A DNA stretch of 64,000 bases from a virus (taxonomy: Duplodnaviria; Caudoviricetes): IMG/VR virus record IMGVR_UViG_2061766007_002263, one strand, 5' to 3'. Positions 1-64,000 of this stretch are shown here, piece after piece; the stretch's first letter is position 1, and every line of letters begins with the position of its first letter. The notes below the pieces were generated by a model. That model saw nothing but the letters and a program-made list of their open reading frames with translations. It searched no databases and had not been told where the DNA came from. Position numbers and translations under genes: made by a program.

Positions 1-23
1 GATTCATTAAGCTCTTTATCCAT
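1..23 (-). CDS. 5' end of a late gene running off the window (MDKELNES...)
   Basis: ATG at 23 with AGGAGG RBS and GCTAAATA late motif at 66-73 on the minus strand. Confidence 0.55.
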
Positions 24-171
24 TTTATAGAAATCCTCCTTAGATTCTTTTAATAATAAACTGTATATTTAGCTGAGACATAGAAAAAACAATCTAATTT
101 TTTAGAAAAATTTCAAAGTTTTTTGCTAGTACCACTAAATATAAAAAGATAATAGAACAGGAGAATTGTCT

Positions 172-783
172 ATGTTTTTAAATACAGATTCTAATACCAA
201 CGATATAGAAGGCTTTCTTAAATCATTGAACTTCCTACCGCCTGAAGGACAGTCCTTGAAGTATTTTATTGTTCCGATTGGACAGAACAATGACAATATC
301 GCCAAGGTAGCAAGCTCAAGCGGATTCGAGCCATTGGCTAATACAAATCAGATTAAAGGCGTTACGGATAACATCGTTTATTCAAAAAGAGACCTTAAAG
401 GCAAGCAGTCTGTTTCCAAGCCGAATTTTGACCCTACCGCAATACCGGATACTTTCCCTATTACTAAAGAAATCAACGTTCCTACTACGGCAACCGGTAA
501 TAACATGAACACACAGGTAGAAAATAATATGAAGACAGACGTTCTCATTTCTGGTGGTGCTATTCTTCCACCCGGTTCAGGAGTAAAAACAGTCAAACCA
601 GACGCGAATATAACGCCTATTCACGTGGGAAATATGCCAAAGCCGGTTATGGACCCAAGGGAATCACAGCAAAACAAAGCTATGACTGTGATTGAGTCTA
701 CTGAAAGAAACTTCGATTTTATCCTTAACGAGAGCGTTGATATATTCCCTGTTAACACTCTGTTCCATTTCAAGAAGGACTAA
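172..783 (+). CDS. hypothetical late protein
   Basis: ORF; AGGAG RBS, ATG at 172; ACTAAATA motif at 134-141. Confidence 0.7.
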   Translation: MFLNTDSNTNDIEGFLKSLNFLPPEGQSLKYFIVPIGQNNDNIAKVASSSGFEPLANTNQIKGVTDNIVYSKRDLKGKQSVSKPNFDPTAIPDTFPITKEINVPTTATGNNMNTQVENNMKTDVLISGGAILPPGSGVKTVKPDANITPIHVGNMPKPVMDPRESQQNKAMTVIESTERNFDFILNESVDIFPVNTLFHFKKD

Positions 784-795
784 GATTAGCGATAT

Positions 796-1257
796 ATGAC
801 TTATGAATCAATCAACGCCGAAGACGTAAAAACAATTGAGGCAATACAACGTCGTATAGACTCAACTATAGAGATTTTGAGCTCTGATTTGAAGTTTCTT
901 TTGGACACTCTTCAAGATTACAAGAACACCACAAAAACTATGACAACTGCCGCTTTAGGAGAAACAAACATTCTTTTGAAATATAGTAGCGGACATGACG
1001 ATTCGGCGTATAATCTTCCGGGTGTTTTTGCTCCGAGCGTTTCAACATATGATATCGCCGAGATGCGTGGTGATAACGAGAAGCTTAAGGAGCTTCAGAA
1101 GAATCATCAGACGATGGATTCCAAGAGGAGTACATTGTACAGCATGATTTCTGGAACATATAATGAAGTAAGGACTCGGCTCAATCTTTTGGCTGTAGAT
1201 AACCAGACCTTAGTTTCCAAGATAGAAAGCCTTAAAGACTTGAATGATTCAGAATAA
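796..1257 (+). CDS. hypothetical protein (coiled-coil)
   Basis: 153-aa ORF co-oriented with upstream gene, followed by terminator. Confidence 0.7.
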   Translation: MTYESINAEDVKTIEAIQRRIDSTIEILSSDLKFLLDTLQDYKNTTKTMTTAALGETNILLKYSSGHDDSAYNLPGVFAPSVSTYDIAEMRGDNEKLKELQKNHQTMDSKRSTLYSMISGTYNEVRTRLNLLAVDNQTLVSKIESLKDLNDSE

Positions 1258-1277
1258 TTCGTTGAAAAAAAAATATG

Positions 1278-1310
1278 AAAAAACCCCGGAAAAATCCGGG
1301 GCTTTTTTTT
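1278..1310. terminator. bidirectional intrinsic terminator
   Basis: A-run, CCCCGGA-AAAA-TCCGGGG hairpin, T-run; between convergent genes. Confidence 0.85.
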
Positions 1311-1653
1311 ATTCTATAATTTCTTTTGGCTTTATTTCCACTTCCTCTAACGGAATTGTTTTAGTCTCACCATTTTCGGTATTACTTACCGTTACGGATA
1401 TCTTACCGATTGTACCGTCTTGCTGGAACTTCATGTAAAGTTCATTGAGGCAAGCTATGCAGAAAAGGTTATGGTTATCAAACGCCGTTTTCTTTTCGTG
1501 TTCTTGGATTGTAGAATAACGGATATAAAATGCTCCGTTATTTATTATACCATGCTTAGAGCATACAATATTCACTTGTTCATTTGAATCAATTTTTTCA
1601 ACTTTTACCTGGCTTTCAGCCTTTTCTTCCGTAGGGTCTTTTTCATTAATCAT
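1309..1653 (-). CDS. hypothetical protein with CxxH...CxxC putative Zn site
   Basis: CSKH and CIAC motifs; last gene of the groEL operon. Confidence 0.65.
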   Translation of the reverse strand: MINEKDPTEEKAESQVKVEKIDSNEQVNIVCSKHGIINNGAFYIRYSTIQEHEKKTAFDNHNLFCIACLNELYMKFQQDGTIGKISVTVSNTENGETKTIPLEEVEIKPKEIIE

Positions 1654-1979
1654 AGAAATTTTATCTCCTCTTTGTTAACTAACAAGTTGTTTCCTAAATC
1701 ACCGGAACCATGAGTCATTAAATGACGATAAGCATCGGGTGAAACTTTCTGTATTTTATAATTATTCTTTTCAGCGAACTCTTCTGTTTCTTTGTTCCCC
1801 TTCTCGATGAGCTTACGGCAATACGAATCGAGTACAACAGTAGAAATTATAAATGCGCTGAACAAGGCTCCGATAATTATTGTTACTACAGGGCATATCC
1901 ATACCATGGGGATTCCTGATGCCAATACGGATATTCCGATAATTATGAACAGCTTTTTTCCGAAATCAGTCAGGTGCAT
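1650..1979 (-). CDS. small membrane protein
   Basis: two N-terminal hydrophobic helices; ATGA overlap with next gene. Confidence 0.7.
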   Translation of the reverse strand: MHLTDFGKKLFIIIGISVLASGIPMVWICPVVTIIIGALFSAFIISTVVLDSYCRKLIEKGNKETEEFAEKNNYKIQKVSPDAYRHLMTHGSGDLGNNLLVNKEEIKFL

Positions 1980-1984
1980 AGCGG

Positions 1985-2272
1985 CTACTCTTTGTCCTCT
2001 GTTTCGAGCGTTCCGATAATGATTTCTTGTACCGCTCCTTTAGCTACAGCCTCATTTACTTCGTTTTTTTCTGTAACCGCGTCTTTTGGAAGGTCACCTG
2101 CTTTTACAAGCTCTTTTATGAACGTTCCAAGATACTTTGTAGCTTGAGCGGGCTCGTCGAATACAATCGGCGAGTATATCGGATAAGCAAGTGTTTCGCT
2201 GTGGAATCCTACGCGAATCTGCTTATTATAGATAACTATTGGCTGGAACAATCTTCCGTCACTAATCATCAA
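1985..2272 (-). CDS. hypothetical protein
   Basis: 95-aa ORF overlapping the groEL stop. Confidence 0.65.
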   Translation of the reverse strand: MMISDGRLFQPIVIYNKQIRVGFHSETLAYPIYSPIVFDEPAQATKYLGTFIKELVKAGDLPKDAVTEKNEVNEAVAKGAVQEIIIGTLETEDKE

Positions 2273-3932
2273 AGATACTCCTTTCTTGGTCTATGACAGC
2301 ATCATTTGCTTTTACGTGGCAATTCATTGCGTCGCTGGTTATTACGCAGTCTGTCGTAACGAATGTACCGGCAAGTGACGTTGAATATTGTATAGCAAGT
2401 ATCTCGACTTTAACCGGGTCGATAATACCGGCATTATACATGTCGTCACAAAGTTCCTCGGTTTTCGCGTTATAACCGAAATTCGGATTCTTGGATTCTT
2501 TTATTTTCTCCGACCAGTATCCTGGGTCTTTTCCGGTGGACTCGATTATAAGCCTTGCGGGGCTTTCCATTACTTTCAAAAACTTCTGATATCCTACTTC
2601 CTGTGTCGGATTATCGAGAGGAACATGATTGTCTTTAGCCTCTTTTGTAGCATGCAGAAGCCCCGCACCACCACCTGCAAGTATACCGTTGTTTATTGCG
2701 GTATATACAGAGTTCACGGCATCCTCATAGCGGTCTTTCTTCTCTTTTACTTCGGCATCAGTAAAGCCTCCGACCCAGATTACCGCAACGCCGCCTGAAA
2801 GCGAAGCTATACGTTCATTAAGATATCTTATCTCATATTCAGACATTGCCTCTTCGTCGGAACCGTCGGTTCCTCTTGTAATCTTGTCTTTTATGCTTTT
2901 TATATGATTATCGATATCCTCTTGATTTCCTTTTCCTCCGAGAATGTTCATCTTTTTCGGTGTAGCCGTGAAGTTTTCTGACGAGCCAAAATATGACGCA
3001 TTGAAAGTATCTATGGATTTTCCAAGCTTGCCTTCTACGATTGTCGCGCCGGTTACTTTGGCGATGTCCACGAGATTGTCGTCCATAGCTTCCTTTGACG
3101 CTCCGGCAGGACCGACCATTACGGCGCTGAATCTGTTACTACTTACATTATCGATAAACACAGAAATAAAATCGTCTGAGTATGACGGAGCTACGATTAC
3201 CAAGTCGCCTTTTGCCAATGAAAAAATAGGCTGGATGTCTTTAAGTGATTCCAGTTTTTTTCCATATACAAAATATGACGGATTGGTATATCTAACGGTA
3301 TTATTATCGGAGTTTACGCTGCAGGAAGAAAGGTATCCACGATTTACCTCGAATCCGGATGAGTATGTGACGCTGGTTTCGCCTTTACGGTTTTTTGCCG
3401 CGTCAACACATACAACACCGTCTTCGCCTACTTGTACGAAAGCGTCTTTTATTATGTTGCCTATTTCCGAATCATTGTTGGCGGATATAGTGGCTACTTT
3501 GAGTATGTCTTCCTCAGACTCTATTGATTTTTTGTTTTTCTCAAGGATTTCTATAACGTCTTTCGCGGCTTTTTGGAATCCACGTTTGATATCAACGGAA
3601 TCAAAATCACGTTCGATTAGCTCGTTTCCCGCTTCGCATAGCTCTACTGAAAGAAGCGTAGTAGTGGTGGAGCCGTCGCCACATTCACCGTTCACTTTTC
3701 TAACACTGTCCTTAAGATAGCTTACTCCAAGGTTTTTATAGGGGTCAGTAAAATCAATGAAGTCAAGGACTGAAACTCCGTCCTTGGTTACTACCGGATG
3801 TATGGTTCCATTGTCGAGCATAACCGTATGTCCCTTCGGACCTAGTGTGCTCGTTACGGCTTTCTTTGCCTCAATCATTCCCGCCAGTACTTTGGAACGG
3901 GCATTGCTTTTGAATGTTATTATTTTACCCAT
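2262..3932 (-). CDS. groEL: GroEL-like chaperonin (phage type)
   Basis: TLGPKG, VTKDGVSV, GDGSTT, ISANND, EKKDRYEDA, GGGAGL, GIIDP motifs; no GGM tail. Confidence 0.95.
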   Translation of the reverse strand: MGKIITFKSNARSKVLAGMIEAKKAVTSTLGPKGHTVMLDNGTIHPVVTKDGVSVLDFIDFTDPYKNLGVSYLKDSVRKVNGECGDGSTTTTLLSVELCEAGNELIERDFDSVDIKRGFQKAAKDVIEILEKNKKSIESEEDILKVATISANNDSEIGNIIKDAFVQVGEDGVVCVDAAKNRKGETSVTYSSGFEVNRGYLSSCSVNSDNNTVRYTNPSYFVYGKKLESLKDIQPIFSLAKGDLVIVAPSYSDDFISVFIDNVSSNRFSAVMVGPAGASKEAMDDNLVDIAKVTGATIVEGKLGKSIDTFNASYFGSSENFTATPKKMNILGGKGNQEDIDNHIKSIKDKITRGTDGSDEEAMSEYEIRYLNERIASLSGGVAVIWVGGFTDAEVKEKKDRYEDAVNSVYTAINNGILAGGGAGLLHATKEAKDNHVPLDNPTQEVGYQKFLKVMESPARLIIESTGKDPGYWSEKIKESKNPNFGYNAKTEELCDDMYNAGIIDPVKVEILAIQYSTSLAGTFVTTDCVITSDAMNCHVKANDAVIDQERSIFDD

Positions 3933-3960
3933 TGTTTCTTATTAATACCTCCTGCTGCGT

Positions 3961-4203
3961 TCAAACTGAGATGTTGTCAGTAATGAACTCAATATATTCC
4001 TTATTTAATCCAGAATTATAAATCTTTCTCATAAGCTCCGGAAGCCTTTCAATAGTCGTTTTAAGCTCTGACGAAATGCTCAGCTCCTCAGGCTTGTTAT
4101 AGAAAGTAAATCTGTCCATTTCCGAGCCGTCGTCGTCGAGTATGAAGATAACGGTCATTTTCTCGTTCTCCGAGCTTGTGAAATTCGTAGTTTTTATCTT
4201 CAT
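3961..4203 (-). CDS. hypothetical protein
   Basis: 80-aa ORF coupled by ATGA overlap. Confidence 0.65.
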   Translation of the reverse strand: MKIKTTNFTSSENEKMTVIFILDDDGSEMDRFTFYNKPEELSISSELKTTIERLPELMRKIYNSGLNKEYIEFITDNISV

Positions 4204-4493
4204 CTTGCTGTCCTGAACTGTGGTCGGTTATGTGTTTCCAATATCGCGGTAATGATACATTTGGTATTGGCATCGCATACAACCGTAATTAAAATGTCTC
4301 TGAGCTTAAATGTAAAGTACTCCGAGTATCTGCCTTTATTGTCCACTTTGCGGTGGGGCTCAGTATTCTCGCATATTGACAGTATCAGAGCCTTATCGTC
4401 CTCGCTTAAATGGATACCAGTGTTTTTTAATATATTATCCGGGAAAGATTTTATAAACCTATATGGATTATGATGCGTTTCGTATCTCACCAC
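4200..4493 (-). CDS. hypothetical protein, possible small RNase-like (BECR) fold
   Basis: THH..YR N-terminus and ITVVCD...IIT C-terminal strands; weak. Confidence 0.5.
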   Translation of the reverse strand: MVRYETHHNPYRFIKSFPDNILKNTGIHLSEDDKALILSICENTEPHRKVDNKGRYSEYFTFKLRDILITVVCDANTKCIITAILETHNRPQFRTAR

Positions 4494-4953
4494 TTTTTAG
4501 GAATCTCTCTACGTTGGCAGTATAAATTTTTTTCAAATCCGGGTCACTGGCTATTTCAAACCCCGTCGTTATACCTACGGAATACGCTATACGGACGATT
4601 GTGTTTATGCATTCTGTAAGTACTTGCTCATATCCTATGTTCAGCACATAGTCAGTGCAGTTGTTCATGATTTCCTTAAGCATTATGTCTACTAGTTTTT
4701 TTCCGGTTTCTGTGTTTTTAAAATGCGCCGGGAGGAACTTCGTTACTTCCTTGGATTTTTTAAGCAATGTTTCCCTTGAGACTCTGGTTCTTTCGGACAT
4801 ATTTGCCATTATGCCGTCGTTAAATGATTCTAGTAATGTGCTGGAAATTAACGGAACAATTATATTACGGTCAAGAGTTTCATTCACCATGTTTACGATG
4901 TTGTCTACACGGTTTTTAAAAGCCTTTGATTCAATAAAATCACTCGATGTCAT
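4468..4953 (-). CDS. hypothetical protein, first gene of groEL operon
   Basis: GGAGG RBS; ACTAAATA at 4974-4981. Confidence 0.7.
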   Translation of the reverse strand: MTSSDFIESKAFKNRVDNIVNMVNETLDRNIIVPLISSTLLESFNDGIMANMSERTRVSRETLLKKSKEVTKFLPAHFKNTETGKKLVDIMLKEIMNNCTDYVLNIGYEQVLTECINTIVRIAYSVGITTGFEIASDPDLKKIYTANVERFLKSGEIRNAS

Positions 4954-5003
4954 TATAAATTAAAACCTCCGAATATTTAGTCTTCGGATTCAGAACTCAA
5001 AAA

Positions 5004-8000
5004 TTAATTTATGGAATTACGGTTTTCTATCTCTTTCTCAAAATCAAGCATGTATTTGTTTTTGAGATTGTCCTGAAGACCACCTAAGTCCAGTCCTATT
5101 CCGGGTATCGTATGGGCTTGTTCCTCTGTAACCGGGTATAATGTATATCCGAATGCGCCGGCGGCAGTGGTTGTCCGTGGGTCTGGCAGTATATCGCCTT
5201 CCGAATATGTTCTGTATGATTTTATTTTGAGCTCCGATACATATCCGGCCGCTTTAGGTCTGCTTACGGGCGGAATAGCTACTACCCAATAGTCAGATTT
5301 GCTGCTTACCGCGCAGAACGTATCAAAAGGTGAATATGTTCCGGCCGGTTGGGATTGAAGTTCCTTCTGTGCCTCAACAAGCTTGGACGGGTCTATTCCG
5401 GTCTTTACGTCAAACTTTATCATAGGCAGACTTACGCCGTTCTTTTGTATATTTTTTCTTGATTTCCAGTCAGGAAGAGTCTGGTATACATAAGGATATT
5501 TGTTCTTGATTCCAAGTTGTGCTCTCAAGGCTGCTTTCCTGCTTGCGTTCGACATATTTATGTTGTTAATCTTTCCACGGTCTGCCCAGGTAATTTGGAA
5601 GATACAGTCGTCTATGTCATTGCGTACTTGTTTCTGTTCGTAGCTTGAAACTTTCTTGTTGAACTTCTTGACGGCTTCGTTGGCAAGATATTCTTTGGAC
5701 TCAAAACGGAACATATCATCGAACGGAAGCTCGGCGTATCTTTGTTTTTGTGGAATCCAGATGTATCTCTGGTCGTTGGATTTTACCGTACCGTCCTTGC
5801 ATTTGTTCAGAAAATCCATAGCCTCATTATCATCCACATACTTTATCTTTATATACAACAACATGGTCCTGTCCTGTGACAGTTTCAAATTCTGGTCAAT
5901 AACACTGTTTATTTTCTGTACGTTACTGTTGTCTATATCATAGAACGATACATTATATGTATGTGTGCTTGAGTCGAAAATATCAAATGTTTCAGATTTG
6001 CCGGTAGGATTGAAGTTCTCTATCTGCTGACAAATCAAAGGTATTGCTCCTTCAAGCTCACGCATTCTGAATAACGTGCCGTCAACTTTGTTGCATCTTG
6101 AGTTTATATAGAACTTGCGGTATTCATAAAGCACATTAAGATACGCATACATATATTCCTCAACGCTGTCGTCTCGTCTGCCTCTTGTTACCAAGTCTAC
6201 GGTATTTTGTTTCAGGTCGCGTATAGCGTCATAAATAACGTTGTAGTCATTATAAGTCCATGAATACGATGTCATGCCCACATACTTTGACATTCTGTTT
6301 ATGAAGTTGTCAAGCACGTTTATTTTCCTGTTAAAAGAATCAAGCACAGTCTGCTTTGTTGATTCATTCTGAAAAATTTCATATGCTTTTTCAATCCAGT
6401 AATGGTAAAATACGCTTGACGTATCATACGAGTCGGATATAGGAAGGCTCTTGGAAAGCACTTGTTTGTTTACTGTGTGTTTCAACAGAGTCCATACTTC
6501 ATGCCAGCTTACGTCCTGTACAAAAATCTGTTTTGCTTTCTGCAACCATGCGCGTTGATGGTTCGCCGAACGTATCAGGACTCTCAATCCAACGTCGTTT
6601 GTAACTATTCTTGGCTGGAGATAATCTGAAAGATTCCTTCCGTTGGGCTCAGTAAACTTGAAGAACGTGGAAGTGGCAAAAAGGTTACTGAGGGCTTTGC
6701 GTAATCCGGGGTCTATGTAATTTATACGCACATACTGTTTTACTCCCTGTGAATAAATGTAGTTGTGCTGTGAGCTTACGCCCGGAGGAGAGATGTATAT
6801 TAATGGCGCATAGTTGTTTAATGTATAAAACGGATAGTAATTTCCGATGTCTTGCATTCTTACGTCTTTCACCCAGCTGCCGTATACGTTCTGTAAATTC
6901 ATGTAACTGTTCGGATTCTCAAAATAGTTTCCTGACGGATTTACGTTTGAATATTCCATACCAGGTAATGCGGACGCATATCCCCATCCGAATATAATAG
7001 GAGCATCCCAATCTGTACCAAGCTGAGCCCATGTTTGTGGAGAAATTCCTGCCCATGACGGCAACGTAGAATATCCAAACGGAGAATTCGGAAGAGGAGT
7101 CTGTGAGCCGGAATCCGGTGGTATATCAAGGTTAGCCTCTTGTTTGTTTCCAGCATACATAAGCGTGTCCAAGTTAGTCCAAGGGGTCGCGCCGGTGAGC
7201 CCGCCCTGCTTGATTCCACCTATAACTTGCTTTACGTTCTTCAAGTCAACTTCTATAAACGGAACGGTGCCGGTTACAAGCCTTGAATGCCAGCACCACC
7301 AGCTACTGCACCATCCATACTCACGTACAAGATACCATTCTCTGTACAAGACCGTATATGTATTTCTTCTTACAGGCACTTTGATAATCTGGTGCGGACC
7401 ATTATTGTATCTGTCTGAGAATGAAGTTCCCGGCGCGGATTGGAAGAAATATACGTCATGCCATGAATAAGTTGAGTTTCCGGTTACATACTCAAGAAAA
7501 TTGAGCTCTTCCGCATGCCGTATATCACATGGTCCGTAATCCGGGCAGCTGTGATACCTTACACCACTCTGAGGAAACGTAAGCCGGTATCCGTTGGATT
7601 TGGAATAAGCCATAGAAATACTCATCGCGGCATTATGTGAATTCATTGGAGACAATCTTATCGGTAATCCGTTGCATACTTTGTTCCAGAAATTGAACCA
7701 CCAGTTGTCCCCATAATTCTTGCAGTAAACATTGTTGTAATAATAGCCTTCCGAGATAGTCCAGAAAGACGATGAGCTGGCGTTCGGATTAGAATGCATC
7801 AGAGGTCTTTTCATGTAGTATGTTTCCCACTGGGTATAAGTACAATAGTATTTCAGACTCGCACGATATGCCGTAAGTTGATACACACCACATATACCAT
7901 GATAGTATCTGTATCTGTACCATCCTCCGGTGTATTCGTATGACGAAATATAAATCCATCCGAGTCTTCCCCAGTAGTCTTTGTAGTAGTACATTGAATA

Positions 8001-10661
8001 CGTGGTAGGGTAGCCCGCCCTTGTCCAGTAATCAGGGCTTGCGTACCAGTAATTATATCCACCATACGCTGACGAATAATAGTTCCAGTTTGACCATTCG
8101 TAGTATGCGTTCCAGTAATAGTGTGGACAATTCGGATAATAGTCATTGTTGTATGGATTACACATGAAAGATACAGGCGTAAGATATCCTGTATTATGGG
8201 ATTCATATGTCCATCCATGTCCGATTGAATAAAAATAATTTCCGTTTATATATCCGTTAGGACTGTCAGACCACAGCCAGTGTCTCATAAGGCAGTAGAT
8301 GGCTTGCAGCGTGAAGTCGCAGCTTCCTTGTTGCAGTAATGACTTGCACCTTGAAGGACTCCTGTATGGGTCTTGGAATAAAGCTCTGTTTCCTATAGGA
8401 GAATATCTTTCCTCCACGCCGTTGAAATTCTGGCTTACGTTCGTGGACAAGTTCTCCGCGCCAAGTCGTGGAACATTCCTAAGGAACTCGTTGTCCTTCT
8501 CGAAATACCCTTCTACAGTTTTTGGATTGTAGTTTCTTCCGTGCGGTCCGCCATAAAGAGCCGGAGCCCAATGTGGAATTCCAGTATCCCTGGAATATTT
8601 GCTGTTCTCGTTTTTGTCCGCGTCAATCATGGACGTTACGGTTTTATCGCCGTTAGGGTTGCTGAGGTCAATCTCAGACTCTTCGCTGAAACTGCTGTTG
8701 CCGTTACCGGTTCCACCAGTCGTAGTAGTGTTTTTGTTTGACGACGAGTTTGCTGTAGCATAGTTTGAGTTGTGTTCCTTTTTCGCTATACTCATTGCGC
8801 GGTTTACCATGTTGGAACGATTGAGGAAGTATTTCAATATACGTGAGCCGCCGATTCTTATACCGAGAATCTTGTAGTCGTCATATTCAGGTACGCTGAC
8901 GTTATTTGCGATGTCCGGAATGTTTTTATACACTTCATTTCCAGCGCTGTCAGTAACAGTTGTTTCCATGAGAATCGGAGTATATGGATAAGCGGCATTT
9001 TTGCGGTAATGTTTTGTAGTAGTTTCACCGGTGTTTTTGTTATATTCCTTTACGTCATATTCTGATTGGTCATATCCGAGGCTGTCGTCTTCCATGTACA
9101 GCGCGTCGATTATCTGATGGATTACGCCGTCAAGTTGCTCAGTGCTGTCAGGTGCAGTTGAGTCCTCAAATTTGGAGCATGACGAGTCAATGCTCATATG
9201 TACTATGTCAACTGAGCTTAATCCGTCGTCCGGAGTAGTGTATAACGCTTGCCAATATTTAAGGCTGTTCCAGTTTCTCCATCCGGAGAATGCCGCGTTC
9301 ATCTGGTCGTCACGCATTATCTTTTCTTTGAATGACAGCTGACGATAGTTATTGCTTGAAAATCTGTTGCCGTCTCCTCTGCCATAAATGCTCAACCGGC
9401 TTGATTCAAAGCCGCTTAACGCAACGTCATAGAATTGGTCAAGACCGTCTCCACGGTTTGTTGATATGTAGTTCAGCCAATATACTGAATATGGAAATGC
9501 TGACGGTATCCAGTCAGACCGGTTAGGCACGGGTACGCCTTCAATTGGAGTCTTTGATACTGCGGCATTCAACGCCCCATATACGAAAGCTCTTGAATCC
9601 GCATACCCAGAAGGGTTGTCAGAAGTAATACGGTTCGTAAGCGAGAGATACGACGGAGCTTTGTTTTCTTTGTTCGTAAGCATACCTTCCTGTATGTAAA
9701 TGGACAGGTCCCATTCCGTAAGGTATGTCGAAACTATTCCGGTGCATTGTTCGAAGATATGCTGAAGAAACGAAATGTTGTCGTTTATTGCTTTATACGC
9801 GGGCAGACGGTACGTAGGATTCTTTCTCATGCTCAGAAGCTTTGACGTATCATACGTAACTGTTTCTGGGTCGAACTCGTCTTTATAAACCCATTTTTTG
9901 GCTTTGGAGTCCCATTTTCTTGTCCTTATGTAATAATCCACGGATGCATGCAGCGTTGTATAATCTTTGAAAGATTCGGATGAATATGGCGGAAAAAAGA
10001 AATTGACATATTCCTCAGAATAAGGTGGTACTGCATAAAAGCTGCCGTATATCCAGCCTTTACTCGGAACATACTGCCATCCGGAACTGCTGCCGATACC
10101 TGGAATGTCTGTCTTGAGACGAAGATTCAGCGTTGTATCTATACGTCCGTATTCATCGTATTGTCCGAAGATGTTGCTGTCATGCAGTATTGCTCCACCC
10201 GGATTGTACAGATATTCTTTTATTCCGACGACTTTTCCAAGTCTGTAATCGATGTCACTGCTTATAGGTGACATATAGGAGTCAAGAAAAAGCTGGACGA
10301 ACTCCTGCGCTTGCAATGATTCTACCGCTGCTTCTATAGTGGCGGATTCTTCATTTGACAGCGTACTGGACAATATAGGGCTTTTGGCTGACGCGGATAC
10401 GTTTGACTGTACCACGTCGTCTTTCATAGCGTCAATGGCTTTGAGCCTGAGAAATTTGGCATAGTCAGTAGTAGGGGTAAGACCGTTTCTGTTTATAAGC
10501 CTGCCGATGTTGTTGCGGAATTTATATAATTCATCAATACGGTTTTTATATGACGCGCCGTTAGTTTCTGAGTCAGCATGAAATCGTACTTCATTGTTGT
10601 TCGATTCAGTCATCTCAGACATGTATTCTGTTCTGTCCAGTTCGATGCTTGGATTTCTCAA
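5004..10661 (-). CDS. large putative virion protein with Tyr/Trp-rich central region
   Basis: 1885-aa ORF, TTG start with GGAG RBS, late motif at 10694-10701, next to baseplate genes. Confidence 0.75.
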   Translation of the reverse strand: MRNPSIELDRTEYMSEMTESNNNEVRFHADSETNGASYKNRIDELYKFRNNIGRLINRNGLTPTTDYAKFLRLKAIDAMKDDVVQSNVSASAKSPILSSTLSNEESATIEAAVESLQAQEFVQLFLDSYMSPISSDIDYRLGKVVGIKEYLYNPGGAILHDSNIFGQYDEYGRIDTTLNLRLKTDIPGIGSSSGWQYVPSKGWIYGSFYAVPPYSEEYVNFFFPPYSSESFKDYTTLHASVDYYIRTRKWDSKAKKWVYKDEFDPETVTYDTSKLLSMRKNPTYRLPAYKAINDNISFLQHIFEQCTGIVSTYLTEWDLSIYIQEGMLTNKENKAPSYLSLTNRITSDNPSGYADSRAFVYGALNAAVSKTPIEGVPVPNRSDWIPSAFPYSVYWLNYISTNRGDGLDQFYDVALSGFESSRLSIYGRGDGNRFSSNNYRQLSFKEKIMRDDQMNAAFSGWRNWNSLKYWQALYTTPDDGLSSVDIVHMSIDSSCSKFEDSTAPDSTEQLDGVIHQIIDALYMEDDSLGYDQSEYDVKEYNKNTGETTTKHYRKNAAYPYTPILMETTVTDSAGNEVYKNIPDIANNVSVPEYDDYKILGIRIGGSRILKYFLNRSNMVNRAMSIAKKEHNSNYATANSSSNKNTTTTGGTGNGNSSFSEESEIDLSNPNGDKTVTSMIDADKNENSKYSRDTGIPHWAPALYGGPHGRNYNPKTVEGYFEKDNEFLRNVPRLGAENLSTNVSQNFNGVEERYSPIGNRALFQDPYRSPSRCKSLLQQGSCDFTLQAIYCLMRHWLWSDSPNGYINGNYFYSIGHGWTYESHNTGYLTPVSFMCNPYNNDYYPNCPHYYWNAYYEWSNWNYYSSAYGGYNYWYASPDYWTRAGYPTTYSMYYYKDYWGRLGWIYISSYEYTGGWYRYRYYHGICGVYQLTAYRASLKYYCTYTQWETYYMKRPLMHSNPNASSSSFWTISEGYYYNNVYCKNYGDNWWFNFWNKVCNGLPIRLSPMNSHNAAMSISMAYSKSNGYRLTFPQSGVRYHSCPDYGPCDIRHAEELNFLEYVTGNSTYSWHDVYFFQSAPGTSFSDRYNNGPHQIIKVPVRRNTYTVLYREWYLVREYGWCSSWWCWHSRLVTGTVPFIEVDLKNVKQVIGGIKQGGLTGATPWTNLDTLMYAGNKQEANLDIPPDSGSQTPLPNSPFGYSTLPSWAGISPQTWAQLGTDWDAPIIFGWGYASALPGMEYSNVNPSGNYFENPNSYMNLQNVYGSWVKDVRMQDIGNYYPFYTLNNYAPLIYISPPGVSSQHNYIYSQGVKQYVRINYIDPGLRKALSNLFATSTFFKFTEPNGRNLSDYLQPRIVTNDVGLRVLIRSANHQRAWLQKAKQIFVQDVSWHEVWTLLKHTVNKQVLSKSLPISDSYDTSSVFYHYWIEKAYEIFQNESTKQTVLDSFNRKINVLDNFINRMSKYVGMTSYSWTYNDYNVIYDAIRDLKQNTVDLVTRGRRDDSVEEYMYAYLNVLYEYRKFYINSRCNKVDGTLFRMRELEGAIPLICQQIENFNPTGKSETFDIFDSSTHTYNVSFYDIDNSNVQKINSVIDQNLKLSQDRTMLLYIKIKYVDDNEAMDFLNKCKDGTVKSNDQRYIWIPQKQRYAELPFDDMFRFESKEYLANEAVKKFNKKVSSYEQKQVRNDIDDCIFQITWADRGKINNINMSNASRKAALRAQLGIKNKYPYVYQTLPDWKSRKNIQKNGVSLPMIKFDVKTGIDPSKLVEAQKELQSQPAGTYSPFDTFCAVSSKSDYWVVAIPPVSRPKAAGYVSELKIKSYRTYSEGDILPDPRTTTAAGAFGYTLYPVTEEQAHTIPGIGLDLGGLQDNLKNKYMLDFEKEIENRNSIN

Positions 10662-10729
10662 TTTCTTAATACTCCGGGAGTTGTGTTAACTTTAAATTAG
10701 TCTTTGTTTCAGCTGTTTAAAAAATAAGG

Positions 10730-12169
10730 TTATTTTACTTGTACGTTATGAAGCTGTGTGGCAATCTTTCTGACCGTAGCATTGGCTGACTTCCCACCTT
10801 TGACTTTCATAATGGAGTCGATAGTCTGGTCAGTCTGTTCTTTAAGATTTTTCATGTTCTCGATGGTACTGAGTATATCGTCATATGCTCCGGTAGATTT
10901 GAGACTGTCAACCATGGATTGCTTCATTCCGTTCTTGCCTCCGAGTCCGTTGTTGTAAACGTCTTTGGCAATGTCTTCCATGTTAGGGAACATTTCTTTA
11001 AGATTATCAGTCGTGAGAAGCTTCATAGCCTCATTTATTGCCGACTGCGCCTCTTCAAAAGCGTCTTTCGCGCGGAACTGCTCGGTGTTAGTTCCGAATG
11101 TCATGGAAAGCCTCTGGCATTTATTATATGTAGAGGAAAGCCCCGTAAGAGCCTCCTTAATCTGGTCGATGACACTTTTTGCCTCTTCGGTAAGACAGTC
11201 CATGCCTATAAGCTCCCAGAACATCTGCACCATAGCGGAAACAATCATTATGAGAAGCGCGACTACTTTGACTATAATACGCTGGATTATCTCGGAGATA
11301 TTTGTAGGATTGTTCCAACATCCTGAGGCAAGAACAGTAATCTTTACCGTGTCCATCGTAATGTTCATCAACGGATTCATGGAGTTCTTTATAGTAACGA
11401 TTACGTTCAGTATGGCGAGGAAAGCTTTCATCAATCCAAGGTCTTTATATGCGCAAGCCCTTGCGTTCTGTTCTTTTGCCAGAATCTCCTGGTCCATCTT
11501 GTTCAATGCTTTATCTACTGCGTCAGCCATCGCCGAATCAGCAGTATCATCTCCAGAGTATGAGCCGTTCAAACCGTCCAAGTCATTCTCATTCATACTG
11601 AAAATATCCCCGGATGCGTCTCCGAGGTCATTGGGGTCTACATCTGAGTTCTCAATACCTTTTATGGGGCTTATGGTTCCGTTACAGTTTATGTCGAACA
11701 AGTCAAGTCCACTTGCACCGATGTCGTCAAAGTCACCGTCCTCAGAAGACCTCGATTTGCTTCCGGGGAGCAGCGTGGCAAGAATCTTTCCTATACCTAT
11801 CTCAATCTCAGGTATAAGGGGGTTAGGGTCGCCGTTCATGCTCGGAATCATTACCAGTGAATTGCCGGTACCACCGGCTTTGAATATAGCTTCCCTCAAA
11901 GAAGCCGGAATGTTGTCCAGTTTTCCGCCAGAGCCTCCGAAGTTTCCTATAGCCTCGTTGTCAGTCTGAAAATTGTCCGACGAGTATTTCATTGAAATCT
12001 CCGTAACTTTTCTTTGGATACTCGCCAATATTTTGTTGAGCTGTTCATCCGTATCCCTAAGGGACATCTGGTTGATTTCCCTCTTAGGGTTGAGGTTGTT
12101 GTCGCCGTATGAGTAATCTTCTTTAATGTATGCGTCGTAAACTTTGTCTACGAATGATTTGCTCTCCAT
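10730..12169 (-). CDS. putative virion protein with hydrophobic helices
   Basis: late motif ACTAAGTA 3 nt before ATG; amphipathic/hydrophobic C-terminal half. Confidence 0.65.
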   Translation of the reverse strand: MESKSFVDKVYDAYIKEDYSYGDNNLNPKREINQMSLRDTDEQLNKILASIQRKVTEISMKYSSDNFQTDNEAIGNFGGSGGKLDNIPASLREAIFKAGGTGNSLVMIPSMNGDPNPLIPEIEIGIGKILATLLPGSKSRSSEDGDFDDIGASGLDLFDINCNGTISPIKGIENSDVDPNDLGDASGDIFSMNENDLDGLNGSYSGDDTADSAMADAVDKALNKMDQEILAKEQNARACAYKDLGLMKAFLAILNVIVTIKNSMNPLMNITMDTVKITVLASGCWNNPTNISEIIQRIIVKVVALLIMIVSAMVQMFWELIGMDCLTEEAKSVIDQIKEALTGLSSTYNKCQRLSMTFGTNTEQFRAKDAFEEAQSAINEAMKLLTTDNLKEMFPNMEDIAKDVYNNGLGGKNGMKQSMVDSLKSTGAYDDILSTIENMKNLKEQTDQTIDSIMKVKGGKSANATVRKIATQLHNVQVK

Positions 12170-12190
12170 AAATACTTAGTTTCCTTATCG

Positions 12191-12955
12191 TTAGATTGTA
12201 ATGGAAGTAACCGGATTCAAATCAACGCCTTCCATTGATACGCCGGACGAACCGGTAGTTCCGATAACGTTGAGTCCGTGATGTCCGAGTATGACTTTCT
12301 TGGCATCTACGTTGAAAAGTTCCGTCTTGAACTCAATCTGATGCGCGTCCATCTGTATCTGGGAAAAACTCTCCGTGGTAGCTTGTGCGCTGCCGCTTGG
12401 GTTTCCAACGCGCATGTAAATCTTGTCGTACTGTATGATAAAACAAGTTCCACTGGTATTTATGTAATACTTCTCTCCGGTTTTGTAATTGTACATCTCT
12501 ACCATACCACCGCCTTCACGGTTGTTGGTATTTGTTATCCATTTCTCTATGACCATTTCATCATAATTTACGTAGTTTGTATCAAGCCCGCGTGACGAGA
12601 TAAAGTTCTGTATTTTCTTGTAGCCGTATGAATCCAGATAAGGCGTATTGTTGCACGTATAGAATTGGTTTGCAAGACCTATTACATATCCTACCGTAAA
12701 ATCTTCCGTAGCCGCGACAAATACCCAGTCAGGCATGTTCGTGTCTTTATTCGGATTAAGCTCTGTATAGCAATTTATAACTTGCCCTTTGAACATAGAA
12801 GGGTATCTTGGGAGATTGTCTGATTCCAAATCCGGGTAATCCGCCATGTATGGCATAATTCTGACTTGGAGACGGTCGTCACCTTCTTTGCCTACGTCAT
12901 GTACACGCGCCCTGTAAAGTTTAAGTTCCAGATTAGGTTTATATAATTCTCTCAT
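12191..12955 (-). CDS. baseplate spike, gp5/VgrG-like (OB fold + beta repeats)
   Basis: YRARVHD...DRLQVRI..P....LP, WVFV, VIG OB-fold pattern; position in baseplate module. Confidence 0.6.
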   Translation of the reverse strand: MRELYKPNLELKLYRARVHDVGKEGDDRLQVRIMPYMADYPDLESDNLPRYPSMFKGQVINCYTELNPNKDTNMPDWVFVAATEDFTVGYVIGLANQFYTCNNTPYLDSYGYKKIQNFISSRGLDTNYVNYDEMVIEKWITNTNNREGGGMVEMYNYKTGEKYYINTSGTCFIIQYDKIYMRVGNPSGSAQATTESFSQIQMDAHQIEFKTELFNVDAKKVILGHHGLNVIGTTGSSGVSMEGVDLNPVTSITI

Positions 12956-12975
12956 TGTAATCCTCCATATGCTTT

Positions 12976-14289
12976 TTAATCTACGCTGTAAAGATACGCC
13001 GACTTGTTTATCGTGGTCTTCTTGACATTATAAATAAGTGTTGGTCTTACTACTGTAATGATAGACGTAGTTTTGTCTGGGTTGCATCTTTCTTGTTTAG
13101 TCATTATACTTTTTACAAGCCATTTTCCATTTATCCAGTGTGTAGTTTTCTTTGAGGTTTCTTCATCCGCGTTCTCGCCTACCTTTCTTAAAGGCGTTAT
13201 AAGCATCGTGGTATCCCCGGCTACGAAGCCGTCTACGGCTCCGTTAACTATTATGTCAAGCTGGATAAAATCAATAACGTTATTATCGCTGTTCCTTGCC
13301 AATGCGAGTGCGTCTGGAAGCAGCCGGTTAGGATATGCCTCATTGCTGGTAGCGTCTATGTATTCCATTGTAAGGGCATTGAACGGCATCTTCGCGAAAT
13401 AATTGTCACCACTGTTTTTTCCCATTCTGGCTTTAGGCTGTTGGTTGGCTATGTAAACTTTTCCGGTCTCATTGTTTTCCAGCACCACTCGCTTTTTCAT
13501 GGTGGAGAACGATTTCTTGAGGTCTTCGTTGCCTATCGAAAGATTTATTTTTTGCCATGAGTAGTATTCTGTGATACCTTTTTGTTTTATCAGGTCTGTA
13601 AGTTGGTCTTGAACGGTATTCGCTATACCTTGAGGTGGATAAATAATTACTTTCGGCTCCTGACTTATCAGATTGGCAAATGAGTTCAAATTGGGTCGGT
13701 TGAACCAATCCAGATAGAAAAACACGTTGCTGTCGTTTATGTTCGTATAAGGCAATAATTTCTGTTCTATAAAGTCCACGTCAGACTCACCGCATTTATA
13801 CCTCGGTACATTTCCTGGGTCGCTTGAACTCGCAAATCTGTTGTCCTCTACTTTGAGACCAATCGCGCCGTTAGCGTCTTGACAGATTTTCTTTATAAGC
13901 TCGCTGAGCTTCATAGGAGCATATGCGTGTCCTTGATAAGTGCCATATAAATACCATGCCGGTTTGCACCAGACTTGGATGAACCCTCCCATCGCCTCAT
14001 TTCCGGCTTCAAATCCGTCGAATACTTTGGTGATTATAAAATCACAGAATGACTTAGCGGAGCGGCTGTCAGACTGGATGTTTCTGTTGCCTTCTATAAT
14101 GTCCAGACCTATTGTAGCACCGGGGTATAAGTCAAGCTGAGAAAGATATAATCCGTTTATATCCGTAATCTTGAAAGACAGTTCCGGCAGCGTCATGTCT
14201 ATAGAACTATAGATAGACACGTCCTCTATATTCCTTGATGGAATTTGAACTCTGTCAAGATACAAGATTATTAATGGTCTGGTAAGCAT
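12976..14289 (-). CDS. baseplate hub, gp27/gpD-like
   Basis: ESDVDFI, AGD, NGKWLVKSI motifs; lies between wedge and spike genes. Confidence 0.6.
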   Translation of the reverse strand: MLTRPLIILYLDRVQIPSRNIEDVSIYSSIDMTLPELSFKITDINGLYLSQLDLYPGATIGLDIIEGNRNIQSDSRSAKSFCDFIITKVFDGFEAGNEAMGGFIQVWCKPAWYLYGTYQGHAYAPMKLSELIKKICQDANGAIGLKVEDNRFASSSDPGNVPRYKCGESDVDFIEQKLLPYTNINDSNVFFYLDWFNRPNLNSFANLISQEPKVIIYPPQGIANTVQDQLTDLIKQKGITEYYSWQKINLSIGNEDLKKSFSTMKKRVVLENNETGKVYIANQQPKARMGKNSGDNYFAKMPFNALTMEYIDATSNEAYPNRLLPDALALARNSDNNVIDFIQLDIIVNGAVDGFVAGDTTMLITPLRKVGENADEETSKKTTHWINGKWLVKSIMTKQERCNPDKTTSIITVVRPTLIYNVKKTTINKSAYLYSVD

Positions 14290-14609
14290 TACTCAACTTC
14301 TTTCCTTTTGTTCTGGTTAAAGTTCAGTATGTCTTCTTTTGAAAATTCATAGATTTTGTATCCGGGCTCAAGTTCCCCAATGTAACCTATTTGGTTCATG
14401 TTAAGAAGTATGTCGTCATACTGAGCTTCGCCGTATCGGTTGTACATATATAGCCAGAACTTTTGAATATCACCTACAGTTACCCTGTGAGTAGTTGGTA
14501 TCGACGTTATTGCAAAATCAGAATAATTCGTGGTAAGTACGTCCGGATAAGGAATACCATCAATATCCGTTACTTTACTGTCTTTCATATAATCATATCT
14601 TGACTTCAT
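14289..14609 (-). CDS. baseplate wedge gp53/LysM-like protein
   Basis: HRVTVGD....YNRYG....DILLNMN.I....L.PG pattern. Confidence 0.6.
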   Translation of the reverse strand: MKSRYDYMKDSKVTDIDGIPYPDVLTTNYSDFAITSIPTTHRVTVGDIQKFWLYMYNRYGEAQYDDILLNMNQIGYIGELEPGYKIYEFSKEDILNFNQNKRKEVE

Positions 14610-14621
14610 TTTTGCCTCCTG

Positions 14622-15920
14622 TTATTGTGTTACGGAGCCAGTTACAGTAGCCATTGTTTCCATACGGTTGAGCGCGTTCTCACCGACTTGTGCCTGGCTT
14701 ACTACATTCTCTGACCTTTCCATTCCGACGGTATATCCCCATTGCCTTGCATAATCACTGTTCACAAAGAGTCTTATCGGTTCAAGCTCGTCAAACTTGA
14801 ACCATCCTTCACACGGATACCCGAATTCGTCTACATTATCAAAATCAAACCCCCATGATACTTTTTTAGGAACAAACGGTCCTACAACCAGCCCGCCAAT
14901 TATAAATGTTACGGTAGTAGTACATTTAAAACATTCTTCGGCTATCGTGTCTATAAGACCATACAGTTTGTCCGTAAAGTTATTGAAATTCTTTACCATG
15001 TTGGCTGCCCAGCTTTTATTTGAGTCACTTTCCAATGCCTCACGGTCTTGCTTGAGCAGAGACTCGTCTCCTCCGATAAGCTCCATAGTTTTAAGAACAG
15101 CCTTTCTGTCGGCTTGTGACTTTGTAGGAAACGGTCCGAATACGGAATGATAATCTCCAGTTTTGAGAGCCCAAGGTCCGACTAATGCGAGTATGGGCTT
15201 AACGACTTCTTCCTCACCAGAGAATAAGCCTGCTTGTCCAAACTTAAACTTGAACTGCGCCTCCGTTAGAAATGCGGAAGTTTTGGTTTTTGAGATATTT
15301 GCTACTTTGAAATCCTGATATAAAGACGCGCGTTCACCAGTAATCGCGTTGTCTACTAAGTCCTGGTCTCCGGTAAGCGTTCCGGCAGTCAATGCCACGG
15401 TATTTACCGCGTCGCTTACTCTTGATACTGTGCTGGCCAGTTTGTTATTCAATATCGTATCACCTAAAGACGTAAAATCATAATCAATCGAGTAATTCGT
15501 TTTTGGTTGATTTTCCATTTGGAGCATTACGCGCTCCGATATGTTTGCGAAGCTGTTTATTTTTCTGTGCCGCCAGTTTCCAAAAGCTGACGCGGACAAA
15601 AGGTATTGTTTTCCGGTTTTAGCTACTACACGGCTCAAATCATCCGCGCCGGTACTTATCGCAATGTCACAGTACCTTGCGCGGTTTACTATGTCCATGT
15701 TAGCGTCTTTCAGATGCCCTGCGGATTCTGTTTCAGTTTCTGAAACTGCCGTAGGACTAGGCCAAGTTATCGTGGACTTTCCAGAGTATGCTTGCCAACC
15801 TTCTGTAGCTTCATATGGGGCTTGAGCTTTCTCGGTTAGATGAGAATCATCACCTATGATAGTAGACCTTATAGGTCTTGATATAGTTGTTTTTTTGCCC
15901 AAATTATGAACTGTAATCAT
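14622..15920 (-). CDS. putative tail tube initiator/baseplate protein
   Basis: position after tape measure; VSWGFD..DEFGYP motif. Confidence 0.45.
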   Translation of the reverse strand: MITVHNLGKKTTISRPIRSTIIGDDSHLTEKAQAPYEATEGWQAYSGKSTITWPSPTAVSETETESAGHLKDANMDIVNRARYCDIAISTGADDLSRVVAKTGKQYLLSASAFGNWRHRKINSFANISERVMLQMENQPKTNYSIDYDFTSLGDTILNNKLASTVSRVSDAVNTVALTAGTLTGDQDLVDNAITGERASLYQDFKVANISKTKTSAFLTEAQFKFKFGQAGLFSGEEEVVKPILALVGPWALKTGDYHSVFGPFPTKSQADRKAVLKTMELIGGDESLLKQDREALESDSNKSWAANMVKNFNNFTDKLYGLIDTIAEECFKCTTTVTFIIGGLVVGPFVPKKVSWGFDFDNVDEFGYPCEGWFKFDELEPIRLFVNSDYARQWGYTVGMERSENVVSQAQVGENALNRMETMATVTGSVTQ

Positions 15921-15923
15921 ATG

Positions 15924-18900
15924 CTATTTCCTCGACCAGCTTTGTCCTACACCATTTCCAGCTTCGGTAGGTTTGACTTCACCAGTTTCCTTATTAAGTT
16001 GCGCACGTACAGGAATACCATTGCGGTTCCAGTCCGTAAGCACGTCGTATATCTTCTCGACATACGGATTTATTGTTGTTCCACCTAACGCTTCTTCAGC
16101 ATTCGTAGGTGTCTTGAAATCCTGCTTTCCAACATGGCTGTTTGCAATCGCGTCATAAATAGCAACAAGGTCTCTTTTCCTGTCCGCCATTTTCTTCATT
16201 GCGTCGGCGATACTGCTCATTGCCGTAGCGATTGTCGTGAACTTATCTGCTATGTTTCCAAGTTTTATAAAGCTCTCAAGCCCCGCACGGAATGAATCGT
16301 TTCCTGCAAGTGACATCGCATTTATAAAGTTCTTGAAGTTATTTATATGCGATTCGTTCAGCTTCTTCATGCCGTCCTGCATTTTTCCCATTCCATTAAC
16401 AAAGTCCTGACCATAACGGGACATTAACGGTATTGCCGAGCTCGACATTATCTGTATGGAATTCTCTATTCCACTCGTGTCCAAGTTGCTCATTTTTCGT
16501 CCGGCAGTCTGAAGACCATCGAGTACACGGCTGAACGTATCAAAGAATCCAGATTCAACTACTTGCTGTACCGCTTCAAGAGGTGATACCATAACGTCCG
16601 TATCAAACAGCCCGAAAACATCCCAACTGTTGTGGTTCTTCTCACCGGATGCTTCTTTTTTAACAAGTGCCATCATGTCTTGTGACACTACTATTACCGC
16701 AGAAAGGAAGCGGTTCATGTTGTCTACGCCTTTGTTTATTACTTCCTCGCTGAATCTGCTTTCGTCGGACAGCTTTACTACAAGGTCTGCCATACGGTCA
16801 ATTCCGTCGATTAACGGTGTAATGGCTTGTACCGCTTGCAGATTCAAATCTTGCAAATCCGCACTGGCTATAGTTTCAAGTGTATCACATAATGTATATT
16901 GTCCCGGAATGCGTTTGTCGCCTTTATGTCCGAACAGACGTTCACATATTCTGAGCATCGCCGTCGTAGCGGCATTTATCTGTTCTTCCGGTATTCCGTC
17001 CTTAAGCTTTATTACCATATCAACCAAGAGGCTCATGGCTTCAGCTACGTTCTTTACAAGCTCACCGACTGCTTGTACTGTTTCGGCGGACTGTCCTTTG
17101 AACGCCGAGGCTGTGTCCGCAAGACTGTTCATTACCATTGACAGACCTTCAAATACCATTTTTATAAGCTCAGGGCTTATGTCTTTCATGGAAGCTTGAA
17201 GTGATTCAAAAGCCTTACCAATGTCTTGCGCGTTGCGCATGAAACTTGCCATAGGAGCGATTGCCAGTAAAGCGTCTACACCTAATGCCGCAAGCTTGGC
17301 GGCATTTTTTGTAGCGTCCCAGAGGACTCCTAAACTTATGTTCTCGCCGGGATTCATTTGGATTCCCAAAAATCCGAGCATTACGCCGAGTCCCATGTTT
17401 TTCAAGTTTTCGGCTATGTTTTTAATGTCAGTATCGCTTCCCAGCTCAGACATATTTTTCTTGACGCTTACTAATGCTTCAGCTGCTACAGAAGCAAGTA
17501 ATGCAAATACAGCCAATTCCGCGGCGAAACCAAGAGCCGGAATACTTGCTACCAATCCCAATGTCCACCATCCAGTATTCTCAGCCATTTGTTTTGCTAC
17601 CATGCCGATTTTATTTACCGTTTTATTTTCACCAGTGTCTGGGTCAGTCAGTTCAAGCAGGAGCTTGTCCGTTACCCATAACAGTACTATGCCGACTGTG
17701 AATACAAGGATAGATACAGTGAACAGCGCTGAGAATAACAGAAATGCAATCATTCCAAGCGCACTAAGAATAGTATTCTTTATGAAGTCTCCGTCGGAGA
17801 ACATTGACATCATATTTTGGATTCTTTGTATTACCGGAAAGTCACCTTTTTCCCCTGCGACGAGACCTATAAGCACGTCAGACAGTTTAAGTAAAAGAAG
17901 TCCGGCATTGAATATAATTAACGTCGTCAAGAACAGTATAGAGAACGTAAGGAATCCGAGCATCGTAACGAATGCTCCCCATACCATTCCCATCATTGCG
18001 CTGAATCTTGTCGTTATAGTCTGTATCGCGTTCAATACATTGTCCACTGATTCTTGCTGCACATTTATGCTTTGCATGAGCTTTATGGCTATCGAGAACA
18101 GAATCATGGATACAGCGAGGCTAATCATTACGCTTGTAACGCCCGCAAGTGCCATTAATGCAGGTACGCAGAGCAGTCCGATAACTATGAGCGTTCCGAT
18201 GAATGTAATCATCGCGAGCAGACCTTTCATTGCGTCTATAAAATGTTTTCCTACATTTATAAGTATAGTAAGAGCAAGTCCATAAAGCAGGAATGATAAT
18301 CCCAATTGCAAAAATACTCTTGTAAGCTCGGTGATTATAGGGTGTGCTTTTCCGGCGGCTATGGCTACGGTAGTAAGAGTCGAAATCATCTTGGCCATGA
18401 ATCCTACGTTTACCAATGCTAACGGAGCAAACGGAAGAGTCAGAGCGAGTATTATTGTCGCGGTGGCGTATGTTTTAAGGCATCCTATTATCTGTGTCAT
18501 GCCTCTTGCGAAAGACTCAAAATCCTTCATGCTTGCTGCGAGGCTTTTTGATGATTCAATCATTTTGTTGACAAAAATAGCGAAGCTTTCTGTGGCTTTC
18601 TTTACTAAGGCTGAAGGAGCTAATGCCAGTATTACCGCACCTTCGGCAAATATTTTGAATGTTTTCCCAAGGTTCTCAAAGCTCTTGGGGTCGAGTCCCG
18701 TTATGCTCGCTTTCTTTTCTTTTGGCTCCGGACTCTCAGCTTTGAGTTTCTTTGATTTCTTGCCGCCGGGTATCTGTGACGAAATCTGATTCAATAAATC
18801 CTCTATGGAAAGAAGTACGCTCTGCATTTCTTTAAGCGTGGTAATCGGTTCGTCCGTAACAGCCGGTTTACCCGGTGTTGCCGGAGTCATAGTATTTAAT

Positions 18901-19580
18901 TTTTGAAAGTATTTGTCAATGTTATCCGAAAGCCCCGCAATATCCTCTTTGCTGGGCATCCGCAATGCTATCTGCTGGAGTATTGTTGTAAATGACCCAG
19001 TGGAGTCTATTAAGCCTTCGTTATTAGGAATCTTGTTTACGATGTTGTTCAAACTTTCCTGAATCTGTTCCGGCAGTTCTATTGCAATACTGCTGCCCGG
19101 TATTTTGTCGAGTATACTTTTAAGGTTGTCAGATACTTCTTGGAATGGTGTTTGAATCTGCTTGCCTATATCAGGAAACTCCATGTATTTTGGAAGCTCG
19201 GCTATTGTCTGTACTAGGGTGCTTAACTGCTGCTGTATTGAAAGCAATGTGGAATTAATGAGCAGTGCGCCCATTATGTATTTGCCACTGTAGCCGTTTA
19301 AGTCCGAGACGTTTACTTTTGTGCTTACTTTTCCGGGCTTGCTGTCACTCTGCGTATCGGAAGACTCCTCAGTATTAGCCTCTTTATTTCCTACTACTGA
19401 TTTTATTACTTCTGTTACCATTTCCGACATGACCTTTCCGCCGTCTTTAGAGAAGCCGGTTATAACGGAGAGTATGTCTTCCAGAGAATCTTTTAAATCT
19501 TCAAGGGTGGTATGGGATTCTTCGTGAAGACCCGTAAGCTCATCCAGCGTCTTCTCTCCCAAATCAGTAGTAATAGTCAT
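15924..19580 (-). CDS. tape measure protein
   Basis: 1218 aa, helical, long hydrophobic central tract, between chaperone and baseplate genes. Confidence 0.7.
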   Translation of the reverse strand: MTITTDLGEKTLDELTGLHEESHTTLEDLKDSLEDILSVITGFSKDGGKVMSEMVTEVIKSVVGNKEANTEESSDTQSDSKPGKVSTKVNVSDLNGYSGKYIMGALLINSTLLSIQQQLSTLVQTIAELPKYMEFPDIGKQIQTPFQEVSDNLKSILDKIPGSSIAIELPEQIQESLNNIVNKIPNNEGLIDSTGSFTTILQQIALRMPSKEDIAGLSDNIDKYFQKLNTMTPATPGKPAVTDEPITTLKEMQSVLLSIEDLLNQISSQIPGGKKSKKLKAESPEPKEKKASITGLDPKSFENLGKTFKIFAEGAVILALAPSALVKKATESFAIFVNKMIESSKSLAASMKDFESFARGMTQIIGCLKTYATATIILALTLPFAPLALVNVGFMAKMISTLTTVAIAAGKAHPIITELTRVFLQLGLSFLLYGLALTILINVGKHFIDAMKGLLAMITFIGTLIVIGLLCVPALMALAGVTSVMISLAVSMILFSIAIKLMQSINVQQESVDNVLNAIQTITTRFSAMMGMVWGAFVTMLGFLTFSILFLTTLIIFNAGLLLLKLSDVLIGLVAGEKGDFPVIQRIQNMMSMFSDGDFIKNTILSALGMIAFLLFSALFTVSILVFTVGIVLLWVTDKLLLELTDPDTGENKTVNKIGMVAKQMAENTGWWTLGLVASIPALGFAAELAVFALLASVAAEALVSVKKNMSELGSDTDIKNIAENLKNMGLGVMLGFLGIQMNPGENISLGVLWDATKNAAKLAALGVDALLAIAPMASFMRNAQDIGKAFESLQASMKDISPELIKMVFEGLSMVMNSLADTASAFKGQSAETVQAVGELVKNVAEAMSLLVDMVIKLKDGIPEEQINAATTAMLRICERLFGHKGDKRIPGQYTLCDTLETIASADLQDLNLQAVQAITPLIDGIDRMADLVVKLSDESRFSEEVINKGVDNMNRFLSAVIVVSQDMMALVKKEASGEKNHNSWDVFGLFDTDVMVSPLEAVQQVVESGFFDTFSRVLDGLQTAGRKMSNLDTSGIENSIQIMSSSAIPLMSRYGQDFVNGMGKMQDGMKKLNESHINNFKNFINAMSLAGNDSFRAGLESFIKLGNIADKFTTIATAMSSIADAMKKMADRKRDLVAIYDAIANSHVGKQDFKTPTNAEEALGGTTINPYVEKIYDVLTDWNRNGIPVRAQLNKETGEVKPTEAGNGVGQSWSRK

Positions 19581-19635
19581 ATAATAATTTAGTTGTGAAT
19601 TTATGTTTCCTTGAGTTGTGTAGGTTCAGGCTTAT

Positions 19636-19670
19636 AAAAAAAAGAGCCATATCTTTTTCAAGGTATGGCT
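19636..19670 (-). terminator. intrinsic terminator
   Basis: GAGCCATA...TATGGCTC stem, A8 on + strand gives U tail on minus. Confidence 0.75.
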
Positions 19671-19680
19671 CGTGATTTCA

Positions 19681-19935
19681 CTAGATGTGTGGTACGCTCG
19701 GCATACTTACATTCGGTACTTTTGCCATGCTTTGAGCTGAGTTCATCATGCTTCTTGCCTGACCCATGTAGCTGCTTACGTCTATGCCTTGCTCTTTTCC
19801 GGCATTCTTTTCCTGCTCTTGCCTGTACTTATCTTCATCCTCAAGCTGTTTTCTCAACGCTATGAACGTTCCTAGTACCAGCTCAAACGGAAGCGGAAGA
19901 AGCTGGGCGAATCCACATGAAGTTTTTCTACTCAA
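19681..19935 (-). CDS. tail assembly chaperone C-terminal part, probably reached by +1 frameshift
   Basis: weak TTG start without RBS; frame open back to ~20029 across CCC TTT CGA. Confidence 0.6.
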   Translation of the reverse strand: MSRKTSCGFAQLLPLPFELVLGTFIALRKQLEDEDKYRQEQEKNAGKEQGIDVSSYMGQARSMMNSAQSMAKVPNVSMPSVPHI

Positions 19936-21007
19936 ACTCGTAAGTAGTTGTATTAGTTGTGCCAGAGTAAAAGGCTGAAATAAGAGTATCGACTCGAAAG
20001 GGATAATTGTATTTTCCCGGCCTTCCCGTTATCGGGTTAGTGATGGAAATTTCATTATCCACTCCGAACTTCTGGTTCTGAAAGAAGTCCAGTACGCCTT
20101 GATATGTAATATGGTCCAATTCCGGGTCATTGGCATATTCAAACTTTTGGTCTAATGGAAGCTTCGAGATGTCTTTTCCATTAACTTCAAGAAGCTGCAA
20201 TGCTTTATAACAGAGCATCATGTCTTTTGTTTTCTTTCGGCTGTACTCATAATATGCGTCCTTGTCTTTCTGGGGAACGTCAGGTATAGAGCGGAGATTG
20301 ATGTTCTCGCCGTTCCGCCATCTTTTCTCATTGTCCTCGCGGAACTTTAGCATTCTTCCGATAGGTTCGAACTGCTTGTCTTGTGCTTCCCATTTCTTTT
20401 TTGTATAATTTGCTACTACTATAGCATCACCATATCTAGGAACGCCGAACTTGTAGGTATTTCCGTTTGCTTTTTTTACACGAATATTTGGATGAAAATC
20501 GTCTGGGAGCTCATGAAACTGTACTTTATTCAAATCCAACGTAAACTTTATAGACTGAGCTTTGAGGTTTCTTTCGGCACGTTTGAATTCGTCAGAATCA
20601 CGCCCGCCGTTGATTTCGGCTACATAATCCCAGTCCTCTTCAGTAGGGGTATATTCAAGTCCTTCAATCTTGCTCGAATAACATGTTTTATAAAGTATCA
20701 AAAGCGTTTCAATTACTTCTTTTTCATTGAAATCTTTTATGGAAATGTCTTTTTCCCATATAAGGTCGTCCAGACAATCTGCAAGCTTTATAGGCAGCTC
20801 TTCTGGCTGGACCATCGATAAGTCTATCATACCTTCTGTGGTGAAGTTTTTCATGTGAAATGTCGCTGGTGCACATCCGAGTCTTCCTTTTTCGGACAAA
20901 TTGATTGTATAATATCCAGCGGGTATTGAAGTCATTTCTTCAATTTCCTTTTGGGATTGACGAAGAAGCTCCAAGTCCTCTATTTTCTGTTCATCTCTAT
21001 CTTTCAT
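19928..21007 (-). CDS. tail/baseplate assembly chaperone (gp26-like)
   Basis: upstream of tape measure; LSEKG, PRYGD, FGVD..I...NP patterns; late motif 21050-21057. Confidence 0.6.
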   Translation of the reverse strand: MKDRDEQKIEDLELLRQSQKEIEEMTSIPAGYYTINLSEKGRLGCAPATFHMKNFTTEGMIDLSMVQPEELPIKLADCLDDLIWEKDISIKDFNEKEVIETLLILYKTCYSSKIEGLEYTPTEEDWDYVAEINGGRDSDEFKRAERNLKAQSIKFTLDLNKVQFHELPDDFHPNIRVKKANGNTYKFGVPRYGDAIVVANYTKKKWEAQDKQFEPIGRMLKFREDNEKRWRNGENINLRSIPDVPQKDKDAYYEYSRKKTKDMMLCYKALQLLEVNGKDISKLPLDQKFEYANDPELDHITYQGVLDFFQNQKFGVDNEISITNPITGRPGKYNYPFRVDTLISAFYSGTTNTTTYEFE

Positions 21008-21097
21008 GTGATTAGAAAAGACCTCCTTATGTTGAATACATTTTGTGAATATTTAGTCTTGTTGTTTGAAACCCAAAAATCAATTAAAATCCACTTA

Positions 21098-21140
21098 AAA
21101 AAATACCCCGGATTTTGGATTTAATCCGGGGCTTTCTTTT
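21098..21140. terminator. intrinsic terminator
   Basis: CCCCGGATT...AATCCGGGG stem flanked by A- and T-runs. Confidence 0.8.
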
Positions 21141-21148
21141 AAGAAAAC

Positions 21149-24100
21149 TTAATTAATTGAAAAGCGTTGTTTTTTTACATGCGTTTCTTTATGTGATTCA
21201 CGATAGACTTCCATGAAGAAATCTTCAATGGATTCGTCAAACTTGAATCTCATGTTACAGTAATTCGGGTCCAAGAATTTTTCGTCGTAATCGATTACTA
21301 TGTTTGTCATGTTTGTTATACCCTTGTCTATTAGTTCCTTTGATTTGACGATACTCTTACCAATAACGAATCCGTCATATACTGTAATGTTGTCACCGGG
21401 GTTGTCCCACATTAACGTAGTACCTTCATTGTCTGGTTTATAAAGTTTGATACCCTTAGCTTTAATAGCCGCTTGGAATGCATTCCAACTATCTTTAGTA
21501 ATATCCTTTATGTATTGACCTTTCAAGTTAACGTCGATTACTTTAAGGATATCTAGGTCAATATCAAACTCCTTAAAAAGCTTTTTCAATGATTCATACT
21601 TACCCTTGTTATTAAGCTCAGTAATGATGTCACTCATAAGTTTCTTATCTACGAGAATTACACGTCTTGTAGTATACCATTCCGGAATGTCATATGTTTC
21701 TTTGGAAACAGTATGATTCAGGTTGGCTGCTTCGATGTTCCTTATAAACATTGTCTCCCCCGGAATAAATACTTTCGAGAGACAACCACCAAGATTCGGA
21801 GAATCAATACCATAATCTTGATGTATCTTTTCTGATGTAAACTCACCAAGTACAATTCTTAAGTTAAGAACGGCTTTGTCGAATGCGTCTTTTTTTGCTG
21901 GGTCCGGATTCACAAGATAGTCATTGTATGCTTCGATGTTGATGTCGAGCTTATCACCAAGTCTTATAATTTGATTATAACAATTTTCATAGACTTTTTT
22001 TAATGGTGCAAGAAGTTTTACATTTGTAAATTCAAGACCATTTTTGAATTTCTCGCCACCGTTGTTCATTGACACCGTATTGTTATCTTTATAAATAAAA
22101 TAAAGACCTTGGTTACTGCGAATACTTCTAAGAAGTTCAAACGGTGTTTTGTCTACAGACCGGAAATCCTCATCATGCCCACGTCCAGAAAGCAGACCAT
22201 AAACAAAAGGATTCTTTGAAGAACCGTCCGCGTCGTTTCTAGCAATGTGAGTCATGTGTTGTGGAAGCCAAGCGGCTTTACGTCCGACCTTTGTTTTTCC
22301 TCCGACATAGCTGAGAACATTACGTACTGTAAGCGTAGGTTTGTCGATACTTGTATATACAAACTTTGCAAGATACATTACAGAAAGGAAACCACGGAAC
22401 TTCAATGCCTGGAACCAGAAGTTATCTTCAGGCGTTTCCATGGCTGTTTTATACTGTATCTGTATTCTTGTAGCCATAGCGGTTATGTCGTCTTGAAGCA
22501 TAATACGGTTTTCTACGTAGTCTTGTATGTTTTCCGGAGAAGCGATACTGTCTAACAAGCTTCTTTCATTATCGTCTTTTGAGTTGATAGGCGCGTTTAA
22601 TGATTGTGATGAGAATGCGTTGTTTATTTTAATTCTGGCTTCTTTCCAAAGATTATTTGTATCAATCATGTTTTGCCGTTTAACTGGGTCTTTTTCGTTT
22701 TCAATCTCGTCATCTTCATAATACTTTTTGCCATACAGTTGACTAATACCGGCTCTGTTAGCTCCACTTAATGTTACTGCTTTTAAGAAATTTCTAAAAT
22801 CTGTAGCAACAATGTTTGCGATGTATGAGAAAGGTTCAATTTGACATTTAACGGTAGTTACCTCATTTTTGAACTTTACAAAGTCTTCAATTTGTTCGTC
22901 TGTAAGGTCGTTCATGTCTTTCAAGCTCTTGATGCTGTCATCAGATATACCTTGTTTTGTAAGAGATACAACGTCTCCGTCAAAGCCTTTTGCTTTAGTT
23001 GCGCCAGTACCATGAACTTTTCTATGGATGTTGATGCTAAAATCTCCAATCTCGTTGGATTTCATTTCGCTGAACATAGCGTTCATCTTATTATAGACAT
23101 TACTACCGAATGCGGAGTTGTTGTTGAGCCATCCTGTGTCAAATATGCATAAAGGCCCGGCATTTGCATTGTCCAATGTTGCGTAGCCACGGAGTCTGTC
23201 GTCATAAAATGCTCTTACTGCTACACGTCCACCCAAGAAAGCATTGTAAGCGTCCGAAATCAAATCACGTAACATTTCAGTATCTGAAATGTCCGCCATC
23301 ATTTCTCCACGTCCTAAGAAGTAGAGAGCTCTATAAATGCTATCTTTTGAGCCGAATACTTTTGCTCCGGCAAGTGGCCATTTTCCGGCATATCCAGTTT
23401 TCGCTACTTTTATTAAAGACGGCGCAATCTTGGTGAACATGAACAAAAGAATGTTATTCTTGTATGTTTTTGGCTTGGCATTATTTGCCGGGTCTTCAAT
23501 TTCAGTCGAACCAGTAAGAATCTCATTTCTGGCTTCTTCTACATGTTTCTGTGTATCGAGGTAATGTTTCTTAACATATGAGTTTCTTTTGGTGCCTTCG
23601 TCACCAGATTCAAATACTACTTTAAGAATATCTTTTATTTTAGGGTTTTTATTATAGATTTCTACGCCAATTTTCCAAAGGACAAACTCGTTCATACAAG
23701 CTATCGTATTAAAATACGGCTCTTCTTTTTTAACGGTATCTCCAAAATGAATCGGCCATCCGTCAGGTGTCTGAAACATTACGGTTATTTCGTCTTTTTG
23801 CCCAGTACTGGTGAATCCGAAATATTTCTCATATTCATCAAAGTCTTTTAATGCAGTGTCATTAATGTTAAGTGCTTCTCTTATTACTTTATTGATACTC
23901 TCATATTTCTTTTTGGTAGAATTATTGGTTGATGTTTCGACGTTATCATTGAGTTCCAATGAACTCTGACCTTCATCTACTGAAGCATCAATAGCTGCTT
24001 TATCAAGAGCTTCTGTATCATTGCCGTCTTCAACCTGAGTTTTTTCGTCTTCTTCGGCTTCTTTTGTATTATTTTCAACACTATTCAAAGTGTCATTCGT

Positions 24101-24367
24101 CGCTTCGTCTTTTTCATCAGATATGTCAGTATTTTCGGCAGGTATGTCTTCTTGTTTGACATCTTCTGCTGGTATAGCGTTTAAGTCGTCTTTATATGTG
24201 TCCCAAAATTCCGCAAGCTCGTCCGGATTGTCCTTGACCATCTCATAGTTGTCTTCTATAGATTCCACGTCGTCTGGATGAGCTTTCAGGATTATGTCTA
24301 ATTTCTTTTCGTCAGTCAGAGCATTCTCTGATTCTTTGAAAAGCTGTGTAAAACGTATTTTCTTCAT
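21149..24367 (-). CDS. 1072-aa late protein with embedded sigma70-like region 2/3 motifs
   Basis: RDLISDAYNAFL, PFSYIANIVATDFRNFLK, SLNAPINSKDDNERSLLDSIASPE; acidic N-terminus; late motif 24408-24415. Confidence 0.55.
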   Translation of the reverse strand: MKKIRFTQLFKESENALTDEKKLDIILKAHPDDVESIEDNYEMVKDNPDELAEFWDTYKDDLNAIPAEDVKQEDIPAENTDISDEKDEATNDTLNSVENNTKEAEEDEKTQVEDGNDTEALDKAAIDASVDEGQSSLELNDNVETSTNNSTKKKYESINKVIREALNINDTALKDFDEYEKYFGFTSTGQKDEITVMFQTPDGWPIHFGDTVKKEEPYFNTIACMNEFVLWKIGVEIYNKNPKIKDILKVVFESGDEGTKRNSYVKKHYLDTQKHVEEARNEILTGSTEIEDPANNAKPKTYKNNILLFMFTKIAPSLIKVAKTGYAGKWPLAGAKVFGSKDSIYRALYFLGRGEMMADISDTEMLRDLISDAYNAFLGGRVAVRAFYDDRLRGYATLDNANAGPLCIFDTGWLNNNSAFGSNVYNKMNAMFSEMKSNEIGDFSINIHRKVHGTGATKAKGFDGDVVSLTKQGISDDSIKSLKDMNDLTDEQIEDFVKFKNEVTTVKCQIEPFSYIANIVATDFRNFLKAVTLSGANRAGISQLYGKKYYEDDEIENEKDPVKRQNMIDTNNLWKEARIKINNAFSSQSLNAPINSKDDNERSLLDSIASPENIQDYVENRIMLQDDITAMATRIQIQYKTAMETPEDNFWFQALKFRGFLSVMYLAKFVYTSIDKPTLTVRNVLSYVGGKTKVGRKAAWLPQHMTHIARNDADGSSKNPFVYGLLSGRGHDEDFRSVDKTPFELLRSIRSNQGLYFIYKDNNTVSMNNGGEKFKNGLEFTNVKLLAPLKKVYENCYNQIIRLGDKLDINIEAYNDYLVNPDPAKKDAFDKAVLNLRIVLGEFTSEKIHQDYGIDSPNLGGCLSKVFIPGETMFIRNIEAANLNHTVSKETYDIPEWYTTRRVILVDKKLMSDIITELNNKGKYESLKKLFKEFDIDLDILKVIDVNLKGQYIKDITKDSWNAFQAAIKAKGIKLYKPDNEGTTLMWDNPGDNITVYDGFVIGKSIVKSKELIDKGITNMTNIVIDYDEKFLDPNYCNMRFKFDESIEDFFMEVYRESHKETHVKKQRFSIN

Positions 24368-24424
24368 GTCTAGGAAATCCCCTTTTCAAAAAAGTTCGTG
24401 AATTATATAATTAGCGAAACTTTG

Positions 24425-24472
24425 AAAAAAAGGAAGTCTTCGACATTTTTCAGAGCCAAAGGCTTCCTTTTT
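24425..24472. terminator. intrinsic terminator
   Basis: AAAAAGGAAGTC...GGCTTCCTTTTT stem. Confidence 0.7.
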
Positions 24473-24487
24473 GAATTATTTTTAAGA

Positions 24488-26764
24488 TTAGCTGTTGATA
24501 ATTACAACGTCAAGGTTTTCATTTATCTCACTGTCGAGGGTATTATTAGCCTGAATATCCTCACGGTAATCTTGTGAAGTCGTGCTCAACGTAGCATTGT
24601 GATATGTATTGTATCCGCCCTCATGCTCGAATACAAGTCCGTTGTCCGTCCATTCGCCACAATCAAGAATAGAGTTGCTGTTCAATACATAACCAGAAGT
24701 ACCCGGCATTACATGAAGCAGCTCGGTTTCATTGTTTTCGCTTCCACGGAAGATAACGCTATTGTCTTTCTGAAGACCAGTTATACCAGTGGACTTATGG
24801 AACTTAAATCCAGCAAGATGTGATGACTCACCAGCAGAAGTGTGCTCAATAAGCTCAACCGGAGAATCTACGAGAGCCGCTACAGTACCGTCATTCTTAT
24901 ATCTTGGGATGTAAAAGTTGGAACCGTTTCCAATGTCTTCCAATGTAGCAAGAGTACCAGACTGTGCGGGAAGAAGAAGGGAGATGTCGCCTTCTGTGCT
25001 CTGCTCCGGATTCTGTGCGATGCTTACGCTGAGCGGGTCACCTTCTGTTTTTCCGGCAACACCTGATGCAGCTTCTACGCCACCAGTAATCTTTACGCCA
25101 CGAGCCTCATCAAATGTAAGAAGTCCGTCGTCCGTTTCGGAAACGCCTGTTTTCTTGAGAGTTTTGTTTCCAGCTTCTTTATAGAACTCACCAACGCTTG
25201 CCGCGTTAGTATCAGAAATTAAAGCAGCGTCTTTGCTGTGGATTGTGATTGTTTCGCCGTCGTCAGCATCGAGCTGAACTTCCGAGAGTCCAGTGCTTCC
25301 ACGCTCTGCACCTTCGAACTTAATTTCACCAACTACGCTCTGGATTGTAGACTGGTCTATTACGTCCTCATCTGCCGGTGAGTTGTAATTATCTATAATT
25401 TTGATTGAAGTAATAGGTGAAGTGTTGTCAATTACGGACCACTTGCTTTGTCCTTCATATACCAACCAATCTCCACTGTTGATGAATCCTTCGCTTGACC
25501 TTACATTACTGCTTACTGTGCTTGCCGTGTCCTCAAGCTTAATCTGCGGACCTGAATAGATGAAGTAATCACCTTGTACAAGCTCGGTCTCACCGTTCGT
25601 CTTATCAGTTCCCGTAGGGAGTACAAAGTTTTCTGCCGTACCAGAATAAGTATATCCACCGGCAAATACCATTGACTGAATAAGAGTGTCCGGCAACTGT
25701 GCAAGAATAATCTTGCCATGCTCGTCCAAGTCGGCTTTGGATTCAAACAACAAGTCAAGGGCTTCTTTTACGTTGGAAACGCCACTGTCTTGTGTATCCC
25801 AATTTGTGCTGTTGTTTGTATATGAATCATTACGACTTCCAGCGGAATAGTTCAATCTCGCTGAATCATGCGTACCGCCCGCAATCTTGGTAAAGTTGAG
25901 GTTTGACAGTGTAAGTGCATTGGCTGTACTGGTAGATGATGACGTTACAGCAAGGAAATCGCCTTCCTCAAGAACAATGTCAACTGTCGGGTCGGCGGTA
26001 TCACCCATCTGAATAGTAACGTTTTTACCTGCGGCAAGCTCACCTACTGAATAATAATAACCAGCTTTGATAGAGTAAGGGCTTGCAATCAAGTCGCTTG
26101 CAAGGATGGTTGTATTCGCATTGTCTTCCGTATCATATACACGGTTGTTCGTAAGGTCAACGTCGTCAACTGCGGCGTTTTTCTTGAACTTTACACCACC
26201 AAAAGCAAGTTTATTTCTGTCAAGCTCTACAATAGCTTCCTGGAGGTTTGTTGAGCTGAGGTTGGTGTTATTCGGGTTGAATGTGAGCTCGTATGATGTT
26301 CCACCACCACCATTTCCTACGCGAATCCATCCTGGCGCGTCGTCATGGAAGGTTCCCATGTGGCGGTAAAAGATGTCATTAGCAGGACGTGGCAAAGTAT
26401 CAAGATGATAATTTTCACCTACGTAGATAGCAAGGTCACCAGCATGAAACTCCGGTGTATCTGTTCCTGTTGAGTTGTTGTTTGACGAACCGAGCTGAAT
26501 ATCCTCGGTTATATAATAAACGCCACCTTTAATCGGATTTGAAGGCAGTCCTTCACCTGGCAGTGTCGGACGGATAAAAGATAGAACGCCTTGTCCACCG
26601 ATTTTTATCGCTTCACCGTTGCATCCGGCATATAATTCATATGTCAGATTGGAACTGTCATATTTCTTACCGTGGGTATAGTCAAGAAAAAGCTCGCCGT
26701 TCAATAATGGCTCATGACCTGCACGTATCTCTAACTTACCACGAGAGATTTGTAGCTGTTGCAT
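24488..26764 (-). CDS. tail fibre/spike-like protein (paralog of 26879..29794)
   Basis: QISRG start, KADLDEHGKIILAQLP, GDWLVY, ILDCG motifs. Confidence 0.65.
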   Translation of the reverse strand: MQQLQISRGKLEIRAGHEPLLNGELFLDYTHGKKYDSSNLTYELYAGCNGEAIKIGGQGVLSFIRPTLPGEGLPSNPIKGGVYYITEDIQLGSSNNNSTGTDTPEFHAGDLAIYVGENYHLDTLPRPANDIFYRHMGTFHDDAPGWIRVGNGGGGTSYELTFNPNNTNLSSTNLQEAIVELDRNKLAFGGVKFKKNAAVDDVDLTNNRVYDTEDNANTTILASDLIASPYSIKAGYYYSVGELAAGKNVTIQMGDTADPTVDIVLEEGDFLAVTSSSTSTANALTLSNLNFTKIAGGTHDSARLNYSAGSRNDSYTNNSTNWDTQDSGVSNVKEALDLLFESKADLDEHGKIILAQLPDTLIQSMVFAGGYTYSGTAENFVLPTGTDKTNGETELVQGDYFIYSGPQIKLEDTASTVSSNVRSSEGFINSGDWLVYEGQSKWSVIDNTSPITSIKIIDNYNSPADEDVIDQSTIQSVVGEIKFEGAERGSTGLSEVQLDADDGETITIHSKDAALISDTNAASVGEFYKEAGNKTLKKTGVSETDDGLLTFDEARGVKITGGVEAASGVAGKTEGDPLSVSIAQNPEQSTEGDISLLLPAQSGTLATLEDIGNGSNFYIPRYKNDGTVAALVDSPVELIEHTSAGESSHLAGFKFHKSTGITGLQKDNSVIFRGSENNETELLHVMPGTSGYVLNSNSILDCGEWTDNGLVFEHEGGYNTYHNATLSTTSQDYREDIQANNTLDSEINENLDVVIINS

Positions 26765-26878
26765 ATAATATCTCCTTAAATAAATTTCAACTTTTATAAT
26801 AATTAGTGGAAAGGAGAAAAAAACAGGTGCAAGTAACGAGTTTAAGACGGTCTATAGCCAGAAAGCTTTAATTCTGGC

Positions 26879-29794
26879 TTAAACATAAAGACCACAATCA
26901 ATTACCGAGTTATCAGTAAGCAATACACCGCTTGCTCCAGGCATTTCTACGTATACCGCTTTTTCTGGTAACGACGAATTATCTCTTGGGTTCATGTATT
27001 GTGTGCTTCTGGGGAACATAGTTCTTCCCGGAACTACATGAGTAAGGTTGGTGTCTTTATTTCCGAGAATAAGAGATTTCGTTACCATCAAGGATTTCGG
27101 TTTACTTATGAACCGTCCGTTTGCGCCTATTGCGGTTTCACCTACGATAGTGTCAGATTTGAATTCTATGTTGTCTGGCGTTCCGGTATTTTTGAATACC
27201 TTATTGTTTCCACTATCAAGCTCGAAATCGTCATAAAGCTCTTTTATGAAGTCACGGTCTCTGAGATTATAAAACTTATCGGACGATACATTTTGGCTAC
27301 CACCAAGTGTGCGAGTATCTTCGTCAACATTATGCACACCGTTGAGCAATGACTCAAAGAGCGAGTTTGAAACTTGCTCGATTTTAGAATCTATAAGTGA
27401 GATACGTGGGCTGTTTTCACCCGGAAATGTCTGAGGCTCGCCGTATATCGGAAGAATGTTCTTTGTACCATTGAACATTCTGTTGAGGTCTGTGTTATTT
27501 ACAAGTATACCTGATTCCGCAGGAAGATAGTTTGTAACATTCGAGGTAGTCTGATTGGGATGCGCAAAAATCTCGGAGAGAAGTTCTGTCTCAAGGAGCC
27601 GTCCTTCATTACTCAAATGTCCACCATTTGAAGCGTTAGGATTAAGGTTAGATTTCTGTCCTAACGTAATGTGTCTGGTTTCGATGTTGTTAACGTCGAT
27701 TACAGGCGCATGGAACTCTACGGATGCAACATCTATGTCAACATAGTTTGGAGACGATACGGTTTGATGCATATGCTCTTCGATAGAAGAGTTGTCAATG
27801 TAACCGTTACTATCATTTGCGCTTACTTTGGTCAAACGATTTTTGAGCAACGTCACGCCAGTAAGTTTTCCTACGAGTTTTGACGACTTTGTAGGAAGAT
27901 AAAAATTCGCCCCGTTTGCCTGAGCGTCGTCCGGACGTAAAGTTGCGCTGTTATATACAGTGCTTCCTTGTTCTGTAATTACGTCAAACTTGAGCCCGGT
28001 ATTTTCATTTACGTTTACGCCGTCCCGTACTACAAGCTTAGGTCTTAGATAGATATCACCATATACATATTCGTTGTAGGTATCCGAAGCATTACCAACA
28101 AACAAGTTAGAGTTCGTCTGTGTGATGTACGTATCACCGAACAACGGACTTAGATAGTTTTGTATTGTACTACGCTTTACCGTATTATTATTGCCGGTAT
28201 AAACTGGCAGGTATTTGTCAAGGTGCTCAATGTTCGGGTCCGCACCGTCATAGTCCACGAGCCTTACGCCAGCTACAGTTATTTTATTGTCTTGCTGCCA
28301 GAGAACAAGCTTATCGGAAGCTCCGAACGTAGGATTTCCGACTAGGGATACCTCAGTCGTAGTGGTAGCATAATCGGCTTTTCCGCTTGTATGAGTACCG
28401 TTTATAAAGAAATTAAGTGCGGTTAAGGAATCACTGTTATCTATGATTTCCCAACTTGCCTTGTTCGTTACGGGGTCAACCTGATATACAATCCAGTCAC
28501 CGTTATTGATTTCCTCGCATCTTGTGAACAAATCACCGACTGGTTGTGAGTCCTTGTCATAGTATTGTATATTCGTAATAACCGGCGTTGATTTTACGAT
28601 ATAGTAATCGCCAGGTTTGTTGCCACGTATAGCAGATGTTCCTTCTCCTGAGTCCTCTTCGTCACCAGCTATCTCGTCATTAGTTCTTCCGGTAGGCCAA
28701 GGATTCTGGTACGCCGGGTCATTTACGCCCTGCTCGTCCGTAACAGGATTCCATGTTCCCATGTACTGCATACCACCGATAACAGTGGAGTGCAACTGGC
28801 TTAACGGAATCTTTCCATTGCTGTCAAGCATGGCTTTATGACTTAACAGGTATGTAATGGCTTCCTGAACATTTGTAAGGTTTGCCGTTGACGACATATG
28901 CTCGCCACCGTCTTCACCAAATGTACCAATATCAGTCTGCTGCTGAACGGCAAGCGTCGGGTCAAAGTCTATCTGCTCAGCGTCTGTATACCCTGAAGGA
29001 ATAAGAGCCCACTGGTCTGTATCATTTTGCCAGATTACAAAATCACCCTTATGTGAAGTCCAAGTAGTAAGTACACCGGAATTGTTATTTCCAGTAAAGC
29101 TGAGGTTGTCTTCTACTACGAGGTATAATGAGCCGGCTGTAAGATGGTCTCTGGCAGAATCCTGATATGTCATCAATGTGGCATATGAGAAATCTCCACC
29201 GTTACCTATACGTCCACGATATTCGAGCTTGTGGTCATAAATGTCGTCAAGAGCAATCTTTACGTTTGTAATACCCGGTCTTTCCGGATGCGTATACTTT
29301 GTGTTTTTTGATAAGTTTCCAGAACCGTAAAGCTTGATGTACTGTACGTTTCTTGCCTGACCTACGTTGTCAAGCAAATCTGGTGCAATGTCATACTCCG
29401 CATGGGTTATAAGAAGGATATCATTTTTAAGGAATTCTTCGTCTTTGAATACGCCGTTCTCAGCGTCTTTGCTGAATATGAAGTAATCACCCTCACGAAC
29501 GAACGCAAACTTTATGTTAGTTATGTCCTGTTCTTCATCAATGAAGCCCCTGAATACCATTCCTTTATAAGACCTTTCACCGGCTATCGGCATTGGGTTC
29601 TCATAAGTGTTTCCAAGGGACGGCATACCTATATATAATGTACCCGTATCATACGGGAATCTTACGTCATTTCTGTATTGATTTTCAGAGTCATTTGAAT
29701 TATTTTTGGGTACCCAAAAGAGCTCAGCGCGTAAAAGGTTCTCAGGACCTTTGGCTCTCAGGCTACCTCTGGAAATTTGTATGTTAGATGCCAA
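26879..29794 (-). CDS. tail fibre/spike-like protein
   Basis: QISRG start, KAMLDSNGKIPLSQL, GDWIVY, VIDCG motifs. Confidence 0.65.
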   Translation of the reverse strand: MASNIQISRGSLRAKGPENLLRAELFWVPKNNSNDSENQYRNDVRFPYDTGTLYIGMPSLGNTYENPMPIAGERSYKGMVFRGFIDEEQDITNIKFAFVREGDYFIFSKDAENGVFKDEEFLKNDILLITHAEYDIAPDLLDNVGQARNVQYIKLYGSGNLSKNTKYTHPERPGITNVKIALDDIYDHKLEYRGRIGNGGDFSYATLMTYQDSARDHLTAGSLYLVVEDNLSFTGNNNSGVLTTWTSHKGDFVIWQNDTDQWALIPSGYTDAEQIDFDPTLAVQQQTDIGTFGEDGGEHMSSTANLTNVQEAITYLLSHKAMLDSNGKIPLSQLHSTVIGGMQYMGTWNPVTDEQGVNDPAYQNPWPTGRTNDEIAGDEEDSGEGTSAIRGNKPGDYYIVKSTPVITNIQYYDKDSQPVGDLFTRCEEINNGDWIVYQVDPVTNKASWEIIDNSDSLTALNFFINGTHTSGKADYATTTTEVSLVGNPTFGASDKLVLWQQDNKITVAGVRLVDYDGADPNIEHLDKYLPVYTGNNNTVKRSTIQNYLSPLFGDTYITQTNSNLFVGNASDTYNEYVYGDIYLRPKLVVRDGVNVNENTGLKFDVITEQGSTVYNSATLRPDDAQANGANFYLPTKSSKLVGKLTGVTLLKNRLTKVSANDSNGYIDNSSIEEHMHQTVSSPNYVDIDVASVEFHAPVIDVNNIETRHITLGQKSNLNPNASNGGHLSNEGRLLETELLSEIFAHPNQTTSNVTNYLPAESGILVNNTDLNRMFNGTKNILPIYGEPQTFPGENSPRISLIDSKIEQVSNSLFESLLNGVHNVDEDTRTLGGSQNVSSDKFYNLRDRDFIKELYDDFELDSGNNKVFKNTGTPDNIEFKSDTIVGETAIGANGRFISKPKSLMVTKSLILGNKDTNLTHVVPGRTMFPRSTQYMNPRDNSSLPEKAVYVEMPGASGVLLTDNSVIDCGLYV

Positions 29795-29829
29795 TTTAAT
29801 AATTCTCCTATAATACTGCTATTAGTTAG

Positions 29830-31899
29830 TTAGGTCTCGCCAAAAACTGAAATTCCGGATATTTTTATATAAGGATTGTGTTTTATTCCGAATACTATGT
29901 ATACATTACCGGAAATAATCTCCGTTCCGAAAGTACAGTACCTTTGGTTTTCATTGGAACGGTTGACTACGAGACATCCTTTAGTTTCTGTATCAAAAGG
30001 ACTCATAACGCCGTCAAAAGGTATGTTCATATTTAGCCAGTCTTCCTTTCCGTCAACTATGCACCATAAGGAGTCTATGTTTGTCAATGTAAAATCGTTA
30101 CGATTGTATTCCAAACCTTCCGCGTTATCAAACGTAAAATAGAATCCGTTTATGTTGTCTACGTTGAACTTAAATGTTACGTATCTTACGCCGTCTTCCG
30201 GTATGTCGGTATAATCCGGTCCGACATCCCAAATGTTAGTCAATCCTCTTACTACACCGTTAAGGATGTAATTCCCTCTAGGCCATTGATATTTTCCATT
30301 CAACATCTGTAGCTCGTTTGATTCTTTAAGGGACTTTCTCTGACATGCTTCGTCCCATGCCTGACCGAAGTTTTGTCTTGAAGCGTCTGGTGAAGTTACA
30401 CGTTTTGATTCGTCGCTTACGGAATCTATTCTTGTATTCCATACGGCTATAAGCTCGCCGTTTTTATCTCCGTCCAAGTTCTCGCTTGTAATGGTGATAG
30501 TCATGGTCTCAGAGTAATGGTTTTCTGGAATTACAAGCTCCATTGGGTCATTCATAACCGGTGAGAAATTAGGATAACAATCATGCGTAAGTATGTCTTC
30601 GTCCAAAATGTCATTAATTGTTATGTGACCATGCACGTCTTTCTTGAACTTCTTGAGATTTGATATCTCAGATACCAAGCTTAATGTATCACCTGCTATC
30701 ATTGCCGGAACACCGGATATGTATTTATGAGAGATATGTGCGTCTGCTATAACTGGGTTTTGTATGAATCCATTTGCGGCTTTTTCGTCTACACCTATTA
30801 TAATCGGATTCGAGCTGAACTCTTCTAAGGAAGACATCCCAAGCCCAGCAGACCATTTAACCTTGACTTGAAATACCGGGTAACTGAACGTAGGTATGTA
30901 CGGGCTAATATGTGAAATGTAGTTCAAGCTTATAGACAAGTTTATGGATTTGTAAAAATCATCTGCTACAAGCTCATTTTGATATGAGTCTACTATGCTT
31001 TCTACTTGTATTAGATTCTGGTTGTATGTACCGTTCATAAGGTTTTGAATACTTTCAGAATGTATACGATTGCTGTTGACATAGATAGAAAAATATCCCA
31101 ACCCGCTTTTATTCCAGAACTGCGGTACCTTTAATCTGAGAATCGAATCGCTCGAATAGAATACATTTATTGCCGGGTCAGTGAATGTCAGAAGCTGCCC
31201 TTTCCTTGTATTTCCAATTATCTCAAGGTCTTTGTTCTCAAATGTTTCCGGCGTATTAGGAATAAGCTTACGGATTACGTCGTTCATATCCGTAACGTTA
31301 CGGTCTACATATTCCTTTGTAACCAAGGACAAGTTCGTAGACGGCTCATATCCAGACATCATCGGTGTATGTCCGTCTGTGGTGATAATACTGTCGCCTT
31401 TTCGTCCTATGTACTTATAGAACGTTACATAGTACGGCGTTTCATATCTTTCTGGTATACCGTCGAGAAACGTTACGGTTCCGGCAACCGCGTCAACCAG
31501 CCATCTGTTCATTCCAAATGGTATGGTGTCTCCGAATGAATCTGTGATTGTTACGGTATAACCATTTCCGAACTCTGACTCTATCGAATCAGCCATAAGG
31601 TCGCATTTGAATGTGTTCTTGGAGTTTTTTACCTTAATAAGTAGAACATTCTTGTAGTATTTAAGTACCGGAATCTCAAGGTTGTCTAAAGTAATGTTAT
31701 ATTCGCCGCCATTCAGCAGAATCGGTGCGGTTTCAGGAATGTATTCAGCGTCTATCCATATAGATGCCGGGTCAACTCTTTTCTTGAGGTCATCGTTCTC
31801 CTCATACCAAGCCAGAAGTTCGTCCATATTGGCTTTATTTCTTGAGGATTTATAGGAATTCTCTATCAGAAACTTTTGATATTTGTTAAGACCACTCAT
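29830..31899 (-). CDS. virion protein, C-terminal domain paralogous to 31886..34945
   Basis: YISGVP, GPDY, RYCTFG motifs shared with neighbour. Confidence 0.6.
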   Translation of the reverse strand: MSGLNKYQKFLIENSYKSSRNKANMDELLAWYEENDDLKKRVDPASIWIDAEYIPETAPILLNGGEYNITLDNLEIPVLKYYKNVLLIKVKNSKNTFKCDLMADSIESEFGNGYTVTITDSFGDTIPFGMNRWLVDAVAGTVTFLDGIPERYETPYYVTFYKYIGRKGDSIITTDGHTPMMSGYEPSTNLSLVTKEYVDRNVTDMNDVIRKLIPNTPETFENKDLEIIGNTRKGQLLTFTDPAINVFYSSDSILRLKVPQFWNKSGLGYFSIYVNSNRIHSESIQNLMNGTYNQNLIQVESIVDSYQNELVADDFYKSINLSISLNYISHISPYIPTFSYPVFQVKVKWSAGLGMSSLEEFSSNPIIIGVDEKAANGFIQNPVIADAHISHKYISGVPAMIAGDTLSLVSEISNLKKFKKDVHGHITINDILDEDILTHDCYPNFSPVMNDPMELVIPENHYSETMTITITSENLDGDKNGELIAVWNTRIDSVSDESKRVTSPDASRQNFGQAWDEACQRKSLKESNELQMLNGKYQWPRGNYILNGVVRGLTNIWDVGPDYTDIPEDGVRYVTFKFNVDNINGFYFTFDNAEGLEYNRNDFTLTNIDSLWCIVDGKEDWLNMNIPFDGVMSPFDTETKGCLVVNRSNENQRYCTFGTEIISGNVYIVFGIKHNPYIKISGISVFGET

Positions 31900-34800
31900 C
31901 TATAGACTCCTTTACTGATTCAACCACGGCTCCAAGGTCAATGTCCGTCATAGTACCTACTTTTACGTAAAGATATCCGGGCAATACATCCGGATTCTTG
32001 CCGAATGTTATGTATCGGGTTTTTTTATCGGACCGGAACAAATCAAGCCCACTGCTGTTGAGGCTGTCGGCTTTTCCATATCCAGGGTATGGAACATTAC
32101 CGTTTACCCAGTGCACAGGCATTGTCTCGTCGCTTTGAGCCACGTATAGTTTAACGCCCCGCAATGCCCCATTTTTATTCTGAGAAAATACGGAGCCGTC
32201 GCTTTGCTGCATGTTGATATGAAGATTATTCACGAACGGCGCGGGAAACCGGAAATTACACCAGACATATCCTGAACTGTCCTTATTGCGGTTCGAATAG
32301 TCCGGACCGTCTATATATGAATAATCAGTACGGTCTAATGCGCCGATGTTGTTGTGTATAGCCATTTCATAAAGTGGCAGAGGATTGTTTGGACTATAAG
32401 GCTTAAGTATTTGTGAGCCGATAACAATAGGTTCTTGTGTATCATAATCACGCTCATATACCACCCGGTAAGTTTCTATGTCTGTGTCATTAAGAAGCAG
32501 ATTATATTTGTTGATTCTCTGCTCAAATGGTACACCGGTAACATTAAAGCATCTTTCTTGTACGACGTTAGTCTCTTTTCCTATGTTCTCCGCTATAAAA
32601 TCTATTTTGCTAAAATATACGGTGTCGTTCGAAATCCGTGCAATTTCAGGAGTAATCCAATCCACGCCATTATTGATACTGTATTGGAATACCGGCATTC
32701 GTATGAACTTCCGAGTAAATGCATTTGTTACTTGTGGCGTAAAGGATACTTCTTTATTACCTTGGTAGCATGGAATTCCACTTACATATGTATTATGCTC
32801 TGGAATATCGCAATTTACGTTTTCTATGCTAGGCGAGGACGCTTGGTATATAGCGAAGCTTACAGTGCTTGAACGCTGCCTTTGCTCATTTGCTATATGC
32901 TCAAAGTAAATTACATGGTATCCTTCATCAAGTTGATTCGTGGTATACTCGATAACCATGGACTCATACTTTCCGGAGTAGAAAGCATTGTCATAATACG
33001 AATCACGTACTTCCAGTACTTTTAACTGAGAATTGCCGTTGTTTTCCTCAAGATTCTTTGTGAGCGAAATAACACCGTCAATATATACATTAATCGTACC
33101 GACATTCGCTGGATAGAAAAAGCTGGATTTTATTTTTGCTTCGGAGCCGGCTTCTGTTTCGACCATAGTATCTTTATCCATGACATTCAGAGCATTCACA
33201 TAATCTATGTCAAATGTAGCAGACCGGATGTTTTTCGGAACCGGTATGTCGATTTTTTGTTCCAGGCGATTTATACGTGAGTTAGTTTCCTTAAGGAAAT
33301 CATTTATAACTTTTACGGAATACCCTATTGTCTGACCCGCAAGTGGTAACTGTCCTTGATTATAGTAGCTGTCTTCGCCTTGCAATATCTGGTCAGAAGC
33401 CCATGTATTCGCAATGTCAGGGTTAAGGTCAGTTATATCCTCGATTTTGTGGGTATGTTCACCTGGGACGACCATTGTACTTCCGCTGCCCGTTCCGGTT
33501 CCCGTACCGCCTGAGTTTATAAGTTCCTCAAGTTGGCTGATTTTTTCTCTTAAATCAGATATGTCCTCGATGCCCTGAGCAAGCTCCAGAATCTGTTGGT
33601 TTATTTCGGATATACTTTGCAACAACTGACTCTGGGTAGAAAGTACAGAATCAAAATCAAAATCAGTTATGTCATGATAGCTGTGCTGATGTTCCCCCAT
33701 GAACTCGGATAAATCCAAGTCGGTAATATCCGCCATGACATGCTTATGCTCGTCGAGCCTTGTTGACAATGCCAAGATATTCGCCGAAATCTGAGCTTGC
33801 TTGTTCACTATTGCGGACAAATCTATGTCGTTTATGTCATTTGAGCTGTGAGTATGGTGTTGTATTTGATTACTCAGCTCGGTTATTTCGTCCTGGAGGC
33901 TTCTCTGTTCATGGATAATTGAATCTACGTTAAGCCCTTCAATGTCGGTTGCTTTGTGCTTATGGTTTACAAATCCTTTCGGAACACATGCGAGATGACC
34001 GTCAGAGTTTATTATAATAGTTTCGCCGTCAATCGGTATCTGCTTGATGTCAATCGTTTTGTTACGGCTTATGAGCTCTATTACTTTTTCGTCAAAATCT
34101 GTTATCTGAGATACAGTATGCATGTGTGCGCCACAAGCCATGTCTGAGCCGTCAACCGAGCCCCCAAGCAATACACTTGGGCTTACGGACAACTCACCTT
34201 CGGAATTGAGCACAAGGGATGTACCGTCAAACTTTACAGAAAGATATGTTCCTCCACCGTTAGAGTCAAGCTTGGTTTCAAGACCTGAATTGGAACGGCA
34301 GATAATGAAGTTCTTTTTTATATCAGAGTCTATCGCAAGAAGCTTGTTGGACAAGTTTTCTACTTGATTTATTTTTATCTTGCCGGTTATACCACCAGAA
34401 GGCGGAGCTGAGCCACCACCATCAGTCGTAGTCGCTTCAAGCTCACCCCATTCGTTCTTGATGATTGTGTCGTCATCAACAACTACGTCGGCCGTTATAG
34501 TCTGAGTATCTTTGTCATAAGTAAACTTTACAGAGCCATTAGTCTGATTTTGGAAAACTTGAGCTACGTATTCTTTTACTTTGGATTCCAAGTCCCCGGT
34601 TACGTCATTTATGTCGTGGGTATGTTTAGGTAAGTCCTTTGCTTCAATGTACCCGGCGTCTATTATTCCACCGGCATTGTCCAGCCGGACTTTGGTATAA
34701 AAACCAGGGTCAGGTGAAGATGAGGATGAGTTTAGATTGAACGATACAATACCACCATTGGCTTTGTACCAGTTTCCTATGCCGTCTTTTTTGATGTATA

Positions 34801-34945
34801 CAAGCCAATCGCCCGCATTGAAAGGAATGTTAAGACCGTCTATGTTTCCTGATTCTGTTACAAAAAAGAACTTATAGTCGAGGTCTGATTCTACTGTCGG
34901 GAGGATTAGTTCGTTTGGGCTCCATATACCTACATTTGTGCTCAT
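31886..34945 (-). CDS. tail fibre protein with HxH...(D)ITD phage tail repeats
   Basis: seven repeats such as HTHKIEDITDL, HKHVMADITDL; late motif 34950-34957. Confidence 0.75.
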   Translation of the reverse strand: MSTNVGIWSPNELILPTVESDLDYKFFFVTESGNIDGLNIPFNAGDWLVYIKKDGIGNWYKANGGIVSFNLNSSSSSPDPGFYTKVRLDNAGGIIDAGYIEAKDLPKHTHDINDVTGDLESKVKEYVAQVFQNQTNGSVKFTYDKDTQTITADVVVDDDTIIKNEWGELEATTTDGGGSAPPSGGITGKIKINQVENLSNKLLAIDSDIKKNFIICRSNSGLETKLDSNGGGTYLSVKFDGTSLVLNSEGELSVSPSVLLGGSVDGSDMACGAHMHTVSQITDFDEKVIELISRNKTIDIKQIPIDGETIIINSDGHLACVPKGFVNHKHKATDIEGLNVDSIIHEQRSLQDEITELSNQIQHHTHSSNDINDIDLSAIVNKQAQISANILALSTRLDEHKHVMADITDLDLSEFMGEHQHSYHDITDFDFDSVLSTQSQLLQSISEINQQILELAQGIEDISDLREKISQLEELINSGGTGTGTGSGSTMVVPGEHTHKIEDITDLNPDIANTWASDQILQGEDSYYNQGQLPLAGQTIGYSVKVINDFLKETNSRINRLEQKIDIPVPKNIRSATFDIDYVNALNVMDKDTMVETEAGSEAKIKSSFFYPANVGTINVYIDGVISLTKNLEENNGNSQLKVLEVRDSYYDNAFYSGKYESMVIEYTTNQLDEGYHVIYFEHIANEQRQRSSTVSFAIYQASSPSIENVNCDIPEHNTYVSGIPCYQGNKEVSFTPQVTNAFTRKFIRMPVFQYSINNGVDWITPEIARISNDTVYFSKIDFIAENIGKETNVVQERCFNVTGVPFEQRINKYNLLLNDTDIETYRVVYERDYDTQEPIVIGSQILKPYSPNNPLPLYEMAIHNNIGALDRTDYSYIDGPDYSNRNKDSSGYVWCNFRFPAPFVNNLHINMQQSDGSVFSQNKNGALRGVKLYVAQSDETMPVHWVNGNVPYPGYGKADSLNSSGLDLFRSDKKTRYITFGKNPDVLPGYLYVKVGTMTDIDLGAVVESVKESIDEWS

Positions 34946-34987
34946 AATATAATTAGTTCAGAACTTTAACATGAGCAATAAATAACA

Positions 34988-35012
34988 AAAAAGCCACCAG
35001 ATAATCTGGTGG
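34988..35012 (-). terminator. intrinsic terminator
   Basis: GCCACCAG-ATAAT-CTGGTGGC with A-run on + strand. Confidence 0.8.
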
Positions 35013-35034
35013 CAAAGGAGATATTATGGATTCG

Positions 35035-36144
35035 TTAGAACTTTACATGAGTATGATACTTACGGTTCGCTGCGTCTATTTCAAGTGAAACAATCTCACG
35101 CATAGCGTTCATGTTTTCCTTTATGACACTTGCGGACACGTCGCATCTTTTTCCGAGGTCTTCGAATTTTGGTTTTGAAGCTTTCTCAAGCTTGGCAGCA
35201 CTTTCATTGCTGTTCAGTTTCTTCTCGTACTGCTCCGCCGATTGATTCATTCGGCTGTTCCAGATACTTTTCTGAAGACCACTGAACTTTGCATAAGCGT
35301 TGTCAATTGCTTCGCGAAGAACTTTGCTTTCTTCTTTATGCTCCATTTCCTCTTCGATAGTAGTATAACGGATATCGTCCGTATTGAAGACGCTTATATC
35401 TGTACCGTCCGGTCCGGACATCCATTCAGACCTTACGTTGAACTCGTCGAGCTTGCGTATCTTTTTACCGGGGTCATTGAATATAACCTCGTTGTCATTG
35501 TCCAAAACCTTTATGAGCTTTCCGAGCTTGTCACGGATGTACGTGTAATCCGGATTGTAGATGAAAGTCTTCATATCGTGATTTCTCAAAATGTACCCAA
35601 CATGAAGCTCGTCGGTAGACCTGAGCTGCACGACTTTGACTTCTTTACCGTTTACTTTGATGTTTATCGTTTTTTTGTCAGAGCTGTTTGCTGGTCTGAA
35701 CACGCTCAGAGGCTTCTCTTTTGGTGTTCCGCCACAGTACTGATTGATAATCTTGCGGTTGTATGCGGCAAGGTATCTTACGAGCTGGATGTAGAAAGAA
35801 TAAGAACCTTTCATGTGCTGAATACGCTTCAAGTCCATTCCGTCAACAGCCATCATAAAATGCTCGTAGCAGTCGTACTCATAATTGTCAAGAATGTCGT
35901 TTGACAAAACGGTATAGTGTCCTGAGCACATCTCCCTGAGCTTGTTCTTGGAGCCTTCGATTACTTGTCTGTAACGTTCTTTGAGCTCAAGAATAGCCTT
36001 GTTACGGAGCTTGATACCTTCGATTGTTGATGTATCTGCATTTTTGATTGTTTTTAATGAAATGTAGTCTGGTGATTCACCGATATCTGTTTTCTTGATG
36101 TGCGCGTTCTTTGGGTTAGCAATACAATTAGAGTTGATTGACAT
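35035..36144 (-). CDS. sigma70-like factor (regions 2 and 4)
   Basis: AILELKERY, DCYEHFMMAVDG, SFYIQLVRYL; C-terminal FSGLQKSIW...FEDLGKRCDVSASVI HTH; AAGGAG RBS favours ATG 36144 (ORF open to 36171). Confidence 0.6.
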   Translation of the reverse strand: MSINSNCIANPKNAHIKKTDIGESPDYISLKTIKNADTSTIEGIKLRNKAILELKERYRQVIEGSKNKLREMCSGHYTVLSNDILDNYEYDCYEHFMMAVDGMDLKRIQHMKGSYSFYIQLVRYLAAYNRKIINQYCGGTPKEKPLSVFRPANSSDKKTINIKVNGKEVKVVQLRSTDELHVGYILRNHDMKTFIYNPDYTYIRDKLGKLIKVLDNDNEVIFNDPGKKIRKLDEFNVRSEWMSGPDGTDISVFNTDDIRYTTIEEEMEHKEESKVLREAIDNAYAKFSGLQKSIWNSRMNQSAEQYEKKLNSNESAAKLEKASKPKFEDLGKRCDVSASVIKENMNAMREIVSLEIDAANRKYHTHVKF

Positions 36145-36215
36145 AAATATGTTATTTCTCCTTAAATACATGTGTGTACTAATGACACTTTGTGGCTTCC
36201 GCCTTTATATAAACC

Positions 36216-36257
36216 ATATTATACACTTTAAAGGACGTTATCCTTCAAAGTGTATAA
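36216..36257 (-). promoter_or_regulatory. putative early promoter TTTGAAGGATAAC-N13-TATAATAT inside an inverted repeat
   Basis: identical boxes and spacing at 54880-54913; TTATACACTTT/AAAGTGTATAA inverted repeat. Confidence 0.6.
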
Positions 36258-36324
36258 AACCTTTCCTTGCAAGGTGATTAGTTAGTGAGGTATCGGAAAT
36301 TCCAAGTTTCACTAAATATCAAGT

Positions 36325-36735
36325 ATGACTTTAACGGAGCTCTACAATAAATATCACGGATTCTCTACGGCGCATGATTCAAAATCAAAATCACGGTCTA
36401 AAGGGTATCTGGATTTAATAAATCTTTATAAAACAAAATGCAATCCCTTGGAAAGCGAGCCCGTAATGATTTCGATGCTTGCCGAAGAATACATAAAGAC
36501 ACAAGAAATGCTCTATGCGCAGCTGCATAAGGACGAATACCGTCAGAGAGTTCTTGCGGCACGTGAATGTCTGATAAAATATGCGTCTACGGACGAAATT
36601 TCGATTATTCTGTCGGGTATAAAGACAGATGATACATCCATGACTAATTATTTAAATTACTTGAAAGGAACAAGATTTATGGACCGGATAAAGTATGAAG
36701 ACTTTGTTTCCGCATATAATCTTTTGGTATTGTAA
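36325..36735 (+). CDS. hypothetical late protein
   Basis: ACTAAATA at 36311-36318, 6 nt before ATG. Confidence 0.7.
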   Translation: MTLTELYNKYHGFSTAHDSKSKSRSKGYLDLINLYKTKCNPLESEPVMISMLAEEYIKTQEMLYAQLHKDEYRQRVLAARECLIKYASTDEISIILSGIKTDDTSMTNYLNYLKGTRFMDRIKYEDFVSAYNLLVL

Positions 36736-37172
36736 TGCTGAATCTTACGATTGTCAACCCCACAGAGCTAAAAAATATGAGAGACCTGCAAGAAATTTTT
36801 CCTTTTTCGTATAAGTACCTCTGTAATCCGGAATACTTGCAGGACAAATATGAATGGTATTATGTTACGGATGACCAGTTCAGTGACCCGGAGGAAAGGG
36901 AAGCATGGCTGGCATTGGTATGCGTTACCGAGGACAAATATATTTATGGTGATAACCTTCATCTCTCCGTAATAGAAGTCGCGGCTCCTATACAAGGCAT
37001 GTGCGTGGGAACAAGAGTAATAAATAAGCTTATAGACATAGCTCTGGCAAATAATTATTCCACGTTGACGTTGCACATAAAAGACCCGAAACTTACGTCT
37101 TTTTATGAACGTTTCGGTTTCAAAGAAGTACAGAATTTGGGAGGTCTGACGTTCCATCAGCTTGACCTATGA
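36735..37172 (+). CDS. GNAT family acetyltransferase
   Basis: LHLSVIEV...QGMCVGT motif A; FYERFGF motif B. Confidence 0.85.
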   Translation: MLNLTIVNPTELKNMRDLQEIFPFSYKYLCNPEYLQDKYEWYYVTDDQFSDPEEREAWLALVCVTEDKYIYGDNLHLSVIEVAAPIQGMCVGTRVINKLIDIALANNYSTLTLHIKDPKLTSFYERFGFKEVQNLGGLTFHQLDL

Positions 37173-37495
37173 TTTTAATAACAGATACAGATTTTGAGAT
37201 AATGCAGTCTTCCGCTTTGTCGGGCTTCTATAAGAAACTGATAGAAAAGCTTGATAATAATCGAGCCACTGATACGGACTTCTATCAGATTCGTACATAC
37301 GTCTTTGAGCTGTTGAAATATGCTTTGATGGGGAAGCAAGAATATGCTCGTCTTTACAGTCTTACCGAAGAAATACTGCTCAGCAGGGAAGCCTTGAGTT
37401 TTTTTAATACTGTACATACCAAACAGGAAATATTTGACTTTGTGAAGAGTCTGATAAATAAAGAGCCAATAATTGTATGCCCACTAATTACATAG
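37169..37495 (+). CDS. hypothetical protein
   Basis: ATGA-coupled ORF. Confidence 0.65.
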   Translation: MILITDTDFEIMQSSALSGFYKKLIEKLDNNRATDTDFYQIRTYVFELLKYALMGKQEYARLYSLTEEILLSREALSFFNTVHTKQEIFDFVKSLINKEPIIVCPLIT

Positions 37496-37520
37496 ACATG
37501 TGAAAAGGAGATTTATAGAT

Positions 37521-37814
37521 ATGAAGTTTACAGAAATGAACATAGATACGGATACCAGCGCAAAAGAAAAAGAAGATTTTTTGGACCTTCTAACTGGGCT
37601 TGAGGACTATATTGAGAACAACTTTTATAACGAGAAAGTTACAAAGGATGAGCAAGTCGATAAAATCTACAATACTATTGATGATTTAAGGACTAAAGCG
37701 AGTTTGTACAACATGGACTGTGATGACAGTGAGACTGAAAAATCAGGTTATAATACACGAATGTATGACGTTATAGACGCTCTTAAAGCTTTCGCGGATA
37801 CAAAGCAGTACTAA
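37521..37814 (+). CDS. acidic hypothetical late protein
   Basis: AAGGAG RBS; ACTAATTA at 37483-37490. Confidence 0.65.
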   Translation: MKFTEMNIDTDTSAKEKEDFLDLLTGLEDYIENNFYNEKVTKDEQVDKIYNTIDDLRTKASLYNMDCDDSETEKSGYNTRMYDVIDALKAFADTKQY

Positions 37815-37834
37815 ACATTTAATGAGGTTTAATA

Positions 37835-38695
37835 ATGGAAAGATACTTTAATAATGTTGATTTGTCAAAAGGCACTGAGAGCAGCTTGAATACAAAAATA
37901 GAGGAAGCTGTTAACGGCGTTTACAACACAGTTCAAGGTTCGATAGTAAAGTTCTTTGATAAAGAGCTTTATAGAAAAGACGACTATTTGGATTTGATTC
38001 ATGACATTATAGACGACGCTTTCGATACCGACGAGCAGAGAAAAACATGCAAGGCTATTTTTGTTATTTACCTTTCGGGGCTTTCATTAAAAGACTCAAA
38101 TATGTTCGGCCTCATAATGTTGCTTCTGGTTGCCATAAGATACTGTGGTTCAATTTATGATAAAACAGTCTACAAGACATATAGAAAATACCTTGACGAG
38201 CTCAGCAATCATAGTCTGGAGCCAATTACGGTTGGAAATATCACGAATTGTAACTATCTTGGGGATAAAATAGATTTTGATATGAACGATACGTTTGCAA
38301 ATGTTACCGATAATAAATACGCCATGAGACTGCTTGCGAATGTTCGCGATTATGATAAGCATAATAACAAAGGGTATTCGGTAAGGTCTAATACACATCA
38401 GAAGTTCGGATTTAAATTCAAGTCCGTTATTGACGCATACAAGAATACTGATGCGTTCAAAGATAAAGTTAAAAATCTCATGGAACATAAGAAATCAAAG
38501 GGTAATCCAATAACACAAGAAGAAGCGGAGAAAGCGGTATTGAATAATCCGATTATCCGAAAAGCTCTTATGAAAAATAACGGGCTTGATTATGACACAT
38601 GGAAATCCAGCAGATTTCAAGACATGATAAAAGGGTATGAACAAGACCAGTCCATAAAGCAGACGCGCAGACATGGTTCTGAGGAGTTCAATTAG
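37835..38695 (+). CDS. hypothetical protein
   Basis: GAGG RBS; ACTAAACA at 37810; followed by AGGCTGCG/CGCAGCCT terminator. Confidence 0.7.
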   Translation: MERYFNNVDLSKGTESSLNTKIEEAVNGVYNTVQGSIVKFFDKELYRKDDYLDLIHDIIDDAFDTDEQRKTCKAIFVIYLSGLSLKDSNMFGLIMLLLVAIRYCGSIYDKTVYKTYRKYLDELSNHSLEPITVGNITNCNYLGDKIDFDMNDTFANVTDNKYAMRLLANVRDYDKHNNKGYSVRSNTHQKFGFKFKSVIDAYKNTDAFKDKVKNLMEHKKSKGNPITQEEAEKAVLNNPIIRKALMKNNGLDYDTWKSSRFQDMIKGYEQDQSIKQTRRHGSEEFN

Positions 38696-38814
38696 GAAGA
38701 TACGGATAATTTTTATAATGATTTAGAGGCTGCGGTAATTCGCAGCCTTTTCAATTTCATCTAAAGAATTAATATCTATTTAAAATACATTCTTAGGAGA
38801 AATTATCTAACACA

Positions 38815-39537
38815 ATGGCAGAAAGGCAGATAGCCCAAAGACATATAAAAGACGAACCCAAGGTTGAGAATGTAGGGCTTAAAACTATACTTGAACCAGA
38901 GAAACTTCCGGTAGATGTCAACAATATAGAAATCCAGAACGACTCAACCGAGAAGTTTGATGAATTGGAATACCTAGACAATACCAGCGCGAAAGATTTA
39001 CCTTTTCGTGATGAGTCTGAGGACGAGGTTGAGAGGCTGACGAAATATATTTCGCAACAAGTAGAATATTTCAACAATAAGATTACTTTTGCGGCCGCGA
39101 GTATAAATCCCCCTACGCCATATGAAATTGAGATGGCGTTTTCCACATGGGTACAGACTTCTTTCAGCTTGAACTCAATGTATGAATTCACGCAGAATGA
39201 CGCGGATAATGCGGAGGCAGAGCTCAAGCATTTCATAAATATCAAGAAATCCGAATTGCGCTCCCATTTCAATACTATAAACGCAAAGAAAGCCGCATGG
39301 CTTTCAGCCACAGAAATAGAAGCCGCGGTGTATTCGAAATATCGTAATGACATAGCTAAGCTGGAAACTAAAGTGATTGAGCTCAGGCGTGAGGCATCAT
39401 ACTTAAACAGCATGAAAAAAACATGGTCTGATTACCTATGGGTTTTGAAAAGCTTGAAAGACATGTCACTTGCGGAGATGAGCGGTATGAAGTTTACGCC
39501 GGATTTGAGGCGTGGTGACGAAACAGATTTAATGTGA
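38815..39537 (+). CDS. UvsY-like recombination mediator (tentative)
   Basis: helical; ATEIEAAV...LETKVIEL...YLNSMKK..W pattern; TTAATAT motif 38769-38775. Confidence 0.4.
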   Translation: MAERQIAQRHIKDEPKVENVGLKTILEPEKLPVDVNNIEIQNDSTEKFDELEYLDNTSAKDLPFRDESEDEVERLTKYISQQVEYFNNKITFAAASINPPTPYEIEMAFSTWVQTSFSLNSMYEFTQNDADNAEAELKHFINIKKSELRSHFNTINAKKAAWLSATEIEAAVYSKYRNDIAKLETKVIELRREASYLNSMKKTWSDYLWVLKSLKDMSLAEMSGMKFTPDLRRGDETDLM

Positions 39538-39542
39538 AACAG

Positions 39543-39574
39543 AAAAAGCCCGGAAAAATCCGGGCTTAATTTTT
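39543..39574. terminator. bidirectional terminator
   Basis: AAGCCCGGA-AAAA-TCCGGGCTT between convergent genes. Confidence 0.85.
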
Positions 39575-39586
39575 AGTTCGATTGTG

Positions 39587-41809
39587 TTAAACCGACTGCT
39601 GTACGAATCTTTCGGCAGCCGTCTGATATGGATTGCCGTTGTTCTTTGTACCGAGTACTGCGGCGACTATGGCGTTTGTCATGTTGCAGAGTACGCAGTT
39701 TATTGTTTCTACGTTGCTTGGGTTTCCGGCTTGTATAATGCTTGCGCCGTTGTTGCGTATAACATTTTTTACAATCTGGAGTTTCTGATTTTTTTCTTCG
39801 CTGTTCATGCCGCTTACGTCGTTATCATTGAAAGCGAATGAATCTGCTACATGGTTTATGAGCTTCTGTTGTGATACTTGACCCATTGTGCTCCATGCGA
39901 GTACTCCAAAGATATTGTTGGTCTTGTTGGTATTCGTAACACCGGTCATTAACGTTCCAAAAAGCGTTCCGAAAATTCCACCAATTACAGTTCCAAGTCC
40001 AGGACAGATTGCGGTACCAATACCAATACCCATTGAAGCAGAAGCTCCTATTGTTATGGCTGTATTTACGCCGGACATTTTAGAAGCCCTGATAAGGCAA
40101 TCCGTTATGTCCGCCATAGAAAGCCTTTGCCCCATAGGTATTCCAGCCTGGTCTTTGTCACCTATCGACTTTCCGTTCTGGAAGAAATAAATCTCGTTGT
40201 TGAACGTTCCGAGGATAGAACCCTGCGTTACTTCCATAATTGAGATTCTTGAGGGACTTCCACCCATCCAAAGCGTACTACCAGTAACTATCTTGTCATC
40301 GCCACCCTGGTTTACTTTTGCGCCCCATGATGATGTTGATGTGCCGCCGTTGAATTTATAGTATGCGTTTCCTTTGTTGGTCTTCACGTATGCGCTAACC
40401 TGCTGGTCTTCCGTCTTGTGTTGTTGTGAAGCCCTCATAATGAACTCAGGGAGGCTCAATGGTTGTCCGTTGTCATGCAGTACCGCCGAGCTCTTGTTCA
40501 TTTCATACTTACCGTTGGTATATATCCACTGTACGTTGTCGATTACGGCAGTGTTTCCGTTATCGTTCGTCTGGTATGTTTCGAATTTCGGACCGCCGTT
40601 TTTGTTCTGTGACCAGATAAGGTTCGGCTGGTTAGGTATGTAAAGAACGAATCCGTTTTTGTCTCCTTTAAGTGGTCTGATTTCACCGTTTCCTGTCTGT
40701 ACCGCATTTGACCAGACCGCGCTTGGATTAGACCAGTCTATTTCTGCTTCGGAGTCAGCTTTGCCTTCTGTGCCTTCTTTATCCATTTGTGAATCTTCGG
40801 CTCCATCAGCTTTTTCTTCGGTTTTCATTTCGTCAGCCACTTGCTCTGCGGCTTCCGGATTCTGCTCTATTTCTTGATTGATTTCTGCTTCTTTCTGCTG
40901 CTTCTCTTCTGGGGGAACAATATCTGCCGTATATGTCTTTGTGTCGATAACAGCGCTTTGGTTATCAGCCGTAACGCCGGTAGCGGAAGCCGTAGTTGGA
41001 CTTACAGCTGTCAATGTAGCTATTGAGACACCACCGAATATCGCCGTCATAGCCGCTATGAATTTAGGTCCGTGCCGGCTGTACCCTTCTTTCTCGTATT
41101 CTTCCTCAATCTGTGCTTTAGATAGCCCAGCGTCTTTTTTGCTCTGTACCCATTGATGTGTGGTCATACCACCAAGATTTGACATAGGCTTTGTGTCGTT
41201 GACCTGATTGTTTGTAAGTTCTTCTTTAGCGTCGGTTGAAGTTTGAGCGTCATTTGCCGTGCCGTTTGTGGCGGCATTTGCGTCTACCTCGGCATTGCTG
41301 GTTGCTCCCACAACACCAGTCGCTCCGATAGCTCCGTTCAACATTCCTGTACTTCCTGCAAGATTTGCCGCAGTACTATCAGCGAGTTTCTTTGTCTTGA
41401 CAGAGTTCATGCTGTTCTTTATTTTGTCCCAGTTTACGGCTACCGTTACTCCGAGTATTACCGCAAGCAGTACCAAGATTATCGCGGCTATCTTGATTTT
41501 CTTTGCCATATTGGAGTTTGACTTTATGAGCAGCTTGTAATAGAAAGCAAATGTTCCTTTTTTGGCTTCCGTAAGATGCTCCATATCAGACTCCTGTTCT
41601 GACGACTCTTTCTTAGGCTTGTTGTCGTAGAACTGCATCATCTGCTGTATATAATTGTCTTTCTTGAAACCGTCAATTATCAAACTAATCTGGTTCATCG
41701 CGATATTGAGGGCTTCCTCAGAAACCGTGATGTCCTGTGGCATGTCGTCTGCCAGTTGTTCGGACTCTTGAACGGCTTCGTTCATTTTATAAATCGACTC
41801 AAAATCCAT
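39587..41809 (-). CDS. late membrane-associated protein with glycine zipper (putative ejection protein)
   Basis: AAGGAG RBS before MDFESIY; TM helix; GIGIGTAICPGLGTVIGGIFG; late motifs 41854 and 41912. Confidence 0.6.
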   Translation of the reverse strand: MDFESIYKMNEAVQESEQLADDMPQDITVSEEALNIAMNQISLIIDGFKKDNYIQQMMQFYDNKPKKESSEQESDMEHLTEAKKGTFAFYYKLLIKSNSNMAKKIKIAAIILVLLAVILGVTVAVNWDKIKNSMNSVKTKKLADSTAANLAGSTGMLNGAIGATGVVGATSNAEVDANAATNGTANDAQTSTDAKEELTNNQVNDTKPMSNLGGMTTHQWVQSKKDAGLSKAQIEEEYEKEGYSRHGPKFIAAMTAIFGGVSIATLTAVSPTTASATGVTADNQSAVIDTKTYTADIVPPEEKQQKEAEINQEIEQNPEAAEQVADEMKTEEKADGAEDSQMDKEGTEGKADSEAEIDWSNPSAVWSNAVQTGNGEIRPLKGDKNGFVLYIPNQPNLIWSQNKNGGPKFETYQTNDNGNTAVIDNVQWIYTNGKYEMNKSSAVLHDNGQPLSLPEFIMRASQQHKTEDQQVSAYVKTNKGNAYYKFNGGTSTSSWGAKVNQGGDDKIVTGSTLWMGGSPSRISIMEVTQGSILGTFNNEIYFFQNGKSIGDKDQAGIPMGQRLSMADITDCLIRASKMSGVNTAITIGASASMGIGIGTAICPGLGTVIGGIFGTLFGTLMTGVTNTNKTNNIFGVLAWSTMGQVSQQKLINHVADSFAFNDNDVSGMNSEEKNQKLQIVKNVIRNNGASIIQAGNPSNVETINCVLCNMTNAIVAAVLGTKNNGNPYQTAAERFVQQSV

Positions 41810-42020
41810 TTGTATTCTCCTTGAAGAATGATTCTCAGCGAGTGCCTGTTTATTATTTAGCTTGAAAGCTTTTAAGTCAGCACGCCGGAAAAACATAATA
41901 TCTATTCTGAATAATTAGTAGTTTTTATTGGACATCCGGAATTTAATAGATGTTTTATCCGTGAAAACAAATTAATATCACTATAACAAAAACATTTGGA
42001 TAATGGAGTAATTTTATACA

Positions 42021-43229
42021 ATGACAGAGTTCAAAATTAATGCTGAAAATGTAAAAAGACTTTCAACGCTCAGCGGTCAGTCAAAAGACCTTATCTCACT
42101 TACGAAATCAATTTTTTGTCCGTCAGACGGTAATTTATCCGTAAGCTTGTATTCCAATCGTGTAACAATGTCCTTTTCGGTTGACATTACCGGATTCTCT
42201 TCGGACGATACGGAAGAGCTTAACTTCTTTTCGATGCCTATCGAAGAGTTCAATACTACGCTCGCTACCGTGTCCAAAGATGAAAACGACGTACAGATAG
42301 TAGTAGACAAGGCACATAACAAGGTTACGTTCAAAAATGAAACAACTGGAACAAAAGTATCGCGTTCTGTATATAACGCTACAGTTACGATAGACGAAGC
42401 AAAAGCTTCAATTACTGCTGTAGACGATATGCGCGAGAAGTATCTTACAGACCCAGTTACATTGAAAGTAACCAATGAAGTAAGCACGTTCATCGAGACA
42501 ATCGGTAAGATTATGGGTCTCCTTAAATCACAGGACGCGGTTTCGCTTAATGGTACTGTAGCAAAGTACGCAGACCAGCTTGTAGTAATTTCCAAGACAC
42601 TTACGAATCCTGTATCTGATACAGAAGTTCATTTGAAAAAACAGCTTTATGACGCTATAAAGCCTTTCCTCAAGATTACGGACGAGCTTACGGTATATCT
42701 TACCAAAGACTTTTCCATCGCATTCTTTGAGTCGAAAGACCTTGGATTCAAATCTGTCCTCAATCTTGAGAAACCAAGATACGCATTCCCGGAAGATACC
42801 GATTTGAAAATGGCTCTGCCAACAGAAGAAAGACAAGTAGTAGTAAAAACCAGTAAGGCAGCCCTTAAAGACGCTTTCGTTCCGTTCAATAACACTTTCA
42901 AAGCTACGCCCGAAAGCTGGAACTGGAAAAAAACAGATTTGGACTCAAGCCCTGAAAATCTCGCGGACGGCAAGTGGGTATTAAGCTATGCCAACTATAC
43001 GGGTTCCGCAGAAAGCGTGGTTCCGGTTACGGTATTGAATAATACCGAGGGTGGCGAGAACGGCAAGCTCATAGTCTCCATTATGGTATTGGAAGAGCTC
43101 CTGAGCATCATACCAGAGGACGAGCTTACCATTACTTACAATAGTCTTCCGTCCGACACCATGAACGGTGCGCTTATGAAGATTGAAACCGAGACGGTTA
43201 ATGCTTGTGTAACAAAATACAAACCATAA
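42021..43229 (+). CDS. DNA sliding clamp (beta-clamp-like, tentative)
   Basis: 402 aa, acidic, repeating alpha/beta pattern, replication context. Confidence 0.45.
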   Translation: MTEFKINAENVKRLSTLSGQSKDLISLTKSIFCPSDGNLSVSLYSNRVTMSFSVDITGFSSDDTEELNFFSMPIEEFNTTLATVSKDENDVQIVVDKAHNKVTFKNETTGTKVSRSVYNATVTIDEAKASITAVDDMREKYLTDPVTLKVTNEVSTFIETIGKIMGLLKSQDAVSLNGTVAKYADQLVVISKTLTNPVSDTEVHLKKQLYDAIKPFLKITDELTVYLTKDFSIAFFESKDLGFKSVLNLEKPRYAFPEDTDLKMALPTEERQVVVKTSKAALKDAFVPFNNTFKATPESWNWKKTDLDSSPENLADGKWVLSYANYTGSAESVVPVTVLNNTEGGENGKLIVSIMVLEELLSIIPEDELTITYNSLPSDTMNGALMKIETETVNACVTKYKP

Positions 43230-43251
43230 TCCATAAATCGTTCCTTCACTA

Positions 43252-43291
43252 GAAGAAGCAAGTGTTCTTATGAATGCTTGCTTCTTTTTTT
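43252..43291 (+). terminator. intrinsic terminator
   Basis: AAGAAGCAAGTGTTC-TTAT-GAATGCTTGCTTCTT + T-run. Confidence 0.85.
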
Positions 43292-43407
43292 GTCTCTTTT
43301 AATGCAATCTATCTATGAAATAATACTTTCTATTATACTACACAAAAAACAAGTTAATATATATGTAGTATTTTTTAAAGAAAGCAGGAGGTCGTCGGTA
43401 TATACCA

Positions 43408-44196
43408 ATGAATGATAATGTAGCCAGAGTTATAGCCGAGAATGGATACTATGGGAATGTGGATGCCAAACCCGCTACGGAACAGGAACTGTTCTCGTTG
43501 CAGGAGGAGCTGCTTAACCGTAGGGATAAATATGACAAGGAAATAGACGAATGGATTGAGAACACATCCAAACCGAAGCCCGTGGACACGTCCGTAGAGA
43601 TTTGGTCAAAGATGCTTGCTATAATTTACAATTATGCGTCGTCGCTTATAAAAAAAAGAACTACCGGCAGAAAATACATAGAGCCGGATGAAATCTCCGA
43701 TAAAGCTCTTGAGGCTGCGTTTAAGTTCATGTCGGCGTATAACCGTAAGCCTGACTTTGCAATCGGCGCATCATTTGCAGGGAATCTCAGATGGAAAGTA
43801 ATTGAGGTGACTTCCGAGGACAAAAAGATAAGTTTGAACCAGCCGATGTCATACGACGCTCAAGTGGAGCTTATTGATACGCTGCAGGAAGATACATTCA
43901 CGCATATAGGAAGCTTACGGACTAATCTTCAGAATCCTGAGGATATTTACATCAATCAGAATGAGAACATAATTGAGGAAATACTGTCCGAGCTTGACGA
44001 GGTTGTAGGACATGATTCCAAGATTGCGTTCCTGGCAAGGTTATATCTGCTTATAAACCTGCGTGTGCCCCGTACACGGCATATAAGAAGACTGTTCATG
44101 GAGCATTGGTCTACCGAATATAGAGTGGAACAAGTCTTGGAGTCTACGCTTCTTGAGGCTTTCAACAGATGCTCCGGTATCTGTCGGACGGCATAG
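43408..44196 (+). CDS. sigma70-like factor without obvious region 4 (late-sigma-like)
   Basis: DEISDKALEA, SFAGNLRWKV, ISLNQPMSYDAQVELIDTL...NPED. Confidence 0.55.
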   Translation: MNDNVARVIAENGYYGNVDAKPATEQELFSLQEELLNRRDKYDKEIDEWIENTSKPKPVDTSVEIWSKMLAIIYNYASSLIKKRTTGRKYIEPDEISDKALEAAFKFMSAYNRKPDFAIGASFAGNLRWKVIEVTSEDKKISLNQPMSYDAQVELIDTLQEDTFTHIGSLRTNLQNPEDIYINQNENIIEEILSELDEVVGHDSKIAFLARLYLLINLRVPRTRHIRRLFMEHWSTEYRVEQVLESTLLEAFNRCSGICRTA

Positions 44197-44261
44197 TTTT
44201 TTGAAATAGTCTAACTTGAAGTTTCCAACTTCTAGACAGGAAGAAGCTCACTAATTATTAT

Positions 44262-45482
44262 ATGAATAAGTTAGACTATTTATCTTCTATACATGATACA
44301 AATCCACGTGAAATCTATGATACATGGGTCGCGTTCGGTGAGCTTAAAGTAAGCAATAAAACCAAGTTCTTTGCCAAAGACACTATATTCCAAGTGTCGG
44401 AGGAAGGACTGCTCAAGGACGCGATAATCTACTGTCGATACAGCTATACCGTTGAGCCTGACCAAGGCTTTGAACCGATAGACTGGACTACGGCTAATAC
44501 GGATAACATCGAGGGCAGGGTATACTTTTATCAGGGAGTAGTTTCCCCGAACTTCAAGATACTTCTGAATCCCGCCGAGTTCAACGGAATAGACACGACA
44601 GTTCCTACTCCGGATGATTTCATACCTTTTACTGACAATAACGCAAAAACCAGCTCCATTTCTATTTCAGACCAGGAATACATGATTGTCGCCGCAGAGC
44701 TCGGAATCCCTTTTCTGAGGGAAGAGGAGCTTGAATATAACCGTGACGTTATAATAGACATTTGTATCAAGCCTGCGATAGACCAATACTATGCTTTCTT
44801 TCCTATAATAATAGACGAGGCGGTTCCTCATATAGGACCGAATCAAGAATACTTCGTGGAATATCATACATTTCCTGACGACCCAAGTGCCGTGGCTTAT
44901 AAGGGTATTCCGTATATGACTATGGGTGCCGGAGGTGGAACTTCCGCGACATTTGGAACCGGCGCGTTCAGTTTCATGCGTGAGCAGTATACGTCTGGTT
45001 ACATGGGCGGCTCGAACTTCGGTTTCGGAAGAGGGCTTACATATAGCAAGCCGGTTCCGGGTTATACCGGACGCTCTGACGGAGGCTTTATGTCGTCATA
45101 TATACTTGGACGTGCAGCACAGCAAGGCTATATAAATTATAACCGCCGTGAATACGACCGTGACGTTTTTAAGAATAACAAGAGATACATACATGGATTT
45201 ACTTCTACCGGCGGGGCTTTAAATATACACTGGCTTTGTATGTCCAATGATTATGCGCGAATTGATTATTGGATGCTTCCGGAAGTAAGGAAACTCTGCA
45301 CATCATACGCTCTACGCAATCTCGGAGCATTGAGAAGCTTGATAAAGCCGAGCGAAAACAATCCTATAGATTTCAGCAGCATGACAACTCGTGCGGACGC
45401 TTTGGAAAGTAAAGTCCTCGACAGATGGGCAAAAGACCCCAACGCTCTTGCGCTGGCTATTCGTCGCGGAAACTTGGGTTAA
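44262..45482 (+). CDS. neck/head-tail adaptor protein (gp13-like)
   Basis: ELGIP....ELE...IIDICIKPAIDQY pattern; late motif 44250-44257. Confidence 0.55.
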   Translation: MNKLDYLSSIHDTNPREIYDTWVAFGELKVSNKTKFFAKDTIFQVSEEGLLKDAIIYCRYSYTVEPDQGFEPIDWTTANTDNIEGRVYFYQGVVSPNFKILLNPAEFNGIDTTVPTPDDFIPFTDNNAKTSSISISDQEYMIVAAELGIPFLREEELEYNRDVIIDICIKPAIDQYYAFFPIIIDEAVPHIGPNQEYFVEYHTFPDDPSAVAYKGIPYMTMGAGGGTSATFGTGAFSFMREQYTSGYMGGSNFGFGRGLTYSKPVPGYTGRSDGGFMSSYILGRAAQQGYINYNRREYDRDVFKNNKRYIHGFTSTGGALNIHWLCMSNDYARIDYWMLPEVRKLCTSYALRNLGALRSLIKPSENNPIDFSSMTTRADALESKVLDRWAKDPNALALAIRRGNLG

Positions 45483-45510
45483 TTTTAAGTTTATATTTAA
45501 TATCCTCTTT

Positions 45511-47331
45511 ATGGACATAAGTGCTAATGATTATAACAGGTATGCGGCGGAGGCGAAAGAATGGGCTGCGGATAATCTCGGTGGAGATTTCAAATTCCGT
45601 GACTGCCAAATAGACTGCATTGTAAATATCGTAAATAACGTAATGAAAAGTGTGAAGACTCATGTATGCGAGGCTCCAACCGGCACCGGTAAGTCTTTGA
45701 TTGCTTTTATTTCCGCGGGTGTACTTGCGAAGTATCATAATAAGTCCACATACATACTATGTAGCGATACTGCGCTCTTCAAACAATATGAGAATGATAT
45801 AGCAAGATACAATCTAAGCTTTGGATGTGTATGTGGAAAAGATAACTATTATTGCCAGAAGAACGGACAGTCTTTTTCCAACGGCTCATGTCAACAGAAA
45901 GGCTTCTCAATAAAAAAAGTGGCTGTAGGGGATATCTCAGAACGTGGTGATTTTGCGCTTTGCAGCCAGAGTTGCAAATACCTTAACGCCCTTGTAAAAG
46001 GTCATCGCTCGCCGGTAACTGTGCTTACATATCAACTTTGGTTCTGTGCAAATTCAGAGGAAGAAGACGACGAAGGCGTATTTAATTTCTCATGGAAAAA
46101 ACGGGACCTTGTTATATGCGATGAAGCACATAAACTGCCAGATATAGTACAGAGTATCTATTCGCCCAGAATAAATTTAAAAGAAAACGCATACTTGGAC
46201 AACCTTATAAAGTATTCTAAAATGCTTACGAGCGAGGCACTGCCTGAAAGAAGTGATTTCGAGGAAGTGTTCAGGATAATGACGCTCACTATGAACAAAT
46301 CAAATGATTCTGAAGCAGCACGAAGTCAGAATATGATATACTGTCTTAACAAATACTATAAGTTGCTTGGTGCGTTTTATAATGTGACATCAAAATATAC
46401 TGAATCCGTAAGAAAATCAAAACAAGACTATAAGGTAGACCAGACAAAATATCTTAAAGCAATTGTGTTATATAAGCAAGACTATATGATATTTACTGAA
46501 TATCTGAATCTTATAAGGGAATTAGGAACTGTATGGTCGGTTCCGTCAATAATCAATAAAGATACAATCGTATATAACTGTGCTCAGGAATCCAAAATGG
46601 TAAAGGCTTTTTTTCACAATAAAACAAATTGTGAGTTCCTTATGTCCGCCACTATCGGAAACTTGGACAACTTCAGGACAATGATATCGTCAGACGATGA
46701 CAAGTCATTCTCCGCTTCTGAGGCTGACAACGGATTTGATTTCAGCCGTTCGCCGATTTATTACAATGACGCATACCATAAGCTGTCATATCGGGAAAAG
46801 ACTCAGAATCTTCCTCTGGTAATGAGGCAAATAGAGAAAATCTGCTCTTCTTATAAAGGCACTCATGGTATAATCCAGACAGGGAGTTATGAATTCTCAA
46901 AATATGTGTTCGATAATGCGTCGCCAAGCTTAAAGTCCCGGCTTATAAGTTATAACAATGCCTCTGAGCGCAAACAGGCTATAAATAATTTCGAGTCGTT
47001 CCATGGAAAAATCCTTATAGGACCGTCCCTTATAGAAGGGTTGGACTTCGCTGATGATTTGTGCAGGTTTATAATTATAATGAAGCTGCCTTATGCGTCG
47101 CTTGCGGACAGATTGGTTAAAGCTAAAATGGCTGTATATCCGAATTGGTATACGAATGACGTTGTTAATAAAATTATACAAGGTCTCGGCAGAGGAATAA
47201 GAAGTAAGGACGATTGGTGCGAAAGCTACATTCTGGACGGATGTTGGACTGACATTATGACACGCTCTTCCAATCTGCTGACCCCTCAGCTTATCAAGAG
47301 ACTTAAGCCTATAGAAGAAGCAGGCTTTTAA
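45511..47331 (+). CDS. DinG/XPD-family SF2 helicase
   Basis: EAPTGTGKS, DEAH, SAT, EGLDF, QGLGRGIRSKDD; Fe-S cysteines; ATG 45511 follows TTAATAT. Confidence 0.9.
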   Translation: MDISANDYNRYAAEAKEWAADNLGGDFKFRDCQIDCIVNIVNNVMKSVKTHVCEAPTGTGKSLIAFISAGVLAKYHNKSTYILCSDTALFKQYENDIARYNLSFGCVCGKDNYYCQKNGQSFSNGSCQQKGFSIKKVAVGDISERGDFALCSQSCKYLNALVKGHRSPVTVLTYQLWFCANSEEEDDEGVFNFSWKKRDLVICDEAHKLPDIVQSIYSPRINLKENAYLDNLIKYSKMLTSEALPERSDFEEVFRIMTLTMNKSNDSEAARSQNMIYCLNKYYKLLGAFYNVTSKYTESVRKSKQDYKVDQTKYLKAIVLYKQDYMIFTEYLNLIRELGTVWSVPSIINKDTIVYNCAQESKMVKAFFHNKTNCEFLMSATIGNLDNFRTMISSDDDKSFSASEADNGFDFSRSPIYYNDAYHKLSYREKTQNLPLVMRQIEKICSSYKGTHGIIQTGSYEFSKYVFDNASPSLKSRLISYNNASERKQAINNFESFHGKILIGPSLIEGLDFADDLCRFIIIMKLPYASLADRLVKAKMAVYPNWYTNDVVNKIIQGLGRGIRSKDDWCESYILDGCWTDIMTRSSNLLTPQLIKRLKPIEEAGF

Positions 47332-47351
47332 ACGGATTAATATCTACTAAA

Positions 47352-48167
47352 ATGGAAAAGTTTGTACCTTGTAGAAATTGTTTGAATAAAAATGTCTCAT
47401 TGAAATCAGGAAAGCCTATAGCACCTCCGGGATACATTGTGGAAAAATCCAAAGCCGTAGGAACATTGCCGCCTAATGACGAGGTAAGGGAATGCGAGTG
47501 TCATGTAAGATGGCGTAAGAAATACGAGCTTGAGACACTTGCCAAAAGAGCTTCGCTGAACGTCCAGTGGATAGACTATGACCCTGAGAAAGACTACATA
47601 GGAACAGAGTCCAAAAATGAGGTTGAGCGTATTATAAAGTTTGTGAAACGTTCCGTTAATCCCGACGAACCAGCAGACGTGAAATCAGAGCTTGCAGCGT
47701 CTGTAATTTATATGTACGGAACAAACGGAACCCAGAAAACTACGCTCGCAAACTGGATGGGCTTTGAGTTCCTTAAAGCCAAGAAGTCGGTTAGATACAT
47801 ACTCATGAACGAGCTTATAAAAATGCTTCAAAAAGCCGACCGTGACGAACAGATTCAGGCGGTTTTGGAGAAGCTGGAGGACGTTGACCTTCTCCTGATA
47901 GACGAGGCATTTGACAAAAACAAGATTACATTATATAAATCGGCATATCAGATTCCTTTTATAGATACGTTCCTTCGTAACCGCTTGCAGACCAAGCATA
48001 AGGGCATAGTATTCATATCAAACGTAAGTCCTTTTGACATCGAAAACAACGGATTCAATCATTCTATCGAAGACCTCGTAGTAAGAACTATGAAGAATCA
48101 TTTGATGGAATTCAAAGATAGATACGACAGTATTATGTCGGACGTGAACATAGATGATTTGTTCTGA
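47352..48167 (+). CDS. DnaC/IstB-like helicase loader
   Basis: CxxC...CxC, variant Walker A GTNGTQKT, Walker B LLLIDE, ISN; upstream of dnaB. Confidence 0.75.
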   Translation: MEKFVPCRNCLNKNVSLKSGKPIAPPGYIVEKSKAVGTLPPNDEVRECECHVRWRKKYELETLAKRASLNVQWIDYDPEKDYIGTESKNEVERIIKFVKRSVNPDEPADVKSELAASVIYMYGTNGTQKTTLANWMGFEFLKAKKSVRYILMNELIKMLQKADRDEQIQAVLEKLEDVDLLLIDEAFDKNKITLYKSAYQIPFIDTFLRNRLQTKHKGIVFISNVSPFDIENNGFNHSIEDLVVRTMKNHLMEFKDRYDSIMSDVNIDDLF

Positions 48168-48200
48168 ACTTTTTAAATTGTGAGGTAATTTTTAGAAACA

Positions 48201-49607
48201 ATGGCAGAATCCAATCCAATACAAATCGCGGAACTACGGTTGTTGCGGAATCTCTGGGTGAATCCTAATCTCTTGGACAGCCAGGAATATTCCGAGGACT
48301 TGTTCTGCAACCTCTTCTGCAAAACTATATCCAGGGCTATAGATACTCTTACACGTAACGGAACTCCTCTTACTACGGATGCCTTATACATGGAATCCGC
48401 CAAGAATGATTCGTCCATCACACGTGACCTTATAAAAAGCATTACGGAATCAACATCCGAAAGCGGCGAATACATAACCGACATAGTTCAGGTGCTTACC
48501 GACTATAAGCGTTCCATGTCCGCTATAGACCACGTTGACTGTATAAAGAACATCCTTTCCAAAAACAATGTGATTACTCCGGAAATAAGGGAAGAGCTTA
48601 AAGAACATTTCAACGAAGCGGAGAGCAACGTACTTTCCGTGGACAATGACTCCGTAAAAAAAGTTATGACGCTTCCCGAATGGGGCGACCAGTGGATGGA
48701 AGAGTTCAAGCTCCGCACGAACGGAAAAAGATTCTTCTTCAACGAGCCGGTATTTGACGAGCTCGTAGTTGACGGACCTGCTCCCGGTACAGGTGGTCTT
48801 ATAGTGGCGCAGAGTGGACAAGGTAAGTCAACTATGGTTCTGAAGCTCGTAAACGGTTTTATAAACGCTGAGATACCTTGTATCTTTTTCTCGTTGGAGA
48901 TGGGCAGCATAGCCACATATGACCGTCTTCTTGCAAGCCGTATGCAGATTCCATATACCGAGATAGTAAATCCCCCGGATATAGAAAGTTATCAGGCTAT
49001 CTTAGAGAGGGTACAGCAGGAAAGGGAATTCCTTGATAATAACAAAATGTTCCGGTTTTGCGAGGACGCTAATATCTCCATCTCGGATATCAAGAAAGCA
49101 ATAATAAAGTTTCAGGAACAGATAGGTCAGAAATACTGCATAGTAGTCCTCGACCTTATCACGATGATTCAGGATTTCGTTACCACTAAGTCAGGGCTTG
49201 GAATGCCACAGACTATAGAGCTTGCGATAAACAAAATGAACGCTCTTTCCAAGGAGCTCGGTATACATTACATCGGTACAGCGCAGCTTAACCGCGCCGG
49301 AGAGTCAACTACCGTAACAGACCCGGAGGACGTTCTCAGATTCCGCCCCGCAAGACATCAGGTTAAAAACTCAAGCGCATTGCTTGAGAGATGCCGTTAC
49401 GTAATGTCGCTTTTCCGTAAAAAGCATTATTTGGAGCAGTATTTCGGGGACGACGAGGATATAATGAGTGTGGATGATATCGTAGAGCTTCAGATTCTTA
49501 AGCAGAATAACGGTAAGACACCAAGAAGATGTGAGCTTTTTGACGGAGCCACCTTTAGTATGACATATAAACCAGACGATGAGAACGCGGGAGATTTTGA
49601 TGACTAA
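48201..49607 (+). CDS. dnaB: DnaB-like replicative helicase
   Basis: AQSGQGKS, FSLEM, VVLD, AQLNR, KQNNG motifs. Confidence 0.9.
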   Translation: MAESNPIQIAELRLLRNLWVNPNLLDSQEYSEDLFCNLFCKTISRAIDTLTRNGTPLTTDALYMESAKNDSSITRDLIKSITESTSESGEYITDIVQVLTDYKRSMSAIDHVDCIKNILSKNNVITPEIREELKEHFNEAESNVLSVDNDSVKKVMTLPEWGDQWMEEFKLRTNGKRFFFNEPVFDELVVDGPAPGTGGLIVAQSGQGKSTMVLKLVNGFINAEIPCIFFSLEMGSIATYDRLLASRMQIPYTEIVNPPDIESYQAILERVQQEREFLDNNKMFRFCEDANISISDIKKAIIKFQEQIGQKYCIVVLDLITMIQDFVTTKSGLGMPQTIELAINKMNALSKELGIHYIGTAQLNRAGESTTVTDPEDVLRFRPARHQVKNSSALLERCRYVMSLFRKKHYLEQYFGDDEDIMSVDDIVELQILKQNNGKTPRRCELFDGATFSMTYKPDDENAGDFDD

Positions 49608-49842
49608 AGAAACAGAAAAAGAACTTACAGATAAGGAAAAAGCTCTCCTAGCTGTAATAAATAGCAAAGACATAGGAGCCATGAATAAGCTGTACATAGT
49701 ACAACATTTGGTGGATTCCGGTAATAAAGCTGATTCAGTTAGTATCTCTTCGGATAATTGTCCGCTGCCGGATTTGCAGATGCGTCCGAACAGCACAACT
49801 GATTTCAGTAATCTTTTGAAATCAGTCGAAAAATTTGATTAA
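49600..49842 (+). CDS. hypothetical protein
   Basis: GGGAG RBS, overlaps dnaB stop. Confidence 0.6.
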   Translation: MTKETEKELTDKEKALLAVINSKDIGAMNKLYIVQHLVDSGNKADSVSISSDNCPLPDLQMRPNSTTDFSNLLKSVEKFD

Positions 49843-49920
49843 ACTAAGTTAATATGAATAATGTGAGGAAGCAAAGTTCTCCTTCACTTTAATCCTTCTT
49901 TATTGCTTGAATCAAGCAAG

Positions 49921-49987
49921 TAGGGAACTCCTGGTGGATAAGGAGCCGGCCGACGGTGCGAGGAGGTTCGATACCTTCAGTTCCCTA
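49921..49987 (+). ncRNA. tRNA-like RNA lacking a canonical anticodon arm and CCA
   Basis: GGGAACT/AGTTCCC acceptor, GGAGG-TTCGATA-CCTTC T arm, CCT-GGTGGATA-AGG D-like arm, GCCG-GCCGA-CGGT short arm. Confidence 0.65.
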
Positions 49988-49994
49988 GAATGTA

Positions 49995-50122
49995 CGGCAA
50001 AGATGATGCCGGAATTTAGGTCTGTGGAGGGATACCGGATGAGGGTTTGTGTGACCCAAGAGAACAGTATGTTCCGGATTCCGATGAAGCGGAAAAGGCA
50101 AAGGAAATACGCCTTTCATCTT
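49995..50122 (+). ncRNA. putative structured RNA/leader: hairpin array with pseudoknot
   Basis: five to six short stems; loop AAGATGA (50000-50006) complementary to TCATCTT (50116-50122). Confidence 0.45.
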
Positions 50123-50141
50123 AAAGAAAAGAGGTTCAAAA

Positions 50142-50405
50142 ATGAATTTCGAGACACGCAAGTTTACTTATGTAAAAGCAGACGGCTCGCGCTCAGAGCG
50201 CGAGGTTTTCGTAATCGCGGAGAATGATAACTACCTGCAGGGTATCGACCTTGCTCGTGTTTCTTCGTCAGACCGCTCAAAGGTTCTCGCTATGAAGGGT
50301 GAGATTCAGAAGACAGTCGGAAAGAACTCGACTCCTCCGGCGGGCTTCGACAAGAAGTGGAACGACGCTTGGCGTTTGTTCAAGAAATCCGGAATCCGGA
50401 AATAA
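50142..50405 (+). CDS. stand-alone WYL-like (Sm/SH3 barrel) protein
   Basis: FTYVKADGSRSEREV...YLQGID...WRLFK; GAGGT RBS. Confidence 0.7.
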   Translation: MNFETRKFTYVKADGSRSEREVFVIAENDNYLQGIDLARVSSSDRSKVLAMKGEIQKTVGKNSTPPAGFDKKWNDAWRLFKKSGIRK

Positions 50406-50490
50406 TCAAAAACTAAATCCTGCTTTATGTAAAAAATAATTTTAAAAAAGTACCATTTTAAAAATGTTCTATAATAAAATCGTTTTCTTT

Positions 50491-50528
50491 TAAAAAGGAG
50501 CCTTTGTGAAAACATCGGCTCCTTTTTT
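50491..50528. terminator. intrinsic terminator
   Basis: AAAAGGAGCC...GGCTCCTTTT stem. Confidence 0.75.
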
Positions 50529-50628
50529 CTTTTACCCTCTTGACATCTACTAAATATCTATGAACTTAAACGGACATCCAAGCCGTGTTCTTAACTAAAA
50601 CATCAAATTAAGGAGACAATTAAACGAT

Positions 50629-51396
50629 ATGGATAATTTCAGCGATTTCGATACTGACTACTATGGAATGAACAGATTCCAGGATATAATGGAGAACGGT
50701 GGTAATGTAGACATCAATCGTCTCCAGAGCTTTATCAAAGATTCTGTAAATGACCTCGCGGATTTAGGACAAGGAACCGTCCGTCACATTGATTTCGGTA
50801 ACGGTCTCTCCGTAGTATGCGCATGGGAAGAAGCACCAGAATCAGACGACGACGGACGTTTCGTTGACGGCGGATATGAAATCTGCGTTTCTGTACGTGA
50901 AACAGATTCGGCTCCTCGTGTAGAGGAGTGGAATATCCTTTCCGGCTCCGTAGCTCTGACTGAATCAGACGAGAATGAGGATTATAGGGAAGTTGCGGAA
51001 GCACTCTATGCTCAGATAATGGACGCAGACCCGGAGACTGTAGATTCCGAAATGCAGGACAGAGATGAGACAATCTTCGATACGCTCCCTGATTTTAAAG
51101 GCTCATTCGACGAATGGAGCAAAGCTTTGAATGACGACATCGATACGGAAACAAACAAGCCGTTCCTCGGTGTAGACGACATGACCCTCGGAAAGCATAT
51201 GAGCGGAAATGGCTATGTAGGTGACGCGGTAATCTTCAAAGTAAAAACAGACCTCGTAGACGCTGATATGAACGTAATCGACGAATATCTTACGCAGCTT
51301 ATGCCTAAATCAATTTCTGACTGGATTCAGAAAAACGGGTATGATTTCAACTTTGATTTGGAAAGCAAAAACGAGATTGCTTTCGTAGTATGGTAA
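50629..51396 (+). CDS. highly acidic late protein
   Basis: AAGGAG RBS; ACTAAATA 50549-50556; followed by GCCCCG/CGGGGC terminator. Confidence 0.75.
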   Translation: MDNFSDFDTDYYGMNRFQDIMENGGNVDINRLQSFIKDSVNDLADLGQGTVRHIDFGNGLSVVCAWEEAPESDDDGRFVDGGYEICVSVRETDSAPRVEEWNILSGSVALTESDENEDYREVAEALYAQIMDADPETVDSEMQDRDETIFDTLPDFKGSFDEWSKALNDDIDTETNKPFLGVDDMTLGKHMSGNGYVGDAVIFKVKTDLVDADMNVIDEYLTQLMPKSISDWIQKNGYDFNFDLESKNEIAFVVW

Positions 51397-51517
51397 AACA
51401 AAATTAGAAACTGATACGCCCCGTAAAAAATTGCGGGGCATTTTTTATAGTAAAGTGGCAAGAAAACAATTTTTGAAAGACCCAGAATAGCCCTAAAAGT
51501 CGTTTAATATAGTTTTT

Positions 51518-51832
51518 ATGAGATGGAGCAAAATGAATAAAAACGAGAAGCTTTCTATTTTAATTATACTGGTGATTACGTTTATATCTTTGAGCGTGGC
51601 AGTTATAGAATCGAACTTTGGAACCACGCCAAATAAAACGGGGCTAAGTTTAAAAGACTTTTGCGATTTCGAGCGTCTTACTCCGGAATCTTTCAATACG
51701 TCCCATTACGTATACGTAGATAAAAATACCGACGTAATTTATATTACGGATTATGAGAAACGCTACTTTAGCCCGATTATGAAAGCTGACGGTACTTGCC
51801 TTACTTACACGGAATGGAAAAAGGGGAAATAA
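51518..51832 (+). CDS. small membrane-anchored protein (DUF6440-like)
   Basis: N-terminal TM; YVDKNTDVIY...SPIMKADG. Confidence 0.6.
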   Translation: MRWSKMNKNEKLSILIILVITFISLSVAVIESNFGTTPNKTGLSLKDFCDFERLTPESFNTSHYVYVDKNTDVIYITDYEKRYFSPIMKADGTCLTYTEWKKGK

Positions 51833-51835
51833 AAA

Positions 51836-52444
51836 ATGAGAATAGAAGTTGGTGACCATGTAACGTTCAATAACATTCCGAATGAAATCGGTTTCCCAAA
51901 AATATCAGAAGAGCTGCTTTGGAAACTTGGCACGGAGCAGACTGTGAGTGAAGTAAATAAAGACAATATCAGAATCGAAGGCTCTGATGAATGGATTCCT
52001 AAAAGCTGGGTAGAAAGCATTACTTGGAAACATCTCAATAATGAGGAAACTAAAAGGTATAACGTAATAGAAGCCGCGATACTAGAAAAAATACATAAAA
52101 GTAAAGGTATCCGTTTCTGGGAAAAATGTGAGAAATCACTTCTATGGGTGTCTTTTGCAGTTCTTATGTGTATACTCGCAACCGCCGTAATCTCTTTCCT
52201 TACGGTAGACCTCGATTTCGAAATCATTTACATCGTGACCAAAGTTCTCGCGGCTTTAGGACCGGTAGGACTGATATACATAATTTCCGTTGCCGTTTTA
52301 TTTGACTACGCTATTCAGCATTTCAAGTATAAAATTTATAAAAAAGTCATAAAAGAAAAGAACGTTACTCCGGAAGAAAATAAACGTATGCTTCTCGGAT
52401 TCCCAGAAAATATGTTTCGTCCCGGAAATAATGGAGAAACATAA
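51836..52444 (+). CDS. membrane protein
   Basis: two TM helices. Confidence 0.7.
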   Translation: MRIEVGDHVTFNNIPNEIGFPKISEELLWKLGTEQTVSEVNKDNIRIEGSDEWIPKSWVESITWKHLNNEETKRYNVIEAAILEKIHKSKGIRFWEKCEKSLLWVSFAVLMCILATAVISFLTVDLDFEIIYIVTKVLAALGPVGLIYIISVAVLFDYAIQHFKYKIYKKVIKEKNVTPEENKRMLLGFPENMFRPGNNGET

Positions 52445-52446
52445 TT

Positions 52447-52812
52447 ATGACCTTAAACATGCTTCAACTCTTGAAAAACTCCACGACTACAGACCATGAG
52501 ATGAAATGGGTTGCCGATAGGTTTATACATGAAATACGAAGCCGGTTAATAGGTGACGGTTATGTGAACGGTGAATCTTATGATATGAAGTTGCAAGACA
52601 TCCTATCCATATGTGACCTCTATTTGGAAGACAAAATCGAAAAAGAAAATAAGTCTTTTAATGTGGAATATATCGACAGCTTGAATGGCTTCAAATGTAT
52701 AACGGACGTATACTCAATATGTCTAGACAAAGAAAGAAGCCAATACGTATTGGACACTGTTTCCGGAGTCGTCTTTGTTCCTTATACGGAAACTTTGAGA
52801 ATTTGCATGTAG
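52447..52812 (+). CDS. hypothetical protein
   Basis: GGAG RBS, operonic. Confidence 0.65.
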   Translation: MTLNMLQLLKNSTTTDHEMKWVADRFIHEIRSRLIGDGYVNGESYDMKLQDILSICDLYLEDKIEKENKSFNVEYIDSLNGFKCITDVYSICLDKERSQYVLDTVSGVVFVPYTETLRICM

Positions 52813-52814
52813 TT

Positions 52815-53900
52815 TCAAAATAAATTACCGAATACTCCTTCAAGTACCGGGAGGGCAATAGCATTTCCGGCTTGTCTGCAAAGTTGCGTATCAGTGCATA
52901 CCTCAGACGCTTTGTTAAAATCTTCATCCGAGTATCCCATAAAACGCCAGCATTCTTTAGGAGTAAGATTACGAAGTGTCATCTTTCCATCACGCTCCAA
53001 TAAAAGCAGATTGTCTTTGGAGACAGTAGTAAGCGTGTTTATACCACCAGTTTTGTTAGGCTCAAGCCTTTGTGCCCATTTGGAGCTTTCGTTCACACAC
53101 AGTCTCTCATTCTTTATTTCACGACCACGCATCGCGCATATAACTTCATGCATTCCTTTCGGAAAAATAAAATCACAACGTCCTTTTAAGTCCTCTATAA
53201 GAACTTCGCTTCTTTCAGGCTTTATGTAATATTTGGGGTCAACTTTATCTTCTATGTATTTTGTAATAACTTCCGGGGCTTCATGCTTTTCAGGGAACTC
53301 ATATGAATAATCACCGAGTATAGATACCATGAAACATCTGACCCTGTTTTGAGCCATACCAAAGTCCTTCGAGTTTAAGTCCTTGTAATAATTTTTGTAA
53401 CCTTTGCTTTCCAAGAAGTCAAGCCATAGCTTAAAATCTGGCATGTTCTTGGAGCTATGAACTTGGGTTACGTTTTCCATTACCAATACTTGCGGAAGTT
53501 CCTTTGTCTCTGTCAGAAGCCTTTCAATTTCCCATAAAAGACCAGAACGTGTTCCAGAGCCTTTTTTCATTCCGGCTTGAACACCTGAACAACTCAAGTC
53601 TGTACAAGGATATGAGTATGTAAGCATATACTCATATTTATCCTTTTCCGTAATACCTAAATCTTTTCCCTTTACATTACGAATGTCTGTTGGTTCGAAA
53701 TCAGTATTGTGAATTGCATTGTAGGATTTTACTGCGTTTTTGTCAAAATCATATACCCGGTACCTTTCAAAGTTTATTCCAAGATTTCTTAAAGCCATCG
53801 ACTGGCTTCCAATCCCTGCAAAGCATTCAGTCAACCTTACAGGCTTCGTTATCTTGTATAATGGCTCTGCCGGAACCGAACCAAAAAATGTAAACGGCAT
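52815..53900 (-). CDS. dcm: DNA cytosine-5 methyltransferase
   Basis: FAGIG, YPCTDLS, ENV, QNRVRCF, LTPKECWR, QAGNAI. Confidence 0.95.
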   Translation of the reverse strand: MPFTFFGSVPAEPLYKITKPVRLTECFAGIGSQSMALRNLGINFERYRVYDFDKNAVKSYNAIHNTDFEPTDIRNVKGKDLGITEKDKYEYMLTYSYPCTDLSCSGVQAGMKKGSGTRSGLLWEIERLLTETKELPQVLVMENVTQVHSSKNMPDFKLWLDFLESKGYKNYYKDLNSKDFGMAQNRVRCFMVSILGDYSYEFPEKHEAPEVITKYIEDKVDPKYYIKPERSEVLIEDLKGRCDFIFPKGMHEVICAMRGREIKNERLCVNESSKWAQRLEPNKTGGINTLTTVSKDNLLLLERDGKMTLRNLTPKECWRFMGYSDEDFNKASEVCTDTQLCRQAGNAIALPVLEGVFGNLF

Positions 53901-53915
53901 CTTTTTATAATCACC

Positions 53916-54722
53916 TCAATTGTGCAATGTGAATCTTGAAATGCCAGACCTTTGGTTCAGCATTCCGGTTAATACCAATGCTTCCATCTTATATAAGTCA
54001 GTAGAGTTCTCATGTATGAATGGTATTACTTCCGGATTTACTTCATAATAATTGTCCAACGTATTCACAAGCTTTTCCAATACCCTCGCGTCTTCTTTCA
54101 CTTTGTCAGATACGCCGGAAATCCATTTGTCCACCGCTTTCGTTTTCCAGAATGTTTCCATTATACAGTCTATCTCATTTGTATGTTGCTTTATTACATG
54201 ACTCAAGTCTCTGTCTGTTTCATCGCAGTCTTTAACGTATTTAAGCATAACATACGGTATATGCCTGGACCATTCGTAGTCTTCGTCCTTTAAAATGCCT
54301 AGCGTACAACCACTAAAATCATCCTCAGAATTACGTAGTATTATATTCGGCGGCTTCTTGTCCAAAGCTTCTATCGCCCAGTTTCTGTTGTCTACTATTT
54401 TCCGGTATATGTCGTATATAGGCGTGTCATAATAGTCTATCAGATTCTTCAGTATCACTTCCTGAATGTTCCGTATCTGCGTACCACCTTTCATATAATT
54501 GACATTGCCAGAATCATCTATTTCCAGTTCAGGTATTTCCGTAATCGCGGGTATACGAAACCACTCAGTATCATAGTATTCGAAGTCAGTTGTTATGGAC
54601 AATAGCTTCTTTTTTGCAATGTCATATCTCCAGCTCTTCGATTCTATAAAAATCTGCGTGTCGTCTTCAAGATAAATGGAAATAAGGTCGTCCGATATCG
54701 TGTAGTAAAGTATCTTTTTCAT
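53916..54722 (-). CDS. hypothetical protein
   Basis: 268-aa ORF upstream of dcm. Confidence 0.7.
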   Translation of the reverse strand: MKKILYYTISDDLISIYLEDDTQIFIESKSWRYDIAKKKLLSITTDFEYYDTEWFRIPAITEIPELEIDDSGNVNYMKGGTQIRNIQEVILKNLIDYYDTPIYDIYRKIVDNRNWAIEALDKKPPNIILRNSEDDFSGCTLGILKDEDYEWSRHIPYVMLKYVKDCDETDRDLSHVIKQHTNEIDCIMETFWKTKAVDKWISGVSDKVKEDARVLEKLVNTLDNYYEVNPEVIPFIHENSTDLYKMEALVLTGMLNQRSGISRFTLHN

Positions 54723-54879
54723 AAATCTTTTGTTCGTTTTAATAAATATCGGCTATGTCCGTAAAAACGGTCGATACCGTTCATAATACCGATTATCTAT
54801 GATATTAACCGAAAGCTTCTTATAGAACCATAGACGGTAAAGGTGGGAGTCGTATTCATTTTATGAACAAAGTTTATGT

Positions 54880-54913
54880 ATATTATAATGTTGCGTATTT
54901 GTTATCCTTCAAA
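54880..54913 (-). promoter_or_regulatory. putative early promoter TTTGAAGGATAAC-N13-TATAATAT
   Basis: second exact copy of both boxes seen at 36216-36249. Confidence 0.6.
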
Positions 54914-54930
54914 AATACTTTTCTTAAGAT

Positions 54931-55270
54931 GTATAATAAATTATACTAGCTGGTGTACCAGTGTAATCATAGAATAATTATTAGCCGTAATGCCAGTGGA
55001 ACGCTCTTTAAAACGAAGATTGCAAAGGGATGTCCGACAGAATAAGGAATCAAAAGTAAGAGCGGCAATTTCTGAGGATGTGCATTTTTGTATACACTTA
55101 ACGGTTGAGCAGTAAGTGTACATACGTATAGTGAAATAGAGCCGCGCTGTGAGAATGTATAATTTTGTATACAGTACACAAACGTATAGTATACAAGCGT
55201 GTAGTGTACGGAAACATCGGGCTCTCTGGTTTTGTAAATGCTTAAAAATCAAAAATTTTTAAATTTTTTC
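54931..55270. other. structured non-coding element (ncRNA or origin)
   Basis: nested inverted repeats, repeated GTATA(C), AT-rich flank, no credible ORF. Confidence 0.45.
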
Positions 55271-55404
55271 GGGAATTTCGGTATGTAAACTACGTTGTCT
55301 AAATGACGCGAGTATCTTCAAACGTTCCTTAAAACGTTCTCAGTATTTACAATAGGTTATGTCCTGAAATAAAGCGGCTATGTTTAAGTATTGACTAATT
55401 ATGT

Positions 55405-55767
55405 ATGAACAATCTGGAAAAGTTTTTTGAAGAAGTTTATAAGGAAGCTTGCACAAAGAAACCGATAAGAGTTACAAGAATTCTTTATGCGTCATTACCG
55501 GAAAACATGCAAAGAAAAGAGGACTGGACAGATAGATTCTATAATTTATCTAATGATACATTAAAAGAAATGGGTATCTTTGGTGAAAATAATACAAAGA
55601 AAATCCAAGACGCTCTTCAAAAGAAGTTTGGAAGTGTGTCTACAAAATTTATTGTAAAGAAAGACCAAGAGGTTGTTGAACAAATGGGTGGAACTGGGTT
55701 TGATAAGAGTTCCCATGAAGGTCTTTATAACGCACAAGACCATAAAACAAATCCTAATTTAAAGTAA
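55405..55767 (+). CDS. late hypothetical protein (putative internal head protein)
   Basis: ACTAATTA 3 nt before ATG; N-terminal FFEEVYKEA. Confidence 0.65.
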   Translation: MNNLEKFFEEVYKEACTKKPIRVTRILYASLPENMQRKEDWTDRFYNLSNDTLKEMGIFGENNTKKIQDALQKKFGSVSTKFIVKKDQEVVEQMGGTGFDKSSHEGLYNAQDHKTNPNLK

Positions 55768-55775
55768 ACGAGGTT

Positions 55776-56411
55776 TTAAAGTGAAGATTTCGCATTGAAA
55801 TCTTCAATTTCACGTTCACTTAAATCCCCAGGCTCACATGTTGTCCATCGCCACATTGCAATTTTTTCATTAGGTAAAAGTTTAGTTTTTAATTCACCAG
55901 TTGATTTATTAAAAACTAGTAACTTCTGGTAAGGACTACCAAAGTCCTTGTAACAAGTGGCAAGAATAATTGGTTCCATAGCTGATGAGCCTCCATTTGC
56001 ATAGAAGCTTTCGATGGATGGCAAACCGTCTCCATCACTCATTAATGTCCAGCTTGTCCAGCTATCGAATGAGCTTATACGTTCTTTTTCCATTATTTCA
56101 AGCTTAAGCCCGTATTTATTTTCCAAAGCATGAGCCCGTCTTTTTATTTCTGAGTTTGCTTGTTTCTCAATGTCTTTTTTTGAACTTTTCTCAATAAATC
56201 CTTTGAAACAAAAATTACAATAAAAGTCTCCAGGAAACCCATTACGAGTAAAATGAAAATAATCGTTTGTTGTTTTATTCTTCCAGAGAAAATGCCCGAA
56301 ACGACTTCTAAACGCTAGTTCTTTTGGAAGGTAAATTATTTCTACATTTTTCCAGTCTTTTAGTTTGGCTTTCAAGGCTTCAAACAAGCAATTTGAATAA
56401 AAAGTTTTCAT
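55776..56411 (-). CDS. hypothetical protein
   Basis: GGGAG RBS. Confidence 0.7.
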   Translation of the reverse strand: MKTFYSNCLFEALKAKLKDWKNVEIIYLPKELAFRSRFGHFLWKNKTTNDYFHFTRNGFPGDFYCNFCFKGFIEKSSKKDIEKQANSEIKRRAHALENKYGLKLEIMEKERISSFDSWTSWTLMSDGDGLPSIESFYANGGSSAMEPIILATCYKDFGSPYQKLLVFNKSTGELKTKLLPNEKIAMWRWTTCEPGDLSEREIEDFNAKSSL

Positions 56412-56466
56412 AAGTTACTCCCATTTCTGGTTTAAATATTATAACTTTTCAATTATTTATCCTGTA

Positions 56467-56745
56467 TTACTTCTGTTTCTTTGAAGACAGACTTTCCGCA
56501 GTTGATGTGCTTTTTAGTTTTTCAAGCCAAAAGAGTTCACTAAGTCTATGGGCTTCTTCTTTCGTTTCTTCATCCCAATACGTAAACTGTGCTTTTGGGT
56601 ATTTTTCCAAATACAACCTTAGTTCGTCATCTGAAAAAAGCCATCCTTCTTTTCGTTCGTTATTATAATCCTCAGGTTCGACGAAAGGGTTTACAGTTAT
56701 CAAACTATTATTTTCACCGGTTGTAAGATACATAAACTTTTTCAT
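56467..56745 (-). CDS. hypothetical protein
   Basis: GGGGAG RBS. Confidence 0.7.
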   Translation of the reverse strand: MKKFMYLTTGENNSLITVNPFVEPEDYNNERKEGWLFSDDELRLYLEKYPKAQFTYWDEETKEEAHRLSELFWLEKLKSTSTAESLSSKKQK

Positions 56746-56984
56746 ACTATCTCCCCATTTTTACCTTAGGACATTTTTTGACTATTACCTAAGTTCATAG
56801 TCATGGGCAACATTCACATTTATGGATAGTATATTAAATTACTTTTTTGAATCCATCTATCAGTTAATATAAACATAAGGCACAGAAAACCAATTTTTGT
56901 GTTCCAAGAAACTTTTTTAACCCGGCGGTACGGTGTTTTAAGTACTTAGTATTTTTATGGTACTGCGATAAATAAGGAGAACGC

Positions 56985-57458
56985 ATGAAAGGTTCCTATT
57001 ACGAGATTCTTCATTATGAGCAAGTAATGATTGCACGGCGGAGTGAACTTCAAATGGCACGGTTTCGTTATCATGAAGCTAAAAAGTTATTAAAGATGAA
57101 CCAGAAGATTAAGATTAATTCTTCTGGTCGGGAATTTACAAGAGCCGACCCGCATTTTGACGGCCGTATGCTTATCGAATACGAATGTACCCCTATTTGT
57201 TTTTACGGTTACGGTACGAATGATAAGAAGCGGATGACCCTGGGCGAGTTCTATAAGTACATAAGGGCTCTTAAAGACAAGATTAAGCAGAAGAACCGTG
57301 AATATTCAAAAGCGTATGAAGCGTACATTGAAATCTCGGAAGGCTCCAAGAACTTCGAAAAAAGAAAAAAGGAAATTAAAAACTTGGAGGACGAGCTTAA
57401 AGAAGCGAAAAATCAGGTTGTCCGAATCGAGAACAGACTGGCAGTATTAAAAAAGTAA
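56985..57458 (+). CDS. basic coiled-coil hypothetical protein
   Basis: AAGGAG RBS; followed by terminator. Confidence 0.7.
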   Translation: MKGSYYEILHYEQVMIARRSELQMARFRYHEAKKLLKMNQKIKINSSGREFTRADPHFDGRMLIEYECTPICFYGYGTNDKKRMTLGEFYKYIRALKDKIKQKNREYSKAYEAYIEISEGSKNFEKRKKEIKNLEDELKEAKNQVVRIENRLAVLKK

Positions 57459-57462
57459 GCTT

Positions 57463-57497
57463 AAAAAATACCCTGCGGTTTGACTGTAGGGTTTTTT
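57463..57497. terminator. bidirectional terminator
   Basis: ACCCTGCGG-TTTGA-CTGTAGGGT with A/T runs. Confidence 0.8.
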
Positions 57498-57547
57498 ATT
57501 GCATTCAGTTCTGGCAGAGCGAGTCTTATATGCTTTTATTTTTTCTC

Positions 57548-58138
57548 TCATACCCTTATACCCAGAAGATGAATGTTATCGTTCAAAAGTTTTTCCGTTT
57601 CATTCGCGATGTTTCCGTCTTCCTTGTATTTATACCGGACCACGTAAGCGTCGTAAAGTCTTTTTATCAGTTTCAAAAGCGAAACTTTATCTATGTCTTT
57701 CTGAATCAAATCGTGGATTAATTCAGACTTGGGATTTGCGTATTCACACTCTTTCCAACAAGAAGGGCAGTCGTCGTGGCTTTTATAGTCTTCAAGCAAG
57801 TCCCTTATTATGCTTTCAAGGTCTATCTGTGTATACTTGCCTATACATTCCCAAAGCTCGTCTTCCGTAATCTTTTTGTCTTCATATGCCAGAAGTGCAC
57901 TATAAGAAAATTCAGTGGAAATCAAGCCGTGTTTCTTTGCTGTATTTGCTACATCGTTCAAAGCCTGTTCGTATTCATTGGGCTTTTCCAGTTCCAGCTC
58001 GTCATAAGCATTGTCTACCGAGTTTTGTTTAGTCCATTTCCCTGCTTCGAAGAAGTCCGTTACTATTCTTACGTTTTCCCAGTTTGTTCTGCCGGTTCCA
58101 GGGTCAAGTTTCAGATGCTTTAATACGTAAACTTTCAT
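57548..58138 (-). CDS. hypothetical protein
   Basis: 196-aa ORF in minus-strand run. Confidence 0.7.
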   Translation of the reverse strand: MKVYVLKHLKLDPGTGRTNWENVRIVTDFFEAGKWTKQNSVDNAYDELELEKPNEYEQALNDVANTAKKHGLISTEFSYSALLAYEDKKITEDELWECIGKYTQIDLESIIRDLLEDYKSHDDCPSCWKECEYANPKSELIHDLIQKDIDKVSLLKLIKRLYDAYVVRYKYKEDGNIANETEKLLNDNIHLLGIRV

Positions 58139-58142
58139 TTTT

Positions 58143-58361
58143 TTATCTGCCGCTTTTACGAATCTTGGTAACTACGGTATTCAATTTACCGTTTATTATG
58201 TTTGCTATTTCAAGGCCTCTGTCTTTGTTTTCTTCGTCTTCCGCATAACGGCTTAACAGTGAATGCAGGAAGCCTATTTCCATAGAGGATAGTGGTATCT
58301 TGTATTTATGGCTTATATCTATAAGGTATTCGTCAAAGCTTGAGTATTGTTTTTTCTTCAT
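58143..58361 (-). CDS. hypothetical protein
   Basis: GAGG RBS, operonic. Confidence 0.6.
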   Translation of the reverse strand: MKKKQYSSFDEYLIDISHKYKIPLSSMEIGFLHSLLSRYAEDEENKDRGLEIANIINGKLNTVVTKIRKSGR

Positions 58362-58364
58362 TTT

Positions 58365-59126
58365 TTAATCCTCGCAATTAGATGTACCAGTAAACGTTGT
58401 TCCTTCTGGTATGGGCTTAGCGTATAATTGGCCGTCTTTGCAAGTATCACAGTTATAATACTTTAACCCGCGCCAGATGCAGTCTGTGTATTTATCGCCG
58501 CAGGACGGTTTACAGTCGCACCATTTCCAGTTGTATGTACCGTCTGCATTATAACCAAAGTTTAAGATTGCTTTTGATTGAAGCTCGTTCAACAATGTTT
58601 CGAACTGGGCAATCTTCTTTTCATTCAGTCTGTTTTGTCTGTTTTCCTGGGTATTTTTTATTCCTTCATCATCCTTAGATTCTTTTCTATACTTAGATTC
58701 TTCTCTCAAAAAATCCTCGGCTTGTTCAACGATTTCAATAATTCCTTCAATATTTTCTTTAGGCATGAAGGGTAACATCGATTTTATAATGTTATTTGCT
58801 TTAGAAAGCCTAATTAATTTATTAAGATTTTCATCCTCAATTCTCACCGGATTTTTTGGTTTTATGATAAATCCAAAATTACAATAAAGATTAGGGTCTT
58901 TTTCGTCCGCTTTGTAAAAATGGTCACAAGAAAACGATTCGTCTTTAGAAGTTTCTTCTTTCACAATTTCCCACGCTCTAGCGTCATTACCTTTTCCTTC
59001 AATCGTTTCAAATACAACATTCCTCGATTGGTCAAGGAAACAATAACCACTACCTAATCGTTTTCCAACTAAACCTTCATCAATTAATCTTTTTTCAATA
59101 TTATTACAAATCTCCATAATATCCAT
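58365..59126 (-). CDS. hypothetical protein with Cys-rich C-terminus
   Basis: AAGGAG RBS; CDCKPSC...C...CDTC. Confidence 0.7.
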   Translation of the reverse strand: MDIMEICNNIEKRLIDEGLVGKRLGSGYCFLDQSRNVVFETIEGKGNDARAWEIVKEETSKDESFSCDHFYKADEKDPNLYCNFGFIIKPKNPVRIEDENLNKLIRLSKANNIIKSMLPFMPKENIEGIIEIVEQAEDFLREESKYRKESKDDEGIKNTQENRQNRLNEKKIAQFETLLNELQSKAILNFGYNADGTYNWKWCDCKPSCGDKYTDCIWRGLKYYNCDTCKDGQLYAKPIPEGTTFTGTSNCED

Positions 59127-59256
59127 ACTAATTATTCTCCTTATTTACTAATTCATGATAATAATCCACCAAGTTTTTTATTCCTCGGTTTTCAATCGAA
59201 CAGCTTCATTGCAAATATCAAATACTTCATTTGAGTTGATTTAATCTGGTCATACA

Positions 59257-59646
59257 TCATCCCTCGTCCTCATCGCCACGGTAATGTATTTTTGCTATGT
59301 TCCAATTAATGCGGGATAGTCGCATAACTTTTCTAAAGTTTTCTTCTCCACCAACCATGTATCTAAACGAATGTTCGCAACAAGGTATCTCATATCTAAA
59401 TGGAGAGTAGAAGCATACTACAGGATAGACATGAGTGTATCCATCATCGAAGAAACGATTTGTTTTTCTAAACAATAGCACTCTCAATACTTTTGTACTT
59501 GGAGATGTAATAGCAACATTAGATACACTATAATCCCCGAAACTGTAAGGTAAGTCTTTTAATATTGTATCAAAGGTTCTGGTTTTTGGATTCCATATTA
59601 CGAGTTCATTTCTTCTTACTCGAATGTCTCTGTTTCTATAGTTCAT
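59257..59646 (-). CDS. hypothetical protein
   Basis: AGGA RBS. Confidence 0.65.
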   Translation of the reverse strand: MNYRNRDIRVRRNELVIWNPKTRTFDTILKDLPYSFGDYSVSNVAITSPSTKVLRVLLFRKTNRFFDDGYTHVYPVVCFYSPFRYEIPCCEHSFRYMVGGEENFRKVMRLSRINWNIAKIHYRGDEDEG

Positions 59647-59719
59647 TTGTTATTCCTATTTTTACCTGAATGAAATTGGATTAAGAACATCTTGTTCGCT
59701 GCCCTTTTCTTGATAATTT

Positions 59720-60286
59720 TCATGTCTGGTTTTTTCTAGAGTCGTCATAAACCATATTCGGACCAAACCAAACATTCTCAAAATCAAATTCAGCAATGTG
59801 CTTATCTGCCAGATACTTACAGACATGTTTCGTAATTTTTTCGGCAATCTGTTCGCTTATCCATCTACGTTCCCACTTCTTTTGCTCGTAATCGTCTTCC
59901 TTGTCGTAATCAACAAGCCTGTCGTAACCTTCCTGCTCTTTGATTTCTTCCTTAACTTTGTCTTTAATTTCGGCAATCATGTCTTTTACAACAATTTCAG
60001 GAAGCGGACCGTCAAACATTGCGTCATAATCTTTTCTTGTCATGTACTCAACAAGGATTTGGTCTTTACCACAAAGCATTGTTTGAAGTACGACAATCTC
60101 TTCAGAATTGGAAGTAAGCCGAGGGTGCTCGTCATCAAAAATCCATTGCTTGTCGTTTACACTTCTTACACAAAATTTACTCTTGCGAGTTGATTTATGC
60201 AAAGTTCCGGAAACTGCGTCTACATTAAACTTAAAGGAATTACCAGCGTTGTATACGTCAACACTCTGATGATTCATGTCAAACAT
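59720..60286 (-). CDS. hypothetical protein
   Basis: GGAG RBS, operonic. Confidence 0.7.
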   Translation of the reverse strand: MFDMNHQSVDVYNAGNSFKFNVDAVSGTLHKSTRKSKFCVRSVNDKQWIFDDEHPRLTSNSEEIVVLQTMLCGKDQILVEYMTRKDYDAMFDGPLPEIVVKDMIAEIKDKVKEEIKEQEGYDRLVDYDKEDDYEQKKWERRWISEQIAEKITKHVCKYLADKHIAEFDFENVWFGPNMVYDDSRKNQT

Positions 60287-60291
60287 TTATT

Positions 60292-60534
60292 TTACTCCTC
60301 TTTCTTTTCTGGACGACTAATAAGCCTCTCGATTTCTTTTATGTCATTAGAGATAAACGTAATTGGATAATTGTGTTTGTCTTCTATCTTTCCATGCTTA
60401 TTCATATTTGCCAAAGCAATTGATGTTTGTATCCCGCGTAGAATTTCTATGTCGCGTTCGTTTTCCGGATAGATTGAATACTCGAACTTTCTTTCCTTTT
60501 TCAGGTCATCCCTTTCGTTTATTTCAACTCTCAT
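60292..60534 (-). CDS. hypothetical protein
   Basis: AAGGA RBS. Confidence 0.65.
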   Translation of the reverse strand: MRVEINERDDLKKERKFEYSIYPENERDIEILRGIQTSIALANMNKHGKIEDKHNYPITFISNDIKEIERLISRPEKKEE

Positions 60535-60561
60535 TCCTCAATTCCTTCCGAAGTTCTTTAC

Positions 60562-61967
60562 ATAAGAACGGCGTAAAGATTCCATCCCTTCAGGGTGGAA
60601 TATGAAAGCCGTTTCTGTCTTGAATTTTCAATTTCTTTTATATTAATATAACATATAGATTATGACAAACGAAGAAAGACTAGCTAAAAACAAAAAGATT
60701 TCTCAAACAAAGCATGATACAATCGAGCGTCATAAAAGCATGCTGGTCAAAACTTTCGATGTCAAAATTCAGGAAAATCAGTTATCTAAACAGCAGAAAG
60801 AAGCGTTAGAAACAATCTTCTTGGAACAGAAATGGTATAAAAACTACATTCTGAATTGGTGCGAACAAGATGAAAATAACAAAATTACCAAGTTCAATAC
60901 CAAACAAAATCAGATAACTAAGAAAGACAAAGATATGAATGATATTCCAGTCACAATCAAATATCTTTCCGCTCAGTCTAGGCAATGCCTTGTTTCAAGA
61001 ATGTACGCAAACATCAAAACTTTGCATACTTTGAAAACAAAAGGTTTACAAAAGCCAGGGAAATTAAAGCATTCAAAAGAAGAAACAATCATAGATTTGA
61101 AACAATATGGGATTAGTCATAAGATAATTTCTTCTAAAAGAGTGAAATTAGCGGGTCTCCCAAAAACATTCAGAGTGAATGGCTTAGACCAGTTCGTGAA
61201 TATCCCTGGTATAGAGTTTGCCAACGCAAGGCTGGTACACAGAGGAACAGGGTATTTCGTTCAGTTTGTCTGTTATATTCCAAAAGAAAATAAAACACAA
61301 AAGAAAATAGAAAAAACTATTGGTATAGATTTCGGTTGTTCTACGGCATTCACTACGAGTGAAGGCAAGAAAATCTCAACTCAAGTTCCAGAAAGCGAGC
61401 GGTTGAAAAAGCTTCAGAAGCGGCAAGCCAAGAAGCTGAAAGGCTCGAAGAGCTGGCTGAGAATTGTAGGACAAATCAGGAAAGAATACCAGAAAATCAC
61501 AAACCGTAAGAATGACTTAGCCAACAAAATTGTTCATGAATTCAGTCAATATCAAGTTGTTGTAATTCAAGACGAGCAGTTGAAAAACTGGCATCAAGAC
61601 GGTCATGGAAAAGCAGTCCAGCATTCAGTTTTAGGAAGGGTAAAGGCTAAGCTTTTAATGAATCCTAACACAGTAGTTCTAGGGAAGACAGTTCCTACGA
61701 CCAAGCTCTGCACGAAATGCGGGTTTTGGCATGATGAGCTGACTCAAAGGGACAGGATTTTCAAATGTGACTGTGGGATTGAAATGGATAGAGACATTCA
61801 CGCTGCTAAGAACATGGTTTGGCTTTATGAAAACAACGTAGGTGTGGGACGCACCAAAGTAAAGCGTCTGGAGATGGAAGCTCTAGTGGACCGAGCTCTT
61901 GCTACGGAAAGCCAACTTTCGTCGATGAAAGACGAAGATTCCTGCCTTTAGGTTAGAATTAGTTCAC
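60562..61967 (+). mobile_element. IS200/IS605-family tnpB-only (IS1341-like) element
   Basis: TTAC before left end; LE hairpin TTCCATCC-CTTCA-GGGTGGAA; RE hairpin ending TTCAC; removal restores an ORF; no tnpA. Confidence 0.85.
60662..61951 (+). CDS. tnpB: TnpB RNA-guided nuclease
   Basis: IGIDFG, VIQDE, CTKC...CDC zinc finger, DRDIHAAKN. Confidence 0.9.
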   Translation: MTNEERLAKNKKISQTKHDTIERHKSMLVKTFDVKIQENQLSKQQKEALETIFLEQKWYKNYILNWCEQDENNKITKFNTKQNQITKKDKDMNDIPVTIKYLSAQSRQCLVSRMYANIKTLHTLKTKGLQKPGKLKHSKEETIIDLKQYGISHKIISSKRVKLAGLPKTFRVNGLDQFVNIPGIEFANARLVHRGTGYFVQFVCYIPKENKTQKKIEKTIGIDFGCSTAFTTSEGKKISTQVPESERLKKLQKRQAKKLKGSKSWLRIVGQIRKEYQKITNRKNDLANKIVHEFSQYQVVVIQDEQLKNWHQDGHGKAVQHSVLGRVKAKLLMNPNTVVLGKTVPTTKLCTKCGFWHDELTQRDRIFKCDCGIEMDRDIHAAKNMVWLYENNVGVGRTKVKRLEMEALVDRALATESQLSSMKDEDSCL

Positions 61968-62049
61968 CAGTTTCCGAATCTACATAGACTGTCTTTGTGC
62001 AAGTGGTCAAGCCTAATGCACATGTTAAAATTAAAATAAGTCTTTTCAT
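61968..62049 (-). pseudogene. 5' part of a small lipoprotein-like gene split by the IS (3' part 60524..60561)
   Basis: MKRLILILTCALGLTTCTKTVYVDSET joins in frame to GKELRKELRNES* across the empty site. Confidence 0.7.
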
Positions 62050-62067
62050 AATACAAATATTAATCAC

Positions 62068-62100
62068 ATAAGAACGGCATAAAGATTCCGTTCCTTTATG
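62068..62100 (+). mobile_element. orphan degenerate copy of the IS left end
   Basis: 28/33 identical to 60562-60594, preceded by TCAC. Confidence 0.7.
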
Positions 62101-62176
62101 TTTGAATGATTAATATGTTTTGAGGAAGCAGAAGATTTTTTGGATTCATACTTTAAAAAGAAGTAAGGAAGTAAAA

Positions 62177-62932
62177 ATGTTGCCAAAGGTAATATACATA
62201 GCAGACTTAGACCAAGACGTTGATGATTTTGTGGCGGCAATGTATCTAAGAGAATCTTGCTTGTTGGACTATGTTGTTTGCGACCCTGAACCAGTAAACG
62301 AAAAAGGCTTGAAACGTAAAAAGAGACTTGAACTTGCAAACGTTCAGTTCTGTTCAGAAATAAAGCATGGGGCAGATATTGTTTTTAGTGGTGGTGGATT
62401 AAGGCCAGTTTTAGAATATATTGAAAAAGGTAACAAGCTAGACCTATTGGTAATGAACGGTGGATTCGCGGGGGAAAGCGTTTCTGATTATGTTCTTGAG
62501 AAGTTCAAAGGGAAAGACTTCGTTAGAACATTTAATTTCAATGTTGACGTAGGAGTAACCGATAAGGTCTTATCATTACCAAAGAAAGCTCTTAAAAAGA
62601 TAGTTCTTGTAGGAAAGAATGTCTGCCATAGTGAATTAAATACTATAAGATTCCTCTGGTCAGATATGAGCTCGTTTCCAAAATACACACATGAAAATAA
62701 GAGATTGCACGACGTATTAGCTTGTCATGAAGGCTTGTCTTTTGTAAGTTCAGATTATGAACGATTTTGTACTTATTGTCGATTGTACCCAGTAACGTCT
62801 GGCGGATTAAATGGTAACATGACGCTTTGGGGCTCGTCTTGGGGAAGAACAAAGTATAGACAATGCTTGGTCGCCGTCGGCTTCACAGACAGGGTACTTC
62901 TTAGATACAAACTTTGGCGTAATATCATATAA
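62177..62932 (+). CDS. nucleoside hydrolase (IU-NH)-like protein
   Basis: DLDQDVDD motif, VMNGG, TFNFNVD, LHD; AAGGA RBS. Confidence 0.75.
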   Translation: MLPKVIYIADLDQDVDDFVAAMYLRESCLLDYVVCDPEPVNEKGLKRKKRLELANVQFCSEIKHGADIVFSGGGLRPVLEYIEKGNKLDLLVMNGGFAGESVSDYVLEKFKGKDFVRTFNFNVDVGVTDKVLSLPKKALKKIVLVGKNVCHSELNTIRFLWSDMSSFPKYTHENKRLHDVLACHEGLSFVSSDYERFCTYCRLYPVTSGGLNGNMTLWGSSWGRTKYRQCLVAVGFTDRVLLRYKLWRNII

Positions 62933-62966
62933 GACAACATGTTACTGTAATTAACGTAGTTGCATA

Positions 62967-63020
62967 AGAAATGTCTAGAAATGTCTAGAAATGTCTAAAC
63001 ATGAATAGATTTAGACATTT
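62967..63020. repeat. three tandem AGAAATGTCT 10-mers plus an inverted copy
   Basis: direct reading; AAATGTCTAAA (62989) / TTTAGACATTT (63010). Confidence 0.85.
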
Positions 63021-63037
63021 TATTTTGGAGGTTAAAG

Positions 63038-63235
63038 GTGTTACTTTTGATTAAGCAGAGTGAGATAGATGAAGCAAGAACTGACCGTTTTTATGAAGCA
63101 TATAAAACTGAAAGTGATTTAAGCCTCGCGGAAGCAATGGCTTTGGATTTTTGTGGTGGTGAAGGAGTTCCAGATTTGGTCATTGTAAAAGATTATCCAT
63201 TTACGCCAGACCAGATTCATCACCCAGGTCTTTAA
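63038..63235 (+). CDS. hypothetical protein
   Basis: GGAGG RBS, GTG start. Confidence 0.65.
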   Translation: MLLLIKQSEIDEARTDRFYEAYKTESDLSLAEAMALDFCGGEGVPDLVIVKDYPFTPDQIHHPGL

Positions 63236-63248
63236 TAAGGAGCAAAGA

Positions 63249-63797
63249 ATGTCTAATATTGCATTATACCCTGGAAGTTTTGACCCTTTTACTATCGGTC
63301 ATCTTTCAGTTCTTGAAAAAGCCGTTAAGGTATTTGATGAAGTTTATGTGGCATTCTCACAAAATCCAAAAAAGAAACGCAGATACGACATTGACCGTTC
63401 CACTTATGCACTGATAAAGTTTCTTGAAACAAAAAACTTTTATGACAATAAAGTACAAGTGTTCAGGTCACTTGACTCTATTCCGGCTAGAATTGCGAAA
63501 ACAGAAGGTTGCGATTACATTGTTCGTGGTCTTAGAAATAACATGGACTATGATTACGAAGAGAGTTTGGCAAAGTTTAATAATGAAGTTTGCCCAGAAG
63601 TAGAAACAATTTATTTCCGTGCAGATAAAGATGAAGTATCATCAACAATGGTATATTCACTTGATAATGCCGGAATCGATGTTAATAAGTATCTCCCATA
63701 CGACTACGAATTACTAAGGACTGATTCTATAGAAATTGGTAAATTGTATGAGTACCTTCGTGAATATCAAGTGAAATGGGGGAGGGCAATTCCGTGA
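63249..63797 (+). CDS. coaD: phosphopantetheine adenylyltransferase
   Basis: YPGSFDPFTIGH, NPKK, IVRGLR...DYDYE, VSSTMV. Confidence 0.92.
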   Translation: MSNIALYPGSFDPFTIGHLSVLEKAVKVFDEVYVAFSQNPKKKRRYDIDRSTYALIKFLETKNFYDNKVQVFRSLDSIPARIAKTEGCDYIVRGLRNNMDYDYEESLAKFNNEVCPEVETIYFRADKDEVSSTMVYSLDNAGIDVNKYLPYDYELLRTDSIEIGKLYEYLREYQVKWGRAIP

Positions 63798-64000
63798 TAG
63801 TTGGCGTAACCGGAAAAAGCGGCGTAGGTAAATCTACCTACGCTAAAAGATACGCAAAAGAACATAACCTATTCTATCTGGATATTGACGAAGTAGGTCA
63901 TCAGATTTTAGACTTACCGGATGTCCAGAAAGAATGTGCAGAAAAGTTTGGCTTGGAAGTGAGCAGCGTGAATCGCAAGAAGCTTGGTGAACTTGTGTTC
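63794..64000 (+). CDS. coaE: dephospho-CoA kinase (5' part, runs off window)
   Basis: GTGA overlap with coaD; IVGVTGKSGVGKST, LDIDEVGH, FG, NRKKLGELVF. Confidence 0.85.
   Translation, partial: MIVGVTGKSGVGKSTYAKRYAKEHNLFYLDIDEVGHQILDLPDVQKECAEKFGLEVSSVNRKKLGELVF

What the first reader, a model, noticed from the sequence alone, without database searches (positions are those of the whole stretch)
21149..24367. Giant late-expressed sigma-like protein that may be packaged in the virion
Seen: in sigma70 order, RDLISDAYNAFL (region 2.2-like, ~23250), PFSYIANIVATDFRNFLK (2.3/2.4-like, ~22800) and SLNAPINSKDDNERSLLDSIASPE (3.2 finger-like, ~22570), separated by large inserts. The gene lies among structural genes behind a late motif, has an acidic disordered leader and repeated ...E(S/A) motifs (LFKES, IREA, VYRES). 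Inference: a protease-processed head protein injected with the DNA to redirect RNA polymerase to early promoters. I know of no described virion-delivered sigma factor.
Basis: partly seen in the sequence, partly recalled or inferred. Interest (0 to 1): 0.82.

Follow-up and report, generated by a model that had tools for sequence, protein, structure and literature searches.

The report
Tagged phage cargo protein, not sigma
This is a real, conserved late gene for a 1072-residue protein of no known family in an uncultured large rumen phage; both its ends carry short peptides like the tag phage T4 uses to load proteins into its head, so it is probably packed into the capsid, but tests for a sigma factor found only one short sigma-like loop.

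Summary
The ORF (21149-24367, minus strand) is a real gene. It has its own late-type promoter motif, a strong terminator behind it, and about 14 syntenic homologues (22-41% identity) in uncultured phage contigs of up to 246 kb.

The sigma reading fails in nearly every test:
- No Sigma70 Pfam hit in any of 14 family members, even at E<=10.
- Profile-profile comparison with 16 bacterial and phage sigmas aligns only 30 columns, the acidic region-3.2-like loop (residues 582-612). Probability is 10-40% and P is 3e-4 to 3e-3.
- Splicing out the proposed insert adds nothing, so the "2.2" and "2.3/2.4" motifs carry no signal.
- A confident AlphaFold model of residues 150-620 (pTM 0.77) has no sigma-2 match above noise and no PDB neighbour at all.

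The packaging idea has circumstantial support. The most conserved segment is the 12-residue N-terminus, MxKxRFTQLFxE|S. It and the C-terminal FFxEVFRE|A match the T4 capsid-targeting and cleavage signal (MKTYQEFIAE|A) at its four key positions. The same tag starts an unrelated 120-residue late protein (55405-55767). T4 Alt is likewise trimmed at both ends.

This scan has already reported T4-like capsid tags on other giant phages. Packaging and function remain untested.

The parts
24408..24415 (-). Late-type promoter-like motif GCTAATTA, 41 nt upstream of the start codon
   Evidence: The motif class is enriched 16-fold just upstream of co-oriented gene starts.
21149..24367 (-). Whole gene: 1072 codons plus stop, a monocistronic late unit
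   Evidence: There are 14 full-length homologues with conserved synteny.
24332..24367 (-). N-terminal tag, residues 1-12 (MKKIRFTQLFKE|S). Candidate capsid-targeting sequence with a cleavage site after Glu12
   Evidence: It is the most conserved segment of the protein, with mean column conservation 0.83. F10 and E12 are invariant. It matches the T4 tag MKTYQEFIAE|A at positions 4, 7, 8 and 10.
24170..24331 (-). Small conserved helical domain, residues 13-66. It contains a third tag-like motif, EFWDTYKDD (F54, Y58 and D60 invariant or nearly so)
   Evidence: pLDDT 84-87; conservation; sequence.
23924..24169 (-). Acidic disordered linker, residues 67-148, variable in length among homologues
   Evidence: 34% Asp+Glu, pLDDT below 50, largely absent in P0009 and P0002.
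22610..23923 (-). Core alpha/beta domain, residues 149-586, with no detectable structural or sequence relative.
   Evidence: The AF2 domain model has pLDDT 78 and pTM 0.77. Foldseek finds nothing at E<=0.001. The best VIA-align Z is 4.5 among 48,161 chains. Many polar residues are invariant.
22532..22603 (-). Acidic flexible loop, residues 589-612 (SLxxPxxGKDxDxxSxxDxIA). This is the only stretch that resembles sigma factors (region 3.2)
   Evidence: hhalign gives 30 columns, P 3e-4 to 3e-3 and probability 10-40%. NCBIfam TIGR02980 gives E 0.01 and 15.5 bits against a cut-off of 234. PDB SigA 8x6f_E gives E 0.53. pLDDT is below 50.
21848..22537 (-). Helical region, residues 611-840. Long helices pack as a spectrin-like three-helix bundle, interrupted by a disordered insert at 689-740
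   Evidence: VIA-align Z is about 8 to generic three-helix bundles over 614-809. The tool rates that level as a common arrangement for helical bundles. Secondary structure.
21248..21847 (-). Poorly conserved, low-confidence C-terminal region, residues 841-1040
   Evidence: Conservation 0.34; pLDDT mostly below 50.
21152..21247 (-). C-terminal tag region, residues 1041-1072 (ESIEDFFMEVYRE|SHKETHVKKQRFSIN). Second candidate targeting and cleavage signal
   Evidence: Conservation 0.62, with F1051 and E1057 invariant. It closely matches the N-terminus of P0019. T4 Alt is processed at both termini.
21105..21132 (-). Intrinsic terminator after the gene: 10-bp stem with 6 G-C pairs, followed by a T run
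55405..55767 (+). Unrelated 120-residue late protein (P0019) that starts with the same tag, MNNLEKFFEEVYKE|A. Second candidate capsid cargo
   Evidence: The late motif ACTAATTA at 55394-55401 ends 4 nt before its start codon.

Best explanation
The gene encodes a roughly 122-kDa, mostly alpha-helical late protein of a new family. The family is confined to a clade of uncultured large (about 240 kb) rumen and gut phages.

Proposed mechanism (inferred, not shown):
1. Short amphipathic peptides at both ends act like the T4 capsid-targeting sequence. They are MxKxRFTQLFxE|S at the N-terminus and FFxEVFRE|A/S near the C-terminus.
2. They bind the assembling prohead core, so the protein is enclosed in the capsid.
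3. The prohead protease cuts after the conserved Glu residues (Glu12 and Glu1057) and frees the mature protein.
4. The mature protein leaves the capsid with the DNA at infection.

In processing layout it resembles T4 Alt, a large injected protein trimmed at both ends. Its activity in the host is unknown. It is not a sigma factor. The only sigma-like feature is a flexible acidic loop (residues 589-612) that resembles the sigma region 3.2 linker.
For: Shown here:
- It is a real, conserved, separately transcribed late gene.
- The first 12 residues are the most conserved segment (0.83, against 0.3-0.6 elsewhere). F10, E12, F1051 and E1057 are invariant in 14 homologues that share only 22-41% identity.
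- The strict pattern F..[LVI][FY][KR]E[SA] occurs only 3 times in the six-frame translation of 64 kb. All three are at protein ends: both ends of this protein and the N-terminus of the unrelated 120-residue late protein P0019.
- None of the surrounding tail genes carries the tag, here or in two related loci.
- T4 IPII and IPIII start with MKTYQEFIAE|A.

From the literature (PMC9026906, section 2.6): residues 4 and 7 of the T4 tag drive targeting and residues 8 and 10 drive processing. T4 Alt is processed by gp21 at both termini. Giant-phage gp21 homologues also cut after Glu. The tags here have an aromatic residue at 4, hydrophobic residues at 7 and 8, Glu at 10, then Ser or Ala.

The acidic disordered region after the tag is reminiscent of propeptides (my own knowledge of T4 and phiKZ head proteins).
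Against: - No virion proteomics exist. The phage is uncultured, and no cultured phage has a homologue.
- The prohead protease could not be identified. The only protease seen near the window is ClpP-like (PF00574), not the gp21/S77 type that cuts after Glu.
- Nothing in the window shows that the phage is T4-like.
- The gene sits in a conserved tail-gene neighbourhood, not beside head genes.
- The best tag copy is C-terminal. Cutting after its Glu would remove only 15 residues and leave the tag on the protein.
- The tag pattern was defined after seeing the examples, so its rarity is not a formal probability.
Confidence: 0.45

Rival explanations
1. It is a tail-module protein: a structural or assembly component of the tail, for example a tail-lumen or tape-measure-associated protein, or a connector for the fibres. 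On this reading the conserved terminal peptides are docking motifs for tail partners and not capsid tags.
For: The gene order is strictly conserved in relatives as distant as about 23% identity: fibre-like protein, then this gene, then a 359-362-residue putative chaperone, then a 1076-1218-residue putative tape measure, then hub and baseplate-sized genes. It shares the late motif with the tail genes. Weak, non-significant Foldseek rows include tape measures and internal virion proteins.
Against: None of the neighbouring tail genes carries the tag, whereas an unrelated small protein 31 kb away does. The gene has its own promoter motif and a terminator directly behind it, and a hairpin with a T run seen by eye ahead of its promoter motif, which suggests it is not translationally coupled to the tail genes. 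The globular alpha/beta core and the acidic disordered leader do not look like known tail tube, sheath or tape-measure architecture.
Confidence: 0.25
2. One reading: a highly diverged sigma factor with large inserts, or a sigma-finger mimic, carried in the virion and injected to redirect host RNA polymerase to the phage's unusual early promoters.
For: - The loop at 582-612 resembles sigma region 3.2 in every library tried. hhalign against 16 sigmas gives P 3e-4 to 3e-3 and probability 10-40%. NCBIfam SigB/F/G gives E 0.01. PDB SigA gives E 0.53.
- Protein-language-model neighbours of residues 165-800 and of 340-700 are mainly (165-800; the first hit there is an unnamed hypothetical protein) or, among the rows shown, almost only (340-700) phage sigma-factor clusters, but at scores of 0.80-0.83, below the tool's lead level.
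- A Streptomyces HrdB chain is the only long alignment among the top 50 rows of the wide structure search (Z 4.4, 150 residues, rmsd 6.2).
- Earlier notes on this genome report early promoters with an odd -35-like box (AGGATA-N15-TATAAT). I did not check those notes.
- T4 Alt is a precedent for an injected protein that acts on RNA polymerase.
Against: - No Sigma70_r2, r3 or r4 hit in any of 14 members at E<=10.
- hhalign never extends beyond 30 columns. Removing the proposed 115-residue insert (residues 391-505) between the '2.2' and '2.3' strings leaves the score unchanged (35.1 against 35.8), so those strings carry no sigma signal.
- Comparison with T4 gp55 gives probability 0.6%.
- An HMM built from E. 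coli sigmas scores about 0 bits on all members.
- The HrdB structural match is no better than matches to glutamate transporters (Z 3.7-4.1, 183-192 residues aligned), so it is noise.
- The segment after the loop is modelled as a spectrin-like three-helix bundle and not as a sigma-4 helix-turn-helix.
- Real long phage sigmas of 429-600 residues are found easily by tblastn with RpoD, whereas this protein finds no phage record by tblastn at all.
Confidence: 0.05
3. It is a late protein that acts during assembly but is not in the finished particle. It could be a large prohead core or scaffold component that is degraded or expelled, or a cytoplasmic late factor.
For: It has a late motif, an acidic helical N-terminal part and Glu-Ser/Ala sites. 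These features are also typical of scaffold and core proteins that are cut and lost, such as T4 gp22, gp67 and gp68 (my own knowledge, and for the core-binding role of the tags).
Against: A 440-residue conserved globular core with many invariant polar residues is unusual for a scaffold. There are few internal conserved cleavage motifs. The gene is not next to head genes.
Confidence: 0.15

Closest known systems
Phage T4 Alt (injected ADP-ribosyltransferase, about 76 kDa)
   Same: A large late protein that is carried in the head and trimmed by the prohead protease at both the N- and the C-terminus (PMC9026906). By my own knowledge, it is injected with the DNA and acts on the host RNA polymerase. 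The two-ended tag layout matches this protein.
   Different: There is no sequence or fold similarity, and no ADP-ribosyltransferase motif or Pfam hit. Packaging and cleavage are not shown here. The host target is unknown.
T4 internal proteins IPI, IPII and IPIII with the 10-residue capsid-targeting sequence MKTYQEFIAE
   Same: A short N-terminal peptide with an aromatic residue at position 4, hydrophobic residues at 7 and 8, Glu at 10, then a small residue. The same tag appears on unrelated late proteins.
   Different: The tag here starts two residues later (12 residues) and has a different consensus (RFTQLFxE, FFxEVFRE). It also occurs at a C-terminus. The cargo is ten times larger than an internal protein. 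A gp21-type protease was not found or searchable.
Ejection and inner-body proteins of giant phages (phiKZ, 201phi2-1, SPN3US)
   Same: Large, mostly orphan head proteins of jumbo phages that are cleaved after Glu by a gp21 homologue. The propeptides are removed and the proteins enter the cell (PMC9026906, PMC7411985).
   Different: No homology to any cultured phage protein. The reported phiKZ-type motif, small residue-x-Glu (my own recollection), differs from the hydrophobic-x-Glu seen here.
Sigma70-family factors, region 3.2 linker (including the long phage sigmas of Herelleviridae and Vibrio phages)
   Same: An acidic flexible loop, SLxxPxGxDxDxxxxDxI, that follows a helix.
   Different: No region 2, 3.0/3.1 or 4 was detectable by sequence or by model. 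Genuine long phage sigmas keep a normal sigma core at the N-terminus.

Membership tests
Sigma70 family of RNA polymerase sigma factors | Sigma-2 domain (regions 2.1-2.4, Pfam Sigma70_r2 PF04542) detectable by sequence | tested here: not met
   No hit in any of 14 family members at E<=10. hhalign against 4 and against 16 sigma sequences never aligns region 2. Splicing out the proposed insert does not raise the score. An HMM built from E. coli sigmas scores about 0 bits.
Sigma70 family of RNA polymerase sigma factors | Sigma-4 domain (regions 4.1-4.2, helix-turn-helix; PF04545 or PF08281) | tested here: not met
   No Pfam hit. Residues 611-809 are modelled as long helices that match three-helix bundles at Z about 8.
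Sigma70 family of RNA polymerase sigma factors | Sigma-2 fold in the three-dimensional structure | tested here: inconclusive
   The domain model has pTM 0.77. Foldseek against PDB finds nothing. The wide VIA-align search lists HrdB 7vpd_F at Z 4.4, rmsd 6.2 and 150 residues, which is no better than unrelated transporters at Z 3.7-4.1. The alignment behind the model is shallow (14 sequences).
Sigma70 family of RNA polymerase sigma factors | Region 3.2 acidic linker | tested here: inconclusive
   Local resemblance only: hhalign P 3e-4 to 3e-3 over 30 columns, TIGR02980 at E 0.01 and 15.5 bits against a cut-off of 234, SigA at E 0.53.
Sigma70 family of RNA polymerase sigma factors | Binds core RNA polymerase and confers promoter specificity | not testable with these tools
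The host is unknown.
T4 gp55-type late sigma | Sequence similarity to gp55 | tested here: not met
   hhalign probability 0.6%, 13 columns.
T4-type capsid-targeted, protease-processed head cargo (internal proteins, Alt) | Terminal peptide of about 10 residues with an aromatic at position 4, hydrophobic residues at 7 and 8, Glu at 10, followed by a small residue | tested here: met
   N-tag: F6, L9, F10, E12|S13. C-tag: F1051, V1054, Y1055, E1057|S1058. Both are conserved in the family. The T4 reference was read from the T4 genome. The roles of the positions come from PMC9026906.
T4-type capsid-targeted, protease-processed head cargo (internal proteins, Alt) | The same tag shared by unrelated proteins of the same phage | tested here: met
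T4-type capsid-targeted, protease-processed head cargo (internal proteins, Alt) | Late expression together with the structural genes | tested here: met
   The late-type motif lies upstream of this gene, of P0019 and of the tail genes. This is a promoter motif only; there are no expression data.
T4-type capsid-targeted, protease-processed head cargo (internal proteins, Alt) | A Glu-specific prohead protease (gp21/S77 type) in the same genome | not testable with these tools
   The head module lies outside the window and no whole genome is held. The public contig gave a gene list without DNA, showing only a ClpP-like protease.
T4-type capsid-targeted, protease-processed head cargo (internal proteins, Alt) | Presence of the processed protein in the virion | not testable with these tools
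   The phage is uncultured. It has no homologue in cultured phage genomes or in IMG/VR.

The most novel reading that the evidence does not exclude
The protein is capsid cargo that is injected with the DNA and acts on host RNA polymerase through its conserved sigma-3.2-like acidic loop. It would do so by inserting the loop into the active-site or RNA-exit channel as a sigma-finger mimic, or as a very diverged sigma. This would help the phage's unusual early promoters to be read before any phage gene is expressed.
Probability: 0.07. Interest if true: 0.8.

Novelty: new member of a known kind. Interest (0 to 1): 0.35.

Why it matters
If the tags work as in T4, the packaged and probably injected proteins of this uncultured phage clade could be predicted from sequence. 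This 122-kDa protein would be their largest cargo. It has a conserved globular core of no known fold and unknown activity, which makes it a candidate host-takeover or anti-defence factor. A virion-delivered sigma factor would have been a first, but the evidence here does not support that claim. The lasting results are narrower: a new protein family, a two-ended T4-like tag in a phage that is not obviously T4-like, and a clear negative result on the sigma idea.

Tried and rejected
Searches on the protein that led nowhere:
- Pfam, PHROGs and NCBIfam on the protein and about 38 window proteins gave no family for the target. For the neighbours they found only GroEL, helicases, a methyltransferase, a transposase and a GNAT.
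- tblastn against 50,697 phage records found no match.
- IMG/VR viral contigs held no relative.
- A search for shorter relatives or stand-alone sigma-sized proteins with the family profile found only a fragment of the same protein.

Structure searches:
- With the full-length model, Foldseek against PDB and BFVD gave only generic helical rows. The wide VIA-align search gave generic three-helix bundles for residues 614-809.
- With the domain model, Foldseek PDB, the VIA wide search and the VIA second look gave nothing above Z 4.5.
- The ESM Atlas structure library was not available.

Sigma-specific comparisons:
- hhalign against E. coli sigmas, T4 gp55 and a 16-member sigma profile that includes 12 phage sigmas, with and without the proposed insert.
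- hmmsearch with an HMM built from E. coli sigmas.
- I considered a sigma-4-like reading of 'PxxTVRNxL' (residues 677-685). I rejected it because the spacing leaves no room for the first helix of the helix-turn-helix, and the model shows a long-helix bundle.
- I considered a DxDxDG calcium loop for residues 596-603. I rejected it because the Gly and Asp pattern is not conserved.

Reaching the head genes:
- The left-edge ORF is not on record.
- The 104-kb public contig gave a gene list but no DNA, so the head module and the reported tagged NUDIX could not be read.
Full report
**1. The object**

The window carries one uninterrupted ORF at 21149-24367 on the minus strand, 1072 codons long. It stands as its own unit.
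- Upstream, the stop codon of the preceding 758-residue gene is followed by a hairpin with a T run, seen by eye.
- Next comes the octamer GCTAATTA (24408-24415), then a purine-rich stretch, then the ATG.
- Downstream, a 10-bp stem with 6 G-C pairs and a T run forms a terminator at 21132-21105.
- The octamer belongs to the class RCTAADYW. That class is under-represented overall: 37 copies against about 70 in shuffles.
- Yet 16 of the 37 copies lie within 60 nt upstream of a co-oriented gene start, where about 1 is expected. These starts include most of the large leftward genes, this gene, and the small gene at 55405.
- I therefore accept "behind a late motif" as a real shared promoter-like signal. 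No expression data exist.

**2. The surroundings**

- None of the large leftward genes (378, 1019, 689, 971, 758, 1072, 359, 1218, 432, 106, 437, 254, 479 and 1885 residues) has a real Pfam, PHROG or NCBIfam match.
- The 758- and 971-residue proteins are paralogues (E 3e-12). They share an N-terminal "QISRGxL...LLxxELF". By my own knowledge this resembles the common N-terminal domain of phage tail fibres.
- The 359- and 1218-residue proteins are read as chaperone and tape measure on size and order only.
- The right half of the window holds replication genes: DnaB-like and DnaC-like proteins, a helicase and a methyltransferase. A GroEL lies at the left.
- Earlier notes on this genome describe a large rumen phage whose capsid, portal and sheath genes lie 30-55 kb to the left of this window. 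I could not read that DNA.

**3. Relatives**

- An exhaustive phmmer run over 1.84 billion representatives found 9 proteins. Word-indexed searches added more.
- In all there are 14 full-length homologues of 924-1072 residues at 22-41% identity. All come from metagenomes, on contigs of up to 245,892 bases.
- No cultured phage genome and no IMG/VR contig has a relative.
- In two relatives whose DNA could be read, the order is conserved: fibre-like protein, this gene, a 360-362-residue protein, a small ORF, a 1076-1085-residue protein, then proteins of 430-444, 99-106, 437-438 and 250-255 residues. The genes further upstream differ.

**4. Anatomy**

| Residues | Feature |
|---|---|
| 1-12 | MKKIRFTQLFKE, the most conserved segment of the protein (0.83). 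F10 and E12 are invariant. |
| 13-66 | Small helical domain (pLDDT 84-87). Contains a tag-like EFWDTYKDD. |
| 67-148 | Acidic (34% Asp+Glu), disordered, variable in length. |
| 149-586 | Alpha/beta core, modelled with pLDDT 78 and pTM 0.77 when folded alone. Many invariant polar residues: E180, K191, N226, E227, N262, K313, D372, R385, D410, N526, T532, N571. |
| 587-610 | Flexible acidic loop. |
| 611-840 | Long helices that pack as a three-helix bundle, with a disordered insert. |
| 841-1040 | Poorly conserved and poorly modelled. |
| 1041-1072 | ESIEDFFMEVYRESHKETHVKKQRFSIN, conserved again (0.62). F1051 and E1057 are invariant. |

**5. Is it a sigma factor?**

The three quoted strings are present, at residues 367-378, 512-529 and 589-612. 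I tested the sigma reading in eight ways.

- (a) Pfam. No Sigma70 domain in the protein, nor in any of the 14 members at E<=10.
- (b) Profile against PDB sequences. B. subtilis-type SigA (8x6f_E) appears at E 0.53, aligned only over the acidic loop. The phmmer hits to RpoD at E about 2 align the acidic leader to the acidic part of sigma70, so they reflect composition.
- (c) NCBIfam. The SigB/F/G model gives E 0.01 and 15.5 bits against a cut-off of 234, over residues 579-634 only.
- (d) hhalign.
  - The family profile against four E. coli sigmas gives probability 4% over 39 columns.
  - Against a 16-member profile that includes 12 phage sigmas fetched from the phage collection, it gives probability 14%, P 0.002 and 30 columns.
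  - With only residues 330-720 as the query, probability is 34%.
  - The first two strings therefore contribute nothing. All the signal is in the loop.
- (e) T4 gp55. Probability 0.6%.
- (f) An HMM built from E. coli sigmas scores about 0 bits on every member.
- (g) Structure.
  - The domain model has no Foldseek match.
  - In the wide VIA-align search the best Z is 4.5, for single helices. The sigma HrdB (7vpd_F) appears at Z 4.4, rmsd 6.2, with 150 residues aligned.
  - Glutamate transporters reach Z 3.7-4.1 with 183-192 residues aligned. The HrdB row is therefore at noise level.
- (h) Language-model neighbours. For residues 165-800 and for 340-700 they are mainly (165-800; the top row there is an unnamed hypothetical protein) or, among the rows shown, almost only (340-700) phage sigma clusters. 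The scores are 0.80-0.83, with about 100 of 256 features shared. The tool says a third of shuffled proteins reach that level.

It is notable that every weak signal points to the same family, so I do not set the sigma idea to zero. The signals are not independent, however, because most trace back to one 30-residue loop. Two defining domains were tested and not found.

Real "long" phage sigmas exist: 429-600 residues in Herelleviridae and Vibrio phages. They keep a normal sigma core that tblastn finds at once. This protein finds no phage record by tblastn at all.

**6. Is it packaged and processed?**

- T4 IPII and IPIII begin with MKTYQEFIAE followed by Ala. I read this from the T4 genome.
- The review PMC9026906 states three relevant points. 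The first ten residues suffice for capsid targeting. Residues 4 and 7 matter for targeting and residues 8 and 10 for processing. Alt is processed by gp21 at both termini. Giant-phage gp21 homologues also cut after Glu.
- Aligned on the Glu, the tags here place matching residues at all four positions:

| Tag | Pos. 4 (aromatic) | Pos. 7 (hydrophobic) | Pos. 8 (hydrophobic) | Pos. 10 (Glu) | Next residue |
|---|---|---|---|---|---|
| N-terminal | F6 | L9 | F10 | E12 | S13 |
| C-terminal | F1051 | V1054 | Y1055 | E1057 | S1058 |

- The strict pattern F..[LVI][FY][KR]E[SA] occurs three times in the six-frame translation of the window. All three are at protein ends: the two ends of this protein and the N-terminus of P0019 (MNNLEKFFEEVYKE|A), an unrelated 120-residue protein behind the same late motif.
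- No tail gene carries the tag, here or in two related loci.
I did not check it.
- The scan has reported T4-like tags on many proteins of other giant phages, so the kind of feature is not new to the scan.

Weak points:
- The pattern was derived from the examples.
- The C-terminal copy would stay on the protein after cutting.
- The protease is unknown. A ClpP-like gene lies 2-3 kb left of the window.
- Nothing in the window shows that the phage is T4-like.
- There are no particle data.

**7. Verdict**

- Most likely (0.45): a capsid-targeted, end-trimmed internal protein that leaves with the DNA. Its processing layout is Alt-like and its activity is unknown.
- Rival (0.25): a tail-module structural or assembly protein whose termini dock to tail partners.
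- Rival (0.15): an assembly-only late protein.
- Rival (0.05): the sigma or sigma-mimic model.

The core domain has no sequence or structural relative, which is of some interest in itself. The headline claim of a virion-delivered sigma factor is not supported.

Noticed in passing
window 55394-55767 (+): A 120-residue protein (P0019) starts with MNNLEKFFEEVYKE|A, the same tag as the C-terminus of the 1072-residue protein. The late motif ACTAATTA ends only 4 nt before its ATG, so the mRNA would be almost leaderless. It is a candidate small internal protein.
   Followed up: partly
window 24488-26764 (-) and 26879-29794 (-): The 758- and 971-residue proteins are paralogues (E 3e-12). They share an N-terminal QISRGxL...LLxxELF and a C-terminal MPGxSGxxLxxNSxxDCG. 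They look like tail fibres. In a related phage the region upstream of the single 785-residue copy is replaced by unrelated small genes.
   Followed up: partly
window-wide; examples at 4974, 10694, 12173, 19586, 21050, 26800, 34950, 36311, 44250: The octamer RCTAADYW occurs at half the number expected in shuffles. Even so, 16 of its 37 copies sit within 60 nt upstream of co-oriented gene starts, several only 4-7 nt before the start codon. It is a -10-only late-type promoter with some leaderless genes.
   Followed up: partly
about 2-3 kb left of the window start (gene list of a 104-kb Logan contig from SRR094437, no DNA): A 316-residue ClpP-family protease (PF00574, with a faint NfeD hit) lies next to genes of 134, 458, 102 and 570 residues. 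It could be the prohead protease of this phage.
   Followed up: no
window 22610-23923 (-), residues 149-586: The confidently modelled core domain (pTM 0.77) has no PDB neighbour above Z 4.5 in an all-against-48,161-chain search. It may be a new fold, though the alignment has only 14 sequences.
   Followed up: partly
window 23678-23716 (-), residues 218-230: YFNTIACMNEFVL resembles T4 gp55 AYITQACFNAFVQ (6 of 13 identical). This is the only stretch hhalign pairs with gp55, at probability 0.6%, so it is probably chance.
   Followed up: yes
L014, L015, L017, L018 (Vibrio phage D495; Bacillus phages SBSphiJ6, Moonbeam, BC01): Genes in cultured phages, most of them annotated as sigma factors (SBSphiJ6's as a hypothetical protein), run to 429-600 residues. 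They have a normal sigma core at the N-terminus and a long C-terminal extension of unknown role.
   Followed up: no
window 4468-4953 (-): A 161-residue protein just downstream of the 1885-residue gene starts with MTSSDFIE|S. This is a shorter, weaker version of the hydrophobic-x-Glu-Ser end motif.
   Followed up: no
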